Part shown: piece by piece, positions 1 to 64,000 of the stretch
Layout of the letters: every line of letters begins with the position of its first letter
Numbering within the stretch: position 1 is the stretch's first letter
Source of the DNA: Salpingoeca rosetta
Lineage: Eukaryota; Protista; Choanoflagellata
DNA length: 64,000 nucleotides
NCBI GenBank assembly: GCA_033442325.1
Contig: JAWQFM010000031.1
Coordinates: 732,025-796,024 of the forward strand
Direction: 5' to 3'
Notes under the pieces: generated by a model
The model's database searches: none
Told to the model about the DNA's origin: nothing
Seen by the model: only the letters and a program-made list of their open reading frames with translations
Position numbers and translations under genes: made by a program

Positions 1-73
1 AAGCCCATCCGAGACGGCACCTTCTACGACATGTTCGACTGGGTCAGGTCCTCCAAAACAAAGTACCAAGGTT

Positions 74-115
<42 letters not shown>

Positions 116-405
116 GTCTGTGTGTGTGTGTGTGGATGCAGCTGAACAGGCATGTGCGCTGTTGTTGCACACCCCCAACGGCTTCGTCTTTCCCCATTCC
201 ACTGCGTTTATCCGTGCTTGCAGGCAAGCTCCAGATTGACGGGCGCACGTGCGACCAGTGGCTGTTTGTTGCGCCCACGGCCACCCTCACCATGTGCACC
301 GACGGCAACACCCCCGTCCTCCAGTCCGTCTACTCCGACTCCACAAAGACCGTTCGTTTGTCTGCCATTGTGTGTGTGTGTGTATGTGTGTGTGTGTACA
401 TGCGT

Positions 406-457
<52 letters not shown>

Positions 458-644
458 TTGGTCACTAAAGGTCCCACTCGTGTGGATTTTCCGGCTCGTG
501 AGCCTGCAGTTCCGATGTGGGTTACCATTTCTCGAACGCTCAAGGACCATTGGGTTTTGGGTCAGGATACGCCGTATACTTACCGAAGTTAGGGGAAGTA
601 ACCCAACTAGGTGTACAATTTTCGCTGCGGCGTGTTGCGGTACG

Positions 645-723
<79 letters not shown>

Positions 724-1015
724 CTGTGTGTGCCTGTGTGTGTGTGTGTGTACTTGTGTATCTATGAATGCGTGTGTACTGTATTCCTTTCCAACCTCAG
801 ACTCACCGGGTTTCACCCCCTTGCAACTCACACAACACGTGTTCTTTGCTTCCAACAGTCGCAGTCGTTTGTGTTTCACAAAGACTTTGCACCCCACCCG
901 GACCCCTTTGACAAGAGCATCTTTGACCCTCCACACGAGTGCAACGTGCGACAACGCGACTGTGCAGTGTGAAGTTGCTCACTGCGTGTGCATGTGTGTG
1001 TGTGTGTGCAGAAAA

Positions 1016-1046
<31 letters not shown>

Positions 1047-2281
1047 TGTGTGTGTGTGTGTGTGAGTGCGTGCACACACACGAAGCCTTCCAATACACAT
1101 GCGCGCCCCGTTTACACCACCACCACCACCACTGGTTGGTCATCAGGAGACGCCCGAGGTGTGCCCCGGCCCCGAGGAGGTCGAGACGCTGGACGCGTAC
1201 ATCTTCCACCCAAAGAACACAACCGGCGACATTGTCAACCAGGTGCGTGTGTGCACGTGCGTGAGAGAGAGTGTGTGTGTGCATGCGTGTTTGTGTGTGT
1301 GTTTGTGTGTGTATGTTTGTGTGTGTGTTTCCTTGTCAATTATGCTCTTCATGCTGTGCTGTGCACATATGTGTTGTGTCCTGTCAAGTGACGAAGCAGA
1401 GCCTCTCACGCCGTTGCTCCCCACACTCTGTAACCTCGCCCCCTCCCTTGAACCCGTGCACCTGTCTGCAGGATGTGGCTGACCTGCTTGGCGATGTTGT
1501 GTTCATCTGCACAGATGCCCTGAGCAACCACACCAGCCAGGACCAGTACGAGTACGTGTCCCACTACAAGATCGACGTCGTCAACAAGTGGGGCCAGTAC
1601 GAGGTGCGCTATTCATCGTGCTGTATGTGTGTGCGTGTTTGTGGTCGTGCGTGTGTGTGTGTGTGCGTATGTGTGTGTGTGTGTGTGTGTGTGCACATGT
1701 GTGTGTGTGTGCGTATGTTTGTTTGGCGTTTGCCTCAACCCCTCCTTGTCCATGCTTCTCGTGTTAATTTTTAATCATCACTGTGAACTGCACCTTTGAC
1801 GCATCTATCATCTCTATCTCCTCTCCACCACCAAGTCCTCCACTGACCTCCCCCCCCCCACACACACACACACACCACCACCACCACCACCGCTATCACC
1901 ATCACGTCATGGCAGCAATGCAACGGGTACCCTGGCGCGTGCATCGGGGACCAGCTCCCGCCCGTGGGGCGTGAGGCGTCCTTTGGCATCAAGACACGCG
2001 GCGGGCAGTGTACCAACAACACTGACGTCGGCTCGTGGTTCTCGCTGCCGGAGTCTGGGCTGTGTCCACCGGGGGAGAAGCTCAGCCTGGCCAACAACTG
2101 CACGTGGCGCATCAACACGCGCGTGAAGACGATTGACGGCAAGTGCCTGCTGAAGGACCAGGGCATGTTGCAGTCGTGCGTGAAGGAGGCGCACGTGCCG
2201 TTCCCGCGCACAACAGAGATCCTCGTCAAGGCGTTTAAGCACGACGACAAGAAGAAGGGCGGATGCCCCAACGTCATCTGA
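1..2281 (+). CDS. 3' part of a Cys-rich uncharacterised protein; N-terminal part resembles an ependymin-related (EPDR) domain
   Basis: Phase-consistent GT-AG exons 1-70, 224-351, 859-945, 1147-1242, 1472-1603 and 1916-2281 (TGA). They translate to ...GKLQIDGRTCDQWLF...FDKSIFDPPHEC...QCNGYPGACIG...GSWFSLPESGLC...GGCPNVI*. The start lies upstream of the window. Confidence 0.75.
456..650. mobile_element. ~195-bp unique insert between two (GT)n tracts in an intron; putative retroelement/SINE remnant
   Basis: Complex sequence abruptly flanked by pure (GT)n on both sides and not needed for the reading frame of the host gene. Internal inverted repeats: GGCTC-GT-GAGCC and GGGTTAC...GTAACCC. Confidence 0.4.
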
Positions 2282-2883
2282 TGTGACGCGGTGTGACGTG
2301 GTGTGACGTGATGTGATCGCACACGCTTGGCCCATGTTGCTTCTGGAAGGAATGTTGTCTGTTTTGATGTGGTTGTGTGGGATAGCCGTTGGCGTTGATG
2401 CGTCGTATGCCTGTGTGCTTGCTTGTATGTGTGGCCTGTTCTTCTGTGTCGCTGGCTGTTGGTAGTGCAATCAATTAGCTTTCGTGTTCTGTATGAATGC
2501 ATGTGATGCGCGTGTGTCTGTGTGTGTGTGTGTGTGTGTGTGTTGCTTTTCTGATGGATGGTAGTCGAACCGACCACATGGTGTTAACCGAATGAGAGCA
2601 GCAGCTTGGCATGAAATGTGTGTGTGTGTGTGTGTGTGAGAGTGTGTGTGCGTGTGTGTGCGTGGCATGGCACGACAGCACCACACAGCAGCCACAACAG
2701 CAACTTCAACCAACCAAACACCAAACAACAACAACAGCCAGCAACAACCGATATTATTCCCTGAAGATATACGCAAATTGTCCGCACTTCCGTCCATCTC
2801 AACGAACAACAACGACGAACAACACCAACCGCTTGCTTTGCGTCTCCCCTTCCATCCCCCCCCCCCTTCCCGCGACTGCAGGG

Positions 2884-9527
<6,644 letters not shown>

Positions 9528-10565
9528 CGACGCGATTCGCTGTGCGTGTTCGTGTTCGTGTGTGTGCGTGTGTGTGTGTGTGTTCATTGCTTGCATGCTG
9601 TTGTTGTGCCTGGAGCTCTTTGTGCATTACACGTGTGTTACTTTCTCGACATCTTTACGTGCTGTGTGGCATTGACGTTTATGAACCAATGCAGTCATCA
9701 TGAACTCTTCAGCATCAACTGAAAACAGAAAAAAAAAACAAAACACATATCGTGGACAGAAGAACACACAGTATGTTCGAGGGAGAAGAAACAAGAGAAA
9801 ACAAACGAACCAATCGCATCTGCACCAACATTTTTGTTCCCCTAGCGCCATGGTGAAGACCAGCCCAACACAGCACAAATGAGGGAAAAGACAGCACAAT
9901 GCGACTACAACTTCAGACAAAATTTGGCGAGACACGCGTCAAACACAAGCACAGCGACTTGAAATGCACAAACACAAAGAAAAGGCCCAAAGCAAAATGT
10001 GATGACAAGTGACAACGGGGATATCGATGAACCATGCATGCAAAGAACGAAGAACAACAGCAAGCGGCTCTGGCCGCCTCCAAAGGTGAAGAGGAGAGGA
10101 GAAAATGAGGAATGAAGAGGAAGGTGAGGAGTTGACGGCACGTAAGGAGCGACAGTTGACATGAGATGAGATGAAAAAGCGAAGACAAACAAACACAAAG
10201 GATGAGCAGTAACATGCGTATGTACCACAATACCATCACATGAACTCTATAGACACGGGTAAACAAAATAAGCACCGCATCAGTTGCGTTCGGTTAACGA
10301 AGCACAAACACACGCACGCGAGCGAGAGTGTAACGAACGAAAGCAAAGCATTGAAAAAAATACGAGACGATGCCGTGGCAGCAGCCACCCTACAGACACT
10401 GACAAAGAGAGAAGAAAACAACAAAACCTTCAAACTCAACTGAAACCAACGAGGCTATTTCATACACACATAGAAAGGACAAGCATAGAGCGTGCGATGG
10501 CACAGACGATGTCCATCAGACGTGTTGGCCACAGCAGCAGCACCAGTGCAGCGCCAACGCGTCCT

Positions 10566-13500
10566 CTAACAGTCTGAGGAGACGATACTGGAAGTGCTGT
10601 GGTCGTGGTGGTGGTCGTCATCCCCATCCGTTGGGTCGATGCTCAGGTCAGCTTCCACGAGCGACGTTGGCGTGCTCAGGCCACTGCGCAGGTAGTCTGG
10701 CGGCGGGCTGATGGGGCTCGCGGTTGCGCTGCGCGACGTGTTGAGCGCCAACTGCACGTCGTCCTGGGCAATGCGGTTTGTGTGCCGGCGGCTGCGTCGG
10801 GCGCGCTGGCGGGACGGCGACGGCGGCGTGTTGGGCGGCGTCTGCTGTGCATAGCGCGCCACGATGCCCATGTCATCTGGACAGTCATCGCCCATGTGCA
10901 CGGAGATGTCGGGGGACACGGCCCGCCCGTTGTCAAACGAGACCACGCGGGCTGCGGAGTGGCGGTTGCTGAGCCGTGGCAGCCGCAGCTTGAACGTGGA
11001 CGAGGACTCACCAACGGTGTCGGCCAGGGACTTGGTGCTCTCCATTGGAGGCTCGTTGCGCATGTCCCACATGGAGCTGACGGTGGACGAGTCGCCAGCA
11101 CCAACGCCGGTTGTGCCCGTGCGCTTGTGCGTGCCTGACGATGAGTAGTCCTTGGCCTTTGCGTTGAGCATGGTGATCTGGCGGCGCTCGAGCTTCGTCT
11201 GGGACGACAGCACGTACGCCTCGCGCACATTGGTGTGGCGCACGACATAGTGCACGAAGATGAAGATGCCCTCGCCAAGCGTGAAGATGGTGAAGAGATA
11301 CTGCAGGGCAATGTGGTCGTTGAACAGCGCGATGATGGCGAAGATCCAGGAGAACCCGAGGATCCACATGAACGCCAGGCCGGCAATGACGGTTGTCTTG
11401 AGCTGCACACGCTGCTTGATGTTGGCCAGCACCCGCACGAGCACGACGGTGTTGATGAGGAGGGACCCGGCAAACGGGACGAGGAAGGCGTAGCGAAGAT
11501 GGGAGGCCATGTCGATCCAGCAGTAGGATGAGGTGCTGTAGTCTTTGCGGTCCAGGAACACACACACGCCAACAATGGCGGCGCACGCGGTGTACACGTA
11601 CATGGCCAGCTTCCACGTGGCGGTGTTGTTGTTGTTGTTGAAGACGGAGACGAAGGTGCAGTGGATGTCATAGGCGATGCACAGCATCCACCCGCTGATG
11701 GCGAGGAGGCAGAAGTGCAGCAGCAGCGCCACCAGCAGGCAGACGGCTGAGTTGTCATGGAGGTCTGGCTGCAGCACAAACTGCAAGAGCAGCTGCATGA
11801 ACAGCAGCGGCACGCACATGTGCACCACCAACTTGTGGTGCTGCTGCACGTACGGCTTCTTCCACAACGCCATGTATGCGACGATGGTAAGCAGCAGGCA
11901 CAGGCACGACAGGCCCGTGCCAATGTACGTGAGGAGCGTCAGTCCCTCCTGCTCGGCAGAGAGCGCGCCACCAGCGACGGCGCTGTCTGCGTTGGTGACG
12001 AGGATGGCAAAGCTCGTCATGTGCGTGCACGTGCACGTGACCTCGAGCGTGGGCATCTGACCGGCGGCCACGCGCACAAACGACGAGGCAGGCGATGACG
12101 ATGATGATGACGAGGGGTGGGGAATGACGGCGACGTCGGAAGCAACGCAGCCCTCGCCCGCCCACGCATCGGTGGCTGGATCCCACCACCTGCAGGACGG
12201 CGCAAATGGCACATACATGGAGCTGGTCGTGTCATCCAGGCACACGGGGCCATGCACGGCAGGGTCGCACTTGCGGGTGAGGGTGGACTTGAGCTCCTTC
12301 ACGCCCTCTTGGATCAGGGCCGCGTCCTCGCTGCTGGTGTCGATGGGAAGAAGGGCCACGCGGAGAACAAGCGTGGTGTTGTCAATGCTCGCGGGCGCAA
12401 CGCCCACAATCTCCGCAGATTCTGCCAGAATGGCTGGCATCTCAAACCCGGGCGACATGTAGCGGCTGAGCATGGCGGGAACAGCCGTGCTTGCGGGCAA
12501 CGACGTCTCAAACGTCATGGAGAAGGAGAGGCCGTTAATGCCGCTGGTGTTAACCTTGGAGCCATCCGCTGCTGAGACGAGGCTGACGTCGATCACTGGG
12601 GAGGCCACGGCAGCCTGGTTGGCGGGCAGTGTCTGGCTGCTGCGCTCTGGATCAAAGTACAGCACAGACACGACGGTGTCGTTGTTGTTGGCGGTGAACT
12701 CGGCAGGAAGCGGCACCTCAGCCTGCACACGGCGACCGCTGGGTTTTGTGGACGCGTACTCAAAGATGCGTGTTCGGCTGACAGGCGAAAGCACCACCTC
12801 CACGCCTGCGTCTGGCGTGGACGAGTTGAATGCGCCCGTGGCCCTGGTCACTGCCCCTGCAAGCCGGTGCACCATGCCGAGCAGCGCGCCCGTGAATGCA
12901 AACGGGGACGCGGTGTCGACGGTGACGCCCGTGTCAGCGAGCTGGCTCTCAACCTGCGAGGCGTTGAGATCGAGCGATGCGGCGCCGGACGAAAACGCCA
13001 GCGTGTTGAAGCTATCAAACACGCGGTCAAGCGTCTCAGGTGTGACTGTGCGGTTGCTGTACGCGGCGGTGTTTGCAAGCACGGCGAGCGTGCGCACGCT
13101 CTGCAGGACAACGTCCTGTCGGGCTCTGATCTCTTCTGGTGTGAGGGGGGCGGTCGACGTTGTCGGTGTGGATGAGTTGCCCAGGATTCGTGCGGTTGCG
13201 TCATTCAGGGCATCGGCGATGTCGTTGGAAACACTCTGAACATCAACGCTGTTGCCATTGTTGCCGTTGTTGCCATTGTTGCCGTTGTTACCGTTGTTGC
13301 CGTTGTTGCCATTGTTGCCATTGTTGCCGTTGTTGCCGTTGTTGTGCGCGTTGTCATTGGCGTTGTTGTTTGCGTGGCTCCCTGACTGCACCAGCCCGTC
13401 AGCGATGCTGTCCAGCGCGTCTGTCACATCCTTCAAGCACGCGCTCGCGTCGGGCTGCAGCCATGTCCCAAACCGGCTCCGGATGCACACGTCTGCAGCG

Positions 13501-14379
13501 TGGTTGCATGTTTGCATGTTTGCATGTTTGTGTTTGCGCGTGTGTGAGCATGTGCATGAGCGAGTGTGTGGGCGCATGTGTGACCGCGTGTGTTGTGAGT
13601 GAACGTGAATGCAAATACGATACAAACACAAGACCACACGGCCTTGAACGTGCTTGTTCAAGAAAGGGAAATGATTGCGACAAGCGAAAGAGATACGCCA
13701 CAAGAACAGCAACCACAACATCACCACATGTGTGTGTGTGTGTGCGTGTGTGTGTACCTGAGCCAGCACGGCTGGTGCCGACGGAGGTGAGAGTGCAGCA
13801 GATGCGAAAGACGCGACGGGTTGAGCCTGCACTGCACGGCAGTGAGTACAGGCCGCCCTAAATCCGTGACGCATGTCGGAATGGTGGTGGTGGTGGTGGT
13901 GGATTGGTGGTGGACATGCAATGGTGAATCGTATGAAATAAAGGGAGGGCAGGTGCTCGCGTGTGTGCGCAGTGATGATTTGCGTAGTGTGCCATGACAG
14001 AGATTGGCACGAACATAGGTGTGGTGTTGGTTGGCTTACCGTGGGAGCATGTGGCCAGTTGTCCGTTCCCGTATGGTCAGCAGCGCAAGACCTGCACAGC
14101 CGCAAGCATGCGTGTATGCGTGTGTATGTGAGTGTGTGTGTGTGTGTGTTTGGGACAAGTGGATGGGTGTCAGGAGATGTGAAAAACGCAGGCAAACACA
14201 TGGACAAACAATCAATCGACAAGAGAGCATACACGCAAGAAACAAGCCGGGGGCTGGTGTGTCAGAGACCCAAGGAGTGCTGGTGCACACGTACGTGGTG
14301 GACGATGTGGGAATGAATGTGGTGGTGGGGGCGGTACTTGACGAAGTCGTGGTGGTTGCTGTTGTTGTTGAAGTTGTTT

Positions 14380-14417
<38 letters not shown>

Positions 14418-14871
14418 GAAGTTGTTGTTGTTGTTGTTGAAGTTGTTGTTGTTGTTGTAGAAGTTGTTGTTGTTGTTGTTGAAGTTGTTGTTGTTGTTGT
14501 AGAAGTTGTTGTTGTTGTTGTTGTAGAAGTTGTTGTTGTCGTTGAGCAGGGTGGGGCGGTAGCAATCATTCCCTCCCTCACATTGCGTTAGTTTTTTATG
14601 TATATCCCATCCTACCGTACTTCGGAGCCCTAGTCCAGGACTCAAGCGCGTCCATTCCCGTAGCTTGTGCTTACAATCGCTGGAGCATTCCGCATCTCAC
14701 GACTCCTAGGCGATGGCGGATTGCTCGTGGACGCATGTACCCTCCCAGAGGTCAACCGATCAATGATAATCCAATCGTTGCCCGCGTGATGCAGCGTAGT
14801 TAATATCGGAATGGGTACGACAGCGTTCTCAGCCCGAGATTCGCTAATGGTTGCACGTGTGTGTGTTGTTG

Positions 14872-14912
<41 letters not shown>

Positions 14913-14922
14913 GTTGTTGTGG

Positions 14923-14959
<37 letters not shown>

Positions 14960-16971
14960 AGTTGTTGTTGTTGTAGTTGTTGTTGTTGTTGTTGTTGTCG
15001 TAAGCACAACACCATCTGCAAGGCGGAACATCACAACCATGAGGCAATCAGAAAGCAAACACAACCACCGCACTCAACTGGCACCAGCGCATCCACTGGT
15101 CACATCATCAGCAGCACCGTTTCCATCGTGTCACATGCATGACGCAGCACTCACTCTGGAAGTCGACGGCACAGGAGAACCCGACACAGCCGCGGATGGG
15201 GAGGCGATGCATGAGCTGGCGCGGGGTGAGCTGGCCGGAGAGCACGGCCACGTTGTCAATGCCGAGGCCGTCGCAGACTGTGTAGCCCGACCCAAGCTTG
15301 AACTGGTAGCGCACAAAGACGTGCGGGGTCGAGTGGTGGTAGTGGCGGTGGTGGTGTGTGCATGTGAGAAATGGAGGTCATACACGTGTGGGGAAATGTC
15401 ATTGCAACGCACTGACACCAAACGCTGTCAAACAACACCAGCGCGGCAGGCTCAATCACACTGGTAGAGGTTCAGCACAAGCGCACCTCTGTGCCGGTGG
15501 CCAACGAGCCGACATTGACCGCTGCTGGCGAGGAGGCGATCAGGATGCCGTTGCAGTAGATGTACATGCCCGAGGCGCCAAACGACACTTGGAAGTGGTT
15601 CCACTTGTTCGTGCTGATGGTCGAGAAGATACCATCCCTGCATACAACAATACCGAGGATGTGGTGATGGTGGTGGTGGTGTTAGTGGTGGTGGTGGTGG
15701 TGGTGGTGGTGATGGTGATGGTGGTGGTGGTGTTAGTGGTGGTGGTGATGGCGGGAGCATGCTGGTTAGGGGGAAGGGAGGGAATAGCAGCAGCGTGTGT
15801 GGTCTGGAATACATCAAGCACCAAGCCAATGTTCGTTCACATCAAACAACGGCCAAGATCCCAGGATGATTGCTTGCAAGCATTGCGAGGACGTACCATG
15901 AAGACGGAGCAGAGAGATCGCCAATGGTGGCACCCGTGGCATCGGAAATGTACAGGTGGGGGATGTTGTTGCTGGCCACCTCAAACTTGACAATCTGATT
16001 GCCGTTGCGGAAGCGAAAAAGGCGCGTGGTGTAGAGGAAGTATAGGATGTTGGAGGGGAACTTGACCCACATCGACACCGTCATATCTGATGGCAGCGCA
16101 ATCCTGACACGCGCGAACACGCACACACGATCAACACGCACGCAAACACGAGCAATGGAAGCGGGAAAAGCGGGCGGCGTTGAAGTGAGACGATGGGATG
16201 AGATGAGACGAGTACTCAACGTGTATTAATGTGTTTGTGTGCGGCTGGGGACACTTTTCACCTCTGCATGTGTGCACACATGCATGTTATCGTCTTCGCA
16301 ACTCACTGCGTGGCGAGGTCCGGCAGGCAGTCCGTATCGATGGTGAGGTAGTTGTCGCCGTTGCGGTCGTCATAGAAGAGCCAGCACGACGTTGATCGCG
16401 TCATTGCCCCAAGACCGCTCATGCTGATGTCAAATCAGTGGCAGTGGTGACAGATGCCGTGTCACGTGAGCACGTGGGAGGTGTCACGTAGTGCAGGTGT
16501 GTGTGTGTGAACGTGGTGGCAAAGGAGGTAATTATCCCAGAAGAAGTGGGCATGACATGGAAGGGCAAGTGCACATGCCCATCAGCGTACTCGTTGTTGT
16601 CGAAGGTAAAGAGCTCAAAGACATCCGGCTCAGCAGCACACGTGAGTGTCTCTGTGGTAGTGGGTAAGGGATTGCAGTTGCACAACATGAGCATGCGCCA
16701 CTCGCAACAAATCGCACACACACATACACACACACACAAGCACACTCACGCACATAAACACACTCGCACGTGTGCGTGCACGAATATCATTGGCCACGGC
16801 ATGGGCACGCACCGAAGCCAAAGTCGTAGGTCGCGTACTCATCCTGGGCGCACTCCCCATACGTGAGGGTGATGTCGAGCTTTGCACCAGAGGGCGGCAG
16901 CTCGGAGGCGAGAAATACATCCGCCTCAATCACCAGCGCAGGCGGGCCAGTGTCTACAGATGGTGGATTGT

Positions 16972-17040
<69 letters not shown>

Positions 17041-17405
17041 NNNNNNNNNNNNNNNNNNNNNNNNNNNNNNNNNNNNNNNNNNNNNNNNNNNNNNNNNNNN
17101 NNNNNNNNNNNNNNNNNNNNNNNNNNNNNNNNNNNNNNNNNNNNNNNNNNNNNNNNNNNNNNNNNNNNNNNNNNNNNNNNNNNNNNNNNNNNNNNNNNNN
17201 NNNNNNNNNNNNNNNNNNNNNNNNNNNNNNNNNNNNNNNNNNNNNNNNNNNNNNNNNNNNNNNNNNNNNNNNNNNNNNNNNNNNNNNNNNNNNNNNNNNN
17301 NNNNNNNNNNNNNNNNNNNNNNNNNNNNNNNNNNNNNNNNNNNNNNNNNNNNNNNNNNNNNNNNNNNNNNNNNNNNNNNNNNNNNNNNNNNNNNNNNNNN
17401 NNNNN

Positions 17406-17458
<53 letters not shown>

Positions 17459-17883
17459 TACCAGCTTGGATGGCGTGATTGTGGGAAGGAGAGAGGTTGC
17501 CCTGGTAGCGCACCCATCGAGGATGCGACACGGAGCTACAGTCCGTTGGCTAGATGTTGGTGTTGGTGAGTGGGGGGGGGGTATGTGAACACAAGGGTAT
17601 CATATCAGTTGAAATCGGTGGGTGTGGGCGTGGGCGCACATATTTGGCGGCCGTGGTGGGAAGGTACACAACAAACAACAATAAACAACAACAACAACAA
17701 CAAACACAACAGGCCACATCACACAGCATCACAAGAACAACACACATCCCAACAGCAAAGCCATACCGTGGTGGAGCCGTAGGCTTGGCACTTGACTTGG
17801 ATCATGGAGTCGTCATAAGTGCTTGCGGCAGTGACGGCTGTGGTTGCCGCCAATGCGAGCAGCACCAGTGCTACCCGCGCCAT
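10566..17883 (-). CDS. Adhesion GPCR: signal peptide, LamG/pentraxin-like domain, HRM, GAIN/GPS, secretin-type 7TM, long C-tail
   Basis: First exon 17883-17767 MARVALVLLALAATTAVTAAS. LamG-like exons at ~16103-15155 (MTVSMWVK..WNHFQVSFGASGMYIYCNG..GIDNVAVLSGQLT). HRM-like WPHAPT..LPCSAG..VFRIC..GTWLQPDASAC. Large last exon 13492-10566 with GPS CRWWD..WAGEGC..CTCTHM|TSFAILV and 7 TM helices (LTYIGTGLSCLCLLLTI, HFCLLAISGWML, YCWI, LGFSWIF, GIFIFVHY). The gene spans an assembly gap; some middle exons are approximate. Confidence 0.9.
13251..13345 (-). repeat. Coding 9-bp tandem repeat encoding (Asn-Asn-Gly)n in the GPCR ectodomain
   Basis: About 10 copies of AAC-AAY-GGC in frame (NNGNNGNNG...). 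Confidence 0.9.
14349..14544. repeat. Interrupted (GTT)n microsatellite, intronic
   Basis: (GTT)n with periodic GAA/GTAGAA interruptions. Confidence 0.9.
14545..14855. mobile_element. ~310-bp structured insert between (GTT)n and (GT)n/(GTT)n tracts in a GPCR intron; putative retroelement 3' end or ncRNA
   Basis: Unique complex sequence bounded by microsatellites. Nested inverted repeats GCGTCCA/TGGACGC and AGCATTCCGC/GCGGATTGCT. No fit as an exon. Confidence 0.4.
17041..17405. other. Assembly gap (365 N) between (GT)n and (CA)n tracts
   Basis: Run of N. Confidence 1.
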
Positions 17884-19110
17884 GATTGTGGTGGCGGTGG
17901 TGCGTCTGACTCGCTCGCTCAGTCGGTCGATGTGGCCGCGTGAGCGGTGGTGCTGGTGTGGGAAGTGGGAGAAGTCTCGATCAAGTCAGAAGGATGATGT
18001 GCCACGAGCTGGGCAGATCACAGCAGCAAGGAAAGGCGAGATGGGCAAGCAACGCTGCGACTCGACGCGTTGGCGATGGTGGATGGTATCGCGCGCCAAG
18101 ATGGTACGCGGTGGTGATGGAAGGAGGAGGAGAGGTGGAAGCGCGCGTGTTTAGGTTCGATAGAGACGATGATGGCTCGCTCGAGACGGTGTGTTGGCTC
18201 GCGTGAGTGTGGGTGAATGGAAGAGCTCTGCGGCTCTGCGCGTGCGACAGAAGCAGAGACGGAAGGAGGAAGCAAAGCAAAGATGGGATGGACGGGCAAG
18301 GATGGGATGGAAGGTGAGAGAATGCAAGACAGACAGACGCAAGGCCTGGCGGTGGCATCAAGGCAGCAGCCCCAACACAGCAAGCAGAAGCAACACAAGG
18401 CTCGAGTTTTGCTTGGCTCAAATCAACACACACCAATATGTATCAACCAACCAACCTGCCTGGTATGTTGGGTGGTGTGTAAACAAGTTCTCGGTATGTT
18501 GGGGTGGTGGCGACGATGTGAATGCGATAATTGGTGGCAAAGCCAACCCAAGGCCTCCGCATCTGGGTGTGTTTTGGTTGTTGTGGATTCCAGTGATGTT
18601 TGCGTTCCGCGGCTCGTCAGGGTTCACCACACGTTGCACAACAAACGCAACCTCATACGAACTTGCTGTAGGCTGCGTGCACAGTGGTTGGCAAATCGAT
18701 TCAGGAAGACGTGCGGGGCAGCCGGTCGAAGCTGACGGGAGGGACGCATTTTCACAACTTGGTGGTGATGGTTGGGAGCGGCTGCGTATCGTTTGTGTTA
18801 TTGCGTGTTGTTGAGTGACGTGATGATGTGAACGCAAATTAACACGCCCAACCCGATACAACCAGGGATGCCTTGATGTTTGTTGTCAGCGCAGACGAGG
18901 CGTCGGTGCGGAGGACTGTCGCGTTGGCGACACGCTGCTGGATTGTGCTCGTGTGCGTGTGCGTCGAGGTGGTGATGCCATTCGTGGCGATGTGGGTGGT
19001 TCGGGTGGTTTGTGCCTGTTTGGTTGTTCTTCTCGTTTGTCAGTTTTTGGGTAGAAATTTAATCGAACATACACATAATCTTCTACAAGTGCGAAAAGCG
19101 GACAACGGTG

Positions 19111-19159
<49 letters not shown>

Positions 19160-19175
19160 GGTGTGTGTTGGTGTT

Positions 19176-19209
<34 letters not shown>

Positions 19210-19461
19210 TGTGTGTGTGTGTGTGTGTAGGTGTGTGTGTGTGTGTTTTCTGTAACCTGTACCTTTGCGCCCACTCGCTTAACACTCTGTGTCCGAGACT
19301 ACAAAGTCAAGTCTGCCCAAGAAAGCAGAGACAAGCAGGAGTGAGTGAATGTGCGGATGCAAGGGAGGGCAGCACTTGCTTGTTTGTAGACAGCACACAC
19401 GAAGCACATCGCGAAGCACATCGCGAAGCACATCGCGATGTACATCGCGAAGCACACGAAA

Positions 19462-19795
19462 TCAGCACGAACGAACACACGAACAAACGCGCCTCATGCA
19501 GGCGCTTTCGTACCCGTAGCCGACGAGAAAGGCTGCTGTCGCAGCGACGCTGCCGTTGGCAAGCATGGTGAGCCCGCTCACGTACCACCGCTGGCCGATG
19601 TAGCGGCTCTTGACAGCACCCAGCGTGAACAGCGCCAATGCCGTCAACGCACACGCAATCCCAAACAGCACGCTGTTCTTGTGCCCTCCAAAACTGATGC
19701 TGCTCAGCACCAGATACGCTGCACATGGGTGTGGGGGGGGGGAGGGGGGAGGGAGGGTTGTTTGAGGGGCGATGTGTGTGTGTGTCTGTGTGCGC

Positions 19796-19855
<60 letters not shown>

Positions 19856-20011
19856 GTGTGTGTGTGTGTGTGCGTGTGTGTGTGTGTGTGTGCTGTGTGT
19901 AACACCACGCCTCAAAGGCGGAGCAAACCCATCAATCAATCACGCGAGAGCAAGAAAGCACCAAACACACACACATACACACGCACACATGAACACAAGT
20001 ACACACGCACC

Positions 20012-20083
<72 letters not shown>

Positions 20084-22078
20084 CACATCACAATCTCGTA
20101 CAGAGGAGGGGGATGAGACCAAAAACGACGAATGCTGTGAACATGACCAGGCCCTTGCGTGCGGGTGAGACGCTCGTGTCTGGCGGCATGAGCCCCAACT
20201 CCTCCACCATCATGTGGTCGATGAAGAAGTCTGGGTGCTGCACCATGACGCTGATGGCCTGCATGGCGTCCTGTGTGGAAAACCCGCGCTTGCGATACAG
20301 CTCCAGCATCTCTCTCACTTCCCCAGACGGGTTGTTGTCAAACTCCCACTCCTCTCTGTTGCGCTCCGACACGGCATACTGCAGCTCAGACTGTGCGCTC
20401 AGATATTCGCCCACACCCATGGATAGCCCGTCTCCGATCAGGTTCGCAAAGCCCTGCGGGGAGGACGCAATTGGCGTTTGGCAGTTGGGGTGAGAACGTG
20501 AGAGAAGCAAGGGAGGGGGTGTTGAAGAGGGAGGGCGGTTAAGAAATGGGTGGGAGAGTGGATACACACACACACACGCACACATAGTGCGAACACACAC
20601 AGTGCGAACACACATACACGTAAACACATACACATACACACATACGCACGTACGCACACAAATATACGCACACACGCACGCACACATACACACACACATA
20701 CGCACACACACACAAACACACACATACGCACACACACGTACACGCTCACACACACACAGACACACATACCCACACATACACACACACACACATACACACA
20801 CGCACACAATAAACCCACCCACACACGCGCACCATGATGATGACGACGCCGATGGAGAGGTTTGCGCCGGTAACGGAGGCGACGGTGGCAAAGGTGGTGA
20901 TGATGCCGTCCAGCCCGCCAAACACGGCCGCCTTGATGTATTGCCCCTCATCCGCTTTGTGAAGCTCTGGGTTGGTGTCGAGCTCATGTGCGAGGCGAGA
21001 CAGCTCAGGATCGTGCTTGCGGTACGCACGTCGAGCCATGCGCCATCGCTCCCGACACAGCGACATGTCCAGCCCAGTGCCACCATCTGTGCTCGCGTCG
21101 CACTTGCTGCACCGTGCATGCCGGCGACTGGCTGTCTTCGCCGCTGCCGCTGCCTCTGTTGCTGTTGTTGCGGTTGCCGGGGTTTCCGCCGTGGTTGTGG
21201 CGGTGGTTGTGGTTGTGGTTGTGGGGGATGTCGTGGCATAAGGCGAGGCATTGAGATTGTCTGACGCCGTGTCTTCATCGCTATCACTGTGGCTGTGCTT
21301 CCGCGATATCCACAGCGTCACGAACTAGATGCACGTCGCACGAGGGGTGGAGCGTGTGCGGCAAGGCGTGCGAAAGTCGTGAAATTGCAGTTCACACTTG
21401 CACGTGCACGTTTGCAGAAAGAAAAATGCAAAGAGCACACGTGCACGCATGCCGACAACGGCTTGTGTGCATGCACATGCTTTCACACATCCAGAACGCC
21501 GCGCAAAATACACAAACGCAGTCACAAACGCAGTCACAAACGCAGTCAAACACGCAGTCAAACACACAAACACACACACACACACACTAACACACGCACA
21601 CACACAACCACACAATCACACACACAGACACACAAACACACACAAACACACAATCACACAAACACACAATCACACACACACACACAACCACACAATCACA
21701 CAAACACACAATCACACACACACACACACACAAACACACACAAACACACACACGCAGTCATACAAACACACACACAGTCACACAAGCACAGCCGAACCTG
21801 AGCGGAAATGGCGTCCCTGATGAGATCGACAGCCGTTGTGTGGTTGAGGTCAAGCAAGCACTTGCCATTCACCGCCAGCAGCCTGTCGCCAACTTGGAGT
21901 CCCGCCGCCTTGGCCGCCCCATCCTCATGGACGTGCTGGATCACAAGGTCCGTGTTCCCTTCAAGAGCGAAGAGAAGATGGCACCGTGAATCACATCAAT
22001 GTCAGCAAACAGCACGTTAGGCATGTTACCAACAGGGAAGCCCGGTGGGATCAGAAAAAAAACCCACCCGCACACACA

Positions 22079-22115
<37 letters not shown>

Positions 22116-22249
22116 GCACGCACGCACACACGAACACACAACCACGCACAGCACGAACCTTGTGGAGTCGGGTTGTCTGTGCCTCCAGCAATGGTAAAGC
22201 CGACACCTCTTGTGCTGAGATCGAGGTGCAGCAGGTGCGTCGTCGTCAT
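19462..22249 (-). CDS. PDZ domain-VIT1/CCC1 family iron/manganese transporter fusion
   Basis: Exons 22249-22159, 21958-21798, 21324-20833, 20453-20102 and 19718-~19515 are phase-consistent. PDZ: [46 protein letters not shown]1: [68 protein letters not shown]. The 3' end is uncertain; there may be extra exons toward ~19040. Confidence 0.88.
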
Positions 22250-22820
22250 CGTCGTCGCTTGCTTCGCCTTGTTGCGGCTGGAACGGCTGCTTGGCTGCTT
22301 GGCACAGAACAAAAGAGCAGCAATGAAGCAACAACCAGTCCTTGACATCGTGGAAGGACCGCTTCGAGCTTCAATCAAGTTTAGCGACACCACAAAATGC
22401 AGCAGACCCTGACCCTGCAAGGCTTGTGTTTGTTGTTTGTCATAGTATCATGCCCGAGGCGTTGTTGTTTCTGGGCTTCTGGGCTTCTCGTGACCACAAA
22501 GACACCAGTCACTCACTGACTGCATTGTGCAACAAGCAAAGACTGCTGTTTACAGCGCAAGAAGTGAAGCAAGAGAAGGGAGCGGACACAAGGGGCAAGG
22601 ACGGGAAGCAGCAGAACGGGAAAAACAAACAAAAACGCAAACACCGAAGGGAAGGCAAGCCCACACAAAGCACACACAAAGCACACACACACACATACAC
22701 ACACACACACACATACACACATACACACACACACACACACATGCACACACCAGCACACAACACACAAGCACCAGTGGTCCTCGTCCTCCAAGTCAAGTCA
22801 AGTACAGTGCAGCGACACAG

Positions 22821-23505
22821 CTACACGTGGTGGGAGCGGCGGCGGGCCATGCGTGTGCGCACGGCGTAGGTGCTGACCTGCGCCATGCGGTCGCCGACGC
22901 TACTTGTGTTGGTTGTCTTGGCAAGCAGCTGCGAAGCAAGGTCCTGCACCTTCCCTTCCACGGGGAGCAAGGGCTCCGCAGTGGTGGTTGTCGGGTCGTG
23001 CGCACCGATCAGCAGGTACGTCTTCATCAGGCCCTTGCCCGCAATGTCGATGTGGCCCCGCGACACAAGCTCAAACGGGTGGTCGGACGGCAGCGCCTGT
23101 GTGAAGCGGTAGCTCGTCTGGATGCACCCGGGCAGGCCATTGCTCTCCATCAGGCTCGCCACGCTCACGGTGCTGCCGAAGAAGCAGTAGCGTGGACGGG
23201 CGCGGCCAACGACGCCGGCCATCAGCGGACCAGAGTGCAGCCCAACGCGGATGCGGATCGGCTCGCCATCCAGCGGTGATACAACCGACTTGGCCGTGTG
23301 GACCATCTCGATGGCCAGGCGGGCGATGCGCAGGGCGTGGTCCTCGCACTCCTCCGGGCAGCCGGCGGCCACCATGTACGCGTCGCCAATCGTCTCCACC
23401 TTGTAGCAGCCGTGCTTGTCCGCCAGGTTGTCAAACTTGACAAACAGCTCATGCAGCATCTCCATCACCTGACGGGTGTGCATGCATGTGTGTGTGCGTG
23501 TGTGA

Positions 23506-23549
<44 letters not shown>

Positions 23550-25005
23550 TGGGTGTGTGTGTGTGATTGAAGGATGAGTGATTGGTTGAGTGTGTGTGTG
23601 TGTGAGTGAGTGGCTGCAGGATACAGTGGTGTTTTCAGCCTTGTCGCATGTGCACGTGTTATTTGTCAGGCTCAACAAGCAATTAAGCGCAAATTGAGAT
23701 AAGAAAAGCACGGCACTCACGTCCGTGGCTGGCACGTCTGAGGAGATGTTGGTGAAGCCCGCAATATCGCTGAACAGCACGCTCACCTGCCAAAGGAAAC
23801 GGACAAAGGGACAACACAACCAGCAAATGGATGAGAGAAGCGTTTACAACGCGTATCGACACAAACACACACGTACACGTACACACACACACACACACAA
23901 AAGTACACGCATACACACATTTACTCGCACGTGCATCTGTGCGCCATCACCAACTCACGTTGTCGTACTGCTCTGCTGGCGGAATTTCGCCCCGAGCGAG
24001 CGAGCTGGCAACAACCTGTATTGGGGCAAGAGATGCGGGAGATAATGCGTACGCAAGCATGAAGGCATGGGGACATTTTGACTGTGTGAGGACACCAACG
24101 CCGCTGTTGCTTCTTCGCTCATGACACACACACACACACGCACACACACACACACGCCACATAACATCAACACACAACACAACAGAGCACGTCACCACGC
24201 ACCGGAGGGAGGATGCTGTGGAGGAGGCCGTCAATCTGCTTCTTCTTGTCCTGGATCTCGAGCATGGACTGGTCAAGCTCAGCCATGCGCCGGTCGACCT
24301 CGTTGGAGTTCTTGGCAGAGGCAGACTGGAACATGGACCCGTACAGGAACTCGCGGCCGTGGCTGTGCAGCGGCATCTCGGACAGCTCGATGCGCTGCGC
24401 CTCCATCTCCTCGAGGGAGCGCAGGGCCGGCGTGCCGAAGAACACAACGACGTCGTGGTCGCTGTTGTATGTGAGCTGCCCGTGCAGCTTGATGTTGTCG
24501 GCCTTGGCGTACAGCCGGTTGGCCATCATCAGCATGTCTGAACTCGACGCGTTGGATCCGCGGAAGGAGGATGCGCACGACACCAGGGACGACCGCATGT
24601 CCGACGCCATGTCACCGCCATTGCCCATGAGCGACATGCCCTGCATGCCGGAGGCCAGGCCGTGTGCGTCGTCATCGCGCAGCAGCTTGGCGTCGACAGA
24701 GAAGAGGCACGACACGCCGTCCACGTCCTTGAGCTCGTCAAACTCGGACGAGATGTCGACCGGCCGCAGCATGCGGAACACCTTCTTGAAGGGCTTTCCG
24801 GCCTGTGGCTCCTCGAAGCGCGCTGCAAGGTGCTTGCCCAGCGACACAATCTTCATGTCGCGGTCAAAGGCAAAGTGCCATGGAAACAGGTCGTTGGTCA
24901 CGGACTTGCCCAGGTCAATCGTGCACGCTTCCTTGATCGTCTCGTCGACCTCCGTCGATTCGCCAAAGCCCCTGCATGTAAGTGTGTGTGTGTGTTGTGT
25001 GTGTG

Positions 25006-25056
<51 letters not shown>

Positions 25057-26401
25057 GTGCGTGGGTGTTTGCAGGGAAGCTTAGGGGTGGGCTGGGAGAC
25101 ATGTGGAGTGCGTTGGCAACATGAAGGACAAGCCCGCACACAATCAAGTTCACACACGCACACTCACGTACACACACAGACACATACACACAGATACATA
25201 CACACACACTGATGCGCACGTACCGTGGGTCCATGTAGACGTGGAAGACGTCGTGGTTGCTTCCTTGGCCCTTCTTGATGCGGTGGTGGATGTCAATGTC
25301 CAGGTCAAAGAGGCGAAGGGCAGCTGCTTCCAGCGCACCCATCATGAACATGCTCAGGCCGGCATTGGAGCTGTAGTAGTGCACGGTCATGGAGCCGTCA
25401 TCGTTGCGGACCGGGCGGATGGAGGGTGCGCGCATCTTGGGGAAGGACGGCGTGAACGACTCGTGCAGGCTGTCCAGGTTCCCCAGGAGCGTGAAGAAGT
25501 CGCTGCCGAGCGTGCGCAGGGACGAGCCATACCCGGTCTCCAGGATGCCTGCCAAGAAGAAGCGGCCGGCCTCAAACTTGCAGTCCTCTTGACTGCGGCC
25601 AGTCACCTGTCATTGTGCGATTGCGAGGAGAGGGCGCAGACAAGGCAAGATGGGGCTTGGTAAGGTGGGGATCAATGAGGGCGAGTGAAGTGAACAGGCG
25701 GAAACAGCGAATTGTGCATGCTGTCACACATGGGAATGACAGGGATCAAGTGCCTTGCGCGCTCACGCACAAATTGGCGCGCAAACGACACACGCCATGT
25801 TCCGCTTGCAGCTGTTGCTTCAGCCGATCATTACACACACACACACACACATACACACACCCATATCCCATCTCGCATATCATACGCACAAACACAGATC
25901 ACATTTTGCACACACATCACATCACGCATCACATCACATCACATCACATCACGTCACACACACACACACACACACACGCACGCAACACAACATCACATCA
26001 AGCACACCTTTGCGACAGCTGTAAGGAATGAGCCTGTCTGATCGTTGGAGTAAAACCTGAAGAAGTCATCAGGGCGGCCATCAAAGTCCACCTCCGCCAT
26101 CACTTGGGTCAGCAGGTCTTCGCCATCAGGCAAGGACGAGATCCATGCTGTCAGGGCCTAAAGGGTGACATGTGTGACAAGGGGTCCGCATAGCGTGTGA
26201 GCCTGACATTGCTGTGTTGGTTGGCTTGCTGGTTTACCACAACACAGCAATCGCGCTTGCGATCGCAATCGCACGCGCCAACTTCCGATTGCCACCAGAA
26301 TCGCGCGTGCAGACGTTCATGCAGCCAGGACCGAGGGAGGCAGGATCAAGCTTGACTTTACAAGGTTCGATTGATTGTACCTTGTGCAGGAGTCCGTACA
26401 T
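22821..26401 (-). CDS. Soluble guanylyl cyclase (H-NOX + PAS/coiled coil + class III cyclase), 7 exons
   Basis: MYGLLHK start exon 26401-26381. H-NOX: NLDSLHESF..MRAPSIR..HYYSSNAGL. PAS: LFPWHFAFDRDMKI..LSEMPLHSHGRE. Coiled coil: LLHSILPPVVA. Cyclase: VSVLFSDIAGFT, YKVETIGDAYM, IRVGLHSG, PRYCFFG. Confidence 0.95.
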
Positions 26402-26634
26402 CGTGCTTCACTGAAGAAGGGCAGAAGAAAGAAGGCGACTTGGCGAATGCTGTAGAGGTGTCGCAGGGCGCAGGGCGAATGAGAAATATGGTGTGAGCAG
26501 GGCTAGATCACGCGAGACGTGAGTGATGAGGGACGCTGGTTCAAGTGGGGAATGCAACAAGGCAGTAGCAGGATGGTTGCGTTGGTGTCAGTTCGTATCA
26601 CTCGCAAGAGCAGCCACTCATTGTTTAAATGCGA

Positions 26635-26690
26635 TGACGTCACCGTGCAGAAATGTCATTGCGTCAGAACACGCAGATATGACGCAATGA
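26635..26690. promoter_or_regulatory. Cluster of bZIP-type sites upstream of the sGC gene
   Basis: TGACGTCA at 26635-26642, plus a perfect 11-bp inverted repeat TCATTGCGTCA (26656-26666) / TGACGCAATGA (26680-26690), 234-289 bp upstream of the ATG. Confidence 0.3.
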
Positions 26691-27118
26691 TGCGAGGGGA
26701 AGAACAAAACAACCACCAAACGAACATGAGGCGCATGATGTAGGAGCGGACGGAAGGGGGATGGGACGGTTTATGTGTGCAACAAGGTGTGTAGGTTGCG
26801 TGGCCACGTGGTGGCGTCGAGAGGAGCACCGAAGACAGGAGAAGGTACACGCAGACCGCCGGAGATGGGAAACCGCAAGAGGTTGCAATGAGGTGGAGGC
26901 GAAGGGCGGAGGGAAGGCAGCCCACAAGCTACAGTAACGAGCCACGCAACCACATGACATGAAGTGGTCGCATCATGTCACGTCATTTGTAACGACACAC
27001 GAAAAGAAGCACAGACACAGACACAGACACAGACACAGACACAGGCACACAGACACAGACACACACACACGGACAGAGACACACAGACACAAGCACACAC
27101 ACATGCACGCACACGCAT

Positions 27119-27155
<37 letters not shown>

Positions 27156-27190
27156 TGCACACACACGCACACACGCACGCAGACACATGA

Positions 27191-30070
27191 CTACTCCTCA
27201 AAAGGGGACATGTATTGGACAGAAGCTGCAATGGCGGCGCCCACAGCAAAGCTTTGCGCAAAGGAAAACAGGAAGCGAAGCAGGCCCGGTTGGGCGGCAG
27301 AGGCGTGCGTGGCATCGAGGTGGAGGCCTCGGGTCAAGGGAACGGCAACCTTGAGCTGGAAGGCGGTGGCAAAGATGACCAGCAGCCACGACACGGTGAC
27401 GCGCAGTGCCGTTGCCTCCACGACCCAGAGCGGCAGGAACAGCGGGCCCGCCATGGCCAGCCCAGCCATCGCCGTCACAGCCGCAATGCCGACAGCCTGC
27501 GTGTAGGGGGCGTTGCTGCACAGCATGGCAAAGAGCGTGGCGATGAGGAAGACGTTGAGGGTCTGCACGTTATCGACGGACAGTGCGCCTGCGGCCTGCT
27601 CGTCGCACAGGTCGGCCACCAGCTGGTTGGCGTGCGCACGTGTGCATCGGTCACGCAGCGGGCCGGTGCAGTCAGGGTAGCGCGCAAGCGCGGCCTCGCA
27701 CGTATCGCCGAGCTCGTCCAGGTCTGCGCCCGTCCACAGCAGTGCCGGCAGCGCGTGCACGCCGCCAAACAGGGAGAAGTTGACGTGGGTGACGGCGGTG
27801 AGGAAGAACACGGAGAGCGCGTGCGGGTAGAAGGGGTGGGTGACGCGGGACACGATGGCGGCGGGCACGAGGGCAAGAAACCCCGGCAGGCGGTCCATCA
27901 GGGAACGCATGGTGACCAGGGCCAGGTACGCGCTGCCAGCCAGGGGGAGGGTGAAGGCCGCAACGTAGAACAGCGACGGCCAGGACAGCACCAGCGCGTG
28001 GGCCAACACGTAGCAGGCCGGGGCGACCAGGAAGTTGAAGCCGACCACAAGCGACAGCAGGACCGCCGCGTGCGCCAGCGTGTGCCCGTACAGCGCGGTG
28101 GCCAGGCCAGCCACGGCCAGCACGCCGTCACCCACACGGTACCCGTCCCCGTGCTCCTTCAACAGCACACACGCGGCGTCGGAGATGGCCACAAACTGCG
28201 CAGAGTACACATCAAACACGTCAAACGCTGGCACAGCACCGCTGCCACCACTGCTGGTGTCGCTGGTGACAGGGCGCAGCCACGGGTAGGGCCCGTGTGC
28301 GGTGTCGGCGCGCGACGCAAAGAGCGGAGCAACCGCACGCGTGCCTTCGTCGTCCGTATCGCGCGTGGGGGTGGGGAAGGAGAGCAGAAGCACGGTGGCG
28401 AGCACGTGCGCTGCAAACGTCCACAGCGCAACAGAGGCGAGGGAGAGGCGGGGCGTGACGGCGTGGGCGTGGGCGGTGGCGCGGAGTGCGCGCGATGACG
28501 CGAGATGCACCCCGACACGATGACCGAGAAACAGGCCCGCGGCCAGCACCAGGGTGACCGGCAGGAGGGGCGCGTTGCCCAGCAAGAGCGATGGCAGCGC
28601 CATAAAATGCGCGAGGACGTGTGTGACCTGTGGGGGCAGGTGCAGCATGTCTGGGAGGCCAGCAATCCAGGATGTGGCTGTTCCCGGGCAGTAGTGGGCG
28701 CAGGTGATGGCGAGCAGGGTGCCTGCAAGCACGGGGTTGAGCAGTAGCGCCAGGAGCGGCCGCGCGTCTCCGGCGAGAACAACGCTGAGCACGCTGTTGA
28801 GCAGGTCGAGGGCGCCCGTCTTGTCTGCGAGCCACAGGGTGGGGCCCCGGAACCTGAGAGCAAGGGTCAGGGCCAGCTGCAGCAGCACCAGCGCCCGCAC
28901 AAGCTCCCACACAACGTTGCCGGAGCCAACGAGGAGGAAGTGTGGCAGGGCGCTGGCGTGGGCGTGGGTGTTTGGGACGCCGTCACCGTCGGTGGCCATG
29001 AAGGACGACGCGTTGGAGAAGAAGAACTGCAGGGCGACCACGGCCATGACCGCCAGCAGGAAGCGCACAACCTTGAACCGAAACAGCTCCACGATGCGCG
29101 ACTCTGCAACGCGGTGCACGAGCTGCGGGCTGAGGAGGGTTGCAGCGTGGATGTCGGTTCGCAGCTGCCCGCGCTCGTCCTCCTCCAGCTCCCCCAAGTC
29201 CATGGCACCGCCCTCTGCGAAGGACTCCACCTGACGCCGGTGCACGATGCGGCGGCGCGTGTGCTCGTCGAGCGTGCTCCACTGCTGGCGGAGCTCAAAC
29301 AGCGCCTGGCGCGTGTGCTTTGATCGGGTGGCAATGTACTCGTCCTCGCTCATGAGCGGGGTGAACCTGTCCAGGACAGGCGACGAGGCCGGCGTGAAGA
29401 AGGACGGCTGCGTTGATCCGCGACGCGAGGACAGCGGGGAGGCCAGGAACGAAAAAGACGACGCCAGGAAGGACGTGACGCTGCTGTTCACAACAGTGGT
29501 GCTGCTGAACGTGCTCGCGTTCATGTTGTCCGGCGAATCCGCCTCCTCTTCACCAAAGCCGCCACCAAACTCGCCATTGTTGTTGTGACCGGCGTTCATG
29601 ATGCCAGCAGCCACACCCATGTCGTCGTCATCGTCGCTGTCATCGGACAAGGAGGGGATGGGCCTTGTGGTGCCACCAGAGGAGGCCCCAAATCCATTGG
29701 TGCTGTCCGCACCTCGATGCCTGCGCGCTGATGCCGCGGACAGTGGCCGTGGCGCTCGCCTTGGTGGCTGCGACGGTGTCCCTGGTGGGTTCAGGTCGTC
29801 TGTTTCTGTGGACAGCCCGGATGGCATCAGCCAGATGACCGCCTCATACGTGACATGGACAAGGATGAACAGGACCGCGGACGGCGTCCGTGCGTCGGTC
29901 AGCACGGCCCACACAAAGTCTTGCACGTTGTCAAGCAGCTCCAACAGGCCACCCCAAACAGAGCTCCCGCCTCGGCCTTTGCCTTCGCCTCCTTGCTGCA
30001 CACTCATCAGCACAATCAGGCACATGGACAACACCAGGGCCGCCCAGGCCACTGTCGTCAACTTTAACAT
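27191..30070 (-). CDS. Intronless 959-aa multipass membrane protein with a NEMP/TMEM194-like motif
   Basis: Long GC-rich ORF free of microsatellites, with an ATG start, a hydrophobic N-terminus and many hydrophobic helices. Motif: [37 protein letters not shown]. Confidence 0.8.
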
Positions 30071-30926
30071 CGCTCGTCGTCGATGTGGCGGGGTGGTCTT
30101 TGTGGCAAGGCAGTGGTGGAGGTGGGTTGTGTTGTGTTGTGGAGTGTGTCAGAAAAATGGAGCACGACAGCACATAAAGGAGTTGATTGCGGCTGGAAAC
30201 GAAAACATACAGCACAAATTGTTGCTTGATTCTGCTGACTCAGCTGCCCCAGTGATTGAAGGGAAGTAGGAGCTGACTTCGCCACAGCTTCGCCACAGAG
30301 AGGGCGCGATGCGGATTGTTTGTGGTCATTTTTCGCCAATTTTCGAGCCATGATTCTCCTTGCTTGCAAGCATTCGCTGCAGCAGCAGAGGATATGACGA
30401 TGCGCATGCACACAAAAGCCACACAAAACACAGCAGTGACACGTTGCTGAGTACACGGCGATGTTTCGCAACTGCGCTTCCATCGGCGATGTCCCCGCAG
30501 AGCACTCCCACACGCACACACGCAGGAGAAGCAGAGCGAGTTTGTTTGTTTGTTTTTCCGTCGTGACATCCCCACCGCTGTGGGGCATGCAGAGGAGAAT
30601 GAAGCGGGGAATACATGGGCTGTTTTCTCTTTGTTTTGGTTTGTGTTTGCGGCGTGGGGTTGTGCGTCAACAGCCCGCGCCAAAAGGACAGCAAGCATGC
30701 ATGCCAGCCAGAAAAGAAGCGAAGAAGGCCGCGCAAGCGCGTTAGCTTCAACTTGCAATGGCAACAACAACGACAACAGCCGCGACAACAATGCCTGTGC
30801 CGCCTTCACAACTTTAGCTGTGGGAGAATTCGTGATGCAGAGCACTTGCGTCGTCGCATTTCTCCTTGCACCAATATCACCACCTGCAACAACACCAGCA
30901 ACAACACCTGCCTCAGCCAAGCGCCG

Positions 30927-31625
30927 ATGTCTCTGGTATTGCAGCCACGCCCTACACCGAGGGTGCGGCGTGGATGCGTTGCACTCCTGGTTCTGGCAGT
31001 GAGCCTTGGGGTTCTCGCCGTTTCCCATCCACTTCAAGCTAAAGCCCTGAGGTATGCGTGCATGTGCATGTGTGACTGTGACTGTGAGTGTTGTGTGTCT
31101 GTGTTTTTGTGTTGCGTTGTGTTGCATTGTGGCTGTGTCTGTGTTTTGTTGCATTGTGGCTGTGTTTGGTTGGCGTGGACGTATTTGGGTGGCTTGCCAC
31201 ACTGCCGTCATCGTCGTGTAGTTGCCCTCGCATCACGAGACAGCGCTATCCTCACACCCAACTCGAAACGGCTTGCCTCATTCGTTTTGGCCCCCCCTTC
31301 CCTTTACGATCCCTCACATGCTTTGTTGCGTGCTTTGATCTTGCTTGTCTGTGTGCTTTGCTGTGTCTCTGTGTGGCGTGTCCTGCGACTGCAGTGCTTC
31401 AGCAGATTCCTCCTCCCTCCCTCGCCTGCGTCAGCGCCGTGATGTGAGATGCGCACTTGCGCTTTATCGTTTTGATTTGATGATGCACACGTCAAGCGAG
31501 TTTGTGTGGTTTGTGAGCGCGTGGCTCATGTGTCAACTGCGCGTTTTGCTCCGTGTGTGTGTGTGTGTGTGTGTGTGCGTGTGTGTGTGTGCGTCTCTCT
31601 CATTCACACACGCACACACACACAC

Positions 31626-31658
<33 letters not shown>

Positions 31659-32767
31659 TGCACGCACCCCCTCCTGCACGCAGGTCCCGTCTGCTCCCCC
31701 GAGGAACCCGACGACCACGCCCACACCTGGTGGCGCGTTTGCCGTTTCGTGGGAGGCGCCCGACCCCGGCACGACCAACGGCGCCATCACCGGGTATGTG
31801 ATCCGCATCCGCCCCACCGCTCCACAGCCCCCGACGTGGGCCTACGGCAATGCCAGCCTCGACGCCACGGACGTGGAGGTGTCATCGAGCACCTTCTCCT
31901 ACACCCTGGCCGACGAGCTCTCGTTCCCGTTCTCTGGCTACGATGTCGGCGTCGCCGTCAAGAATGCCGAGGGCTTTGGCCCCTTTGCCATGCTCTCCGT
32001 CGACCCGCCAAACAGCATTCCGTCCGGCCAGCCGCGCTCCGTGTCCACGTCCCTCCCACCTGTGGACCCGATGACCTACCCGCCAGACGCGGACGAGGTC
32101 ATCGTGCAGTGGACCGTGCCTGCAGGCATCTGGTTCCGCAACGCGCCCGCCATCGGCTTTGACCTCGTGGCCACGCCCGTGCCGGGCAGCACCACGGACG
32201 AAGTGGTGACCGTCCGCTTCCCCAAGCAGTGGCAGGACGGCGACTCGCCCGACGAGCAGCTCACGGCGTCCATCACGGGCCTCACCCCGAACACAGAGTA
32301 CGTCGTGCTCGTGTACACGATTGGGCTGGACGGTGACCGCAGCACCGCTTCCTTCATGACCACGGAGAAGACGCGTCCGCACCTGCCCACGGTTGCACCT
32401 GCGGGCCTCAGCGTAGACGACACCTCTGCCACGACCTTCAACCTCTCCTGGGACGCCATGAGTGCCAGCACACCGGGCAGCAATGGCGACATCGTTGGCT
32501 ATCGCATCTACCACGTGCCCACCGCCGACCGCGGCTGCACCAACATGGCCTGCGCCCCACCCACACCCTGCCAGGAGGACCCGCGCTGCGAGTTTGGCGT
32601 GTGCACGTACACCAACAAGCCCAACTTCACATCCTGTGATGATGGCAACGCCCACACCGTCAGCGACCACTGTGAGGCCGGCGCATGCATCGGCACCCTC
32701 GTCAACCAGCACATCGATCAGCAGCCCGTGCACCGCCACATTTACATGAACGTGAGTATTTTGTTTG

Positions 32768-32800
<33 letters not shown>

Positions 32801-33043
32801 TTGTGTGTGTGCGTGTGTGTGTCTGTGTGTGTGCGTGTGTGCGTGCGTCTGTTTGCGTGCTGCGCCTGTGCTTGTGAATGCGAGCTAATTTTGCGCTCGC
32901 TGCTTTCCTTGATTTGCAGACGCGCAGCCATGGCGGAGGATATATGCCTCGACTCGGCGAGTTCTGGTGAGGACGGATGCAACAGCCGGGGAGAGGGTTG
33001 AGTCGAGTTTTGGTCGCTTGCGTGTCGTTTTCGCACACACACG

Positions 33044-33099
<56 letters not shown>

Positions 33100-34469
33100 C
33101 ACTCACACACACACACACACTCACACACACACACACTCGAACGCACACACGCACGCACGCACGCGCTCGCAGGTACCCTTCTTGGAGTGGCTCCAGCGTC
33201 TACAGATATGCAGAGGATGGCACGTACAAGACCAACTTTGGCACCAGCTCAAGTCAGATCATGCAGCTGTGGGGCGAGCCTGACTCGCTGTACTACTACA
33301 CCGCCAACTGGGGGTACAATTACTGCCGCAAGATTGGGCCCTTCCCCAGCACCAGCGTGAGGTGGACGTACACCCCGTCCCCTGCCACCACCGTCGGAGG
33401 CATCGCAACAGACAGCAACTACGCATACTGCATTCAGAACGGGCGATCCACTGTGCACGTGCTCAACAAGGAGACCGGCTCGCTCGTCCGCACGTTTGAC
33501 CTGACTGGCGGCAGCATCGGCAGCCTCAACGGTGGCTTTGCAGTTGTCAACGACAAGATCTACTACGGCACTGGCCAGTACTTCTACCGCCACAACCTGG
33601 AGGATGGCACCTTTGATGGCTTCAGGTGTGTGTGTGTGTGTGTGTGTGCGTGTATGGAGTTGTACGCGAATGGTTGGACGTGCGTGTGCGTTTGCATCAG
33701 CCCTAATGTCATGAAGCTGATGCAGTGACACTCACATGCTGTCGCCTATCCTTCCACTTGTTCTCAGGTTCCAAACCATTCAGACCATCAGCAACATGGC
33801 ATTCACGGGTCAGGACTTGTGCATCAGCCCCAACAGCGATAACGTGTATTGCTATCAGGTGCGGTCATGTGTGCGTGTGTGTGTGCATCTATGTGTGTGC
33901 GTGTGCGTGCGTGCGTGCGTGCGTGCGTGCGCGCGTGTGTGTGCTTATTCATTGAAATGCTTCACGCTGTCACCCCTCCCCCCCAATTTCCTCGTCCTCC
34001 ACACTCCCTGCTTCGCTTCAACGGCCTCATTCACATGACACCACTCTGCTTCAACTCACACCGCCCCTCAGGTCATCTCACACAACATCTGGAAGCCCGA
34101 CGATGGCGCACATCTGCTGGACACCGTCAACGCATACACTTCACTGTATGTTCATATCTAGCGTTCCAGCGCTGTGCGTGGCACACATGTACTTGGTGTG
34201 CATTGTGTGCAGTTGTGCATCGTGCGCACACGTGATTTGTGCAATTGTGTTTGTTATTGTGTTCATTGTGTTCATTGTGTGCGTGGTGTGCGTGTGCGCT
34301 GCCCTCGTCGTGTCTTCTCATCTCTGGTGCCTTTCGTCTTCCTTCTCTTTTCCCTTCCCAATCTCCGCAGGTCCATGAACACACGCTCCTACGCCGGCGG
34401 CTTTGCGCCCATGCACCGAGAATACTGGTGCGTGCCTTGAGAGCAACCGCCCTGAATACCCTCAAGCCG

Positions 34470-34546
<77 letters not shown>

Positions 34547-34548
34547 CG

Positions 34549-34595
<47 letters not shown>

Positions 34596-35544
34596 TTCGG
34601 TTTTTGCACCCGTTCACCCCGTCGTTGTGTGATCTGCGTCAAATTGGTTGCACAGGTACCCCTACTGGTCAGGTTCAACCATCTACCGGGTACGTGAGGC
34701 TTGTGATGGGGTCTTCATGTAGCATTGGTGTGGTTGTTATCTTTCACCTTTCAGCTGTTCAGGCACTCTCTCTTTCTTCTCTCTTGCTGGCATACATGTG
34801 TGTGTCTGTCTACCTGCATTGTGCCCGTGTCTTACTGCCTCTCTCACTCACACACACATACTCTACACACACACACACTCACACACACGCACACACACAC
34901 ACACACATGCACACACTCACTCACACACACTCACACACACACTCACACACACTCTACACACGCACCAACTGGCACTTGCAGTACACGTGGAAGGGCTACT
35001 ACATTGGCGCGTTCAATGCCGTGAATGGTGTTGGGAGCATCCGCCAGCTGTGGGGATCCCCCGACTCGCCCCACTACTACCTGGCTGCCAGCAACTACAT
35101 CTACAAGGCCACGTGGCCGCAGAACCAGCTCGTGTGGTCCTACAACCTTGGCACGACTGCTGGCGGTGTCACCACGCACGGCGACAGCGTGTATGCTATG
35201 CGAGCAACGACCAACCTCGTGTATGTGCTGCGCGCGACGGATGGCGAGCTGCAGCGCACGTTCAACCTGGACTCGTCGAGCGGCGATAACTTCTCCAACA
35301 TGTTCGGTGGCTTGGTTGCTGTCAAGGGCAGGCTGTTCCGTGGCGGCAGAGACAACGCCAGGTTCTACAGGTCAGTCGGCGGTAGTGTTGCGATATGTGT
35401 GATAGTGTGATAGTGTGAACATGCGTGGACGCGTGTGTGTCTGTGTATGCATGTGTATCCCATGCGTCATGCGTAACAACGACCCTCATGGTACATCCTA
35501 TGTGTATGTTTGCGCGCGCACACACACACACACACACACACGCA

Positions 35545-35603
<59 letters not shown>

Positions 35604-36197
35604 CCAACCAACCAGGCGGTGGCCACGACCTTCGTTTCTACTCCAACTGTGAGCGCGTTAGCACAAACCCCAACAGCTATCGAATCGACACCGGAGGTTA
35701 CTCCAACTCCTGGGCAACCGGCTCCAGCAGCATCTACGTCGATGAGATGGAGGTGTTCTACCTGACCGAGGACGCGTATGACCCGTGCGATGGTATTGTG
35801 TGCCCAACGAACCCGTGCACCCCCACCAACGTGTGCCAGCTTGGTGTGTGCGTGTCCACCACCATCCCTGACGGCACCCCCTGCGACGATGGCGACGCCA
35901 CGACGGCGTTTGACGCATGTGTCGCTGGCCAGTGCGTGGGTGCTGCGCGGTACTCCAACACGTCCTCCTACACCCTCGACGACCTCCACCCCGGACGCAC
36001 ATACGCCGTGCAGGTGCAGGCGTACACCAGCATTGGCGGCGGTCCGCTCAGCGATGCCGTTCACGGCACCACACTCGAGGCGCCACCATCGTCTGGCCCT
36101 GTGGACGTCGCCGGCACAGCACTGTCTGATTCGAAGATTAAGCTCACATGGAACGCACCAGCCAACCCGACACACAACGGCCGCCTTCTTGGCTACG

Positions 36198-36237
<40 letters not shown>

Positions 36238-38263
36238 TTTGTTTGTGTGTGTGCCTGCATGTGTTTTGCTGTCTTGTGTTTCCGTTTGTGGTTGCTTGGC
36301 ACTGAACCAGCTTTCAGCTTTGGCCGTGTTCACTTGTTCACCTCCACCGCTGTCTCCCACCACTCACTTCAGGTGTACATTGCCTCTGCTGGCGGCCCGG
36401 CCGCGTTCGTGACGAGTCTCAACTACTACACCTTCACGGTCACGGGCCTGCTGCCTTACACGGAGTACACCTTCTACCTGACCACGTTCAACGGTGCTGG
36501 TGCGTCACCGCCATCCGAGAGCATCACTGTGCGAACACAGGAGGCACCGCCCGGCCCACCATCCAACGTGCAGGCTGACGAGGAGCTCTCTGACAACGGC
36601 GAGGTGATCACCGTCAGCTGGCAGCCGCCGTACGAACCAAACGGCATCGTCATCAAGTACACCATCTACTACCAGAAGTGAGTGATTTTGTGTATGTGTG
36701 TGTGTGTGTGTGATTTAGCGCTTGGATGCACTCTTTACGCCATGCTCACACGTGGCGATTCCTCTCTTGTCCGAATCATCGTCGTCCCCTCAGGCTCGGT
36801 GGCACGTGGCAGTCCGTGACCACGTCCAGTGGCAGTGTGCGGTCCGTTGAGATTGATGGCCTGGACCCCATCTCCACCTATGTGGTGCAGGTGTCTGCGT
36901 GGACAGCAGCTGGCGAGGGCGAGCGCAGCAACACCATCGCGCCCACCACCGGTCAAGGCATTCCCCGCACGCCGCCCGACAACGTCGACGCCAACGCTCT
37001 CAGCAAGACGGCCATCAAGGTGTGTGTGTGTGTATGTATGTATGTACTAGTTGCACTGCCTCGCTCACTGACAACACCACTCATTCCCCACTTCCCACCA
37101 CCCCACCGCGCCCACCAGGTGACGTATGACCTGCCGCCGTCGGATGAGGGCGAAGTCGTCGAGTACAGCATCTACTACACACCAGGTGCGCTGGTGCATG
37201 ATGGATGGTGCGAATTGTTTGAACCAATCACATGTCGGGACTGATGCTCTCGTGCTTACATCGTCAGTCGACATGAGCATTATGCCATTCGTCACCTCAC
37301 AGTGTCACTACGTGGCTGTGTGTATGTGTCCTTGTACTGAACCCCAGAGCCACTTCCTTCCTCATGTGAGGAAATCAGCTGTCACGCTCGCGACACCTGC
37401 CACGATGTTGGCGAATGCATCCACGATCCATTCGTAAGTATGTGTGTGTCTGTGTGTTCGCACGGAAGAGTCGCACGAGCGCCAGCACCAGCACATACGC
37501 ACACATGCACATGTGATTGTGTTCGCGCGCACTAATGACTCCTGCATGTCCTTGTCCAGTATGGTCCAATGTGCACCGCTCCGGCCAAGCGCGATGGCAC
37601 CGAGTGCGACGACGGCGACGACAGGTGAGCCGGGACCCTTGTCGTTGTCATCGTGCACTCTCGCAGGACATGCGTAGAACGAGCATGCAGTTGTGCGTTT
37701 GTGGTGCCTGCCTTCACTGTAGCTCTCATACGCCATGTACGCACGCGCGCGCACACACACACACACACGCACATGCACCTACACACACATAATACAACGC
37801 GCTCACAACGTACCTACACGCCGCATGTGGCCGGCTTGCAGCACTGGCTTTGACACGTGCGTGATGGGGCAGTGTCGCAGCGTGCCGCGGCCCCAGCCCG
37901 TGTCTCCAGTCACGTCGACGTTCAGCGGCACGTGGTCGACACGCAGTTACGGCATGGCATACAACCCGCGCCGCAACGAGTGGTGGTTCCCCGAGTACAC
38001 ATCTTCGTCCACAGGCACGGTCGTTTACCGGTGAGTGGGGCTGCTGTTACAGGGGGGAGGCATTGTGTGTGCTTCCACGCTCCGTGTCATGCACGCACAA
38101 CCAGACTTTTCGCACTCTCGCACATTTTCTCACATCCTGTCCATTGCATCGCGTTGTGTTGTGTTCCGCTGCCGGTATCAGGTACTCTGCCGACGATCTG
38201 ACGACGCTCGTTGGCCGCTTCCGCATCCAACAGCGCCGATACGTGAGTCGCATTGCTGGAGTT

Positions 38264-38340
<77 letters not shown>

Positions 38341-38981
38341 CGCTGTGGCATCACACATGGCATCCTCAACCGTCTCCTCTCACTTCTCATTCCACACAAA
38401 TGCCCTGCACTTTTTCTTCTTGGTTGCGTGCTTGCAGCTGATGCAAATATGGGTGCACGTGGATGAAACGTACCTGCTCAACACCTACACGGACAACTAC
38501 GTCTACCGCTACGGCCCCTTCCCTCTCGTGACGGTGAGCATGCATGCTTGTGTCTGCGCGCCTGCGTGTGTGTGTGTGTGTTTGTTCGTGTGTTTGCCAG
38601 TGTGTGTGTGAAAATGCGTGTGTGTGTTTGATTGATTGCTTGTTTGTGTCTGTGTGTCTGTGTGTGTATGTTCGAACGTGTTTGTGGCGGTTGTGCGTCG
38701 TGCAAGCAACCACACGTGCACCACCATGACCATACACTCACGCGTCGATGCTTACCATGGCGTCAACCTATGCCCTGCAATACTTCTTCCGCCTCCCCTT
38801 GCCACAGCAACTCTGGGCGTACAACTTTGGCACGACCGTTGGCGGTGTGTCGCTGCACGATGGTGTCGTGTATGCCATGCAGAGCGGCAGCTACAACATC
38901 CGCGTCCTCGACTGGGAGACGGGCCAACTCCAGCGCTCTTTCTCGTCAGTGCATTCGGAGGCACTTCCTCTGTGTACCTGC

Positions 38982-39031
<50 letters not shown>

Positions 39032-41365
39032 TGCGTGTGAGTGTGGTGTGTACCTGCTCCGTGTGTGTGTGTGTGTGTGTGTTTGTGTTTGTGTTTGTGT
39101 CGTCGTACTCAACTTGGACTTAGCGTGCTTGCTGTCGTCTCACGAACGCCACTCTTCCTTCCACGCCCTGCTCCCCCCGCACACCACGAACAGGCTGAGC
39201 GGCTCGCCTCAAGGGTTCTCCAACATCTACGGCACATTTGCAGTCGTGAGCAACAAGATCTTCGTCGGCGACTACAACGACAACGACATGTACCGGTGAG
39301 CGTGATGGCTCTTGTGTTGCTGTTGTGTGGTCATGTTAGTGAACTGTGCTTCTGCTGTGTAACGATGCGCCTGCATGCATGCACACGCATTCAAGCAAGC
39401 ACACGCTCATACGCGCGCACACACAATTCACACACACGCGCGTTTGCCTTGCCACTGTGCCGTTTAGATTTGATCTTCAAACGTATCAGTACGACAACGT
39501 GCATTGGACGGCCTCGTACCAGACACAAAAGCTTGGCTTTGACGGCCAGCATCTCTGCATCGCTTCAGGGGATCCTGTCGAATGCTGGAGAAGTGAGTCG
39601 CCGCGCTCTCGCTTGTTTGGCTTCATTTTCTGTCTCATGGCTCTGGCCACGGGTTACATCTGCATCTGTGTCATGCTTGTCTCTTTGCTATCTCCGATAC
39701 ATGCCCTCATCCCTTCAACTCATCATCACTTCAACCCCTCGGCCAACGCCACCCCCGTCTTGTTCACCGCACGTGATCACCGCAGTTGTGGACGAGAATG
39801 TGTACGGCGACCGCACCGTCATCTCTGCCAATGCGCCGGCACAGGCCATCATGGGCTCTGAGATCCTGACAAAGGACATGAACCTGGCCATCTCCAAAGA
39901 GGTGTCGCCCAACAGCGATTCGAGCTTCAAGCTCTGCTTCCGCGCATCAGACCACGGCTTCTCCGGCTCCACCTTCCACGCGCGCTGCGACAACAAGGGC
40001 CAGACGGTTGTCGTTGTCCGTTCGACAGAGGGCAGCCCGCAGGGACCGCGCGTATTTGGCGCCTTTGCTCCCAACAGCTGGCGGTCCGACACGTCCACGT
40101 ATCTCCGTGCCGATGATGCCTTCCTCTTCCGTTTTGTCAACAACGGCCAATTCGAGCGCACAGATCTCCTCAACTATCCGGAGTACGCCCAGTACACGCG
40201 CCCAGGCTACTGCCCTGAGTTCGGTTCGTTGTCGTCGTATTTGTGTTTGTGCATGTATCTTGTGTTGGTGTTGATGGGCTCGGTTGCTCTTGCCTTCGTT
40301 GCTGGCGTGCGCAAGTCCGTTTGCACACACACACATGCACTCACACACATGCACTCACACACACGCACTCACTCACTCACCTTGCCTCACTCACTCACTC
40401 ACTCACTCACTCACTCACTCACTCACTCACTCACTCACTCACTCATTGACGCACATGCAGGCAACTCTGATTTCCGCATGTCAACGGACTGCCGGTCCGG
40501 ATACACCAGCACGAATGCTTACACGTGAGTTTAATGCATGCAGTTGTGTTTGGACTTCAATGCATCTGTGCTGCAACAAATGTTGTCATTTCCTCATACT
40601 CATCGCCATCCATGCTGTTGCGTGTATCCGTGCTATTGCTGAGCGCAGTGTGCACCAGAGCAGCAGCACGTACAACAACGAGTGGTTGACTGGCTCCTAC
40701 AACAGCTGGCAAGTGGATGACGTCGAGGTCTTCTACCGCGTCGACGAGTCCGCAGATCCATGCTTCGACGTGGTGCGTACAGCAGCGCTCGCGTGCACTT
40801 GACACGTCATTGTGAGCGAATGTGGGGGTTGCGTTTGTCCATGTTGCCAGTGTCACGAATCCCTTCGTGTCAATCTCATCCTCGTGTGCATCATGCATTG
40901 TCCAAACAACACAGACATGTGATCCACCAATGGGTCAGTGCAAACTGCCCGGTCGCTGCGTCAGCGGCGAGTGCGTCTATGATGTCGCCCCGAATGGCAC
41001 CCCATGCAACGACGGTCAGTATTGCGAAGTGTGTGTGTGGGAGGGGGGAATCTATGCGTTTGAGAGCATCGAGTCGCCATTGCACGCCTCCTCGTTCCTC
41101 ACCAACAAACACACAAACGTGCCACTCCCCTCCGAACAACGCACCCTTTGCAGGCGACGATGCGACGGTGTTTGACACGTGCCAGGACACCGTCTGCGTT
41201 GGCCGCCATCCCGTCATCACGGAGGACAACCAGCACACGTTCACTGGCCTCAACCCGTACACCACCTACGCCTTCCGTGTGGCTGCCCGCACCGTCCGCG
41301 GTCAGGGCCCGGCCTCTGACGCCGTCCGCGCCCGCACTCTCTCCGGCACCCCAACAGGTTGGCGC

Positions 41366-41453
<88 letters not shown>

Positions 41454-42984
41454 CGTGCTTTGAGTGCGCGTGATTCCTTCGCCTGGCTGCCTTGTCCCTC
41501 ACACACGATCGTTTGTGCCCTGTCCTCATCCACGTGCCATTTCTTGCCTTTCCTTCCCTCCTCAACCCTTCAGGTCCACCCCAGGATGTGGTGGCGCGAG
41601 CGGCAGCAACGACCGTGTTGCACATCACGTGGAAGCAGCCGCTGTTTGGCGAGCGCCACGGCACCATCTCATCGTACAAGCTGTGGGTGCAGCGCCTGAA
41701 CAGCATGCGCCAGCCAGCGGGCACACCCTGGACCATCGTCACGGGCAACGACCTCACCAACTACAACCTCACAGACCTCGACGCATACACATACTACCAG
41801 GTTTGTGTGGGTGTATGACCGTGTTGTTGTTGGCATCATTTGCTCAACTTGCTCTCTGTCTTTATTGACCGGGTTTGTACCACCACGCACACACACGCAC
41901 ACACACACTCACGTACACACACACACACACACGCACAACTGCAACAACCACAACAACAGGTCAAGGTGGCTGCCTCCACCATTGATGGCCTGGGTCCGTA
42001 CAGCGATGCGTCGATTGCTCGAACAGCAGAGGGAACACCACCCGTTGCACCAACGAACGTGCAGGTGGACAGCACAACAACCGAGACTGTCACGCTCAGC
42101 TGGGACCCAATCAGCCCACTCGAGGCTGATGGCATCCTCATTGGCTACACCATCTCTGTGCGTCAGGGACCAAGGAGCGACTGCACACGCCACCCCGCCA
42201 GCATCGACGTTGTCTACATCGACACACCACGTGTTGAGACCTACACCGTGCTTGAGTTGGAGGACACTGCTGTGTATCCGTACGAATTCCAGGTTGCAGC
42301 CCGCACTGCTGCTGGCGAGGGCGTGTACTCTGCATCAGCGCTGCACATGACGAGCGGCGGGTCGCAGGTGTGCTCCGGCCCGTCCACGTGGACATCAGAT
42401 GTCACCAGCACATCCGCCAACGTGTGGGTGAAGCCACCGCCAACGGTTGAGCTGAACGGCAACACCATCGCCACCATCAACGTGACCGTCACGGCCATCG
42501 AGGACTCCAATCGCCGCCCCATCACGGGCGCAACACCGGCATGGCTCGTGTTCTCTGCTGCTGATGGCTTCAACGCCAGCCAGGCGCTGTCTGGGCTCGA
42601 CCCGTACACGGTGTACAGCGTGGAGGCCGTGGTCATCACCACGACTGGCGTGTCTTCGCCCACGTCTGCTCCCTACACGTTCCGCACCGCCGAAGCGACG
42701 CCAGGTGCTGTGGGCTCCCTCATTGCACAAGAGGTTGGCGACGTGGTGAAGGTGTTGTGGACGCCGCCATCGCCGGCAAACGGAGCGCTTCAGTATCGCA
42801 TCACATTCACGCCCGCCGTTGACGGCACGAGCGAATTCACCACGTCCTACGCCAACTTCAGCCTCGACGTCCTCTCGGTTCGTTGTGTGTGCGTATGTAT
42901 GTGTATTTGTGTGTCTGTGTGTATTTGTGCATGTGTGTGTGTGTGTGTCATCTTGCAAGCACCCTTAGTGGACAGCATGTCACT

Positions 42985-43028
<44 letters not shown>

Positions 43029-44359
43029 CACACACACACACGCACACATTCTCCACCTTGGGTTTCTCTCCTTGCAGGGCACGACGTACACCGTCAGGGT
43101 TGTTGCGCTGACGGGCGCAGGTGATGGCCCAGCACGCCAGACGACGGTAGAGACTGTCCCGGCCAACGTGGCTGCACCTGTCATAACGCTTCAATCCGCA
43201 GCAGAGACAGAGCTGCGGCTCAAGGCCACTTGGACCAGCCCACTCACTGCCTTCCACCTCCAATACAAAGCAGAGGGGGTGAGTTACGTGCGCGTATGCT
43301 GTGTACGCGTGTGTGAATGTGAACGTGTGTGCACTTGCATTTGTGTGTTGGTTGCTTCCCTCAGATGGTGCTTCTTGTCCACTCACTAAGCTTCACATGC
43401 GTGTTCTTTGCTTCTCTCATGTCCTTCTTTGCTCCACAGGATGATGATTTCAGCGATGTCATGGACTACGCCGTGTCTACCAATGCACGTCAACACACCT
43501 TCACCCTCTCTGGCCTGGAGCACTCCACATCCTACACCGTCCGCGTTCAGGCCGACACCGACGATGGTCTCGGCCTCACCGCCCAATACGAGCACGCCAC
43601 CGCCGTTGTTCCTCCAAGCGCCCCGCAGACAGTCGTGGTGCGTCATTGAATGTGTGTGTGTGTGTGTGTGTGCGCGCGCGCGTGTGTGTGTGCGTGTGTG
43701 TGATGGCTGTCTTTGCCAGGTGCCCACTGTACTCACCAACGCCCGTTCACATACACGTGCATACACACACTCTCTCTAACAGGCCATGGCCGTCAACAGC
43801 ACGCACGTGCGCGTAACGTGGTCTCCTGTCATGGCTGAGCATGGCTGAGCATCGCCTTGGCGAGGTGCGCGGGTACCGCCTGTCCATCGAGCAGGGCATC
43901 AGCCTCCTGCCACCAATCGATGCCGGCCTCACCACGTGGTACATCGTTGGCCGTCTCAACCCCGTCACCACCTACCGCGTCTCCGTGATTGCGTACAACG
44001 ATGGCGGTGATGGCGATGCCAGCTCTCCGCAGTCGGTCATGACAGCGGCCACCGTGTGTGCAGATGACGAGTACGAGACGGCGCCACCCATGGGGGCAAT
44101 GGACCGCCAGTGTGGCCCCTGCTCGTCGTGCGGCTCTGGCATGTACGAGACGGCCGCCTGCACGCGCACCAGCGACACGATGTGCGCCGCATGCAGCACC
44201 ACCTGTGGCGAGGACGAGTGGATTTCGTCGCCCTGCACGGCCTCGTCCGATATCGAGTGCTCCGCGTGCTCTACGTGCGACCTCTCGGTCGAGAGCCACG
44301 TGGCCGACTGCACCCTCTTCTCCGACACCGTCTGCGTCCCATTCACCACGTATGTGTGT

Positions 44360-44412
<53 letters not shown>

Positions 44413-46294
44413 CGTGTGTGCGTGCATGTGTGGTTGTGTGTGTGGTTGTGTGGTTGTTGTGTGGTTGTCTCGTTTGAGAGTGTTGCAATGTTCAAGGCGT
44501 CTGCACTCAATTTCATGCGCGTGTGTGTGTATTGGCATTCACCATTGAGCAGGACGACGACCACGACCACCACAACCACAACAACGACTACTCTGCCAAC
44601 AACGACGTGAGTTGTCAACAGCAAACACAGAGCGTGCACCACACCCTTGCGTCCTCCTGCTTTGCTTCACTGCGTCTGTTATTCCCTGCGTGCTTGTACC
44701 TCCACGCTTGCTACACTTGCGGTACGCGCACCCTTGATGCTCACGCACCACACACCACACACCTCATCCTCCGCAATCATCACGACCAGCGTTCCATGCC
44801 ATCCAACGTGCGCCACGTGTGCTGGCGAGGCAGCTGACGAGTGCCTGTCGTGCCACGGCAGCTACAGCGTGTACCTTGGACGCTGCGTGCCATCGTGCCC
44901 CGCCTCCACATACAAGGAGAGCGGCCAGTGCTTGACATGCCCCGCCACGTGCGACATCTGTACGAGTGCTGACGTGTGTGTCACGTGCCGTCGCGGTTAT
45001 TTCCGCCATAATGGCGCGTGCGTGGAGGCCAGCAGCTGCCCCACTGGTTCCTACGCTGACGCCGACCTCGACACATGTGTGCCGTGTACCGCTGGCTGCG
45101 CCACGTGCAATGCCGATCGCTGCACGCAGTGCGCTGGCACCAAGCTGCTCCTGCCAACTGGCGATGAGTGCGTGGACGCCTGCCCGGACCAGTACTTTGC
45201 ATCCACCACGACGCTGGGCGCACGCGAATGCAAGGCGTGCGACACCTCGTGCAAGTCGTGCTCTGGCACTCTGCCGACACAGTGCACGGCCTGTTTCGAT
45301 GGCGAGGAGCTGAAGAGCGGCCGCTGCGTGCTGCCGGGTGGTGGTGGCACGACCAAGAGCCCAACAACACGTGACCCGTCTGCCTCCCAGTCTGGCACAG
45401 ACAGCACTGCTGACTCGAACACACTGATTTACGTCGCTGTTGCTGTTGGCGCCGTCATCGCCCTCGCCCTCATCATGATTGGCGTCGCGCTGCTTCGCCG
45501 CAAGAACGCAAAGGCAGCCAGTGGTGGTGCACACAAGTTTGATGGTCAGCAGGGCTCTACCATGGCTTCCTATCGCTCCGGCTCTCTCCACGGCCGTGAC
45601 ATGGTCATCTCCAACCCAGCGTACATGCTAAACGAGCCAAAGCCGTGGACCGAACAGCAGCAGCAGCAACAACAACAACAGCCGACGAAGAGACCCGCCA
45701 ACGACGCCGACATGGAGCGTGAGTGCGTATATGTGTGTGCGTATGTGTGTGTGTGTGCATGTGTGGCATGTGGGAGCTTGCTTCAGTTCCATTGATACAT
45801 GCATTCAACTCACCTGTGACTGCTCTCGTCACCACTCCGTGTTGTTGGTACAGCACTCTACGAGGACCAGGACATGTACGACGATTGTAAGTTGCAGACG
45901 TTGCCGTGCTCGATATCTCATTTCATGGCGTGTGCTACGAGTGCGTGCAGCTGCAGCAGCTGTTGCTGTTGTTGTTGTTGTTTCCGTGACATGCACATCC
46001 CAGCGTGACATGCACATCCCAGCGTGACATGCGCCCCCAGTAACACACACGCTCACACCATCCACTCGCCTTTCTCTTCGGTTGTTGTCCTGTGCCTCCC
46101 TGTTCATGCGAGCAGCTGAGCAGAATGAGGGCGGGTACCTGACCGTCAACCCCGACGATGATCGGATGGCCGCTGACAACAACGGTACGTCGCAGGATGA
46201 CGGCGAGGCCTTGTACGACGAGCCGTCCGCCATGCTGTCGCACAAGGACGAGGAGCATGAGAAGCCCCGTGATGACGACAGCAATGACGAGTGA
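30927..46294 (+). CDS. Giant type-I membrane receptor/adhesion protein: signal peptide, RQRR site, ~12 FN3, Cys-rich CDDG repeats, 3 beta-propeller-like repeats, 2 TLDc (first incomplete), TNFR-like and furin-like repeats, TM helix, Tyr-motif tail. Two frame lesions in this assembly
   Basis: Exon 1 30927-31051 ([22 protein letters not shown]). FN3 motifs ([25 protein letters not shown]; [19 protein letters not shown]). TLDc [41 protein letters not shown]-like [18 protein letters not shown]. Furin-like [42 protein letters not shown]. Stop at 46292-46294. Confidence 0.85.
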
Positions 46295-46643
46295 AAGTGT
46301 GTGTGTGTGTGTGTGTGTGTGCTTGTGCGTGTTTCCTGAATTCACGATGTTTGCTTGGTTGTGTTTGTTGCTGGGTGCGCTGTTCATTTTACATAACTGT
46401 GTGACATGTGCGGTTGTTTTGTGTTTGTTGTTACACCACGACGCTGGGCTGTGATTACACACGTACACGTGAACCGGAAGCATGGAAAGGGGGGGTTGTA
46501 TTGGAGAAAGATCAACGTAACAGCGTTGGCGTGGATGACGCAAACACAAGGAAGGCAACAAGCAAGCGGGGACAGAGGGCACAGCCAGAGGGCAAGGGCA
46601 AACCGAGAAACCGAGAAACAATAGGCGCAAGCCAGAATGACGT

Positions 46644-46657
<14 letters not shown>

Positions 46658-46729
<72 letters not shown>
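46658..46729. repeat. (GA)n microsatellite
   Basis: About 35 GA units. Confidence 0.95.
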
Positions 46730-46732
<3 letters not shown>

Positions 46733-46807
46733 ACATTGAAAGAGAAGCAAACGTCAAACAAGCATGGGTTCGTATGGAGCAAGGGCTTGCACAACGCAAC
46801 TTGACGC

Positions 46808-49083
46808 TCAGGTGTTGAACGTGATGTCAATGCTACGCATCGCGCCATCACTGAAAAATGAGGCCTCCAGGTAGTCGATGACCCACTGTCCCTTCGTGGT
46901 GCAGCCATCTAGTCTGGACCACGATTCGTGTGGTGCGGCAGGGTTGCTGTCGGGGAAATCGCCAGTGGCCGTCGGCGTCCAACAAAACGTGTCATCGACA
47001 TCAAGATTACTGCCGTCGTTGTGCACAACCTCCATTCGCTGCCCGCTCGGGCATTGCAGGTAAAAGTGCTGCATCACACCAAGGAGCAGTTGTATCACCA
47101 CAAGCAATGCAAAACATGTGAGATCGTTACAAGTGCCTTGACCCTGAACATGTTACGAAAGCACGGATAAGCGGGTGTGACGCTTGCTTCGCACAAGTTC
47201 TTCACGCCGTGCGAGTACAGCGCTCCATTACAAGCATCAAACACACACGTGAACAAGGAACGAGCGTACCATTTCCAGCGGGTAGTTGTGCCAAAGCTCG
47301 ATGCACAATGATTGGATATGTGTGGAAGCAACAAAGTTGGGGATGTCCGCTGACACGTCGTGGCAAATGGCAGTGCGCGTACGGTCCGGGAGATTCAAGG
47401 GGGTGCTCTGACAGGCAGGAGGTGGGCCATCGAACGCGTTGGACATGTCCATGAAGTAGGAGTTTAGGTAGAAATCGTCATTTCCGTAGTGCTCTTGGAA
47501 GAAGTCGAAGTGAGTTGTTGTTGCCTTGGGTTTGGTGGTGGTGGTGGTGGTGGTTGTTGTTGTTGTGGTAGTTGTTGTTGTTGTTGTGGTAGTTGTTGTT
47601 GTTGTGGCTTCCACAACGGCTGCGACTTTGCATCGATGAAAGCGAAGCTTGCATGACTGCAGGGCAGTCACAACCTAACAAGCGCAAGGTGTGCGTGTGT
47701 GAATGGACAAATGGGTGAGTGAGTGCTTCGCCGTGCCACAATACAACCAAACGACAGTACGCAGACAACGCTATCATCCCTGTTGCTCCGCAATCACCCA
47801 CCGTAGAGTTCCTGGCAGCGACAGAAAACTCGTTGCTTGAGAGGGGCGTCACCGCAGACCCGTCCTTGAGCGACAGCGCGCATTCCTGCCACATACGCAA
47901 CAGCCAGAGCACACCAACAGAGTACATGAGAAGAACAACACGACACTTCCCCTGTGCCTGATCTCGACAGGCAGCACATGAAAAAGTATTGACTGCACAC
48001 ACAGCGAGCCAACAACAACGCATCACACATACAAACACGCACCCACGCATCCACACATACACACACACACAACAGCAAACACGATGCCTCACGTCAAGGC
48101 CGCAGTCGTCCTGGATGGCGTCGCGCAGCTGCTGCGAGAACTTGTCGAGTTGAGCGTCTGTAAACTGGTCCAGCTGCTGCCCACGAAGACACTTGGTTGT
48201 CATCACGGCAGCTGTTGTGTAGGTCGTGCTGTCGCACACGCCGGCGTCTCCAGCAGCAATATGCTCAACGTGTCTCAGCGTGCACTGCATAAACTCGATC
48301 TCGTTGCTGTCCAGGCAGGTCTCAATAGCTTGGGCAACCTTGCAAAAGTTGTACGTTTGGGTGTAGGTGTGAGGGAGATTTGTGTGAGGGAGTGAGGGTG
48401 TGTGCTGAAGTGCGCATGTGGTGCAGTTGGACAAAGAAGTAACTCACGTGTGTGATCACGCGCAAGAGCAGGACTCAAAAAAAGTAGCAGTGAGCTCGTA
48501 CAGAAGCATTCTTGACAGGGACGCGGAGGGTGTTATCCAGGCCAGACACGGGGGTGATGTCGGATCCAACAGCGGACTTGAGGTCGCACTGTTTACAACG
48601 GGAGGGAGAGGGTGAGTGTGAGTGCGCGTGCGCGGATGTGTGTGTGCGCGCGTGCGCGGATGTGTGTGTGTGTGTGGTTGATCGGCAGTGTGAGAGCATA
48701 CACGAGCAGTTTTATTTGTTGCTGCAGGGGCAGCAAGCACATCAGGTCAATAAAAACCAAGCCAGCGAGCAAGCCCACGAACACAACTCACAAGCAAGCT
48801 ACCACGCTTCTTGCAACACACAAACTCCACACCACGGACGACGCACTTGGGCAAGGCCGCATGTGGATGACAGCTGGGAAGCAAGTGTGATGGCAAACTT
48901 GTCGAGGCGGCCTTGCTTGTACTCATGGATCCTCTTGGAACGAAGGCAGCGGAAGGTGAGCTGCGCCTCGCCGTCGTACGTGGCCGTGTCGCATTGAGTT
49001 GGAAGGGGGGCAGCAGAGGCCATGGCGGCGGCCATCAGTGCCACGACGATCACAAGCGTGACTGTTGCCATGGTGGGACGCAT
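46808..49083 (-). pseudogene. Secreted protein with two Cys-containing repeats and a C-terminal proprotein-convertase P-like domain; apparent frameshift and lost splice acceptor
   Basis: Signal MATVTLVIVVALMAAAMASA. Repeats CDTATY..RCLR..LDKF..CGL and CDSTTY..KCLR..LDKF..CGL. C-terminus IQSLCIELWHNYPLEM|HFYLQCPSGQ..GCTTKGQW..DGAMRSIDITF. A T7 run at 48477-48483 gives a premature TGA, and the expected AG near 48356 reads AC. These lesions could be sequence errors. Confidence 0.6.
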
Positions 49084-49971
49084 GAACATGTCGAAGAGAA
49101 GGAGAAGGAGGTGGTCTGATCGAAAGCGGCGAAGAAGAAAATAATGTGTTGTGTCGTAGGTGCGTGCGTGCGTGCGCGTGTGTGTGAGTGGTAGGTTTCG
49201 ATCGGCAAGTATCGCTTCGTGGTGCGTTCGGATGAATGAATGAATGGTGTGTTCTTCGGGCAAAAAGGTCGCGTGTTGTGGTCTTTGTTCATGGTGTAAC
49301 ATAAAGCAACACGTCTTATGAAGTCACCTGGCCTACGACATGTGAGGAAAGTGAGCCAATCATATGCCCACTACGCTCAGGCGTCATATCACACACACAC
49401 AATGCCCATAAAACTGATGATGTGACACATGAACTGATGTGACGAAATGATTCGATGGCTTGTGTGCAAGCGCAACTGCAACGTGGTGAGGACGAGGGCG
49501 TGTGCATTCGTGTTTCTACAAATGTATGTGTGCGCATGTGTGCATGTGTGTGTTCTGTTGTGTGCATACTCTCAGTGCAGTGCAGCCACGTGGTCACGTG
49601 CTTCCTTGAGCTCACATCTGTTTCACCTGTGCATGCATTTGAGCGAGGGTGTGTTTCGTTGTCACCACTAATACACGACACCGCGCTGCAACGTTGACAC
49701 GAACAGGCATCTCCGGTGCTGACGTGAGCGAGTTGAACCAGATTGCCAGTCCGCCTGTTGAGGACAACGTCGTCTTCATTGACACGTTCAGCGAGTTCTC
49801 CGCCCTCGCCTCGAAGATTTCCCGCGCCAACTGCGATCAGCCTGCTAGTGTCTCCTCCGACATTGACGTGCGTGTGTGTGTGTGTGTTTGTGTATGCGGG
49901 CGTGCGTGTGTGTGTGTGTTTGTGTGCAACAAGATCCACATGTCGACGTCTGCGGGGGACCGCGTGTGTTT

Positions 49972-50009
<38 letters not shown>

Positions 50010-50015
50010 GTGTGT

Positions 50016-50034
50016 GTGTGTGTGTGTTTGTGTT

Positions 50035-50069
<35 letters not shown>

Positions 50070-51306
50070 TCCCAGCGCTCAAAGATGGGGAAGGCAATTG
50101 CGGCAAAACAAAGGGCAGCGGTGCGTATGGGTGAATGTGTGTGAGAGCACGCGCCTCATAGACAGAAAGAAAAGTGAATCAATAGATAGATAGATAGAAA
50201 CCAAGTGCCTCGGTGCGAGGCTCATGTGTAGTGCTGCGACTGTCGCTTAGACAGTTGCAGGGGGCTCTGTTGCGGCCGGGCCACCGGGGCTTCGTGAGGT
50301 CACTGGGGCGCTGCGTGGCTGTCCCTCATCGTTGTCGGTGGTGGCGGTGGCAGCGGCGGTGGCAGCAGTGCCGTTGTTGCTGTCATTGCTGCGCTGGCCG
50401 CTGTGGCCGGGGGGTGTGGTCTGCGGATGCTTGCGCTTGCGGGTGCGTTTGCCCTGTTGGTGGTTGCGCTGGGCTTGAGCGCGCGCTCGTTGTACCGTCT
50501 GGGTGCTCTGGCGGGGAGTGTGTGTGTCTCCCGCCCGGACCGAGCCCGGCTGGTTTTTGCCCCGCTTGTCGTGAGGCATCTGGCCGATGCACCGGAGGTT
50601 CGCGTAGCACTCAGCCTTGCATCTCGCGATGGACAACACTTGCCGCCAGTACGTGCTGCTGTGCATGGAGGTAAAAGTGCGCACGTGTGGTGGTGTTTGT
50701 GGGTCCGTCGTGGACATAAGGTCGCTGCTGAAGAACTTCCGGAACTTCGAGCCCCAGGCGCCCGAGCCGGCCTCGATCGCAATCGGCACAAATTTGAAGT
50801 CGCCCTGGTCGCGTAGGGTGGCCTGGTACTTCTTGATCTTGCGTTGTTCCGCCTGCGACGCCGCGTAGAGGTTGACTTTGGCGGCCTGTGGTTGGTACGA
50901 GCTGGCCGCGGGGGCGGCAAACACGAGGTCAAACACGGTGTAATCGCCAGACTTGTCGAAGCTGAGGATGTCACCGCGCTTGCCGCCTGCGCCTGGGAAG
51001 CCGGAGGGCTCTTGTGTCGCGCGGCGGTTGAGCTGCATGAAGGCCCGGGCAATGGCGTTCTGCATATAGTCGTGCCGGCCCGTTCTTGTGGAGTCGCAGA
51101 CTTCGGCGTGGTCCAGCTTCATCTCGCGCCCGCAGCAGTAGCAGCTGCCTGATGCACGCGACTCGGAGCAAGGTGTCCGAATCCGCTGGCTCAGAGCAAA
51201 CCGAAACACCTTGTCCGACATCCGTAGGTCCTTGCAGCTGGGCAGGGCCAGGAGCCACTCGTAGCCGCCGTGCGTGTGTGTGTGTTTGTGTTTGTGTTTG
51301 TGTGTG

Positions 51307-51321
<15 letters not shown>
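50016..51321. repeat. ~50-bp target-site duplication flanking the retrotransposon (50016-50068 and 51274-51321)
   Basis: The same interrupted tract (GT)n-TTGTGT-TTGTGT-TT(GT)n lies immediately on both sides of the element. Confidence 0.7.
50069..51273 (-). mobile_element. 5'-truncated non-LTR retrotransposon with restriction-like endonuclease (CRE-like), in an intronic (GT)n tract
   Basis: ORF 51270-50247: WLLALP..MSDKVFRFALSQRI, CCHC knuckle CYCC..DHAEVC, RHDYM, KRGDI..VFDLV, AEQRKIKKY, FVPIAIEAGSGAWG. About 180-bp 3' UTR joined to (CA)n. The RT domain is absent. Confidence 0.88.
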
Positions 51322-51338
<17 letters not shown>

Positions 51339-51752
51339 CGTGTGTGCACGGGTTGACATCTGTCCACAGACATGGGATGTCCTTCGCCTTGCTCGCCCTC
51401 TAACAACCCTTGAATCACTGCACAATCCCTTGCTACCGTCGCTGTCGTGTAGATTGAGGTCAACAACACCTCCCCCGGTGACATCCGCTACTACCGTCTG
51501 GACCTTGGTGGGTTCACGGAGTCCGTCCTCATCGTTGTTGAAACCAGCAATGGCGCAACGTGAGTTAGTGCGTGGAGGCGTGTGTGTGTGTGCGTGTGTG
51601 CGTGTGTGCGTGTGTGTGTGTGTGGGGGGGGGTGCGCAAATGCGCGGATGTGTGTTTCCTGCCCGCGTCGACCATCGTTGTCTCGCCTCTATTCCTCCAC
51701 ACACAAACAGACACACACACACATACACACACACATACACACACACACACAC

Positions 51753-51795
<43 letters not shown>

Positions 51796-52974
51796 CAGTG
51801 ATCTGTACGTGTCGACCAACCCCAACCCTGGTCCAGTCAACTATGACTATGCTGTGGAGCACGACGACGCAATCAAGGCAGTGCTGGTGGACAACACTGG
51901 CAACGAGGACTACTACGTGAGCGTGCGCAGCCGGTCCGATGACCCTGCAGACACCGTCCGCTACCGCGTGATTACATATTACCAACGCCATGTTCCAAGG
52001 CAACGCCAGCTACACCATCTACGTCGGCACTGACGAGAACGTTGCAGGCACTCCCATCTTCACGCTGCCGCCGCTCCGCAGCTTCGACGTTGTGCCGTCG
52101 TTCACGTTTGACCTGTTTGGGCCGGGTGAGGACAAGTTTGTGCTCCTCAACGACAGCGAGGTGGTGCTCATGGCCCCGCTCGAGTTTGGCAAGCGTCACG
52201 TGATCGCCATTGAGGGAATCGACGAAGCCAACAATCTCGCTGGCGGCATTGCCCTCAACATCATCTACAACGAGATGCCGTGGACGGCCAGCGCCAAACA
52301 ATGGCTTCGAGTACCAGATCAACTGCCTGAAGAAGCTCAACTGGTTCGACGCCAAGAAGGCGTGCGAGGCGAACAACGCCCAGCTTGCCTCCGTGTCCTA
52401 GGAGAACAACTTGCTCGCCGAGCTCGCCCTCAACACCACCCTTGGCTCTGGTCTGCATCAAGCCTGGCTTGGTGGCCACTTCCCGCCTGTGTTCGCCTGG
52501 ACCGACGGCTCTGCCGCCACCGACTTTGGCTTCCCGTGGAGCGTCGAGGACAACGACCCACACGCGCACTGCCGCTTCAATTGCCTTGCTCTCAAATTCA
52601 AGGACAAGAAGACGACGCCCGCTAGCGAGTGGAAGGGCCTCCGCTGCGGCCGTAAGCGTGCGTACATCTGCAAGCGCCCCACCGCTGCGTGAGCTGCAGC
52701 ATAGGGTGGAGTTTGCCGCATGGAACGGCAAAGACTTCTCGGCGTTGTCTTGCGCTTGTGATGTCAGAGTTCACTTGCTTTTCTAATGTTCCGCGAGCAA
52801 CGTCTCTCTCTCTCTCTTTGTGTGTGTGTGTGTGTGTGTTGGGAACGCTCGTATCCCGATTCACTATCAGTACACCACAAGCTACTTTCACTTCGTGTTT
52901 CCACTCCAGGTAAGTGAGGGATGCTCGAGACACACTAAAGGGGGAGGAGGGAAGCATACACAATCAAGCACACA

Positions 52975-53409
52975 TCAAGTGCAGCGGACACGAAAAGGGA
53001 TGAAGGGCCTATGCGTGAACACCATGGTGGCACGATGCGCGAACAGCACTTGTTTGCTTCTCACGACAGCAAACTCGCGCAGCGCCAGCATCGTTATCCA
53101 CTTCAGCAGCACGTCATCGCAGTAGTCGCTGTGGTGCAGCTGCCTCATCTGACAGGCCACCAGGCTCAGCCCAATGGCCGTCATAAACGACAGCTTGAAG
53201 TCGAGGCCCGGCTCCAGGTTGTTGGCGTCCACGAGTGCAACCAGGTCGCGCCGCTCCAAGCGCGGGTGCAGCTGTTGGCATGTCACATGTGGTGGCGTGA
53301 TGGTGTGGTGGGTGGGGAGAGATTGGTGGTTGGTGTGATGAGTGGAAGTTGTGTGCATCAGCAGTAGTCGTGGTGGATGGGAGTCACAAACAGACACACA
53401 TGCACACAT

Positions 53410-53460
<51 letters not shown>

Positions 53461-54727
53461 AAGACGTCGTAGTTGTCCTGCAGGCCGAGGACTTGGCAGG
53501 AGAGGACCATACTTGGGCGACCAAGTCATCGGGCGACAGCAGCGACAGCAGCTGTTCGTCCACCCACAGCCGCGTCTTGGTGACATGGAGCACGCCGTTG
53601 TCACTTGCAGAGGGTACAGCTGGTCGAGACGAACGTGCGTTGTGAGTTGGAGATGAGCGGTGAGAGAGGGTCAACACGACTGCTGGTGTAGGCTGTTGAC
53701 CCATCACACATGCACATTCGTGGGTGCCAAAACAGACAGCGCATGGCAGCCGCCTCCAATGACAGCTGTGTGACCATGCTCACTTGAGTTGCGTGACAGC
53801 CGTGTTGTGTGTCAGCGCGTCCGCCAATGCCACAGCACCAGCATCACCGAGAGAGTTCCAGTGCAAGCTGTCAACATGCGAAGCAGTGGTGATTAGTAAC
53901 GACGGAAAAGAGAAGCAGGGGGAGGGATCGTGAGTGGCAAGCAAGGGGGTAGAAGGGGACACTGACATCACACACTGGCTTCAGGTGTGCTGTGCCACAG
54001 CGTGGCATTGCGCTCAGCCATGACCTGGGGGTGGGCTGTGCAATCACAACACACGCCAACGACACTTCTCTCCCATGCATGGGTTGTGTCAAGACTCACT
54101 TGAGCCGCGCGATGGTCGCATTGTGCTTCAGCCCTTGTGCCAACGCCGCAGCGCCCTCGGGGCTGATGTGGTTGCTGCTCAGGCTGTAGCCAACAACCAA
54201 AAAGCACGATGGTGGGAGGGGAGGGGAAAGGGGAGGTGGGGTTGGTTGGTCATGAGCCAAGGGTGAAGGCAACACAACGAACATGACATGGCATGATGGC
54301 AACGGTGCGCGACGATAGCTGCTGGATCAGTGGCGCGTGTCGCATGCAATCCACATGTGCACGCACGCACTCGAGTCTTGTGACGGTGGTGTTGTCCTTG
54401 ACAGCCACTGCAAGTGCGCGCATTCCACCATGGCTGTGTGTGTGTGTGTGTGTGTGTGGTTGGCACAGCACACAGGACATGACAGTGTTCTGACGACGAT
54501 GCGAGGCAAGCACAGCAAGCACAGCAAGCCAAGCAGGACGCTCGACTCGGACTGTTGCAGACAACACACACACACACACACACACACTCACTCACTCACT
54601 TTGCGCGTGGCTCAGACGTGTTGTTGGCGATGGCCCGAATCAAGTCCTTCACCTCCTCATCTTCGATCTGCGTCTGCGCCAACAGGCCCTCCATCTCCTC
54701 GCTCACTGTCTTCTGTCCACCGGACAT
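52975..54727 (-). CDS. RNI/NLRC3-like leucine-rich repeat protein (one 28-aa LRR per exon) with an unassigned C-terminal region; may be degenerate
   Basis: First exon MSGGQKTVSEEMEGLL..IRAIANNT. LRR exons GGMRALAVAVKDNTTVTRL, LSSNHISPEGAAALAQGLKHNATIARL and LHWNSLGDAGAVALADALTHNTAVTQL. Later exons at ~53640-53510 and ~53275-53050. The 3' end is uncertain. Confidence 0.7.
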
Positions 54728-55688
54728 GGCCGATGATGGAGTTGGTGGGGGGTGGTGGGTGGTGGGTGGTGCTTGAAGGTCGTGTCGTCAACGATGGTGG
54801 TTTGACCGAAATTCCAAACAGCCAACGGTTGACAAAACCAGACGAGACACTGGCTGTTGCACGAACAACAAGTCAACGCAGAGGTGAGGGGTGAGGTGCA
54901 GTGAGGGGGGGGGGGTGTCATTGGTGGTTGTGCGTGCCACGTTCCTTCCTTCCTTCCTTCCTTTCTTCCTTCCTTCCTTCCCTTCGTCATCTTCGCTGAC
55001 GCATTCACACACACACGCACGCACGCAGGGAGGGTGTGCGCACCGTCTCTCCCCTTCTCCCTTCCATCCATCCATCCTTCCTTCCTTCCATCGTTGTCCA
55101 TTTCCTTCTCCTGTGATGAACCACGCACAACCAACCAACCAACCAACCAACGACCACATACATGACCCATCCATCGACAGGTGAGGGTGAGATTGAGTGC
55201 TCCCACTTCTTCCCCTTGCGCACAGCGCACAGCAACAACAACCACCACCATCAACAACAACAACACAGCGCACGCTGTAATCGTGCACACAGCCACACAG
55301 CCACGCACATATGTGGACCACCACGCATCCATCCATCCATGGGTGGTTGGATCACAACCAACACACACCACTGCGTGTGGCACTCACAAATGCACACACA
55401 CACACGCACACTTGCTCACCGTTGTGTAGTGACAGAACAGCTGCCATCAGCCACCGTCATGCAGCGGCGACCCTGAGAATGGATCATGCAACCTCCCAAC
55501 CAGTGAGCAGTTGAGGGAGGGGGAAATGGCATCAACCAACATCACAGCCAATGTATGTGTGTGTGCACGGGGTTGTGTTTCTTCTCATCCTCCTCCTCCT
55601 GTCTCTGCTCCTGTCTGTGACATTCTGCTCACTGCTGCCGTTGTTGCTTGCTTGTTTGTGGTGGTGCGTGCAGATGAATGTATTCCAT

Positions 55689-55719
<31 letters not shown>

Positions 55720-58700
55720 AGCAGGTGCTGGCTGATGCGTGAGGCAGTGGGCAACCCTCCACCAACCAACCAACCAACAATGACTGCGTGCTGATGGATG
55801 AATGGTGATTGAACCACTGCATCACCCAGACAGGTATGTGTGTGTGTGTGTGTGTGTGTGTCGACGTGCGTGTTCTCTTCTCCACCCACCCACACGCCAT
55901 CATCACCACTTCTCATTTTCTTGTGTGTTTGCTCACATCCTTCCCTTCCCACTCTCAACACCAACACCAATACCACCACCCTTCTCGTTTGTTTCTCCCT
56001 CCTGCACAGCGGGGCCTTTAGCCACCAGCTGTCACCCCACCCCCCCCTGCACCAACCACCACTGCTCTGGTGGGATGAACAGACGGGCGCTGCCATGTGA
56101 TGACCATCCAGCCACGCTTGTGCGGCTGTGGAAGCAGCAACACCAACACACACCACACCACAAACAAGCAAGCGATGAACAACGTGAGTGCATCACTGCA
56201 TGTGTGTTGATGTGGTGAGCACAGCACCAGTGTGCTTGTTTGTGGTCGCTGTCTTTGCTGCTCTTGTCTCCCCTTGTTGTCCCACATCAATGTGCATGCA
56301 TGTGTGTGGTGCGGCTGCCTGTTTTGCCTTGCTTGATGTGCTGTCTCATTCGTCGTTCTCACACACAACCGCCTGCACACCTGCACATTCTCCAACTTGC
56401 AGCTGCTGCTTATATTCCCCTCTCTTTCTCGCCCTCCCTGACGGCCATCACAACAACAACAGCAGCAGCAGCCAACACACCCTCCACCGCCGATGCAGCA
56501 GCAGCAGAGAATGCACCACCACCACCACCACTTGCTGCTGAGCACATTCCCCAGCCAACCAAGCAAGCAGCAACAAACCCATCGCCCAATGCTGACGGAA
56601 GCTGGCTGTTTGCAGCTGGGAACAGCGACAGCACAAGTTGCATTTTCGGCGGGCAGCAGCAGCAGAGGTGAGGGCGAGAAGAAGAGGGAAATGGAGGGGA
56701 GATGTATGTTGGATGGATGGATGGATGGGGTGGGTGGGGTGGGGGATGCTGGGTGAGTGTGGTGTGGTGCGGTGTGGCTGGTGACAGGGGATGATGGTGG
56801 TGGTGTGAGGAAGAGGGATGGATGGATGGATGGGGTGCAGCATGTCTTGTTCCTTCCCTTCTGTTTTCTGTTTTCTCTCTCTTCCCTTTCTTCTTCTTTG
56901 CACACATGCATGCACAGCATCAGCAGTGGCAGCAGTGTGACTGCGCACACATCAATGCTTTCTCTTCCCTCCCACTCCTCCACTTACCATGCTGGTGCTC
57001 GCACACAACCACACTCACAGGCGATGCACACGCACAAGCAGAATGAGGGAAATGTCGAGGATACTTGCCACGCGTGCCAGTTGCACTCGCCTCACACCTC
57101 TTCTTGCGTCTGTGCACACATATTTCACAGCGTTGAGGAGGCACATGAAGCGGTGGAACCAACGACGATGACGATGACGAGTGATGAAGGTGAGAGGGCG
57201 ACTGAGATGTGTGTGTGTGTGTGCGTGTATGGTTGACATGTTGTGTGTCCTTCTTCGCTTCCCTCTTTCTTTGTCTGTTCTGTTCACTCGTCTTCTTCCC
57301 CCCTTTTTTTCGATTGACTTGGACACAGGCCCATGCATTCCATCTCCATCCATCCAACCGACCAACCAAGCAGCCGAGCGAGCGAGCAAAGGACACGGCG
57401 TGGCAAGGGGCCGTTGTTTTCACCCTTTCCACCACAAGCAACAACAGCAACAGCGGATGTGTGGCTGCATTGTGGATGAACTGGCCCTCTGCCTCTCATC
57501 CATCTCCACCTGCTCTTCGTCGTCATTGGTCACCAACAGCAGCGGCTGCGACCATGGATATGGAGGTAGGATGAATGGCGGTGGTGGTGATGTGGGCGGT
57601 GTGTGATGTGTTGGGTGTGAATATCAGTGCGTGTGTAGGTGTGTGATTGTGAGGTGCTGGTTGGATGTCGTTGGATCTGTTGGTGGTGACAAAGGTGTGG
57701 TTGTCGTTGACAGCCTGATTCTGTGACAACTCACCTCTTTCTTCACACGTACAGGGTGAGATGTGCGTCGATGTGCCGTCGCCTCGCATGACGACGATGC
57801 TGGTGGTGGTGAGTGGGTTGTGGTGGATGTGGACGGCGCACGCACACGCATGTGCAGATGTGCTGCTTGTGGTTGTGGTGTGTGGTGTCTGTGTGTGGGG
57901 ATGTGAAATGTGCGTGCACCGGTGATGATGTGGGTGATGTGAATGTGGCAAAGGAGGTGGATGTGGTTTGTTTCTGCCATGCTGGCTCACTGCGTCGTGT
58001 TCTTCTTGCTGATTTGTTGTTTGCGCTTGCGCATGTGTGCATGTGTGTGATTTGCTCAGGACGGTGACCGATCTCTTCCCAAGCCCTCATGACACGAGCA
58101 GGGCGATACACGCACACACAAATGTGCGAGAAAAGAAGACACAAGGTGAGACGCTGCCGCTGTGTGTGTGTGTGTGTGTGTGTGGTGAGGTGATGGGGTG
58201 GTAGTACTCATTCGCACGCACGTACACACACGCATATACACATGCATGCCAACACATCAGAGCAGTCATTGGCTGTGGGGTGGTTGCACTGACGTGTGTC
58301 TCACATGAATCAATCTCACAACTCAAATGTGTGTGTGTGTGTGTGCGTGGCTGCAGGCGGACGTTGTGCGGGTTTCCCCAACCGAATCCCCTTCCTCCTT
58401 TCCCAACCAATCGCCTTTGCTCTGTGTCATCATCATCGTCAGCCTTCACCATGCGATGTGGTGCTGTTGAGGCGTGATCGAGACTGCGGCCAACACAGGT
58501 ATTGCAGCAGTGGTGGATGTGGTGCATGTGGTGATATTTTGTGCCTGCCTGCTGGCTCGCTTGGTTGCTTGCTTCGTTGGTCTTGTGTGTATCTGGTTCA
58601 CCCGCCCACAACATGCCGCATATTCTAATGCGTGATCCCTTGTGTCCCTCCTTTCCTGTCCTCACCACCACCGGTCATTGTTGTTCGTCTCTGGTTGGTT

Positions 58701-61700
58701 TCTCCTTGCCTCACAGGCAGGCAGGCAGGCAGGCATGCAAGCTTGTGCTGCTGGTGCCGCTGTGATGATGACCCTGCGTGTGCCTGTGCGCGGTGCACCG
58801 TGTTTGGGGCTGCACCGATGAAGACCAGGAAGGACACGGCCCGTGCCCACCACTCTTCCCCTTCATCTTTTCTTTCTGCTCCATCAGCGATGACGATGGT
58901 GGCCGTGGCGTGTGACTGCGCTTCCTTTTTGTTTGGCTTCGCTGTGGCCCATCGGCTGGCTGGCTGCATCAAGCACAGGTGAGGATGATCGTTGGCGGTT
59001 GGTTGGTGGCTGGGTTGAGTCGAGTGGGGCAAGCAGGGGGAGGGGGGAAATGGCACAGTGATGGTGATGGTGGTGGTGGTGGTGGTGGTGCGACGTGGGA
59101 GTGCAGAGCGAAAGGAGGGGGAGGGAAGGGAAGTGATAGGAGGGCGATGATGTTGATTGAGGGATGGGGGTGCGCGTGCACATGCACGTGAATCGTGTGG
59201 TGGTGGTGTCACATGTGGCTCATGCCTTTTGCTTGTACCTGTGATTGTGTGATTGTGATGATGACTGCAGCAGGCAACACACGGCGGTTGATGCTGGATT
59301 GGATTGGCTGGGGTTGACTGGCCGTCGTGTCGTGTCGCCCATTTCTCTCCCTCCGTTGCTCATCTCAACTGGGAACACACACGGCGATGTGTGCATGTGT
59401 GCACGTGTGCGTGTGCGTGTAACGCCATCAACCACGCCGGCAGCAACACGATGCACGAGGTGAGGGCACGCAATGGTGTGTGTTTGGTGGAAGGGGTTGA
59501 GGGGAAGTGGGAGGAAGGCGTTCATCATGGCCGTCATCACCACCACGGCTGTGTATCTGGTCATGTGACCGTGCATTTCGCGGGATGGAGATGGGGAGAG
59601 ATGTTGTCGTTGTGTTGGTTGTGGTGGTTGTGGTTGCATTGCTGTGTATGCGTGTGCATGGTGCACCATCTCACTCTGCAATGCCATGTGTCACTGTGTG
59701 TGTGAGTGTGTGTGTGTGTGCGTGTGTGACTGCAGATGTGCGTGCGCGTGCGCGCGTGTGCCAGGCAGATGCGTTGATCGACGACGAGGTGAGAGTGTGT
59801 GTGTGTGTGATTGTGGTTGACCTTTGTGTGCTGGTGCCATCACAACAACGCACACAACCAAGCACATCATCAGCATCATTGCATGCCCATGTGTTGTTGT
59901 TGTCGTTCATTCACGCATGGCATGCTCACATCCACCCCCCTCCTCTTGCTTCTTCCCCTTCCTCCTCCTCTCAGCTGCTGCCACCCCTTCCACTGTTTTC
60001 CTCCAACCCCCTTTTTCACACACAGACAGAGGAACCCATCCACATCCAACACCCATGCCCACGCATCCAGGCATGACACGCCATGGCGAGCTGTGCCACC
60101 TCAACCAACCCAACTCCACCCAGGCCAAGGAAAGGAAGAGGAAGGAGGGAAAGCAAGGACACAAGACGTTGTGCTCCCAACAGATGTGTGTGCGTGTGTG
60201 TTGATTGACGGTGTTCTCCTTCTCCCCCCCCTCCATCGCCTCGCCTCTTTCTTCCATGGCGATCTGGCTGGGCGGCTGTTGCCCCTTCCTCCTTGTTTGT
60301 TTTCTCTTCCAGCTCTTTGTGGCTGTTGGTTGTCTGTTGTGACTGTGAAAGGGGGAGGGAGGAGGAGGAGAGAAGAGGAGGGGATGCATGCTGTACACAG
60401 CTGTGTATGTGTTGTGTGTGTGTTTGTTTCTTCTTCTTTTCCATCCCCTCTTTCTTCTCCCCTTCTCTTCTCCCCTCCTCAGCCTGCAAGGCCTGTGAAC
60501 CTGCGTTGCATTCACACACACAGTGCTGTTCCCCTTCTTCTTCTTCTCCTTCTTCTTCTTGTCTCATTGAAACCAACCAAGCAAGCAACCAAGCAAGTCC
60601 GCCCTTCAACAAGCAAAAGCAAACAGCAGTTGCCGCACAAACGCAGCAGTGGGCGATTATTTGTGGCATCTTCCACAAATCGCCCAAACACGAAACAACA
60701 AGACCAACACAAACAACAAGCAGCAGGCGAAACGCGAATCAAGGTGCGTGTGTGTTTGAGTGGGAGGTGGTGGCTTGTGTTGTTCGTGTGCGTGGCTGGC
60801 GCAGGTTGGTGGAGAGGAGGGAGAGGGTGCGCGTTGTGACGGGCACTCACTGGCGGTTCTGTTGTGGGTGGTCTCGTTTGGTTCCATGGACTGTGTGGGG
60901 TGTGGTGGGTGATGGTGTGATGGTAACAGGTGCAAGCAGAGAACACGCACAACAGCGCCCACACCATGGATGTGTGCAGGGCCAAAGGCACACAAGGCGT
61001 TGCCCACGGTCGGTGAGGCTGATATATGTGCTGCACAGTTCCATGACACGCTGGCACCGTGAGTTTGGGTGAGTTCTGTCAGTTAGTTTGACCGCTGTGT
61101 CGGTGCGTGTGGGTTGTGTTTGTGCTTGTGTGAAGGGTGGAGAGTGGGACGTGGCTGTGGTGGGTGTTGTGATCTCACACGCACTCCTGCTGCTGTGGAT
61201 GCATTTGGCTCACGCACACACAGAGGGATAATGGGCCGCGCGTCGACCCACACACACACGTGTGAACACACACACGCACACGCATGCTGACAGGCAGTCT
61301 GATGCCTCCTCATGGTGCGTTGCACTTGCATATGCGTGACTGTGACTGCGTGCATGTCGCTCATGCTGTGTCTGCTTGTGATTCACACTGTGTGTGTGTG
61401 TGTGTGGTGGCTGCTTGCGTCCCCCTGTCTCACACACATGTGTGTGTTTGGATGGTGACACACACAGACACACACAGACAGTGAGCAGGTGTGCAGACAC
61501 ACATCCCGACACAGCCAAGGCAGGGCAGGGCAAGGCACACTCTTCCTCCTCTCCCTTTCTACCTCTCCCTCTCCTGCCACCATCACCACTGCTGCATGGA
61601 TGGACCAGTGGATGCAAGGGGTGTTGGATGACGCTGGCTGGCTGGCTGATGTCCTTCCCTTGGTGTGTGTGTGTTGCGCTACTGCTTGCTCTTGTTCCCC

Positions 61701-61739
61701 CCTGTTTGTGTCTGTTGTGCGTTGCTGCTTCGCTGTGCT

Positions 61740-61773
<34 letters not shown>

Positions 61774-61888
61774 TGGTCACCACAACCACGTCGTGTGCGC
61801 CCATCACCATCGTCTGTGCTCACGCACCTCCCATCTCTCCCTTTCTTCTTCTTCTGCTCCATTCCCTCTTCCCTCTTTGTCATCCCCT

Positions 61889-61920
<32 letters not shown>

Positions 61921-63594
61921 TGGACGCTTGTGCAGGAGAAGTGCAGGCTGTGTGTTGGAACCCATGGCAAGGCACGCACAACCAAGCAAGGACACACGAG
62001 CAAGCATGGACACAGGACAAGCAACAAGACGTGGGGCTGCCATAGACCACGCACCTCGTTGGAGAAGGAGGGGAGCGTGAGGGGGTGGTGTTGATTGTGT
62101 TGTGTCGTGTTGTTGTGTCGTGTTGTTGTTGGCAGCGTGCACGTCTCTCTCCTTGTATCCTTCTGCCTTCCTCCCTCTCTTTCCCTTCTCTCTCTCTCTC
62201 TTGTCTCCTACCACAGCATGCACACTGCTGCTGCTGTTGTTGTTGTTGGCTGAAGTGGTGATGGCGGCTGATGGGGGGAGTGAAGCCGTGTGGCGCAGCA
62301 TGGAGCTGTCGCTTGTTGTGTGTGTGTGTGTGTTGCTTGCAGTTGATATGGGGATGCTTTCTCGCTTGTTCTTGCCACGTGTGTGTGTGTCTGTGTGTTT
62401 GCTTGCTTGCTGTCGTGTTGCTGAAGTGAAGTGGAAACATACAAAGCAACACGCATGCGCAGCTGTGTGTATCGTGTGATGCTGGTGTTGGTGGATGGTT
62501 GTTGGTGGTTGCGGTGAAGTCAACATAGTGTGTGTTGTTGTGATGTTAATTGGATTGGTGGTGAGCTGGGCGTGTGGTTGTGGAGTGGGTGTTGCATGCA
62601 GGTGAGGACAGCAGCTGCTGTGAACGTGGGAGTGGGGAAAAGGATGAAGCGTGATGATGGCAGCGACTGGTGGTGGTGGTGTATGTGAACAGGGCTGATG
62701 GTGAGGAAGGCGGCAGTGTGGGCTTGATGGGTTTATGATGTGTTGCAACACATGCAGCATGAAACATGAACAAGGCAGGAAAGGGAAGTGAAGGGGAGGT
62801 AAGGGAAGGAGTGGCGGCACAAAGTAGTGAACAGGGACAAGGGAAGGCATGCAAACACATGGAAACAACAACAGCAGTGGCAAGAATTGAAACAAGACAG
62901 GAGGGGTGGTGGAGCGCAGGTGAAATGGACAAACAAGGCTTGTGGTGACAAGGTTGTAAAAGAAGGGATGAAGGGAAGCACAAATGCACACAGTGGGTTG
63001 GTTGTGGTCCTGTGTTGTGTGAAGTGAAATGAAGTGAAGGATGTGTGATCTTGTGTGGAGATGTGCTGTGTGGTGGTGAGTGGATGGAAGAGAAGGAGAG
63101 ACGAGGGTGAATGAAGCATGTGGCAACAAGTGCAAAGCAACAATGCAACACATGGAATGTGGAAAAGCAAAGGGAAGAGAGAAGGAAACAAGTGCGTGAT
63201 GGGTGAGACAAAGGGACAAAGCGGCACATGCATGGATGTGTTGTTGTGTTGTGTTGTGTTGTGTTGTGGCGGTGGCGCAAAGGAAGCAGAAGCACAAACA
63301 TTGCAAGCAGTAGCACGCGTGCACGTAGAGAGAAGGTGGAGTGGGAAGAGGAGAAGATGATCGCAGCGAGCTTCTTACGCACCTGATCATGTCGCTGCTG
63401 GGGGCGAGAGAGGAAGCGCAGGTGGTGTTGGAGAATGACTTCACGAAGCGAGGCGATGCTGCTTAGTGAAGTGGAGTGAAGTGAAGTGGCGAGGGAGTGA
63501 CATAGCGGTGTGTGAGTGATGGTGTGGATTGATAAAGGGTCGATTGCAGATGCGTGCAGGCATGGTGGGTGATGCAGTGACACAGCAGTGGGGA

Positions 63595-64000
63595 GTGAAT
63601 GGAGGATTGTTGTGAAGTGAACAGGGCGGAAGCAAGGGAAGTTGTGGGTGCTTGCAAGCAACACGCACAGAGCAAGCAAGCGTACACACAAGTGTCTGTA
63701 GCGAGTAGACGGATGTAGTGGAGTGAATCCAATGCAAGTAGAAGAAGTTGTGAGTGCCTGCGAGTGAGTAGACGGATGTAGTGGAGTGAATCCAATGCAA
63801 GCAGGAGATGTTGTGAGTACTTGCAAGTGAGTAGACGGATGTCGCGGTGGAGTGAATCCAATGCAAGCAGGGAATGTTGTGAGTGTTTGCAAGTAACACA
63901 GTAACACTGCACAATCGCATGCAAGCGTGCTTGTAGTGAGCAGAGGATTGTTGTGCAGTGAATCCAACGCATGTAGGAGAAGTTGTGAGTGCTTGCAAAG
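63595..64000. repeat. 63-66-bp minisatellite with degenerate flanking copies
   Basis: Units GAGTAGACGGATGT..GTGGAGTGAATCCAATGCAAG..GTTGTGAGT..TGC.AGT start at 63703, 63766 and 63829. Diverged copies near 63595 and 63935. Confidence 0.85.

What the first reader, a model, noticed from the sequence alone, without database searches (positions are those of the whole stretch)
19462..22249. PDZ domain fused to a VIT1/CCC1 vacuolar iron transporter
Seen: the PDZ exons (91 nt phase 1, 161 nt phase 0) splice in frame to the exon at 21324. That exon supplies the last PDZ strand (FVTLWISR), a Thr-rich linker and then the VIT1 core, so the PDZ cannot be completed without the transporter exon. Established: VIT1/CCC1 transporters occur in plants, fungi, protists and prokaryotes, are generally absent from animals and normally lack PDZ domains. 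Inference: an animal-style scaffolding module couples Fe/Mn sequestration to specific membrane partners.
Basis: partly seen in the sequence, partly recalled or inferred. Interest (0 to 1): 0.75.

Follow-up and report, generated by a model that had tools for sequence, protein, structure and literature searches.

The report
PDZ-tagged vacuolar iron transporter, choanoflagellate
This is a real six-exon Salpingoeca rosetta gene whose product carries an animal-type PDZ peptide-binding domain on the cytosolic N-terminus of a VIT1/CCC1 iron/manganese transporter; the layout is conserved in craspedid choanoflagellates and already sits in public annotation, but I found no paper that describes it.

Summary
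The window is Salpingoeca rosetta. The gene is the annotated protein XP_004989180.1 / UniProt F2UP56, 477 aa, named "vacuolar iron family transporter".

Corrections:
- The CDS ends at 19279, not 19462. A sixth exon (19312-19279) encodes a conserved C-terminal tail.

The fusion is not an annotation chimera:
- The last PDZ strand lies on the same exon as the first transmembrane helix.
- A second S. rosetta paralog has the same architecture and the same five intron positions.
- Fourteen further proteins carry PDZ+VIT1. Five are complete de novo transcriptome ORFs, four of them from named craspedid species.

The nearest VIT1 sequences from three acanthoecids and two other craspedids lack a PDZ. 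So do all 251 other VIT1 relatives sampled.

The PDZ is DLG/Scribble-like, with an intact GLGF loop and the class I histidine. The VIT1 metal-handling residues are conserved.

Likely function: a dimeric Fe2+/Mn2+ transporter positioned or coupled through cytosolic PDZ-tail contacts. This is inferred, not shown.

The scan also noted the paralog on another contig (s1-440401).

The parts
22159..22348 (-). Coding exon 1 as annotated (ATG 22348). The likely true start is ATG 22249, which gives 91 nt and encodes PDZ strands A-B with the GVGF carboxylate-binding loop.
   Evidence: Matches P0160 residues 1-63 (from 22348) or 34-63 (from 22249). Fifteen orthologues start within about 7 residues of M34 and none has the 33-aa extension. 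Mean pLDDT is 32, 34 and 42 in the three 10-residue blocks covering residues 1-30.
21798..21958 (-). Exon 2 (161 nt): PDZ strands C-E, helix A and helix B, with the class I histidine H103.
   Evidence: Pfam PDZ E 3.9e-11, profile positions 26-72 of 81. Matches P0160 residues 65-117.
20833..21324 (-). Exon 3 (492 nt): last PDZ strand (residues 118-126), a Thr/Ala-rich disordered linker (about residues 127-206), conserved pre-membrane helices (205-231), TM1 and the start of TM2.
   Evidence: Matches P0160 residues 118-281. AlphaFold2 gives strand E118-126, pLDDT below 50 for residues 129-207, and helices from residue 205. VIT1 profile positions 1-35.
20102..20453 (-). Exon 4 (352 nt): TM2 with M293, the cytosolic Glu-rich metal-binding domain (E315, E318, E326, E329, M362, M363, E366), and TM3.
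   Evidence: Pfam VIT1 E 3.7e-35, profile positions 37-153. Residue mapping to EgVIT1 6IU3.
19514..19718 (-). Exon 5 (205 nt): TM4 and TM5. Donor GT at 19513-19512.
   Evidence: Matches P0160 residues 400-467. VIT1 profile positions 160-214.
19279..19312 (-). Exon 6 (34 nt including stop TAA 19281-19279): conserved luminal tail LDFVVSDTEC.
   Evidence: Matches P0160 residues 468-477. The tail motif L-[ED]-x-[LV]-V...C is conserved in orthologues. The paralog has the same final intron.
21298..22246 (-). Span of the PDZ domain (residues 35-126), interrupted by introns 1 and 2.
   Evidence: Pfam PDZ 53.8 bits against a cut-off of 23.2 on P0160. The model matches Scribble PDZ1 with target-normalised TM-score 0.91-0.92 and rmsd 1.2-1.5 A.
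19516..20937 (-). Span of the VIT1 domain (residues 247-466), interrupted by introns 3 and 4.
   Evidence: Pfam VIT1 222 bits against a cut-off of 28.1 on P0160. Foldseek hit 6IU4, target-normalised TM-score 0.81. phmmer hit 6IU3, E 2.2e-24.

Best explanation
One S. rosetta gene of six coding exons on the minus strand encodes a single polypeptide. From N to C it has a canonical DLG/Scribble-like class I PDZ domain, a disordered linker that is poorly conserved in sequence and varies in length, conserved pre-membrane helices, and a complete VIT1/CCC1 transporter (five TM helices plus the cytosolic Glu-rich metal-binding domain).

Shown:
- The fusion.
- Its fold.
- Conservation of the metal-handling and peptide-binding residues.
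- Its presence in both S. rosetta paralogs and in at least five other craspedid choanoflagellates.

Inferred from EgVIT1:
- The N-terminus, and so the PDZ, lies in the cytosol on the same side as the metal-binding domain.
- The protein is a dimer and so presents two PDZ domains.
- It moves Fe2+ (and possibly Mn2+) from the cytosol into an acidic compartment in exchange for protons.

Inferred mechanism of the added module: the tethered PDZ domains capture C-terminal [S/T]-x-hydrophobic tails of one or more cytosolic or membrane proteins. This would fix the transporter to a particular membrane or couple it to a partner such as another iron-handling protein. Animals link transporters to PDZ scaffolds in trans; here the PDZ is built into the transporter.
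For: Gene model:
- Exon translations are identical to XP_004989180.1.
- All introns are GT..AG.
- The PDZ strand F and TM1 lie on one exon.

Paralog:
- P0153 (contig C1) has the same PDZ+VIT1 layout and the same five intron positions and phases.
- PF01988 finds only these two VIT loci in the genome.

Other species and samples:
- Sixteen PDZ+VIT1 proteins were found in all.
- Five are complete de novo transcriptome ORFs. Four of them are named: Hartaetosiga balthica, H. gracilis, Microstomoeca roanoka and Salpingoeca infusionum.
- Uninterrupted ORFs sit on 1.2-1.5 kb environmental contigs.

Domains:
- The PDZ has mean pLDDT 86-95 over most of its length. Its match to Scribble PDZ1 has target-normalised TM-score 0.92. 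The GLGF loop is present and the helix-B histidine is at least 90% conserved.
- The VIT core matches 6IU4 with target-normalised TM-score 0.81.
- The equivalents of D43, G44, G69, M80, E102, E105, E113, E116, M149 and E153 are invariant.

Constraint: mean pairwise identity is 44% for the PDZ, 14% for the linker and 70% for VIT1.

Topology and dimer of EgVIT1: review PMC7714665.

Expression: two vit paralogs are reported as expressed in S. rosetta (PMC11934334).
Against:
- No PDZ ligand is known. The AlphaFold2 model places the PDZ arbitrarily relative to the membrane core (linker pLDDT about 30, pTM 0.44).
- EgVIT1 Glu72 is Asn here. This is the norm of the whole subfamily and is paired with an Asp one helical turn later.
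- Microstomoeca roanoka also has a complete PDZ-less paralog (P0164), so the PDZ is dispensable for at least some copies.
- Subcellular location is untested.
Confidence: 0.6

Rival explanations
1. Annotation chimera: a small PDZ gene and a VIT1 gene lie next to each other and were merged by the gene model. The two are made as separate mRNAs.
For: No junction reads for this locus could be laid. The annotated 5' end is doubtful.
Against: - The last PDZ strand is on the same exon, in frame, as the linker and TM1.
- Complete single ORFs with both domains occur in five de novo transcriptome assemblies, four of them from named species, and on intron-free environmental contigs.
- The paralog has identical intron positions.
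Confidence: 0.03
2. The fusion is real, but the PDZ does not recruit foreign partners. It acts within the transporter or on the membrane, for example by gating access to the cytosolic metal-binding domain, binding an internal motif or phosphoinositides, or stabilising the dimer.
For: - The PDZ is tethered on the same face as the metal-binding domain.
- N-terminal accessory domains with a direct role in metal handling are known in this family: ferritin-like/erythrin-VIT1 fusions in bacteria and archaea (PMC7714665).
Against: - The groove has the full signature of a C-terminal-tail binder of class I and is closest to DLG, Scribble and SYNJ2BP PDZ domains.
- The linker is unconserved and varies greatly in length (about 100 aligned columns are filled only, or almost only, in this paralog), which fits a free tether better than a fixed intramolecular contact.
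- The protein's own C-terminus should be luminal.
Confidence: 0.2
3. The PDZ-bearing form is a minor isoform. The main product is a PDZ-less VIT1 made from an internal start, and the PDZ is a nearly neutral lineage-specific add-on.
For: M. roanoka has a complete PDZ-less paralog nested in the PDZ clade. Choanoflagellates are known for many unusual PDZ combinations (PMC8512817).
Against: - The PDZ is kept at 44% mean identity with invariant groove residues across species whose linkers have diverged to 14%.
- Both S. rosetta paralogs kept it after duplication.
Confidence: 0.1

Closest known systems
Plant and fungal VIT1/CCC1 transporters (Eucalyptus EgVIT1, PDB 6IU3/6IU4; Arabidopsis VIT1; yeast Ccc1)
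   Same: - Pfam VIT1 over the full profile.
- Five TM helices plus the cytosolic three-helix Glu-rich metal-binding domain.
- The equivalents of Asp43, Gly44, Gly69, Met80, Glu102/105/113/116, Met149/150 and Glu153 are conserved.
   Different: - An N-terminal PDZ and a long disordered linker are added.
- Glu72 is Asn, Gly76 is Asp, Tyr175 is Phe and Pro48 is Thr. These changes are shared by most of the subfamily, including PDZ-less relatives.
- Transport has not been tested.
Ferritin-like (erythrin)-VIT1 fusions of bacteria and archaea
   Same: An accessory cytosolic domain is fused to the N-terminus of a VIT1 core (PMC7714665).
   Different: That accessory domain is a di-iron ferroxidase-type domain that handles the metal itself. 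Here it is a peptide-binding scaffold module with no metal ligands.
DLG/PSD-95 PDZ1-2, Scribble PDZ1 and SYNJ2BP PDZ domains
   Same: - These are the best sequence and structure matches (E down to 4e-20; target-normalised TM-score up to 0.92).
- The [12 protein letters not shown] loop is nearly identical to that of PSD-95 PDZ1.
- The class I histidine is present at the start of helix B.
   Different: Those are soluble multi-domain scaffolds, or a tail-anchored single PDZ protein in the case of SYNJ2BP. None is part of a polytopic transporter.
Animal transporter-scaffold pairs (NHERF or PDZK1 binding the C-terminal tails of transporters)
   Same: The presumed logic is the same: a PDZ-tail contact positions or couples a membrane transporter. 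This comparison rests on my general knowledge; it was not tested here.
   Different: The polarity is reversed. The transporter carries the PDZ in cis, and the partner would carry the tail motif.

Membership tests
VIT1/CCC1 transporters (Pfam PF01988) | Full-length match to the family profile above the curated cut-off | tested here: met
   222 bits against a cut-off of 28.1, profile positions 1-214, on P0160. The single exons match as well.
VIT1/CCC1 transporters (Pfam PF01988) | Five TM helices with a cytosolic helical metal-binding domain between TM2 and TM3 | tested here: met
   AlphaFold2 helices 245-270, 275-321, 323-367 (three helices), 378-404, 412-439 and 443-471. Foldseek hit 6IU4, target-normalised TM-score 0.81.
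VIT1/CCC1 transporters (Pfam PF01988) | Translocation-path residues Asp43 and Met80 and kink glycines 44, 69 and 76 (EgVIT1 numbering) | tested here: met
   D256, M293, G257 and G282 are invariant. Gly76 is Asp289, flanked by glycines. The same holds in 181 of 206 PDZ-less relatives.
VIT1/CCC1 transporters (Pfam PF01988) | Glu72, the proton and iron relay in EgVIT1 | tested here: not met
   Asn285 is found in all 16 fusion proteins and in 161 of 206 other relatives. This is a subfamily trait, not a defect of this gene. The review notes that such residues vary between VIT1 groups.
VIT1/CCC1 transporters (Pfam PF01988) | Glu and Met ligands of the cytosolic metal-binding domain (E102, E105, E113, E116, M149, E153) | tested here: met
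   E315, E318, E326, E329, M362 and E366 are invariant.
VIT1/CCC1 transporters (Pfam PF01988) | Fe2+/Mn2+ transport into an acidic compartment | not testable with these tools
   Needs yeast ccc1 complementation or liposome assays.
PDZ domain (Pfam PF00595), class I | Profile match above the cut-off and a complete six-strand, two-helix fold | tested here: met
   53.8 bits against a cut-off of 23.2. Strands at 35-43, 51-54, 69-73, 89-93 and 118-126, and helices at 78-81 and 103-114. Scribble PDZ1 match with target-normalised TM-score 0.92 and rmsd 1.4 A.
PDZ domain (Pfam PF00595), class I | Carboxylate-binding G-hydrophobic-G-hydrophobic loop | tested here: met
   GVGF at residues 48-51. Orthologues have GLGF, GVGF, GLGL or GLGA.
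PDZ domain (Pfam PF00595), class I | Histidine at the first position of helix B, which reads Ser/Thr at ligand position -2 | tested here: met
   H103 is at least 90% conserved; one orthologue has Tyr. It aligns with the equivalent His of PSD-95 PDZ1 and PDZ2.
PDZ domain (Pfam PF00595), class I | Binding of C-terminal peptides | not testable with these tools

The most novel reading that the evidence does not exclude
Craspedid choanoflagellates hard-wired an animal-type PDZ scaffold module onto their only vacuolar iron transporters. Iron and manganese sequestration would then be tied to a specific membrane domain or partner, for example the food-vacuole or phagosome pathway that handles iron from ingested bacteria, or an iron reductase or importer bearing a class I tail. 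This would be a cis-linked precursor of the transporter-scaffold networks of animals, in a transporter family that animals then lost.
Probability: 0.3. Interest if true: 0.6.

Novelty: new variant of a known kind. Interest (0 to 1): 0.42.

Why it matters
VIT1/CCC1 proteins are the main route of vacuolar iron storage in plants, fungi and protists, and they are reported as absent from animals. PDZ scaffolding is a hallmark of animal cell polarity and synapses.

A conserved covalent union of the two, in the closest living relatives of animals, gives a simple handle on two questions. What did PDZ domains do before animals? How is iron storage placed within a phagotrophic cell? S. rosetta has just been shown to regulate iron uptake by cell type.

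S. rosetta can be genetically modified, so the idea is directly testable. The finding is modest in scope. The proteins and their Pfam domains are already in public databases, and choanoflagellates are known for odd PDZ combinations.

Tried and rejected
- **Read laying.** No letters of 21607-21702 were sent to any search tool afterwards. Locus L003, which genome search fetched by itself and which overlaps those places, was not used.
- **Joined exons.** Exons were searched singly by reference. The full-length work used the public protein P0160, which the searches returned.
- **Run shares.** Runs X5-X9 hold 0.45-0.51 of the sampled words. That is about the exonic share of the stretch and is compatible with spliced RNA contigs, but it proves nothing.
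- **Word-indexed search of the PDZ part alone.** It found only the query and one orthologue, so it says nothing about the donor PDZ family.
- **ESM Atlas.** No cluster of 50 or more members has PDZ+VIT1. This shows the architecture is rare, not that it is absent elsewhere.
- **Paper searches.** I searched PDZ with VIT1, CCC1 or 'vacuolar iron transporter', and the protein accessions. Nothing on this fusion turned up.
- **Two choanoflagellate papers.** The Monosiga PDZ preprint does not mention iron, VIT or transporter, and the DAMM paper (PMC8512817) does not mention iron, VIT or transporter either. The supplements of the S. rosetta iron paper give no gene ids for vit1 and vit2, so I cannot say which of the two this gene is.
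- **Monosiga brevicollis.** No PDZ+VIT1 protein named for this species appeared, so its status is open.
- **Complex prediction.** Not used, because no specific partner is claimed.
Full report
**What is in the sequence.**
Read on the minus strand, the region holds six coding exons with GT..AG introns:

| Exon | Window coordinates | Note |
|---|---|---|
| 1 | 22348 (or 22249) to 22159 | start codon in doubt |
| 2 | 21958-21798 | |
| 3 | 21324-20833 | |
| 4 | 20453-20102 | |
| 5 | 19718-19514 | |
| 6 | 19312-19279 | stop TAA |

Searched one by one, the exons give these Pfam matches:
- Exon 2: PDZ, E 3.9e-11, profile positions 26-72.
- Exon 3: VIT1 positions 1-35.
- Exon 4: VIT1 positions 37-153, E 3.7e-35.
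- Exon 5: VIT1 positions 160-214.

The full-length analyses used a public protein that the searches returned.

**Identity.**
A search of 1.84 billion cluster representatives with exon 4 gave P0003, a 387-aa protein with PDZ and VIT1. A homology search with P0003 then returned P0160. P0160 is 477 aa and is XP_004989180.1 / EGD79411.1 / UniProt F2UP56, named "vacuolar iron family transporter" of Salpingoeca rosetta.

Every exon translation of the window occurs letter for letter, and in order, in P0160.

- **The CDS does not stop at 19462.** A donor at 19513 and a sixth exon add the tail LDFVVSDTEC. That tail aligns with a conserved C-terminal motif of the orthologues, and the paralog has the same intron.
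- **The annotated start is probably too far upstream.** The annotation begins at ATG 22348, which adds 33 residues. No orthologue has them, and AlphaFold2 gives those residues a mean pLDDT of 32-42. I could not settle this without transcript ends.

**Is the fusion real?**

The case rests on other evidence, and I think it is strong:
1. The last PDZ strand (residues 118-126) is encoded at the start of exon 3. It is in frame with the linker and TM1 on the same exon.
2. S. rosetta has exactly two VIT loci. The second is P0153 / XP_004998958.1 on contig C1. It has the same PDZ+VIT1 layout and introns at the same five positions and phases. The fusion therefore predates the duplication.
3. Sixteen proteins in the collection carry both domains.
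   - Five are complete ORFs from de novo transcriptome assemblies. Four are named: Hartaetosiga balthica, H. gracilis, Microstomoeca roanoka and Salpingoeca infusionum. The fifth, P0165, has no species accession.
   - One is a truncated gene model of Barroeca monosierra.
   - Eight come from environmental contigs. Two that I looked at hold one uninterrupted ORF across both domains on 1.2-1.5 kb of DNA.
4. A published study reports both S. rosetta vit paralogs as expressed, one of them 4.4-fold higher in thecate cells (PMC11934334). It gives no gene ids and does not mention the PDZ.

**Anatomy of the protein.**
I ran AlphaFold2 on an alignment of 17 family members.

| Residues | Feature | Model confidence |
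|---|---|---|
| 1-30 | annotated N-terminal extension | pLDDT 32-42 (means of 10-residue blocks) |
| 35-126 | complete PDZ | pLDDT 86-95 over most of it (79 at the two ends) |
| 129-207 | disordered Thr/Ala-rich linker | pLDDT about 30 |
| 205-231 | two conserved helices | |
| from 245 | the VIT core | |

Foldseek matches the core to EgVIT1 (6IU4, target-normalised TM-score 0.81). It matches the PDZ to Scribble PDZ1, DLG1, PSD-93 and SYNJ2BP (TM-score up to 0.92, rmsd 1.2-1.5 A). By sequence, the best solved relatives are the same proteins.

The PDZ has three signs of a working class I domain:
- The carboxylate-binding loop is GVGF, within a GxGFxIAGGxDxP block almost identical to that of PSD-95 PDZ1.
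- The histidine at the start of helix B is conserved in at least 90% of the family.
- Across 14 full-length orthologues, mean pairwise identity is 44% for the PDZ, 14% for the linker, 48% for the pre-membrane helices and 70% for VIT1. The PDZ is therefore under constraint while the tether is free to drift.

About 100 columns of the aligned linker are filled only, or almost only, in this paralog.

**The transporter core.**
I mapped residues through the alignment to 6IU3, using the residue roles given in the review PMC7714665.
- Conserved: Asp43, Gly44, Gly69, Met80, Glu102, Glu105, Glu113, Glu116, Met149 and Glu153. These are D256, G257, G282, M293, E315, E318, E326, E329, M362 and E366 here. 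All are invariant in the 16 fusion proteins.
- Changed: Glu72 is Asn285, Gly76 is Asp289, Tyr175 is Phe389 and Pro48 is Thr261. The same states are found in most of the 206 PDZ-less relatives sampled. They mark the subfamily, not the fusion.

Nothing suggests a dead transporter.

**Topology and mechanism (inferred).**
In EgVIT1 the N-terminus and the metal-binding domain face the cytosol, the C-terminus faces the vacuolar lumen, and the protein works as a dimer and a proton-coupled Fe2+ antiporter. Carried over to this protein:
- The PDZ is cytosolic, where PDZ ligands are found.
- Each dimer offers two PDZ domains on flexible tethers.
- The protein's own C-terminus is on the other side of the membrane and cannot be the ligand.

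My best reading is that the PDZ binds class I tails of other proteins. This would place or cluster the transporter on a given membrane, or join it to another component of iron handling. The main rival is an intramolecular or lipid-binding regulatory role. No partner is known, and I ran no complex prediction because I claim no specific pair.

**Distribution.**
I built a maximum-likelihood tree of 108 VIT1 sequences with the PDZ columns dropped.
- All PDZ-bearing proteins fall in one group of 18 rows (SH-aLRT 82), inside a 22-row group with support 95.
- Three PDZ-less rows sit inside the 18-row group. Two are fragments on short contigs (P0166, P0168). The third is a complete PDZ-less paralog of M. 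roanoka (P0164).
- The nearest outside sequences are PDZ-less VIT1 proteins. They come from the craspedids S. urceolata and S. helianthica and the acanthoecids Didymoeca costata, Stephanoeca diplocostata and Acanthoeca spectabilis.

None of 20 further VIT1 proteins with long N-termini has a PDZ by Pfam (19). None of the 251 other sampled proteins matches a family PDZ profile. The ESM Atlas has no large cluster with this layout.

The simplest history is one gain within Craspedida, followed by a duplication in the S. rosetta line and occasional loss. No Monosiga brevicollis protein with the layout appeared, so its status is open.

**Novelty.**
The protein and its two Pfam domains are already in public databases, so the bare observation is not new to those databases.

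I found no paper that mentions it. There were no relevant hits for PDZ together with VIT1, CCC1 or 'vacuolar iron transporter', nor for the accessions. The VIT1 review lists only ferritin-like N-terminal fusions. The S. rosetta iron paper does not mention the PDZ, and the Monosiga PDZ papers do not mention iron, VIT or any transporter.

I class it as a new variant of a known kind: a VIT1 transporter with a built-in scaffold module. The scan also flagged the paralog on another contig (s1-440401).

Noticed in passing
window 22250-22348 (minus strand): The annotated start codon at 22348 adds 33 residues with a hydrophobic stretch (CCFIAALLFCA). No orthologue has them and the structure model gives them very low confidence. 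The public gene model probably starts too far upstream.
   Followed up: partly
window 19770-20100, 20560-20830, 21390-21790, 21985-22155; also 19100-19260: Four of the five introns, and the 3' flank, are filled with long (TG)n/(CA)n microsatellites and near-repeats. One of them (21607-21702) is what made the reads tool refuse the stretch.
   Followed up: no
window 21060-21297 (minus strand): A Thr/Ala-rich low-complexity expansion of about 100 residues lies in the PDZ-VIT1 linker. It is found only in this paralog; the linker of the other S. rosetta paralog is roughly 100 residues shorter.
   Followed up: partly
P0164 and P0154 (Microstomoeca roanoka transcriptome): One species has a PDZ-bearing VIT1 and also a closely related complete VIT1 whose N-terminus is unrelated to PDZ. 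This looks like a secondary loss or replacement of the PDZ.
   Followed up: partly
P0152 and P0157 (JGI environmental contigs, e.g. L005:35-1210): The source names these PDZ-VIT1 proteins 'DNA damage-binding protein 1', which is plainly a wrong label.
   Followed up: no
TM2 of the VIT1 subfamily (P0160 N285 and D289): Most of the sampled VIT1 relatives, bacterial and eukaryotic, have Asn at the place of EgVIT1 Glu72 and Asp four residues later at the place of Gly76. It is as if the carboxylate had moved one helical turn.
   Followed up: partly
window 22821-23819 and upstream (minus strand): The neighbouring gene on the same strand ends only about 470 nt upstream of this gene's annotated ATG. 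Another first-stage note reads it as a soluble guanylyl cyclase.
   Followed up: no

What the first reader, a model, noticed from the sequence alone, without database searches (positions are those of the whole stretch)
22821..26401. Soluble guanylyl cyclase with alpha-subunit-like active site and altered heme motif
Seen: both metal-binding Asp (FSDI, IGDAY) and the guanine-specifying Glu/Cys (KVE, RYC) are present. The catalytic N-x-x-x-R reads S-V-A-S-L (GSTVSVASLMES, ~23151-23165). The H-NOX keeps the proximal His (LDSLHES) and Pro (APS), but Y-x-S-x-R is Y-Y-S-S-N (25364-25378) and the distal position is Phe, not Tyr. Established: animal sGC alpha subunits supply the Asp residues and lack Asn/Arg, so they need a beta partner; the YxSxR Arg binds heme propionates. 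Inference: this is an obligate heterodimer subunit with weakened heme binding, suggesting an alpha/beta-like division of labour outside animals.
Basis: partly seen in the sequence, partly recalled or inferred. Interest (0 to 1): 0.7.

Follow-up and report, generated by a model that had tools for sequence, protein, structure and literature searches.

The report
Choanoflagellate guanylate cyclase with half an active site
This is an expressed, conserved gas-sensor guanylate cyclase gene of the choanoflagellate Salpingoeca rosetta that keeps the metal-binding half of its catalytic site but has lost the other half, so it probably works only when paired with a sister cyclase, as the alpha subunit of the animal enzyme does.

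Summary
Window 26401-22821 (minus strand) is a 7-exon Salpingoeca rosetta gene. Its 697-aa product (H-NOX, HNOBA, class III cyclase) is already in NCBI under an automatic name.

It keeps:
- both metal Asp (D467, D511)
- the phosphate Arg (R556)
- the guanine pair (E507, C577)

It has Ser, Leu and Ala where Asn548, Arg552 and Lys593 of human beta-1 lie. That is exactly the published alpha/C1 residue pattern.

The changes are real and maintained:
- RNA reads at about 200-300x show no variant at these codons.
- A syntenic environmental orthologue (72% identical) has the same changes.
- dN/dS is 0.11-0.37.

A tree puts the gene inside the choanoflagellate paralogues, far from animal alpha and beta. 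The alpha-like state therefore arose independently, and at least twice within choanoflagellates.

- None of the 13 sGC loci in the genome lacks a metal Asp, so there is no beta-type partner. A partner would be a fully competent paralogue.
- The YxSxN change is shared by a whole clade that includes catalytically intact paralogues. The Phe at the distal position is normal.

Heterodimerisation, haem binding and activity are untested. This is a new member of a known kind, of moderate interest.

The parts
26381..26401 (-). Exon 1 (coding part): start codon and MYGLLHK, the first residues of the H-NOX domain. The 5' UTR runs at least to about 26593.
   Evidence: GT donor at 26380-26379. An RNA joint runs from 26156/26157 to 26380/26381 in 4 runs, and a spliced contig reaches 26593. 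The same 8 residues are found in the orthologue L061 at 2719-2742.
26008..26157 (-). Exon 2: N-terminal part of the H-NOX domain (50 codons).
   Evidence: AG acceptor and GT donor. Weak Pfam HNOB match to profile positions 8-55. RNA joints on both sides.
25224..25606 (-). Exon 3: main part of the H-NOX domain. It holds proximal His105 (LDSLHES, 25477-25457), Pro (APS, 25429-25421), Y-Y-S-S-N in place of Y-x-S-x-R (25378-25364) and distal Phe144 (within 25360-25340).
   Evidence: Pfam HNOB E=5e-29. Alignment to human beta-1. Coordinates. dN/dS 0.11 against the orthologue.
24203..24971 (-). Exon 4: HNOBA (PAS-like) domain with a low-complexity loop, and the coiled-coil linker up to LLHSILPP.
   Evidence: Pfam HNOBA E=1.2e-57. 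RNA depth 56-317x.
23959..24015 (-). Exon 5 (19 codons): the end of the linker, just before the cyclase domain.
   Evidence: AG/GT splice sites. RNA joint 23781/23786 to 23954/23959.
23721..23786 (-). Exon 6 (22 codons): first strand of the cyclase domain, with the first metal-binding Asp467 (FSDI, 23774-23763).
   Evidence: Alignment to human alpha-1 LFSDIVGF and beta-1 LFSGIVGF. Coordinates.
22821..23468 (-). Exon 7: rest of the cyclase domain, the C-terminal tail and the stop codon. It holds Glu507 (KVE, 23402-23394), Asp511 (IGDAY, 23390-23376), Arg556, Cys577 (RYC, 23192-23184), Ser584 and Leu588 in place of Asn and Arg (23165-23151), and Ala625 in place of Lys (IAGKG, 23045-23031).
   Evidence: Pfam Guanylate_cyc E=1.7e-47. 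Alignment. Motif table. No read variant. Codons are conserved in the orthologue with synonymous changes around them.

Best explanation
The gene encodes a soluble guanylate cyclase subunit that can supply only one half of a class III cyclase active site.

In these enzymes each catalytic site forms at the dimer interface. One chain gives the two metal-binding Asp and a phosphate-binding Arg. The other chain gives the base-specifying pair, the ribose-binding Asn and the phosphate-binding Arg and Lys.

This protein keeps the first set (D467, D511, R556) and the Glu/Cys pair. It has Ser, Leu and Ala in place of Asn, Arg and Lys.

- **Homodimer:** both sites would lack these three residues, so it should be inactive or nearly so.
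- **Heterodimer with a complete paralogue:** this would have one complete site (its Asp pair plus the partner's Glu/Cys/Asn/Arg/Lys) and one degenerate pseudo-site, as in animal alpha/beta sGC and in adenylyl cyclase C1/C2. Eleven complete paralogues exist in the genome; the closest is P0002.
- **H-NOX domain:** it keeps the proximal His, Pro, Tyr and Ser and has no distal Tyr, so it probably still carries haem and senses NO or CO rather than O2.

Shown here: gene structure, expression, residue pattern, conservation and independent origin. Inferred: inactivity alone, pairing, haem binding and the ligand.
For: - **Residue pattern.** It matches the alphaGC and AC-C1 rows of Table 1 in PMC6005667, position by position.
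- **Selective loss.** All three (four with the Gly-Asp to Gly-Ser change) lost residues belong to the beta/C2 role, while the Asp pair and Arg556 are intact.
- **Conserved in an orthologue.** A positional orthologue on an environmental contig is collinear across three genes. It is 72% identical over 506 aa and has the same S/S/L/A state. Around the motif there are many synonymous codon differences and no amino-acid change.
- **Purifying selection.** dN/dS is 0.19 in the cyclase exon and 0.11 in the H-NOX exon, at dS 0.7-1.4. The domain is maintained, not decaying.
- **Expression.** All exons are covered at about 40-330x in two stranded RNA runs, introns at about 0, and one spliced contig joins all seven exons.
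- **Possible partners.** Eleven S. rosetta paralogues carry the full residue set.
- **Recurrence.** Similar half-site losses, of both alpha and beta type, recur in other choanoflagellates. This is what one expects if paralogues pair.
- **One site is enough.** The review PMC6005667 reports that a single active site suffices in a symmetric cyclase dimer.
Against: - No Asp-deficient (beta-type) partner exists among the 13 sGC loci of this genome, so complementarity is one-sided.
- Pairing with a complete paralogue would halve the number of sites compared with that paralogue's homodimer. This fits a regulator as well as it fits an enzyme subunit.
- No interaction, co-expression, activity or haem datum was available.
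- The Glu/Cys pair, which belongs to the lost half, is kept. Animal alpha-1 also keeps it, so this is weak counter-evidence.
Confidence: 0.55

Rival explanations
1. It is a non-catalytic regulator (pseudoenzyme). The protein binds gas through its H-NOX domain and either titrates canonical paralogues into less active mixed dimers or signals by protein contacts. Its Asp half-site is not used for catalysis.
For: Three catalytic residues are lost. No beta-type partner is present in the genome. A mixed dimer would have fewer sites than the partner's homodimer.
Against: Both metal Asp, Arg556, Glu507 and Cys577 are unchanged in two species at dS 0.7-1.4, and the catalytic core is 100% identical over more than 50 residues. 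A domain kept only as a scaffold would be expected to lose these residues as well.
Confidence: 0.27
2. It is a self-sufficient homodimer with low or unconventional activity. Ser584 partly replaces Asn, and other basic residues replace Arg and Lys.
For: Strong purifying selection on the cyclase exon. The domain architecture is intact.
Against: Asn, Arg and Lys are present in 62 of the 246 cyclase domains tabulated as the full DDECDNRK set, and in every catalytically complete paralogue here. PMC6005667 lists them as the key ribose- and phosphate-binding residues. Leu and Ala cannot bind phosphate.
Confidence: 0.12
3. It is an assembly or sequencing artefact, or a decaying pseudogene.
For: None found.
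Against: - RNA reads agree with the assembly at the motif.
- The reading frame is intact and equals the database protein.
- The orthologue has the same state.
- dN/dS is well under 1.
Confidence: 0.01

Closest known systems
Animal soluble guanylate cyclase alpha-1 subunit (GUCY1A1; PDB 6jt0 chain A)
   Same: - Same H-NOX/HNOBA/coiled-coil/cyclase architecture.
- Keeps both metal Asp, the phosphate Arg and the Glu/Cys pair.
- Lacks the Asn, Arg and Lys that beta-1 supplies.
   Different: - Not an orthologue. The careful tree separates all choanoflagellate sGCs from animal alpha and beta with 100/100 support.
- The replacements are Ser/Leu/Ala here, against Thr/Lys/gap in alpha-1.
- This protein keeps the proximal His, Pro, Tyr and Ser of the haem pocket. 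In the one alpha-signature row that lacks these ligands (Lottia, P0183), the aligned position is Gln, not His.
- No Asp-less beta partner is present in its genome.
Animal sGC beta-1 subunit (GUCY1B1; PDB 6jt0 chain B)
   Same: - Best PDB match (E=3e-76).
- His105, Pro118, Tyr and Ser of the haem pocket are kept.
- Non-Tyr distal residue.
   Different: - Beta-1 has Gly at the first metal Asp position and keeps Asn548, Arg552 and Lys593. This protein is the reverse at all four positions.
- Arg139 of YxSxR is Asn here.
Choanoeca flexa Cf-sGC1 (bioRxiv 10.1101/2022.02.14.480389)
   Same: A choanoflagellate sGC with the same three domains, predicted NO-selective because it lacks the distal Tyr.
   Different: Cf-sGC1 expressed alone binds NO and CO and makes cGMP, stimulated about 6-fold by excess NO. 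It is therefore self-sufficient. The protein here lacks three catalytic residues. I could not obtain the Cf-sGC1 sequence, so its place in the tree is unknown.
Mammalian membrane adenylyl cyclase C1 domain, and chytrid NeoR/RGC heterodimeric rhodopsin-guanylyl cyclases
   Same: Both are class III cyclases in which two different domains form one active site and one pseudo-site. C1 supplies the Asp pair and a phosphate Arg only (Table 1). The chytrid enzymes show that obligate cyclase heterodimers already exist outside animals.
   Different: C1 and C2 are fused in one chain. In the chytrid system RGC1 and RGC2 keep all catalytic residues, and the reason for obligate pairing is thought to lie elsewhere. 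Neither has an H-NOX sensor.

Membership tests
Soluble guanylate cyclase (H-NOX / HNOBA / class III cyclase) | H-NOX (PF07700), HNOBA (PF07701) and Guanylate_cyc (PF00211) domains, in this order | tested here: met
   E=5e-29, 1.2e-57 and 1.7e-47 on exons 3, 4 and 7. Best PDB matches are sGC beta-1 and alpha-1.
Soluble guanylate cyclase (H-NOX / HNOBA / class III cyclase) | Glu/Cys pair that specifies guanine | tested here: met
   E507 and C577 align with beta-1 Glu473 and Cys541.
Soluble guanylate cyclase (H-NOX / HNOBA / class III cyclase) | Complete catalytic residue set within the working dimer, and cGMP synthesis | not testable with these tools
   The protein alone lacks Asn, Arg and Lys. 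Whether a partner supplies them needs biochemistry.
Haem-binding H-NOX sensor | Proximal His plus the Y-x-S-x-R propionate-binding motif | tested here: inconclusive
   His105, Pro, Tyr134 and Ser136 are present, but Arg is Asn138. The same loss occurs in 14 of the 91 tabulated H-NOX rows that keep the proximal His, including catalytically complete paralogues. dN/dS is 0.11. Haem binding itself was not testable.
Alpha/C1-type half-site subunit of a heterodimeric class III cyclase | Keeps the metal Asp pair and the phosphate Arg; lacks the ribose Asn and the phosphate Arg and Lys | tested here: met
   D467, D511 and R556 are kept; S584, L588 and A625 replace Asn548, Arg552 and Lys593. This matches Table 1 of PMC6005667.
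Alpha/C1-type half-site subunit of a heterodimeric class III cyclase | A partner chain that supplies the missing half and binds it | tested here: inconclusive
   Eleven paralogues with the full residue set exist, but none is Asp-deficient. Physical pairing could not be tested.
Animal sGC alpha subunit (orthology) | Descent from the animal alpha lineage | tested here: not met
   The careful tree puts the choanoflagellate clade and the animal clade each at 100/100. The gene nests among canonical S. rosetta and Microstomoeca paralogues. The animal rows were checked by their source names.
Pseudogene | Broken frame, no expression, or neutral evolution | tested here: not met
   The frame is intact, the gene is expressed and spliced, and dN/dS is 0.11-0.37.

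The most novel reading that the evidence does not exclude
Choanoflagellates evolved heterodimeric gas-sensing guanylate cyclases on their own, and more than once. This gene and its environmental orthologue, the Hartaetosiga P0039 / environmental P0119 pair, and the second S. rosetta locus on contig C2 are independent alpha-type subunits. Microstomoeca P0011, S. infusionum P0046/P0049 and the Hartaetosiga P0016/18/19 group are beta-type or doubly degenerate subunits. In this gene the alpha-type subunit still has a haem-competent H-NOX, so the mixed dimer would carry two gas sensors on one catalytic site and could integrate two signals.
Probability: 0.35. Interest if true: 0.6.

Novelty: new member of a known kind. 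Interest (0 to 1): 0.45.

Why it matters
Animal NO signalling depends on an alpha/beta cyclase heterodimer, and how and when that asymmetry arose is not settled. The one choanoflagellate cyclase tested so far (Cf-sGC1) works on its own. A conserved, expressed paralogue with only the alpha-type half-site would show that the sister group of animals reached the same solution independently.

It would also give a tractable system. S. rosetta can be cultured and edited, so one could ask why gas-sensing cyclases repeatedly give up one of their two sites. Practically, it warns that counting sGC genes, or sorting them only by the distal Tyr, does not predict which ones are enzymes.

Tried and rejected
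- **First homology search.** The query was an open frame that runs through an intron. The His/Thr-rich read-through drew junk candidates and only 27 hits passed. I repeated it with the database protein P0001.
- **Wider paralogue DNA.** I therefore merged loci already fetched. The last exon of the C6 paralogue was read from the database protein P0041 instead.
- **Paralogues left out of the tree.** The C2 and C34:91 kb paralogues have no protein reference, so I described them from exon matches only.
- **Joined exon model.** I sent no joined exon model to any search tool. Whole-protein searches used P0001. A local script only checked that the seven exons translate to it.
- **Sequencing error or pseudogene.** Rejected.
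- **One origin of the Asn-to-Ser / Arg-to-Leu state with the P0039/P0119 pair.** Rejected by an AU test, p = 0.0004. The group was named after I had seen the tree.
- **The two minor read variants (23391 C>G, 24323 A>G; about 6-10% of reads).** They sit beside loose ends whose sequence, on my reading, matches a paralogue. I take them for cross-mapping, not alleles.
- **A basic residue that might replace the lost haem Arg.** The search found only a clade-specific Lys7. That is a lead, not a result.
- **First synteny check.** A single PDZ exon found nothing. A translated comparison of the whole contig showed collinearity.
- **Structure prediction.** Not run. It would not decide pairing or haem binding.
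- **Literature.** Only one paper in the library treats choanoflagellate sGCs, and it does not mention homo- or heterodimers.
Full report
**What is there**

The window comes from a 55.4-Mb, 68-contig genome. Its proteins are named Salpingoeca rosetta in NCBI.

On the minus strand between 26401 and 22821 lies a gene of seven exons:
- 26401-26381
- 26157-26008
- 25606-25224
- 24971-24203
- 24015-23959
- 23786-23721
- 23468-22821

All introns are GT-AG, and most are full of CA/TG microsatellite. The exons translate to 697 residues, identical to the database protein P0001. NCBI names it 'NO-insensitive guanylyl cyclase III', an automatic name and not an experimental result.

I sent no joined exon model to any search. 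Exons were searched by reference, and whole-protein searches used P0001. Pfam finds HNOB on exons 2-3, HNOBA on exon 4 and Guanylate_cyc on exon 7.

**Check of the observation**

The alignment to human sGC beta-1 and alpha-1 (PDB 6jt0) fixes the equivalences.

| Human residue | Role | This protein |
|---|---|---|
| beta-1 His105 | proximal haem ligand | His105 |
| beta-1 Pro118 | haem pocket | kept |
| beta-1 Tyr135 / Ser137 / Arg139 | YxSxR motif | Tyr134 / Ser136 / Asn138 |
| beta-1 Ile145 | distal position | Phe144 |
| beta-1 Gly (LFSGIVGF), alpha-1 Asp486 | first metal site | Asp467 |
| beta-1 Asp477 (alpha-1 Asp530) | second metal Asp | Asp511 |
| beta-1 Glu473 / Cys541 | guanine pair | Glu507 / Cys577 |
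| alpha-1 Arg574 | phosphate | Arg556 |
| beta-1 Asn548 | ribose | Ser584 |
| beta-1 Arg552 | phosphate | Leu588 |

The Gly-Asp before the motif is also Gly-Ser. Table 1 of the review PMC6005667 lists exactly this division. AlphaGC gives Asp486, Asp530 and Arg574, with Glu and Cys present but unused. BetaGC gives Glu473, Cys541, Asn548, Arg552 and Lys593. The protein therefore has the alpha/C1 row.

**Is it real and maintained?**

- *RNA reads.* Two stranded raw RNA-seq runs cover all exons at about 40-330x, with introns near zero. First mates lie on the plus strand, as expected for a minus-strand RNA in most stranded libraries.
- *Splicing.* Three introns are seen as read joints. A spliced contig from a 2011 run joins all seven exons with the lengths of my model.
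- *Variants.* No variant is listed in 23136-23269, where depth is about 200x.
- *Orthologue.* An environmental contig (L061, ENA) is collinear with the window across the upstream membrane-protein gene, the cyclase and the downstream PDZ-VIT1 gene, so it holds a positional orthologue. Its product is 72% identical over 506 residues. It is 100% identical from IRIRVGLHSG through the S/S/L motif to FTQALP, and it has IAGKG. Its H-NOX exon has His, YYSSN and the distal Phe.
- *Selection.* Codons around the motif differ synonymously, and the changed residues are conserved. dN/dS is 0.11 (H-NOX exon), 0.37 (HNOBA exon, which holds a variable loop) and 0.19 (cyclase exon), at dS 0.7-1.4.

This is a functional gene under purifying selection in all three domains.

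**Family context**

The genome has 13 loci with H-NOX and/or HNOBA plus a cyclase domain.

- Eleven carry the full catalytic set: P0002, P0004/P0005 (a tandem pair on C16), P0007, P0010, P0014, P0024, P0034, P0037, P0041 and the C34:91 kb locus.
- Two are alpha-like: this gene, and a locus on C2 near 2.69 Mb, where Asn is Ala and Arg is Gln.
- None lacks a metal Asp.

Among 246 cyclase domains from the best 150 library representatives and the other hits, the signature DDEC-SSLA occurs only in this protein and in members of its environmental orthologue's cluster. A short environmental fragment (P0119) and Hartaetosiga balthica P0039 have Asn-to-Ser with Arg-to-Leu or Phe.

Beta-type rows (first Asp lost; Asn and Arg kept) occur in Microstomoeca roanoka (P0011) and S. 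infusionum (P0046, P0049). Doubly degenerate rows occur in Hartaetosiga (P0016/18/19) and S. infusionum (P0038).

**Origin**

A careful maximum-likelihood tree was built from 55 rows and 444 columns covering HNOBA to cyclase. Four very long or compositionally odd rows were left out, as were the two unreferenced S. rosetta loci. Results:

- Choanoflagellate sGCs are separated from animal alpha-signature, beta-1 and beta-2-like proteins at 100/100. The animal rows were checked by their source names.
- This gene and its orthologue join at 100/99.
- They sit among catalytically complete S. rosetta and Microstomoeca paralogues. P0002 is the weakly supported sister (81/84).
- Branch lengths are not inflated.

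An AU test rejects a single clade of this pair with P0039/P0119 (p = 0.0004; the group was named after I had seen the tree). The alpha-like state is therefore independent of animal alpha and arose at least twice within choanoflagellates. This agrees with the published statement that choanoflagellate and animal sGCs diversified separately from one ancestor.

**The haem motif**

The Arg of YxSxR is present in 81 of the 98 tabulated H-NOX domains that have a residue at that column. It is replaced by Asn, Ser, Thr or Gly in 14 of the 91 rows that keep the proximal His. Thirteen of these are choanoflagellate proteins that fall in the tree group holding this gene: S. rosetta P0002, P0004, P0005 and P0007, Microstomoeca P0003 and P0006, and several Hartaetosiga proteins. 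Most of them have a complete catalytic set. The fourteenth (P0105) is an unidentified database protein with an animal-alpha-like catalytic signature.

The change is therefore a clade trait. It is not linked to the catalytic loss, and it is compatible with strong constraint on the domain. Whether it weakens haem binding cannot be told here. A clade-specific Lys7 is the only basic residue that tracks the loss, and I offer it only as a lead.

The distal Phe is ordinary: 32 Phe, 29 Ile and 28 Tyr among 101 domains. By the published rule, it predicts no O2 binding.

**How it most likely works**

A homodimer would have two sites with metal ligands but no ribose- or phosphate-binding Asn, Arg or Lys. 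It should be inactive or nearly so.

Paired with a complete paralogue, it would form one full site (its Asp pair and Arg556 with the partner's Glu/Cys/Asn/Arg/Lys) and one degenerate pseudo-site. This is the arrangement of animal alpha/beta sGC and of adenylyl cyclase C1/C2.

Two observations favour use of this half-site over a purely structural role: the conservation of exactly the C1-type residues over a dS of about 1, and the recurrence of half-site losses in related species. I put this reading at 0.55. The rivals are a non-catalytic regulator (0.27), a weakly active homodimer (0.12) and an artefact (0.01).

Two differences from the animal system stand out:
- No Asp-less partner exists, so the division of labour is one-sided.
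- This alpha-type subunit keeps the haem ligands.

Some animal alpha-signature proteins also keep them (Strigamia, ticks, Trichoplax), so that combination is not unique.

**Known or new**

The protein is in public databases. Choanoflagellate sGCs, including those of S. rosetta, were surveyed by Reyes-Rivera et al. They sorted them by the distal Tyr and showed that C. flexa sGC1 alone binds NO and makes cGMP. That text has no word on homo- or heterodimers or on catalytic residues, and it is the only paper in the library that combines S. rosetta, guanylate cyclase and H-NOX. Obligate cyclase heterodimers outside animals are already known in chytrid rhodopsin-cyclases.

I therefore class this as a new member of a known kind: an independently evolved alpha/C1-type subunit. 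It is of moderate interest, and the key claims await biochemistry.

Noticed in passing
G000:C2:2689712-2694813 (loci L021, L040, L044, L055), minus strand: A second alpha-like sGC paralogue in S. rosetta. Both metal Asp and the Lys are kept, but Asn is Ala and Arg is Gln (FGDA | VAVAAQMES across an intron). Its H-NOX has the distal Tyr and an intact YxSxR. No database protein for it was returned.
   Followed up: partly
P0011, P0044 (Microstomoeca roanoka); P0038, P0046, P0049 (S. infusionum); P0016, P0018, P0019, P0021, P0039 (Hartaetosiga); P0119 (environmental fragment): Half-site-degenerate sGC paralogues recur across choanoflagellates. Some are beta-type (first metal Asp is Ser or Thr, Asn and Arg kept), some alpha-type (Asn/Arg lost), and some have lost residues of both halves.
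   Followed up: partly
H-NOX domains of P0001-P0008, P0016, P0018, P0019, P0021, P0028: The Arg of the haem-propionate motif YxSxR is replaced (Asn, Ser, Thr or Gly) in a whole choanoflagellate clade that keeps the proximal His. The same clade has a Lys at position 7 (MYGxLHKAL) that is almost absent elsewhere.
   Followed up: partly
L061:2700-5620 versus window 26401-22821: The environmental orthologue has the HNOBA, linker and cyclase parts in one uninterrupted frame. S. rosetta therefore has three extra introns (after exons 4, 5 and 6), or the relative lost them. Gene order (membrane protein, sGC, PDZ-VIT1) is the same in both.
   Followed up: partly
P0086/P0198 (Trichoplax adhaerens), P0088 (Strigamia maritima), P0094 and P0111 (ticks): These animal sGC proteins have the alpha-type catalytic signature (Asp pair kept, Asn-to-Thr, Arg-to-Lys). 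Three of them still have His, Pro, Tyr, Ser and Arg of the haem pocket; the tick P0094 has a gap at the Arg position. Several are named 'beta-1-like' by their source.
   Followed up: no
G000:C16:592604-604351: Two near-identical, catalytically complete sGC genes (P0004, P0005) lie in tandem on the same strand about 3 kb apart.
   Followed up: no
window 23391 and 24323: Minor read variants (C>G and A>G, about 6-10% of RNA reads) sit next to loose read ends. Translated by eye, one of these loose ends reads as a paralogue's sequence (DELTEKHGV...). Most likely these are reads of a paralogue laid on a conserved stretch.
   Followed up: partly
window 27191-30070, minus strand: An open frame of 959 codons, rich in hydrophobic stretches, lies directly upstream of the cyclase. 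A collinear counterpart exists on the environmental contig L061 (positions 3-2054).
   Followed up: no

What the first reader, a model, noticed from the sequence alone, without database searches (positions are those of the whole stretch)
32380..41345. FN3 domains split by huge inserted cassettes (Cys repeat - beta-propeller - TLDc - Cys repeat), twice in one receptor
Seen: one FN3 begins at ~32380 ([28 protein letters not shown]) but only finishes at ~35960-36075 ([28 protein letters not shown]). Between the halves lie a CDDG Cys repeat, two propeller-like repeats, a TLDc C-terminus and a second CDDG repeat. The pattern recurs: [28 protein letters not shown] (~36970-37185), then Cys repeat, propeller, full TLDc, Cys repeat, then [28 protein letters not shown] (~41235-41345). 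Inference: an FN3 loop after strand C serves as a mount, with paired Cys repeats as out-and-back stalks that display a propeller/TLDc head sideways from an FN3 rod. I do not recognise this nested architecture from any described receptor family.
Basis: partly seen in the sequence, partly recalled or inferred. Interest (0 to 1): 0.85.

Follow-up and report, generated by a model that had tools for sequence, protein, structure and literature searches.

The report
Folded domain cassettes nested inside FN3
A choanoflagellate surface receptor carries two fibronectin type III domains that are each cut in two by a large inserted block of folded domains (Cys repeat, five-bladed propeller(s), TLDc, Cys repeat). 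This layout is real, is conserved in paralogs and in a second species, and I found no description of it in the papers I searched.

Summary
The gene is PTSG_09826, on the + strand of a Salpingoeca rosetta assembly.

- **Split FN3 domains.** Two FN3 domains stop after strand C (Pfam fn3 columns 2-38) and resume at C'/E (columns 46-83), 3.4 and 4.2 kb downstream.
- **What lies between.** Each gap holds an 8-Cys repeat, one or two complete five-bladed beta-propellers, a TLDc domain and a second 8-Cys repeat.
- **Not a splicing artefact.** In cassette 1 both junctions lie inside single open exons.
- **Conservation.** The same nesting flanks all 11 cassettes with both flanks resolved, in five proteins. 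These include a 4500-aa Microstomoeca roanoka transcriptome ORF with three cassettes. It also occurs at seven loci of this genome.
- **Structure.** In an AlphaFold2 model of cassette 2, the two halves plus the next FN3 superpose on a solved tandem FN3 pair at 2.2 Å over 189 of 193 residues.

Caveats:
- Cassette 1 of this copy has lost about 940 bp, covering the end of a propeller and two thirds of its TLDc. Its splicing is unverified.
- The stalk geometry and the function are untested.

The scan noted the same architecture earlier on paralogous pieces of this genome (s1-433361, s1-433431). The closest precedent is the disordered insert domain of insulin-receptor FnIII-2.

The parts
31684..45800 (+). 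Receptor gene. The deposited model PTSG_09826 (P0154) covers exons from 30615 to 43779. The gene most likely runs on through FN3, TNFR-type and furin-like Cys-rich domains, a transmembrane (TM) helix and an NPAY tail.
   Evidence: Exact exon map, all introns GT-AG. The window is colinear with the C-terminal 600 aa of the M. roanoka ortholog P0001 out to 45732. Pfam finds TNFR_c6 and Furin-like_2. The first two model exons (30615-31443) and the exon joins between 43637 and 43860 are unverified.
32386..32523 (+). Split FN3 no. 1, N-half (strands A-B-C)
   Evidence: Pfam fn3 columns 2-38/84, 20.1 bits. Own profile columns 2-44. Same exon as the following Cys repeat.
32536..32694 (+). 8-Cys repeat 1a (CDDG motif)
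   Evidence: Own profile columns 1-54, 51.5 bits. No Pfam family reaches threshold.
33198..34074 (+). Five-bladed beta-propeller 1 (exons 33173-33625 and 33768-33858).
   Evidence: Own profile columns 1-174, 234 bits. The AF2 model of cassette 1 matches glutaminyl cyclase 3mbr_X: Z 20.7, rmsd 3.0 Å, 210 residues aligned.
34681..35371 (+). Five-bladed beta-propeller 2, truncated (profile columns 1-131 of 174)
   Evidence: The paralog on C35 has columns 1-166.
35385..35615 (+). Intron carrying the deletion scar. Two (CA)n tracts that flank three exons (~940 bp) in the C35 paralog are fused into one here.
   Evidence: blastn against C35 and the sequence itself. No N in this region. The ancestral donor at 35372 would shift the frame. 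The deposited model uses a donor at 35385 to stay in frame. Which is used is unverified.
35618..35770 (+). TLDc remnant (last ~50 residues only)
   Evidence: Own profile columns 122-172 of 172. Genome search finds only residues 161-234 of the paralog's 235-residue query segment (propeller end plus TLDc) here. pLDDT is 37-57 in the AF2 model.
35786..35941 (+). 8-Cys repeat 1b
   Evidence: Own profile columns 1-54, 46.8 bits. Same exon as the TLDc remnant and the FN3 C-half.
35954..36082 (+). Split FN3 no. 1, C-half (strands C'/E-F-G)
   Evidence: Pfam fn3 columns 46-83/84, 35.2 bits. Own profile columns 54-96.
36083..36956 (+). Two intact FN3 domains between the cassettes
   Evidence: Own profile columns 1-96 and 2-95, 88 and 72 bits.
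36963..37352 (+). Split FN3 no. 2, N-half (exons 36794-37019 and 37119-37185, plus the first bases of exon 37348-37433)
   Evidence: Pfam fn3 columns 2-39/84, 17.7 bits. AF2 strands at model residues 106-114, 117-123 and 132-142, pLDDT 80-89.
37365..37878 (+). 8-Cys repeat 2a (three exons)
   Evidence: Own profile columns 1-53, 38.5 bits.
38023..39787 (+). Five-bladed beta-propeller 3 (six exons)
   Evidence: Own profile columns 1-174, 201 bits. VIA-align: 3mbr_X Z 20.1, rmsd 2.9 Å, 210 of 236 residues; olfactomedin 5amo_B Z 16.7.
39848..40745 (+). Complete TLDc domain
   Evidence: Pfam TLD 80.6 bits, columns 5-167/170. VIA-align: NCOA7B 7uzk_T Z 20.4, rmsd 2.1 Å; OXR2 4acj_A Z 20.0.
40761..41203 (+). 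8-Cys repeat 2b
   Evidence: Own profile columns 1-54, 46.7 bits.
41219..41341 (+). Split FN3 no. 2, C-half
   Evidence: Pfam fn3 columns 48-82/84, 34.3 bits. AF2 strands at model residues 691-731, pLDDT 83-89.
41351..43580 (+). Five further FN3 domains
   Evidence: Own profile.
44057..44335 (+). TNFR-type Cys-rich repeats
   Evidence: Pfam TNFR_c6, E = 3e-15, 3 stretches.
44809..45327 (+). Furin-like Cys-rich repeats
   Evidence: Pfam Furin-like_2, E = 1.5e-9.
45424..45495 (+). Predicted transmembrane helix, followed by basic residues and an NPAY motif at 45613-45624
   Evidence: Read directly from the ORF. Aligns with the TM helix and NPVY tail of M. roanoka P0001.

Best explanation
This is a type I surface receptor of Salpingoeca rosetta, PTSG_09826. 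It is one of seven paralogous loci in this genome.

**Architecture.** The ectodomain is a chain of FN3 domains. In two of them a folded multi-domain cassette has been inserted between strands C and C'. Each cassette reads: 8-Cys repeat, one or two complete five-bladed beta-propellers, a TLDc domain, then a second 8-Cys repeat. The two sequence halves of the host FN3 fold back together into one ordinary beta-sandwich that stays in register with its neighbouring FN3s. The cassette therefore leaves and re-enters the chain at a single loop.

**Shown here.**
- The sequence layout.
- Its conservation across loci and species.
- Purifying selection on it.
- For cassette 2, the predicted reassembly of the FN3.

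**Inferred.**
- By standard FN3 topology the C-C' loop lies at the C-terminal pole. The cassette should therefore project from the joint with the next FN3, making a branched ectodomain.
- The propeller plus TLDc unit is a ligand-binding head for prey, matrix or neighbouring cells.
- Binding is coupled to uptake or signalling through the NPxY tail, or through a 7TM domain in the paralog PTSG_09376.

**State of this copy.** Cassette 2 is intact. Cassette 1 has lost the end of its second propeller and about two thirds of its TLDc through a ~940-bp deletion between two intronic (CA)n tracts.
For: **Complementary halves.**
- Pfam fn3 matches columns 2-38/39 in the N-halves and 46/48-82/83 in the C-halves.
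- Removing the insert in silico gives one full-length FN3 of 76-79 bits, against a median of 58.5 bits for intact FN3s.

**Independence from splice prediction.** Both junctions of cassette 1 lie inside single exons.

**Conservation.**
- All 11 cassettes with both flanks resolved, in five proteins, lie between complementary halves. They comprise three cassettes in the M. roanoka transcriptome ORF P0001, two in the window's PTSG_09826, one each in PTSG_06573 and PTSG_09376, and cassette 2 of PTSG_13098.
- A metagenome contig holds propeller-propeller-TLDc-Cys-FN3C-FN3 in a single 829-aa ORF.
- Seven loci of this genome each hold an unbroken FN3N+Cys ORF and, 3-4.5 kb downstream on the same strand, the TLDc-C+Cys+FN3C junction. 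The junction is unbroken at six loci and split by an assembly gap at the C35 locus.

**Structure.**
- The AF2 model of P0154:1158-1995 has mean pLDDT 79.6, with the halves at 80-89.
- VIA-align 4yfe_B (a solved FN3 pair): Z 16.8, rmsd 2.2 Å, 189 of 193 residues over model 99..838.
- 3f7q_A: 187 residues aligned over model 1..734.
- Insulin-receptor ectodomains align over model 3..838.
- TLDc: Z 20.4. Propeller: Z 20.1.

**Co-folding of the two halves as separate chains.** Rated weak support.
- ipSAE 0.53, best control 0.00.
- The mark was reached by 51 of 78 solved complexes and 2 of 108 mismatched pairs.
- At 0.60 or under it was reached by only 5 of those 78 solved complexes, and by all 4 mismatches that passed.
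- The runs agree in at least 94% of contacts, and partner pLDDT is at least 78.

**Selection against the C35 paralog.**
- Cassette 2: dN/dS 0.03 (18 synonymous and 2 non-synonymous changes in 610 codons).
- Remaining cassette 1 exons: dN/dS 0.06.

**Extracellular placement.**
- Signal peptide and C-terminal TM helix in P0001.
- GPS plus 7tm_2 downstream of the cassette in PTSG_09376.
- TM helix and NPAY downstream in the window.
Against: **No transcript evidence for this locus.**
- A search for transcript-derived fragments was blank.
- Whether the exon joins used in the deposited model exist in RNA is therefore unverified. This applies above all to the join 35384 to 35616.

**Limits of the structural evidence.**
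- It is a prediction from a 13-row alignment.
- No coordinates were available, so I could not inspect contacts, the packing of the Cys repeats (pLDDT 51-70) or the direction of the head.
- For cassette 1 the fold-search lists were filled by propeller matches. Reassembly of that FN3 is therefore not shown in 3D.
- The co-folding test gave only weak support.

**Which halves pair.** Profiles cannot tell. Cross pairs N1+C2 and N2+C1 score the same as the native pairs.

**Function.** It is pure inference. Known TLDc proteins are cytosolic V-ATPase binders.
Confidence: 0.85

Rival explanations
1. Artefact. The halves belong to different genes or transcripts, or to mis-joined exons or a mis-assembly, and no single protein contains the nested layout.
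For: - The deposited model is imperfect. Its 5' exons are doubtful and it ends early at 43779.
- The paralog's model skips an assembly gap.
- No RNA reads could be laid here.
Against: - Both junctions of cassette 1 are inside single exons.
- A de novo transcriptome ORF of another species carries three such cassettes.
- A metagenome ORF shows the C-side junction unbroken.
- Seven loci share the layout.
- dN/dS is 0.03-0.06.
- Thirteen runs guessed to be RNA hold 0.26-0.43 of the sampled words of 32300-41400. I estimate ~0.42 for exon-only coverage (my arithmetic). This is suggestive only, because the paralog shares words.
Confidence: 0.03
2. The halves are real but do not re-pair within the same cassette. 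They would stay as vestigial half-domains, pair across cassettes (N1 with C2), or swap strands between molecules to drive oligomerisation.
For: - Profiles score cross pairs as well as native pairs.
- The co-folding test is only weak support.
- 3D reassembly is not shown for cassette 1.
Against: - Proteins with a single cassette (PTSG_06573, PTSG_09376) have only one possible partner.
- The AF2 model places the cassette 2 halves as one FN3, at 2.2 Å rmsd to a solved pair.
- Each half reaches pLDDT 72-79 only when folded with the other, against 40-57 in controls.
Confidence: 0.07
3. This copy is a decaying duplicate. After the ~940-bp deletion, cassette 1 cannot fold. The transcript is either frameshifted at the ancestral donor (35372) or encodes a crippled head. 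'Twice in one receptor' would then hold for the paralogs but not functionally for this gene.
For: - The deletion removes three exons that are present at the C35 locus.
- Joining the ancestral splice sites gives a stop after 12 codons (my reading).
- The truncated region has pLDDT 37-57.
- No orphan contig holds the missing exons.
Against: - A GT-AG intron from an alternative donor at 35385 keeps the frame.
- The remaining cassette 1 exons and cassette 2 show strong purifying selection against the paralog. Gene conversion or a very recent deletion would give the same signal.
- An assembly collapse between two (CA)n tracts cannot be excluded.
Confidence: 0.3

Closest known systems
Insulin receptor / IGF1R FnIII-2 with its insert domain (ID)
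   Same: - An FN3 of a type I receptor is interrupted in sequence and still folds as one domain.
- The literature describes FnIII-2 as featuring an insert domain that carries the alpha/beta cleavage site (PMC2577065, PMC10560217).
- From my own knowledge, the ID lies in the C-C' loop, which is the same loop as here.
- Insulin-receptor ectodomains align with the model across the split: 4zxb_E Z 17.1 with 280 residues over 3..838, and 8cls_A Z 16.8.
   Different: - The insulin-receptor insert is ~120 residues, largely disordered, and processed by furin.
- Here the insert is 549-757 residues of four or five folded domains. No furin site was noted at the junctions.
ROS1 / Sevenless ectodomains (FN3 domains plus YWTD propellers)
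   Same: - Large receptor ectodomains that mix FN3 domains and beta-propellers.
- They are the top Foldseek matches by domain composition, E = 5e-20 to 6e-15.
   Different: - In ROS1 and Sevenless the nine FN3s and three six-bladed YWTD propellers are described as consecutive domains (PMC11743138).
- Here the propellers are five-bladed, are accompanied by a TLDc, and are nested inside an FN3.
- The rmsd of these global alignments is 27-63 Å.
TLDc proteins (OXR1, NCOA7, TBC1D24/Skywalker, mEAK7)
   Same: - The cassette 2 TLDc passes Pfam TLD (80.6 bits, cut-off 24.5).
- It superposes on NCOA7B, OXR2, Skywalker and mEAK7 at Z 18-20, rmsd 2.1-2.4 Å.
   Different: - The solved relatives are cytosolic, and several were solved bound to V-ATPase V1 (entry titles).
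- This TLDc sits between a signal peptide and a TM helix or a GPS-7TM, so it is extracellular by topology.
Five-bladed propellers of plant/bacterial glutaminyl cyclase and olfactomedin domains
   Same: Fold-level match:
- 3mbr_X Z 20.1-20.7
- 2iwa Z 19.2
- olfactomedin-1 Z 15.4-16.7
- gliomedin Z 15.9-16.0

   Different: - Sequence identity is 9-15%.
- No glutaminyl cyclase or olfactomedin family appeared among the Pfam matches. Only sub-threshold PQQ_2-type hits appear.
- Catalytic or metal-binding residues were not examined.

Membership tests
Fibronectin type III domain (PF00041) | One profile-length match covering strands A to G | tested here: met
   The halves cover columns 2-38/39 and 46/48-82/83 of 84. 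With the insert removed in silico there is a single hit over columns 2-94/96 of 96, at 76.2 and 79.3 bits.
Fibronectin type III domain (PF00041) | Seven-strand beta-sandwich in 3D formed by both halves (cassette 2) | tested here: met
   In the AF2 model, 4yfe_B gives rmsd 2.2 Å with 189 of 193 residues over model 99..838, Z 16.8. 6tpu_B gives Z 18.6. This is a predicted model, not an experiment.
Fibronectin type III domain (PF00041) | Seven-strand beta-sandwich in 3D formed by both halves (cassette 1) | tested here: inconclusive
   The halves have pLDDT 55-86. Both fold-search lists were filled by propeller matches and no FN3 row was shown.
TLDc domain (PF07534) | Full-length profile match and TLDc fold (cassette 2) | tested here: met
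   80.6 bits, columns 5-167/170. Z 20.4 and 20.0 to NCOA7B and OXR2.
TLDc domain (PF07534) | Full-length profile match (cassette 1 of this window) | tested here: not met
   Only own-profile columns 122-172 of 172 are present. The Pfam TLD model does not detect the remnant (no hit, protein 4, protein 4). ~940 bp are missing relative to the paralog.
V-ATPase-binding TLDc proteins (OXR1/NCOA7 type) | Cytosolic location giving access to V1 | tested here: not met
   The cassette lies between a signal peptide and a TM helix (P0001) and upstream of GPS-7tm_2 (PTSG_09376). This rests on topology by sequence only.
Olfactomedin / glutaminyl cyclase five-bladed propellers | Family-level sequence match | tested here: not met
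   No olfactomedin or glutaminyl cyclase family appeared among the Pfam matches. Only PQQ_2 at 12-29 bits. The resemblance is at fold level only, Z 16-21.
Insulin-receptor-type interrupted FN3 | Insert between strands C and C' of an FN3 that still folds as one domain | tested here: met
   AF2 strands A, B and C come before the insert, and C', E, F and G come after it. Insulin-receptor ectodomains align across the split. The position of the insulin-receptor loop is from my own knowledge.
Insulin-receptor-type interrupted FN3 | Insert is a disordered, furin-processed segment | tested here: not met
   The insert consists of folded propeller(s) and a TLDc with pLDDT 72-93.
ROS1/Sevenless/LDLR-type FN3 + YWTD receptors | Six-bladed YWTD propellers placed in tandem with FN3s | tested here: not met
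   The best propeller matches are five-bladed. The propellers are nested, not in tandem. ROS1 is described as a linear series (PMC11743138).

The most novel reading that the evidence does not exclude
The C-C' loop of FN3 is a general socket for grafting folded domains in choanoflagellate surface proteins. This would give branched ectodomains, a design principle not described for animal FN3 receptors. The Salpingoeca kvevrii protein P0018 has a split FN3 around a different ~270-residue insert that ends in one Cys repeat. The extracellular TLDc would have a function unrelated to V-ATPase, such as ligand or prey recognition.
Probability: 0.35. Interest if true: 0.75.

Novelty: new variant of a known kind. 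Interest (0 to 1): 0.66.

Why it matters
**For protein architecture.**
- FN3 is one of the commonest building blocks of animal receptors and is treated as a bead on a string.
- Here a bead hosts a 550-750-residue block of folded domains and apparently still folds.
- This shows that the C-C' loop tolerates very large grafts. That bears on how receptor architectures evolve and on FN3 scaffold engineering.

**For TLDc biology.** The cassette puts a TLDc domain outside the cell. Until now this domain has been known from cytosolic V-ATPase regulators.

**For the origin of animal receptors.**
- The family occurs in the closest living relatives of animals.
- It is attached both to NPxY-tailed single-pass receptors and to an adhesion GPCR.
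- It therefore bears on how pre-metazoan cells built their surface recognition repertoire.

**Testability.** S. rosetta is genetically tractable, so the function can be tested.

Tried and rejected
**Read laying.**
There is therefore no read-level evidence on splicing, expression or the deletion.
The stretch is intronic and is not part of any protein I used.

**Protein searches.**
- The search for homologous proteins with P0154:800-1030, looking for transcript-derived fragments across the deletion junction, found nothing.
- The search for homologous proteins with alignment A1 was swamped by generic FN3 proteins and gave no new cassette bearers.
- The protein-atlas search on the cassette gave a best score of 0.77, which is no usable lead.

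**Fold searches on the cassette 1 model.** Both lists were filled by propellers, so they say nothing about that FN3.

**Paper searches.**
- Searches for the locus tags PTSG_09826, PTSG_13098, PTSG_06573 and PTSG_09376 found no papers.
- Searches for TLDc with choanoflagellate and FN3 terms, for nested FN3 insertion, and for extracellular TLDc found nothing relevant.

**Gene model.**
- A direct GT-AG join of exon ...32751 to exon 33173... is out of frame. This is explained by a 47-nt exon at 32920-32966.
- I could not resolve the exon joins between 43637 and 43860.

**Paralogs.**
- I first took P0007 (PTSG_13098) for the window's own protein. It is the paralog on contig C35.
- The C14 paralog could not be used to date the deletion, because an 811-N gap covers the region.

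Full report
**1. What the region is**

The window is G000:C31:732025-796024 of a 55.4-Mb, 68-contig assembly. The + strand from about 31.6 to 45.8 kb holds a many-exon gene. Its introns are full of (GT)n/(CA)n tracts.

The deposited protein PTSG_09826 of Salpingoeca rosetta (P0154, 2429 aa) maps exactly onto 32 exons, and every intron is GT-AG. The model's first two exons are doubtful. The model also ends too early, at 43779.

Downstream, the window stays colinear with the C-terminal 600 residues of a Microstomoeca roanoka ortholog. That part contains:
- further FN3 sequence
- three TNFR_c6 repeats
- furin-like repeats
- a transmembrane helix at 45424-45495
- an NPAY motif at 45613-45624

So this is a type I receptor.

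**2. Checking the observation**

Profile coordinates:
- Pfam fn3 matches the two N-terminal pieces only over columns 2-38/39 of 84 (20.1 and 17.7 bits).
- It matches the two C-terminal pieces only over columns 46/48-82/83 (35.2 and 34.3 bits).

I built four profiles from the hits of a HMMER search of 1.84 billion representatives. These profiles place the domains in P0154 as follows:

| Element | Cassette 1 (residues) | Cassette 2 (residues) |
|---|---|---|
| FN3 N-half | 397-442 | 1258-1300 |
| Cys repeat a | 447-499 | 1305-1361 |
| Propeller | 543-716, and 768-900 (truncated) | 1410-1586 |
| TLDc | 906-956 (columns 122-172 only) | 1607-1785 |
| Cys repeat b | 962-1013 | 1791-1844 |
| FN3 C-half | 1018-1060 | 1850-1890 |

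Joining each N-half to its C-half in silico gives a single full-length FN3 hit (76.2 and 79.3 bits, columns 2-94/96 of 96). The median for 27 intact FN3s of these proteins is 58.5 bits.

In cassette 1 both junctions lie inside single exons, 31684-32751 and 35616-36199. They cannot be splice-prediction artefacts.

**3. Conservation**

Every cassette with both flanks resolved sits between a complementary N-half and C-half. That is 11 of 11, in five proteins:
- three cassettes in P0001, a complete 4500-aa transcriptome ORF of M. roanoka with a signal peptide and a C-terminal TM helix and NPVY tail
- two in the window's PTSG_09826
- one in PTSG_06573
- one in PTSG_09376
- cassette 2 of PTSG_13098

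Cassette 1 of PTSG_13098 has its C-flank hidden by an assembly gap.

Half hits are rare otherwise: 43 N-halves and 47 C-halves among 2129 FN3 hits.

Further support:
- A JGI metagenome contig carries propeller-propeller-TLDc-Cys-FN3C-FN3 in one 829-aa ORF.
- In this genome, seven loci (C31, C35, C14, C34, C30, C17, C3) each hold an unbroken FN3N+Cys ORF. About 3-4.5 kb downstream on the same strand, each holds the TLDc-C+Cys+FN3C junction. That junction is unbroken at six loci and split by an assembly gap at C35.
- PTSG_09376 attaches the cassette to a GPS motif and a secretin-type 7TM. The module therefore serves at least two receptor types and is extracellular by topology.

Selection against the segmental duplicate on C35 (84-98% nucleotide identity):
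- cassette 2: dN/dS 0.03
- the remaining cassette 1 exons: dN/dS 0.06

**4. Structure**

I ran an AlphaFold2 model of P0154:1158-1995 (FN3, split FN3 with cassette 2, FN3) from a 13-row alignment. It has mean pLDDT 79.6.
- Before the insert the host FN3 has three strands, at model residues 106-114, 117-123 and 132-142.
- After the insert it has four, at about residues 691-731.
- The insert therefore sits between C and C'.

VIA-align against 48,161 PDB representatives gave:

| Target | What it is | Z | rmsd (Å) | Aligned | Model range |
|---|---|---|---|---|---|
| 4yfe_B | PTP-delta Fn1-Fn2 | 16.8 | 2.2 | 189 of 193 | 99..838 |
| 6tpu_B | LAR FN3 pair | 18.6 | – | – | – |
| 3f7q_A | integrin beta4 FN3 pair | – | – | 187 | 1..734 |
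| 7uzk_T | NCOA7B (TLDc) | 20.4 | 2.1 | – | – |
| 4acj_A | OXR2 (TLDc) | 20.0 | – | – | – |
| 3mbr_X | glutaminyl cyclase (propeller) | 20.1 | 2.9 | 210 | – |
| olfactomedins | propeller | ~16-17 | – | – | – |

The 4yfe_B match is only possible if residues 99-143 and 693-736 together form one FN3 next to the following FN3. Insulin-receptor ectodomains also align across the split.

Each 'propeller-like repeat' is thus a whole five-bladed propeller.

Folding the two halves as separate chains was rated weak support:
- ipSAE was 0.53 against 0.00 for the best control.
- The mark was reached by 51 of 78 solved complexes and 2 of 108 mismatched pairs.
- At 0.60 or under it was reached by only 5 of those 78 solved complexes, and by all 4 mismatches that passed.
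- The runs agree in at least 94% of contacts, and partner pLDDT is at least 78.

The cassette 1 model had pLDDT 71.6. Its fold-search lists held only propeller matches, so 3D reassembly of that FN3 is not shown.

The Cys repeats have low confidence (pLDDT 51-70). Their stalk-like pairing is untested.

**5. The flaw in this copy**

Relative to the C35 paralog, the window lacks ~940 bp holding three exons. These encode the last propeller blade and TLDc residues up to the CPTFG motif. In the window, the two (CA)n tracts that flank those exons in C35 are fused into one.
- Joining the ancestral splice sites would shift the frame.
- The deposited model stays in frame by using a donor 13 nt further on.
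- The region has no N, and no orphan contig holds the missing exons.
- An assembly collapse cannot be excluded.
- The C14 paralog is uninformative because of an 811-N gap.

**6. Mechanism**

Shown:
- a nested architecture in which the host FN3 is predicted to refold
- the cassette is extracellular by topology
- the cassette is under purifying selection

Inferred:
- From standard FN3 topology, the C-C' loop lies at the C-terminal pole. The cassette should therefore branch off at the joint with the next FN3.
- The propeller-TLDc unit is most likely a binding head.
- The NPxY tail, or the 7TM in the paralog, would couple binding to uptake or signalling.

**7. Comparison with known systems and novelty**

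- The nearest precedent is the insert domain of insulin-receptor FnIII-2 (PMC2577065, PMC10560217). It is short, disordered and cleaved.
- ROS1/Sevenless combine FN3s and propellers, but as consecutive domains (PMC11743138).
- Solved TLDc proteins are cytosolic.
- No paper in the searched library names these genes or this nesting.
- The scan had already noted the same architecture on paralogous pieces of this genome.

I rate it a new variant of a known kind: domain insertion into an FN3 loop, of unusual size and content.

**8. Limits**

- The structural evidence is predicted, not experimental.
- The function is hypothetical.

Noticed in passing
window 35372-35616, compared with G000:C35:736930-737872 (L009): A ~940-bp deletion relative to the paralog removes three exons, with the two flanking (CA)n intron microsatellites fused into one. 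It looks like microsatellite-mediated unequal recombination, or an assembly collapse.
   Followed up: partly
window 30615-31443 and 43637-45800: The deposited model PTSG_09826 has doubtful 5' exons. A likelier start is MSLVLQ... followed by a hydrophobic stretch. The model also stops at 43779 inside an intron-like stretch. The FN3, TNFR, furin-like, TM and NPAY exons downstream belong to the same receptor, judged by colinearity with M. roanoka P0001.
   Followed up: partly
P0018 (Salpingoeca kvevrii transcriptome ORF), residues 588-928: Another split FN3 (profile columns 5-45 and 51-80). It surrounds a different ~270-residue Cys-containing insert that has no Pfam match and ends in a single Cys repeat. 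This suggests the same loop hosts other grafts.
   Followed up: partly
P0060 = PTSG_09376, residues 293-1138 and 1470-1770: The same split-FN3 cassette sits in the ectodomain of an adhesion-GPCR-like protein (GPS motif plus 7tm_2).
   Followed up: partly
P0008, P0010-P0012, P0015, P0016, P0023: The 8-Cys 'CDDG' repeat has no Pfam family. It occurs in arrays of tens of copies in giant proteins of diplonemids (Diplonema, Artemidia, Rhynchopus) and acanthoecid choanoflagellates (Savillea, Diaphanoeca).
   Followed up: partly
G000:C35:738278-738379 (L009): An N gap inside Cys repeat 1b of the paralog made the deposited PTSG_13098 model splice out the repeat and most of the FN3 C-half. That model is also cut off at its 3' end, at the position equivalent to window 41800.
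   Followed up: yes
window 31684-41800, compared with C35: Per-exon identity between the two paralogs ranges from 83% to 100%. Cassette 2 is at 95-100%, and exon 33173-33625 is at 83%. This mosaic suggests gene conversion between copies.
   Followed up: no
P0075, P0147, P0131: Several FN3-rich proteins in the hit list carry 140-210-residue Ser/Thr/Pro-rich, probably disordered inserts at the same place in an FN3 (after strand C).
   Followed up: no
It lies in the intron after exon 33768-33858. It was left out of all later searches.
   Followed up: no

What the first reader, a model, noticed from the sequence alone, without database searches (positions are those of the whole stretch)
39786..40745. 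TLDc domain in a predicted extracellular position
Seen: a full TLDc signature ([69 protein letters not shown]) lies between the signal peptide (30927) and the only TM helix (~45425-45497). Established: characterised TLDc proteins (OXR1, NCOA7, TBC1D24, MEAK7) are intracellular, linked to V-ATPase and oxidative stress. Inference: here the fold is repurposed as an extracellular or lumenal binding module; extra Cys residues (KLCF, GYCP, TDCR) would suit disulfides.
Basis: partly seen in the sequence, partly recalled or inferred. Interest (0 to 1): 0.7.

Follow-up and report, generated by a model that had tools for sequence, protein, structure and literature searches.

The report
Extracellular TLDc domain in choanoflagellate receptor
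A protein domain known only as an intracellular partner of the proton pump (TLDc) sits here in the outside-facing part of a giant Salpingoeca rosetta surface protein. The same layout occurs in sister genes, in a related species and in bacterial surface proteins, so the fold has a second, unstudied life outside the cytoplasm.

Summary
Window 39786-40772 (+) carries three GT-AG exons that encode a complete TLDc domain: Pfam PF07534 at 74 bits, an AlphaFold model with pLDDT 93, and solved TLDc structures as the only significant fold matches.

The gene is Salpingoeca rosetta PTSG_09826. The domain lies in a cassette (Cys knot, propeller-like module, TLDc, Cys knot) nested inside a split FN3 domain. 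On either side are a signal-peptide-like N-terminus and FN3, TNFR and furin-like repeats, then one TM helix and an NPxY tail.

The extracytoplasmic placement is supported at family level:
- At least six S. rosetta loci carry the same layout.
- A complete 4500-aa Microstomoeca roanoka transcript ORF has a signal peptide, three TLDc domains and a single C-terminal TM.
- An S. rosetta adhesion GPCR has TLDc upstream of its GPS motif. This was already listed in a 2012 paper.
- Bacterial lipoprotein-type giant proteins carry the same module-TLDc pair.

There is a caveat for this copy. A 10-bp tandem duplication at 43830-43849 breaks the frame before the TM exons, and the first cassette has lost most of its TLDc. 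Even so, dN/dS on the TLDc exons is 0.02-0.13.

The scan noted the same thing on other DNA of this genome (paralogues and the GPCR). I rate it a new variant of a known kind, of moderate interest.

The parts
30927..31049 (+). Exon 1: start codon, basic n-region and 17-residue hydrophobic core (30963-31040), signal-peptide-like
   Evidence: The paralogue model P0001 starts at the homologous Met. The NCBI model starts further upstream, at 30615, in low-complexity sequence.
31393..31443 (+). Small exon ending in a dibasic RxRR motif, a possible convertase site
   Evidence: The motif is also present in P0001 and in the C14 paralogue. Its role as a cleavage site is inference.
31684..32751 (+). FN3 array and first Cys knot
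   Evidence: Pfam fn3, 3 stretches.
33174..35386 (+). Cassette 1: two propeller-like modules (33174-33623 and 34979-35386) plus small linking exons
   Evidence: Precomputed PQQ_2 in relatives.
35618..35790 (+). Remnant of TLDc-1. Only about the last 50 residues remain; the N-terminal exons present in paralogue C35 are missing at a (CA)n tract, 35387-35617.
36960..37184 (+). N-terminal half of the split FN3 (two exons, 36960-37022 and 37122-37184)
   Evidence: Pfam fn3 profile 2-38 on P0152:1250-1300.
37347..39591 (+). Cassette 2: Cys knot, then propeller-like module exons
   Evidence: weak PQQ_2. Similar to a bacterial module at 23-30% identity.
39786..40223 (+). TLDc exon A
40461..40524 (+). 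TLDc exon B
40649..40772 (+). TLDc exon C, running into the second Cys knot
40916..41329 (+). Second Cys knot, then the C-terminal half of the split FN3 (41222-41329)
   Evidence: Pfam fn3 profile 46-82. Cys positions.
41567..43637 (+). Further FN3 domains
43783..43849 (+). Start of an FN3 exon holding a 10-bp tandem duplication (43830-43839 and 43840-43849). The frameshift gives a stop at 43846-43848.
   Evidence: The duplication is absent in paralogues C14 and C30.
44057..44335 (+). TNFR/NGFR cysteine-rich repeats
   Evidence: Pfam TNFR_c6, 3 stretches, E 5.8e-15.
44797..45327 (+). Furin-like cysteine-rich repeats
   Evidence: Pfam Furin-like_2, E 3.2e-09.
45424..45495 (+). Single TM helix followed by basic residues
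   Evidence: Hydropathy 2.93.
45496..46291 (+). Short cytoplasmic tail over two exons, with NPxY at 45613-45624 and further Tyr motifs
   Evidence: The same motif types occur in the M. roanoka tail.

Best explanation
The TLDc domain is a real, selectively maintained module of the extracytoplasmic region of a giant mosaic FN3 protein (S. rosetta PTSG_09826 and at least five paralogous loci). It is delivered by a signal peptide. It sits in a disulfide-bracketed cassette with a propeller-like module, nested in a loop of an FN3 domain. In intact family members it is tethered by one C-terminal TM helix with an NPxY/Tyr-motif tail. It cannot reach the cytosolic V1 sector of the V-ATPase. Most likely (inferred) it acts as a non-catalytic recognition or scaffolding module together with its propeller-like partner, in adhesion or particle/ligand sensing, with the tail coupling to PTB/SH2-type adaptors or endocytosis. 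This particular copy carries a frameshift before the TM exons, so it would give a secreted truncated product or is starting to decay.
For: Shown:
- TLDc identity: Pfam; a profile match to all solved TLDc chains; an AlphaFold model with pLDDT 93.1 and pTM 0.90; Foldseek top 16 hits all TLDc, with TM by target up to 0.79.
- Context of FN3, TNFR_c6, furin-like repeats and a single TM.
- The FN3 domain is split around the cassette.
- The paralogues at C14 and C30 are collinear through the TM.
- The M. roanoka complete ORF P0002 has an N-terminal signal peptide, 18 fn3, 3 TLDc, TNFR and only one further hydrophobic helix, at 4411-4444.
- The S. rosetta adhesion GPCR P0083 has TLDc at 874-1035, before GPS at 1473-1519 and the 7TM.
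- Purifying selection on the TLDc exons: 11 synonymous against 1 non-synonymous difference to C35, and dN/dS 0.02-0.13 to three paralogues.
- The TLDc domains of the FN3-type receptors and their close unnamed relatives (12 rows, sources mostly unnamed) form one clade (SH-aLRT 99). It is sister (94) to a set dominated by bacterial signal-peptide or lipoprotein proteins.
- Clade-specific cysteines.
- Ten guessed-RNA runs from three studies hold about 0.46 of the words of 39700-41300, roughly what I estimated for the exon-only share.
Against:
- The 10-bp duplication and the loss of most of TLDc-1 suggest this copy may be non-functional or misassembled.
- The signal peptide was judged only by hydropathy and charge, not by SignalP.
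- No ligand, localisation or disulfide has been shown.
Confidence: 0.72

Rival explanations
1. This copy (PTSG_09826) is a decaying paralogue or pseudogene. Its TLDc is intact only because the damage is recent, so nothing about function follows from this locus itself.
For: A frameshifting 10-bp duplication is absent from two paralogues. The TLDc-1 N-terminal exons are deleted relative to C35. The NCBI model ends early, at 43776.
Against: dN/dS to C35 is 0.19 overall and 0.02 on TLDc. The share of words held by RNA-like runs fits an exon-only, spliced transcript. The duplication could be an assembly error. The family-level conclusion does not depend on this copy.
Confidence: 0.25
2. Translation starts at the upstream ATG (30615), as in the NCBI model. 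The first hydrophobic stretch then acts as the signal peptide and the second (30963-31040) as a stop-transfer helix, leaving TLDc cytosolic.
For: The ORF is open from 30603, and P0152 has two N-terminal hydrophobic stretches.
Against: The extra 104 residues are repeat-derived low complexity. Paralogue P0001 and M. roanoka P0002 start directly at a signal peptide. Cys-rich TNFR and furin-like repeats and an adhesion GPCR N-terminus are extracellular contexts.
Confidence: 0.04
3. The TLDc exons belong to a separate transcript that was fused by gene prediction.
For: None found. The annotated model is a prediction.
Against: The splice phases fit. The cassette is nested within one FN3 domain. The same order is seen in at least three paralogues and in a de novo transcript ORF of another species.
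Confidence: 0.02
4. The extracellular TLDc is an enzyme or redox-active module, for example handling oxidants at the cell surface, rather than a passive binding domain.
For: His55 is invariant and Cys58, Asp140 and Glu184 are nearly invariant across 60 domains of this subfamily. The family's historical link to oxidative stress is drawn from the literature.
Against: In this alignment the His of the Gly-rich motif is replaced in this domain and in one of the three M. roanoka TLDc domains. No catalytic activity is established for any TLDc in the papers I read.
Confidence: 0.1

Closest known systems
Cytosolic TLDc proteins (OXR1/Oxr1p, NCOA7, TBC1D24/Skywalker, mEAK-7, Rtc5p)
   Same: They share the Pfam family and the fold. 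These are the only significant PDB matches. The core Gly, Phe and Glu positions are conserved.
   Different: They are cytosolic and bind the V1 sector of the V-ATPase. Here the domain is behind a signal peptide, nested in FN3, carries extra conserved cysteines, and belongs to a different sequence subclass (FHxxCD type).
S. rosetta adhesion GPCR PTSG_09376 (EGD78309.1), whose TLD domain is listed in Krishnan et al. 2012, PMC3251606
   Same: It is from the same organism, has FN3 plus TLDc in an extracellular N-terminus, and its TLDc falls in the same clade.
   Different: It has a 7TM anchor with GPS instead of a single TM. The paper only lists the domain as new for adhesion GPCRs and does not comment on its topology.
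Bacterial giant surface or lipoprotein 'TLD domain-containing proteins' (e.g. Roseivirga thermotolerans P0165; metagenomic P0049, P0056, P0075, P0163)
   Same: They have signal or lipobox N-termini and TLDc next to the same propeller-like module. TLDc identity is 36% and the order is collinear. They form the sister group in the tree.
   Different: They are prokaryotic single ORFs with C-type lectin, MAM, MopE-motif or cadherin-like repeats. They lack the C3/C4 cysteine pair.
Mosaic type I receptors with propeller, Cys-rich repeats, FN3 and an NPxY tail (SorLA/LRP type; recalled from memory, a lead only)
   Same: The overall logic is the same: a large modular ectodomain, one TM helix and a short tail with a sorting or adaptor motif.
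   Different: There is no sequence relationship, and none of them contains TLDc.

Membership tests
TLDc domain (Pfam PF07534) | Score above the curated gathering threshold over most of the profile | tested here: met
   74.2 bits against 24.5, covering profile 5-167 of 170 on P0152. Exon A alone gives 59.4 bits.
TLDc domain (Pfam PF07534) | TLDc fold | tested here: met
   AlphaFold pLDDT 93.1. Foldseek probability 1.00 to 4acj, 7obp, 6r82, 7une and 7fde.
TLDc domain (Pfam PF07534) | Conserved core residues (Gly of the DGF and FGG motifs, terminal Glu-Val) | tested here: met
   Invariant or near-invariant columns of alignment A2 are present in the window's domain.
V-ATPase-interacting TLDc proteins | Cytosolic location giving access to V1 subunits | tested here: not met
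   Signal peptide, extracellular domain context, and nesting in FN3.
V-ATPase-interacting TLDc proteins | Physical binding to V-ATPase | not testable with these tools
   Needs biochemistry.
Type I single-pass membrane receptor | Cleavable N-terminal signal peptide | tested here: inconclusive
   Only a hydropathy and charge pattern, plus homologues that start at a signal peptide. No SignalP was available.
Type I single-pass membrane receptor | One TM helix in frame with the ectodomain | tested here: not met
   For this copy, the TM exon exists but a 10-bp duplication shifts the frame upstream of it. The feature is met in paralogues C14 and C30 at this site and in M. roanoka P0002.
Disulfide-stabilised extracellular variant of TLDc | Paired cysteines that are close in space | not testable with these tools

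The most novel reading that the evidence does not exclude
There is an ancient extracytoplasmic TLDc lineage shared by bacteria and choanoflagellates. It travels as a propeller-like-module plus TLDc supermodule, possibly by gene transfer between prey bacteria and choanoflagellates. In that case V-ATPase binding would be only one specialisation of a fold whose other role is ligand recognition outside the cell.
Probability: 0.3. Interest if true: 0.7.

Novelty: new variant of a known kind. Interest (0 to 1): 0.52.

Why it matters
Current work treats TLDc as the signature of V-ATPase regulators and oxidative-stress protectors, all of them cytosolic. A constrained extracytoplasmic clade shows that the fold has a V-ATPase-independent use. 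That clade comprises choanoflagellate receptors, an adhesion GPCR and bacterial surface proteins. It also gives a tractable system (S. rosetta genetics, recombinant ectodomains) in which to find what TLDc binds. Finally, it adds a case of a large cassette nested in an FN3 domain, and a possible bacteria-choanoflagellate shared module.

Tried and rejected
- I did not build or search a joined spliced model. Exons were searched one by one by reference, and the public models P0152, P0001 and P0002 were used instead.
- The 3' exons after the frameshift were analysed only as separate pieces.
I replaced it with a hydropathy and coordinate script.
- The search for related loci on genome contigs failed because alignment A2 was too diverse.
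- The Atlas search only repeated the TLDc assignment.
- An apparent TLDc-like match at 33716-33808 was rejected as chance, because another frame there encodes a conserved cassette exon.
- Literature searches for an extracellular, secreted or signal-peptide TLDc found nothing beyond the 2012 listing.

Full report
**Observation.** The window is eukaryotic, with short introns rich in (CA)n. On the + strand, three exons (39786-40223, 40461-40524, 40649-40772) join with GT-AG sites in phases 1 and 2. Exon A alone hits Pfam TLD at E 5.4e-16, and exon C hits the end of the profile. A search of 1.84 billion representatives with exon A returned S. rosetta PTSG_13098 (P0001) first. A word search then returned PTSG_09826 (P0152, 2429 aa), whose exons map at 97-100% to the window. 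So the window is S. rosetta supercontig C31, and the gene is already in public annotation. On P0152 the TLD hit is 74.2 bits and covers profile 5-167 of 170. A 60-sequence alignment (A2) gave an AlphaFold model with pLDDT 93.1 and pTM 0.90. Its 16 significant PDB matches are all TLDc domains: mEAK-7, zebrafish OXR2, NCOA7, Skywalker, Oxr1p and Rtc5p (by sequence profile). The domain is real.

**Context.** Pfam scans of the separate reading-frame pieces show the following:
- FN3 domains lie before, between and after two cassettes.
- Three TNFR_c6 repeats sit at 44057-44335.
- Furin-like repeats sit at 44797-45327.

A single strong hydrophobic helix lies at 45424-45495, followed by basic residues and a short tail with NPxY.

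The N-terminus (Met at 30927) has a basic stretch and a 17-residue hydrophobic core. A small second exon ends in an RxRR motif that recurs in two paralogues.

The cassette that holds the TLDc interrupts one FN3 domain. Profile positions 2-38 lie just before the first Cys knot, and positions 46-82 lie just after the second. A domain nested in an FN3 loop must be on the same side of the membrane as FN3. Apart from its two N-terminal hydrophobic stretches (residues 1-22 and 117-142), P0152 has no other hydrophobic helix.

**Family evidence.**
- The genome has at least six loci with this cassette (C35, C34, C14, C30, C3 and C17, besides C31), plus a few conventional TLDc genes.
- C14 and C30 are collinear from the N-terminal FN3 array through TLDc to the TM exon.
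- Microstomoeca roanoka P0002 is a complete ORF from a de novo transcriptome. It has an N-terminal signal peptide, 18 fn3 hits, three TLDc domains, PQQ_2-like modules, TNFR repeats, one C-terminal helix (4411-4444) and an NPxY-type tail.
- S. rosetta PTSG_09376 (P0083) is an adhesion GPCR with FN3 and TLDc upstream of GPS and the 7TM. Krishnan et al. 2012 had listed its TLD domain as new for adhesion GPCRs (PMC3251606).
- Among the closest TLDc relatives are proteins with signal peptides and EGF/LamG, MACPF or Stig1 repeats, and giant proteins with lipobox-type N-termini, C-type lectin, MAM and MopE motifs. A named example is a Roseivirga thermotolerans TLD domain-containing protein.
- A bacterial giant protein aligns with the S. 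rosetta cassette collinearly: the propeller-like module at 23-30% identity and TLDc at 36%.
- A quick ML tree places the 12 TLDc domains of the FN3-type receptors and their close unnamed relatives in one clade (SH-aLRT 99). That clade is sister (94) to a group dominated by these secreted bacterial proteins. BTB-type tandem TLDc proteins lie elsewhere. The tree is unrooted, so no direction of transfer is shown.

**Constraint and cysteines.** Nei-Gojobori estimates on ungapped exon alignments give dN/dS of 0.13-0.24 for the gene and 0.02-0.13 for the TLDc exons against three paralogues. Against C35, the TLDc exons differ at 11 synonymous sites and 1 non-synonymous site. Four cysteines (P0152 residues 1636, 1653, 1728, 1742) are conserved in the clade. 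Cys1728 is nearly clade-specific, and 1728 and 1742 are lost together in one M. roanoka domain. Cys1636 is common in secreted relatives but is Leu or Ile in BTB-type ones. This fits two disulfides. Spatial proximity could not be checked.

**State of this copy.**
- The exon starting at 43783 holds a 10-bp tandem duplication (43830-43849) that the C14 and C30 paralogues lack. It creates a stop at 43846-43848.
- This explains why the NCBI model ends early, at 43776. As assembled, the TNFR, furin-like, TM and tail exons are out of frame.
- Cassette 1 keeps only the last 50 or so residues of its TLDc. The missing exons are present in C35 and are replaced here by a (CA)n tract.
- The NCBI start at 30615 adds 104 low-complexity residues that the homologues lack.
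- These points leave about a one-in-four chance that this locus is decaying or misassembled. They do not affect the family-level conclusion.

**Expression.** Indirectly, ten guessed-RNA runs from three studies hold about 0.46 of the sampled words of 39700-41300, close to the roughly 0.48 that I estimate for an exon-only share.

**Mechanism.** Shown: the fold, the extracytoplasmic context and the selective constraint. Inferred: TLDc and its propeller-like partner form a disulfide-bracketed recognition unit displayed on an FN3 stalk, and the tail motifs, which are conserved in type with M. roanoka, couple to adaptors or endocytosis. Access to V-ATPase V1 is excluded by topology. A catalytic role is less likely, because the His of the Gly-rich motif is not kept in this domain or in one of the three M. 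roanoka TLDc domains.

**Novelty.** No paper I found discusses an extracellular or secreted TLDc beyond the 2012 domain listing. First readers of this scan noted the same feature on paralogous DNA and on the GPCR. I file it as a new variant of a known kind.

Noticed in passing
window 43830-43849: A 10-bp tandem duplication inside an FN3 exon shifts the frame. It is absent in paralogues C14 and C30 and explains the early end of NCBI model PTSG_09826.
   Followed up: yes
window 35387-35617: A (CA)n tract replaces the exons that encode the N-terminal three quarters of the first TLDc domain in paralogue C35. This is either a deletion or an assembly collapse.
   Followed up: partly
window 30615-30926: The NCBI model begins at an upstream in-frame ATG in repeat-derived, highly basic, low-complexity sequence. 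Homologues start at the Met equivalent to 30927.
   Followed up: partly
window 31393-31443; P0001 N-terminus; L016 about 4183-4260: An RxRR motif directly after the signal region is conserved in three paralogues. It may be a proprotein-convertase site.
   Followed up: no
window 45496-46291; P0002 C-terminus: The cytoplasmic tails of S. rosetta and M. roanoka share an NPxY motif and two further Tyr motifs, which hints at PTB/SH2 coupling.
   Followed up: no
P0163:4300-5100, P0049, P0056, P0075, P0165: Bacterial giant lipoprotein-type proteins carry the same roughly 200-aa propeller-like module (once or twice) followed by TLDc. This is a possible shared or transferred supermodule.
   Followed up: partly
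G000 C35, C34, C14, C30, C3:2335188, C17:746258: At least six paralogous loci carry the cassette. dS between copies is 0.08-0.47, so this is a recently expanding receptor family.
   Followed up: partly
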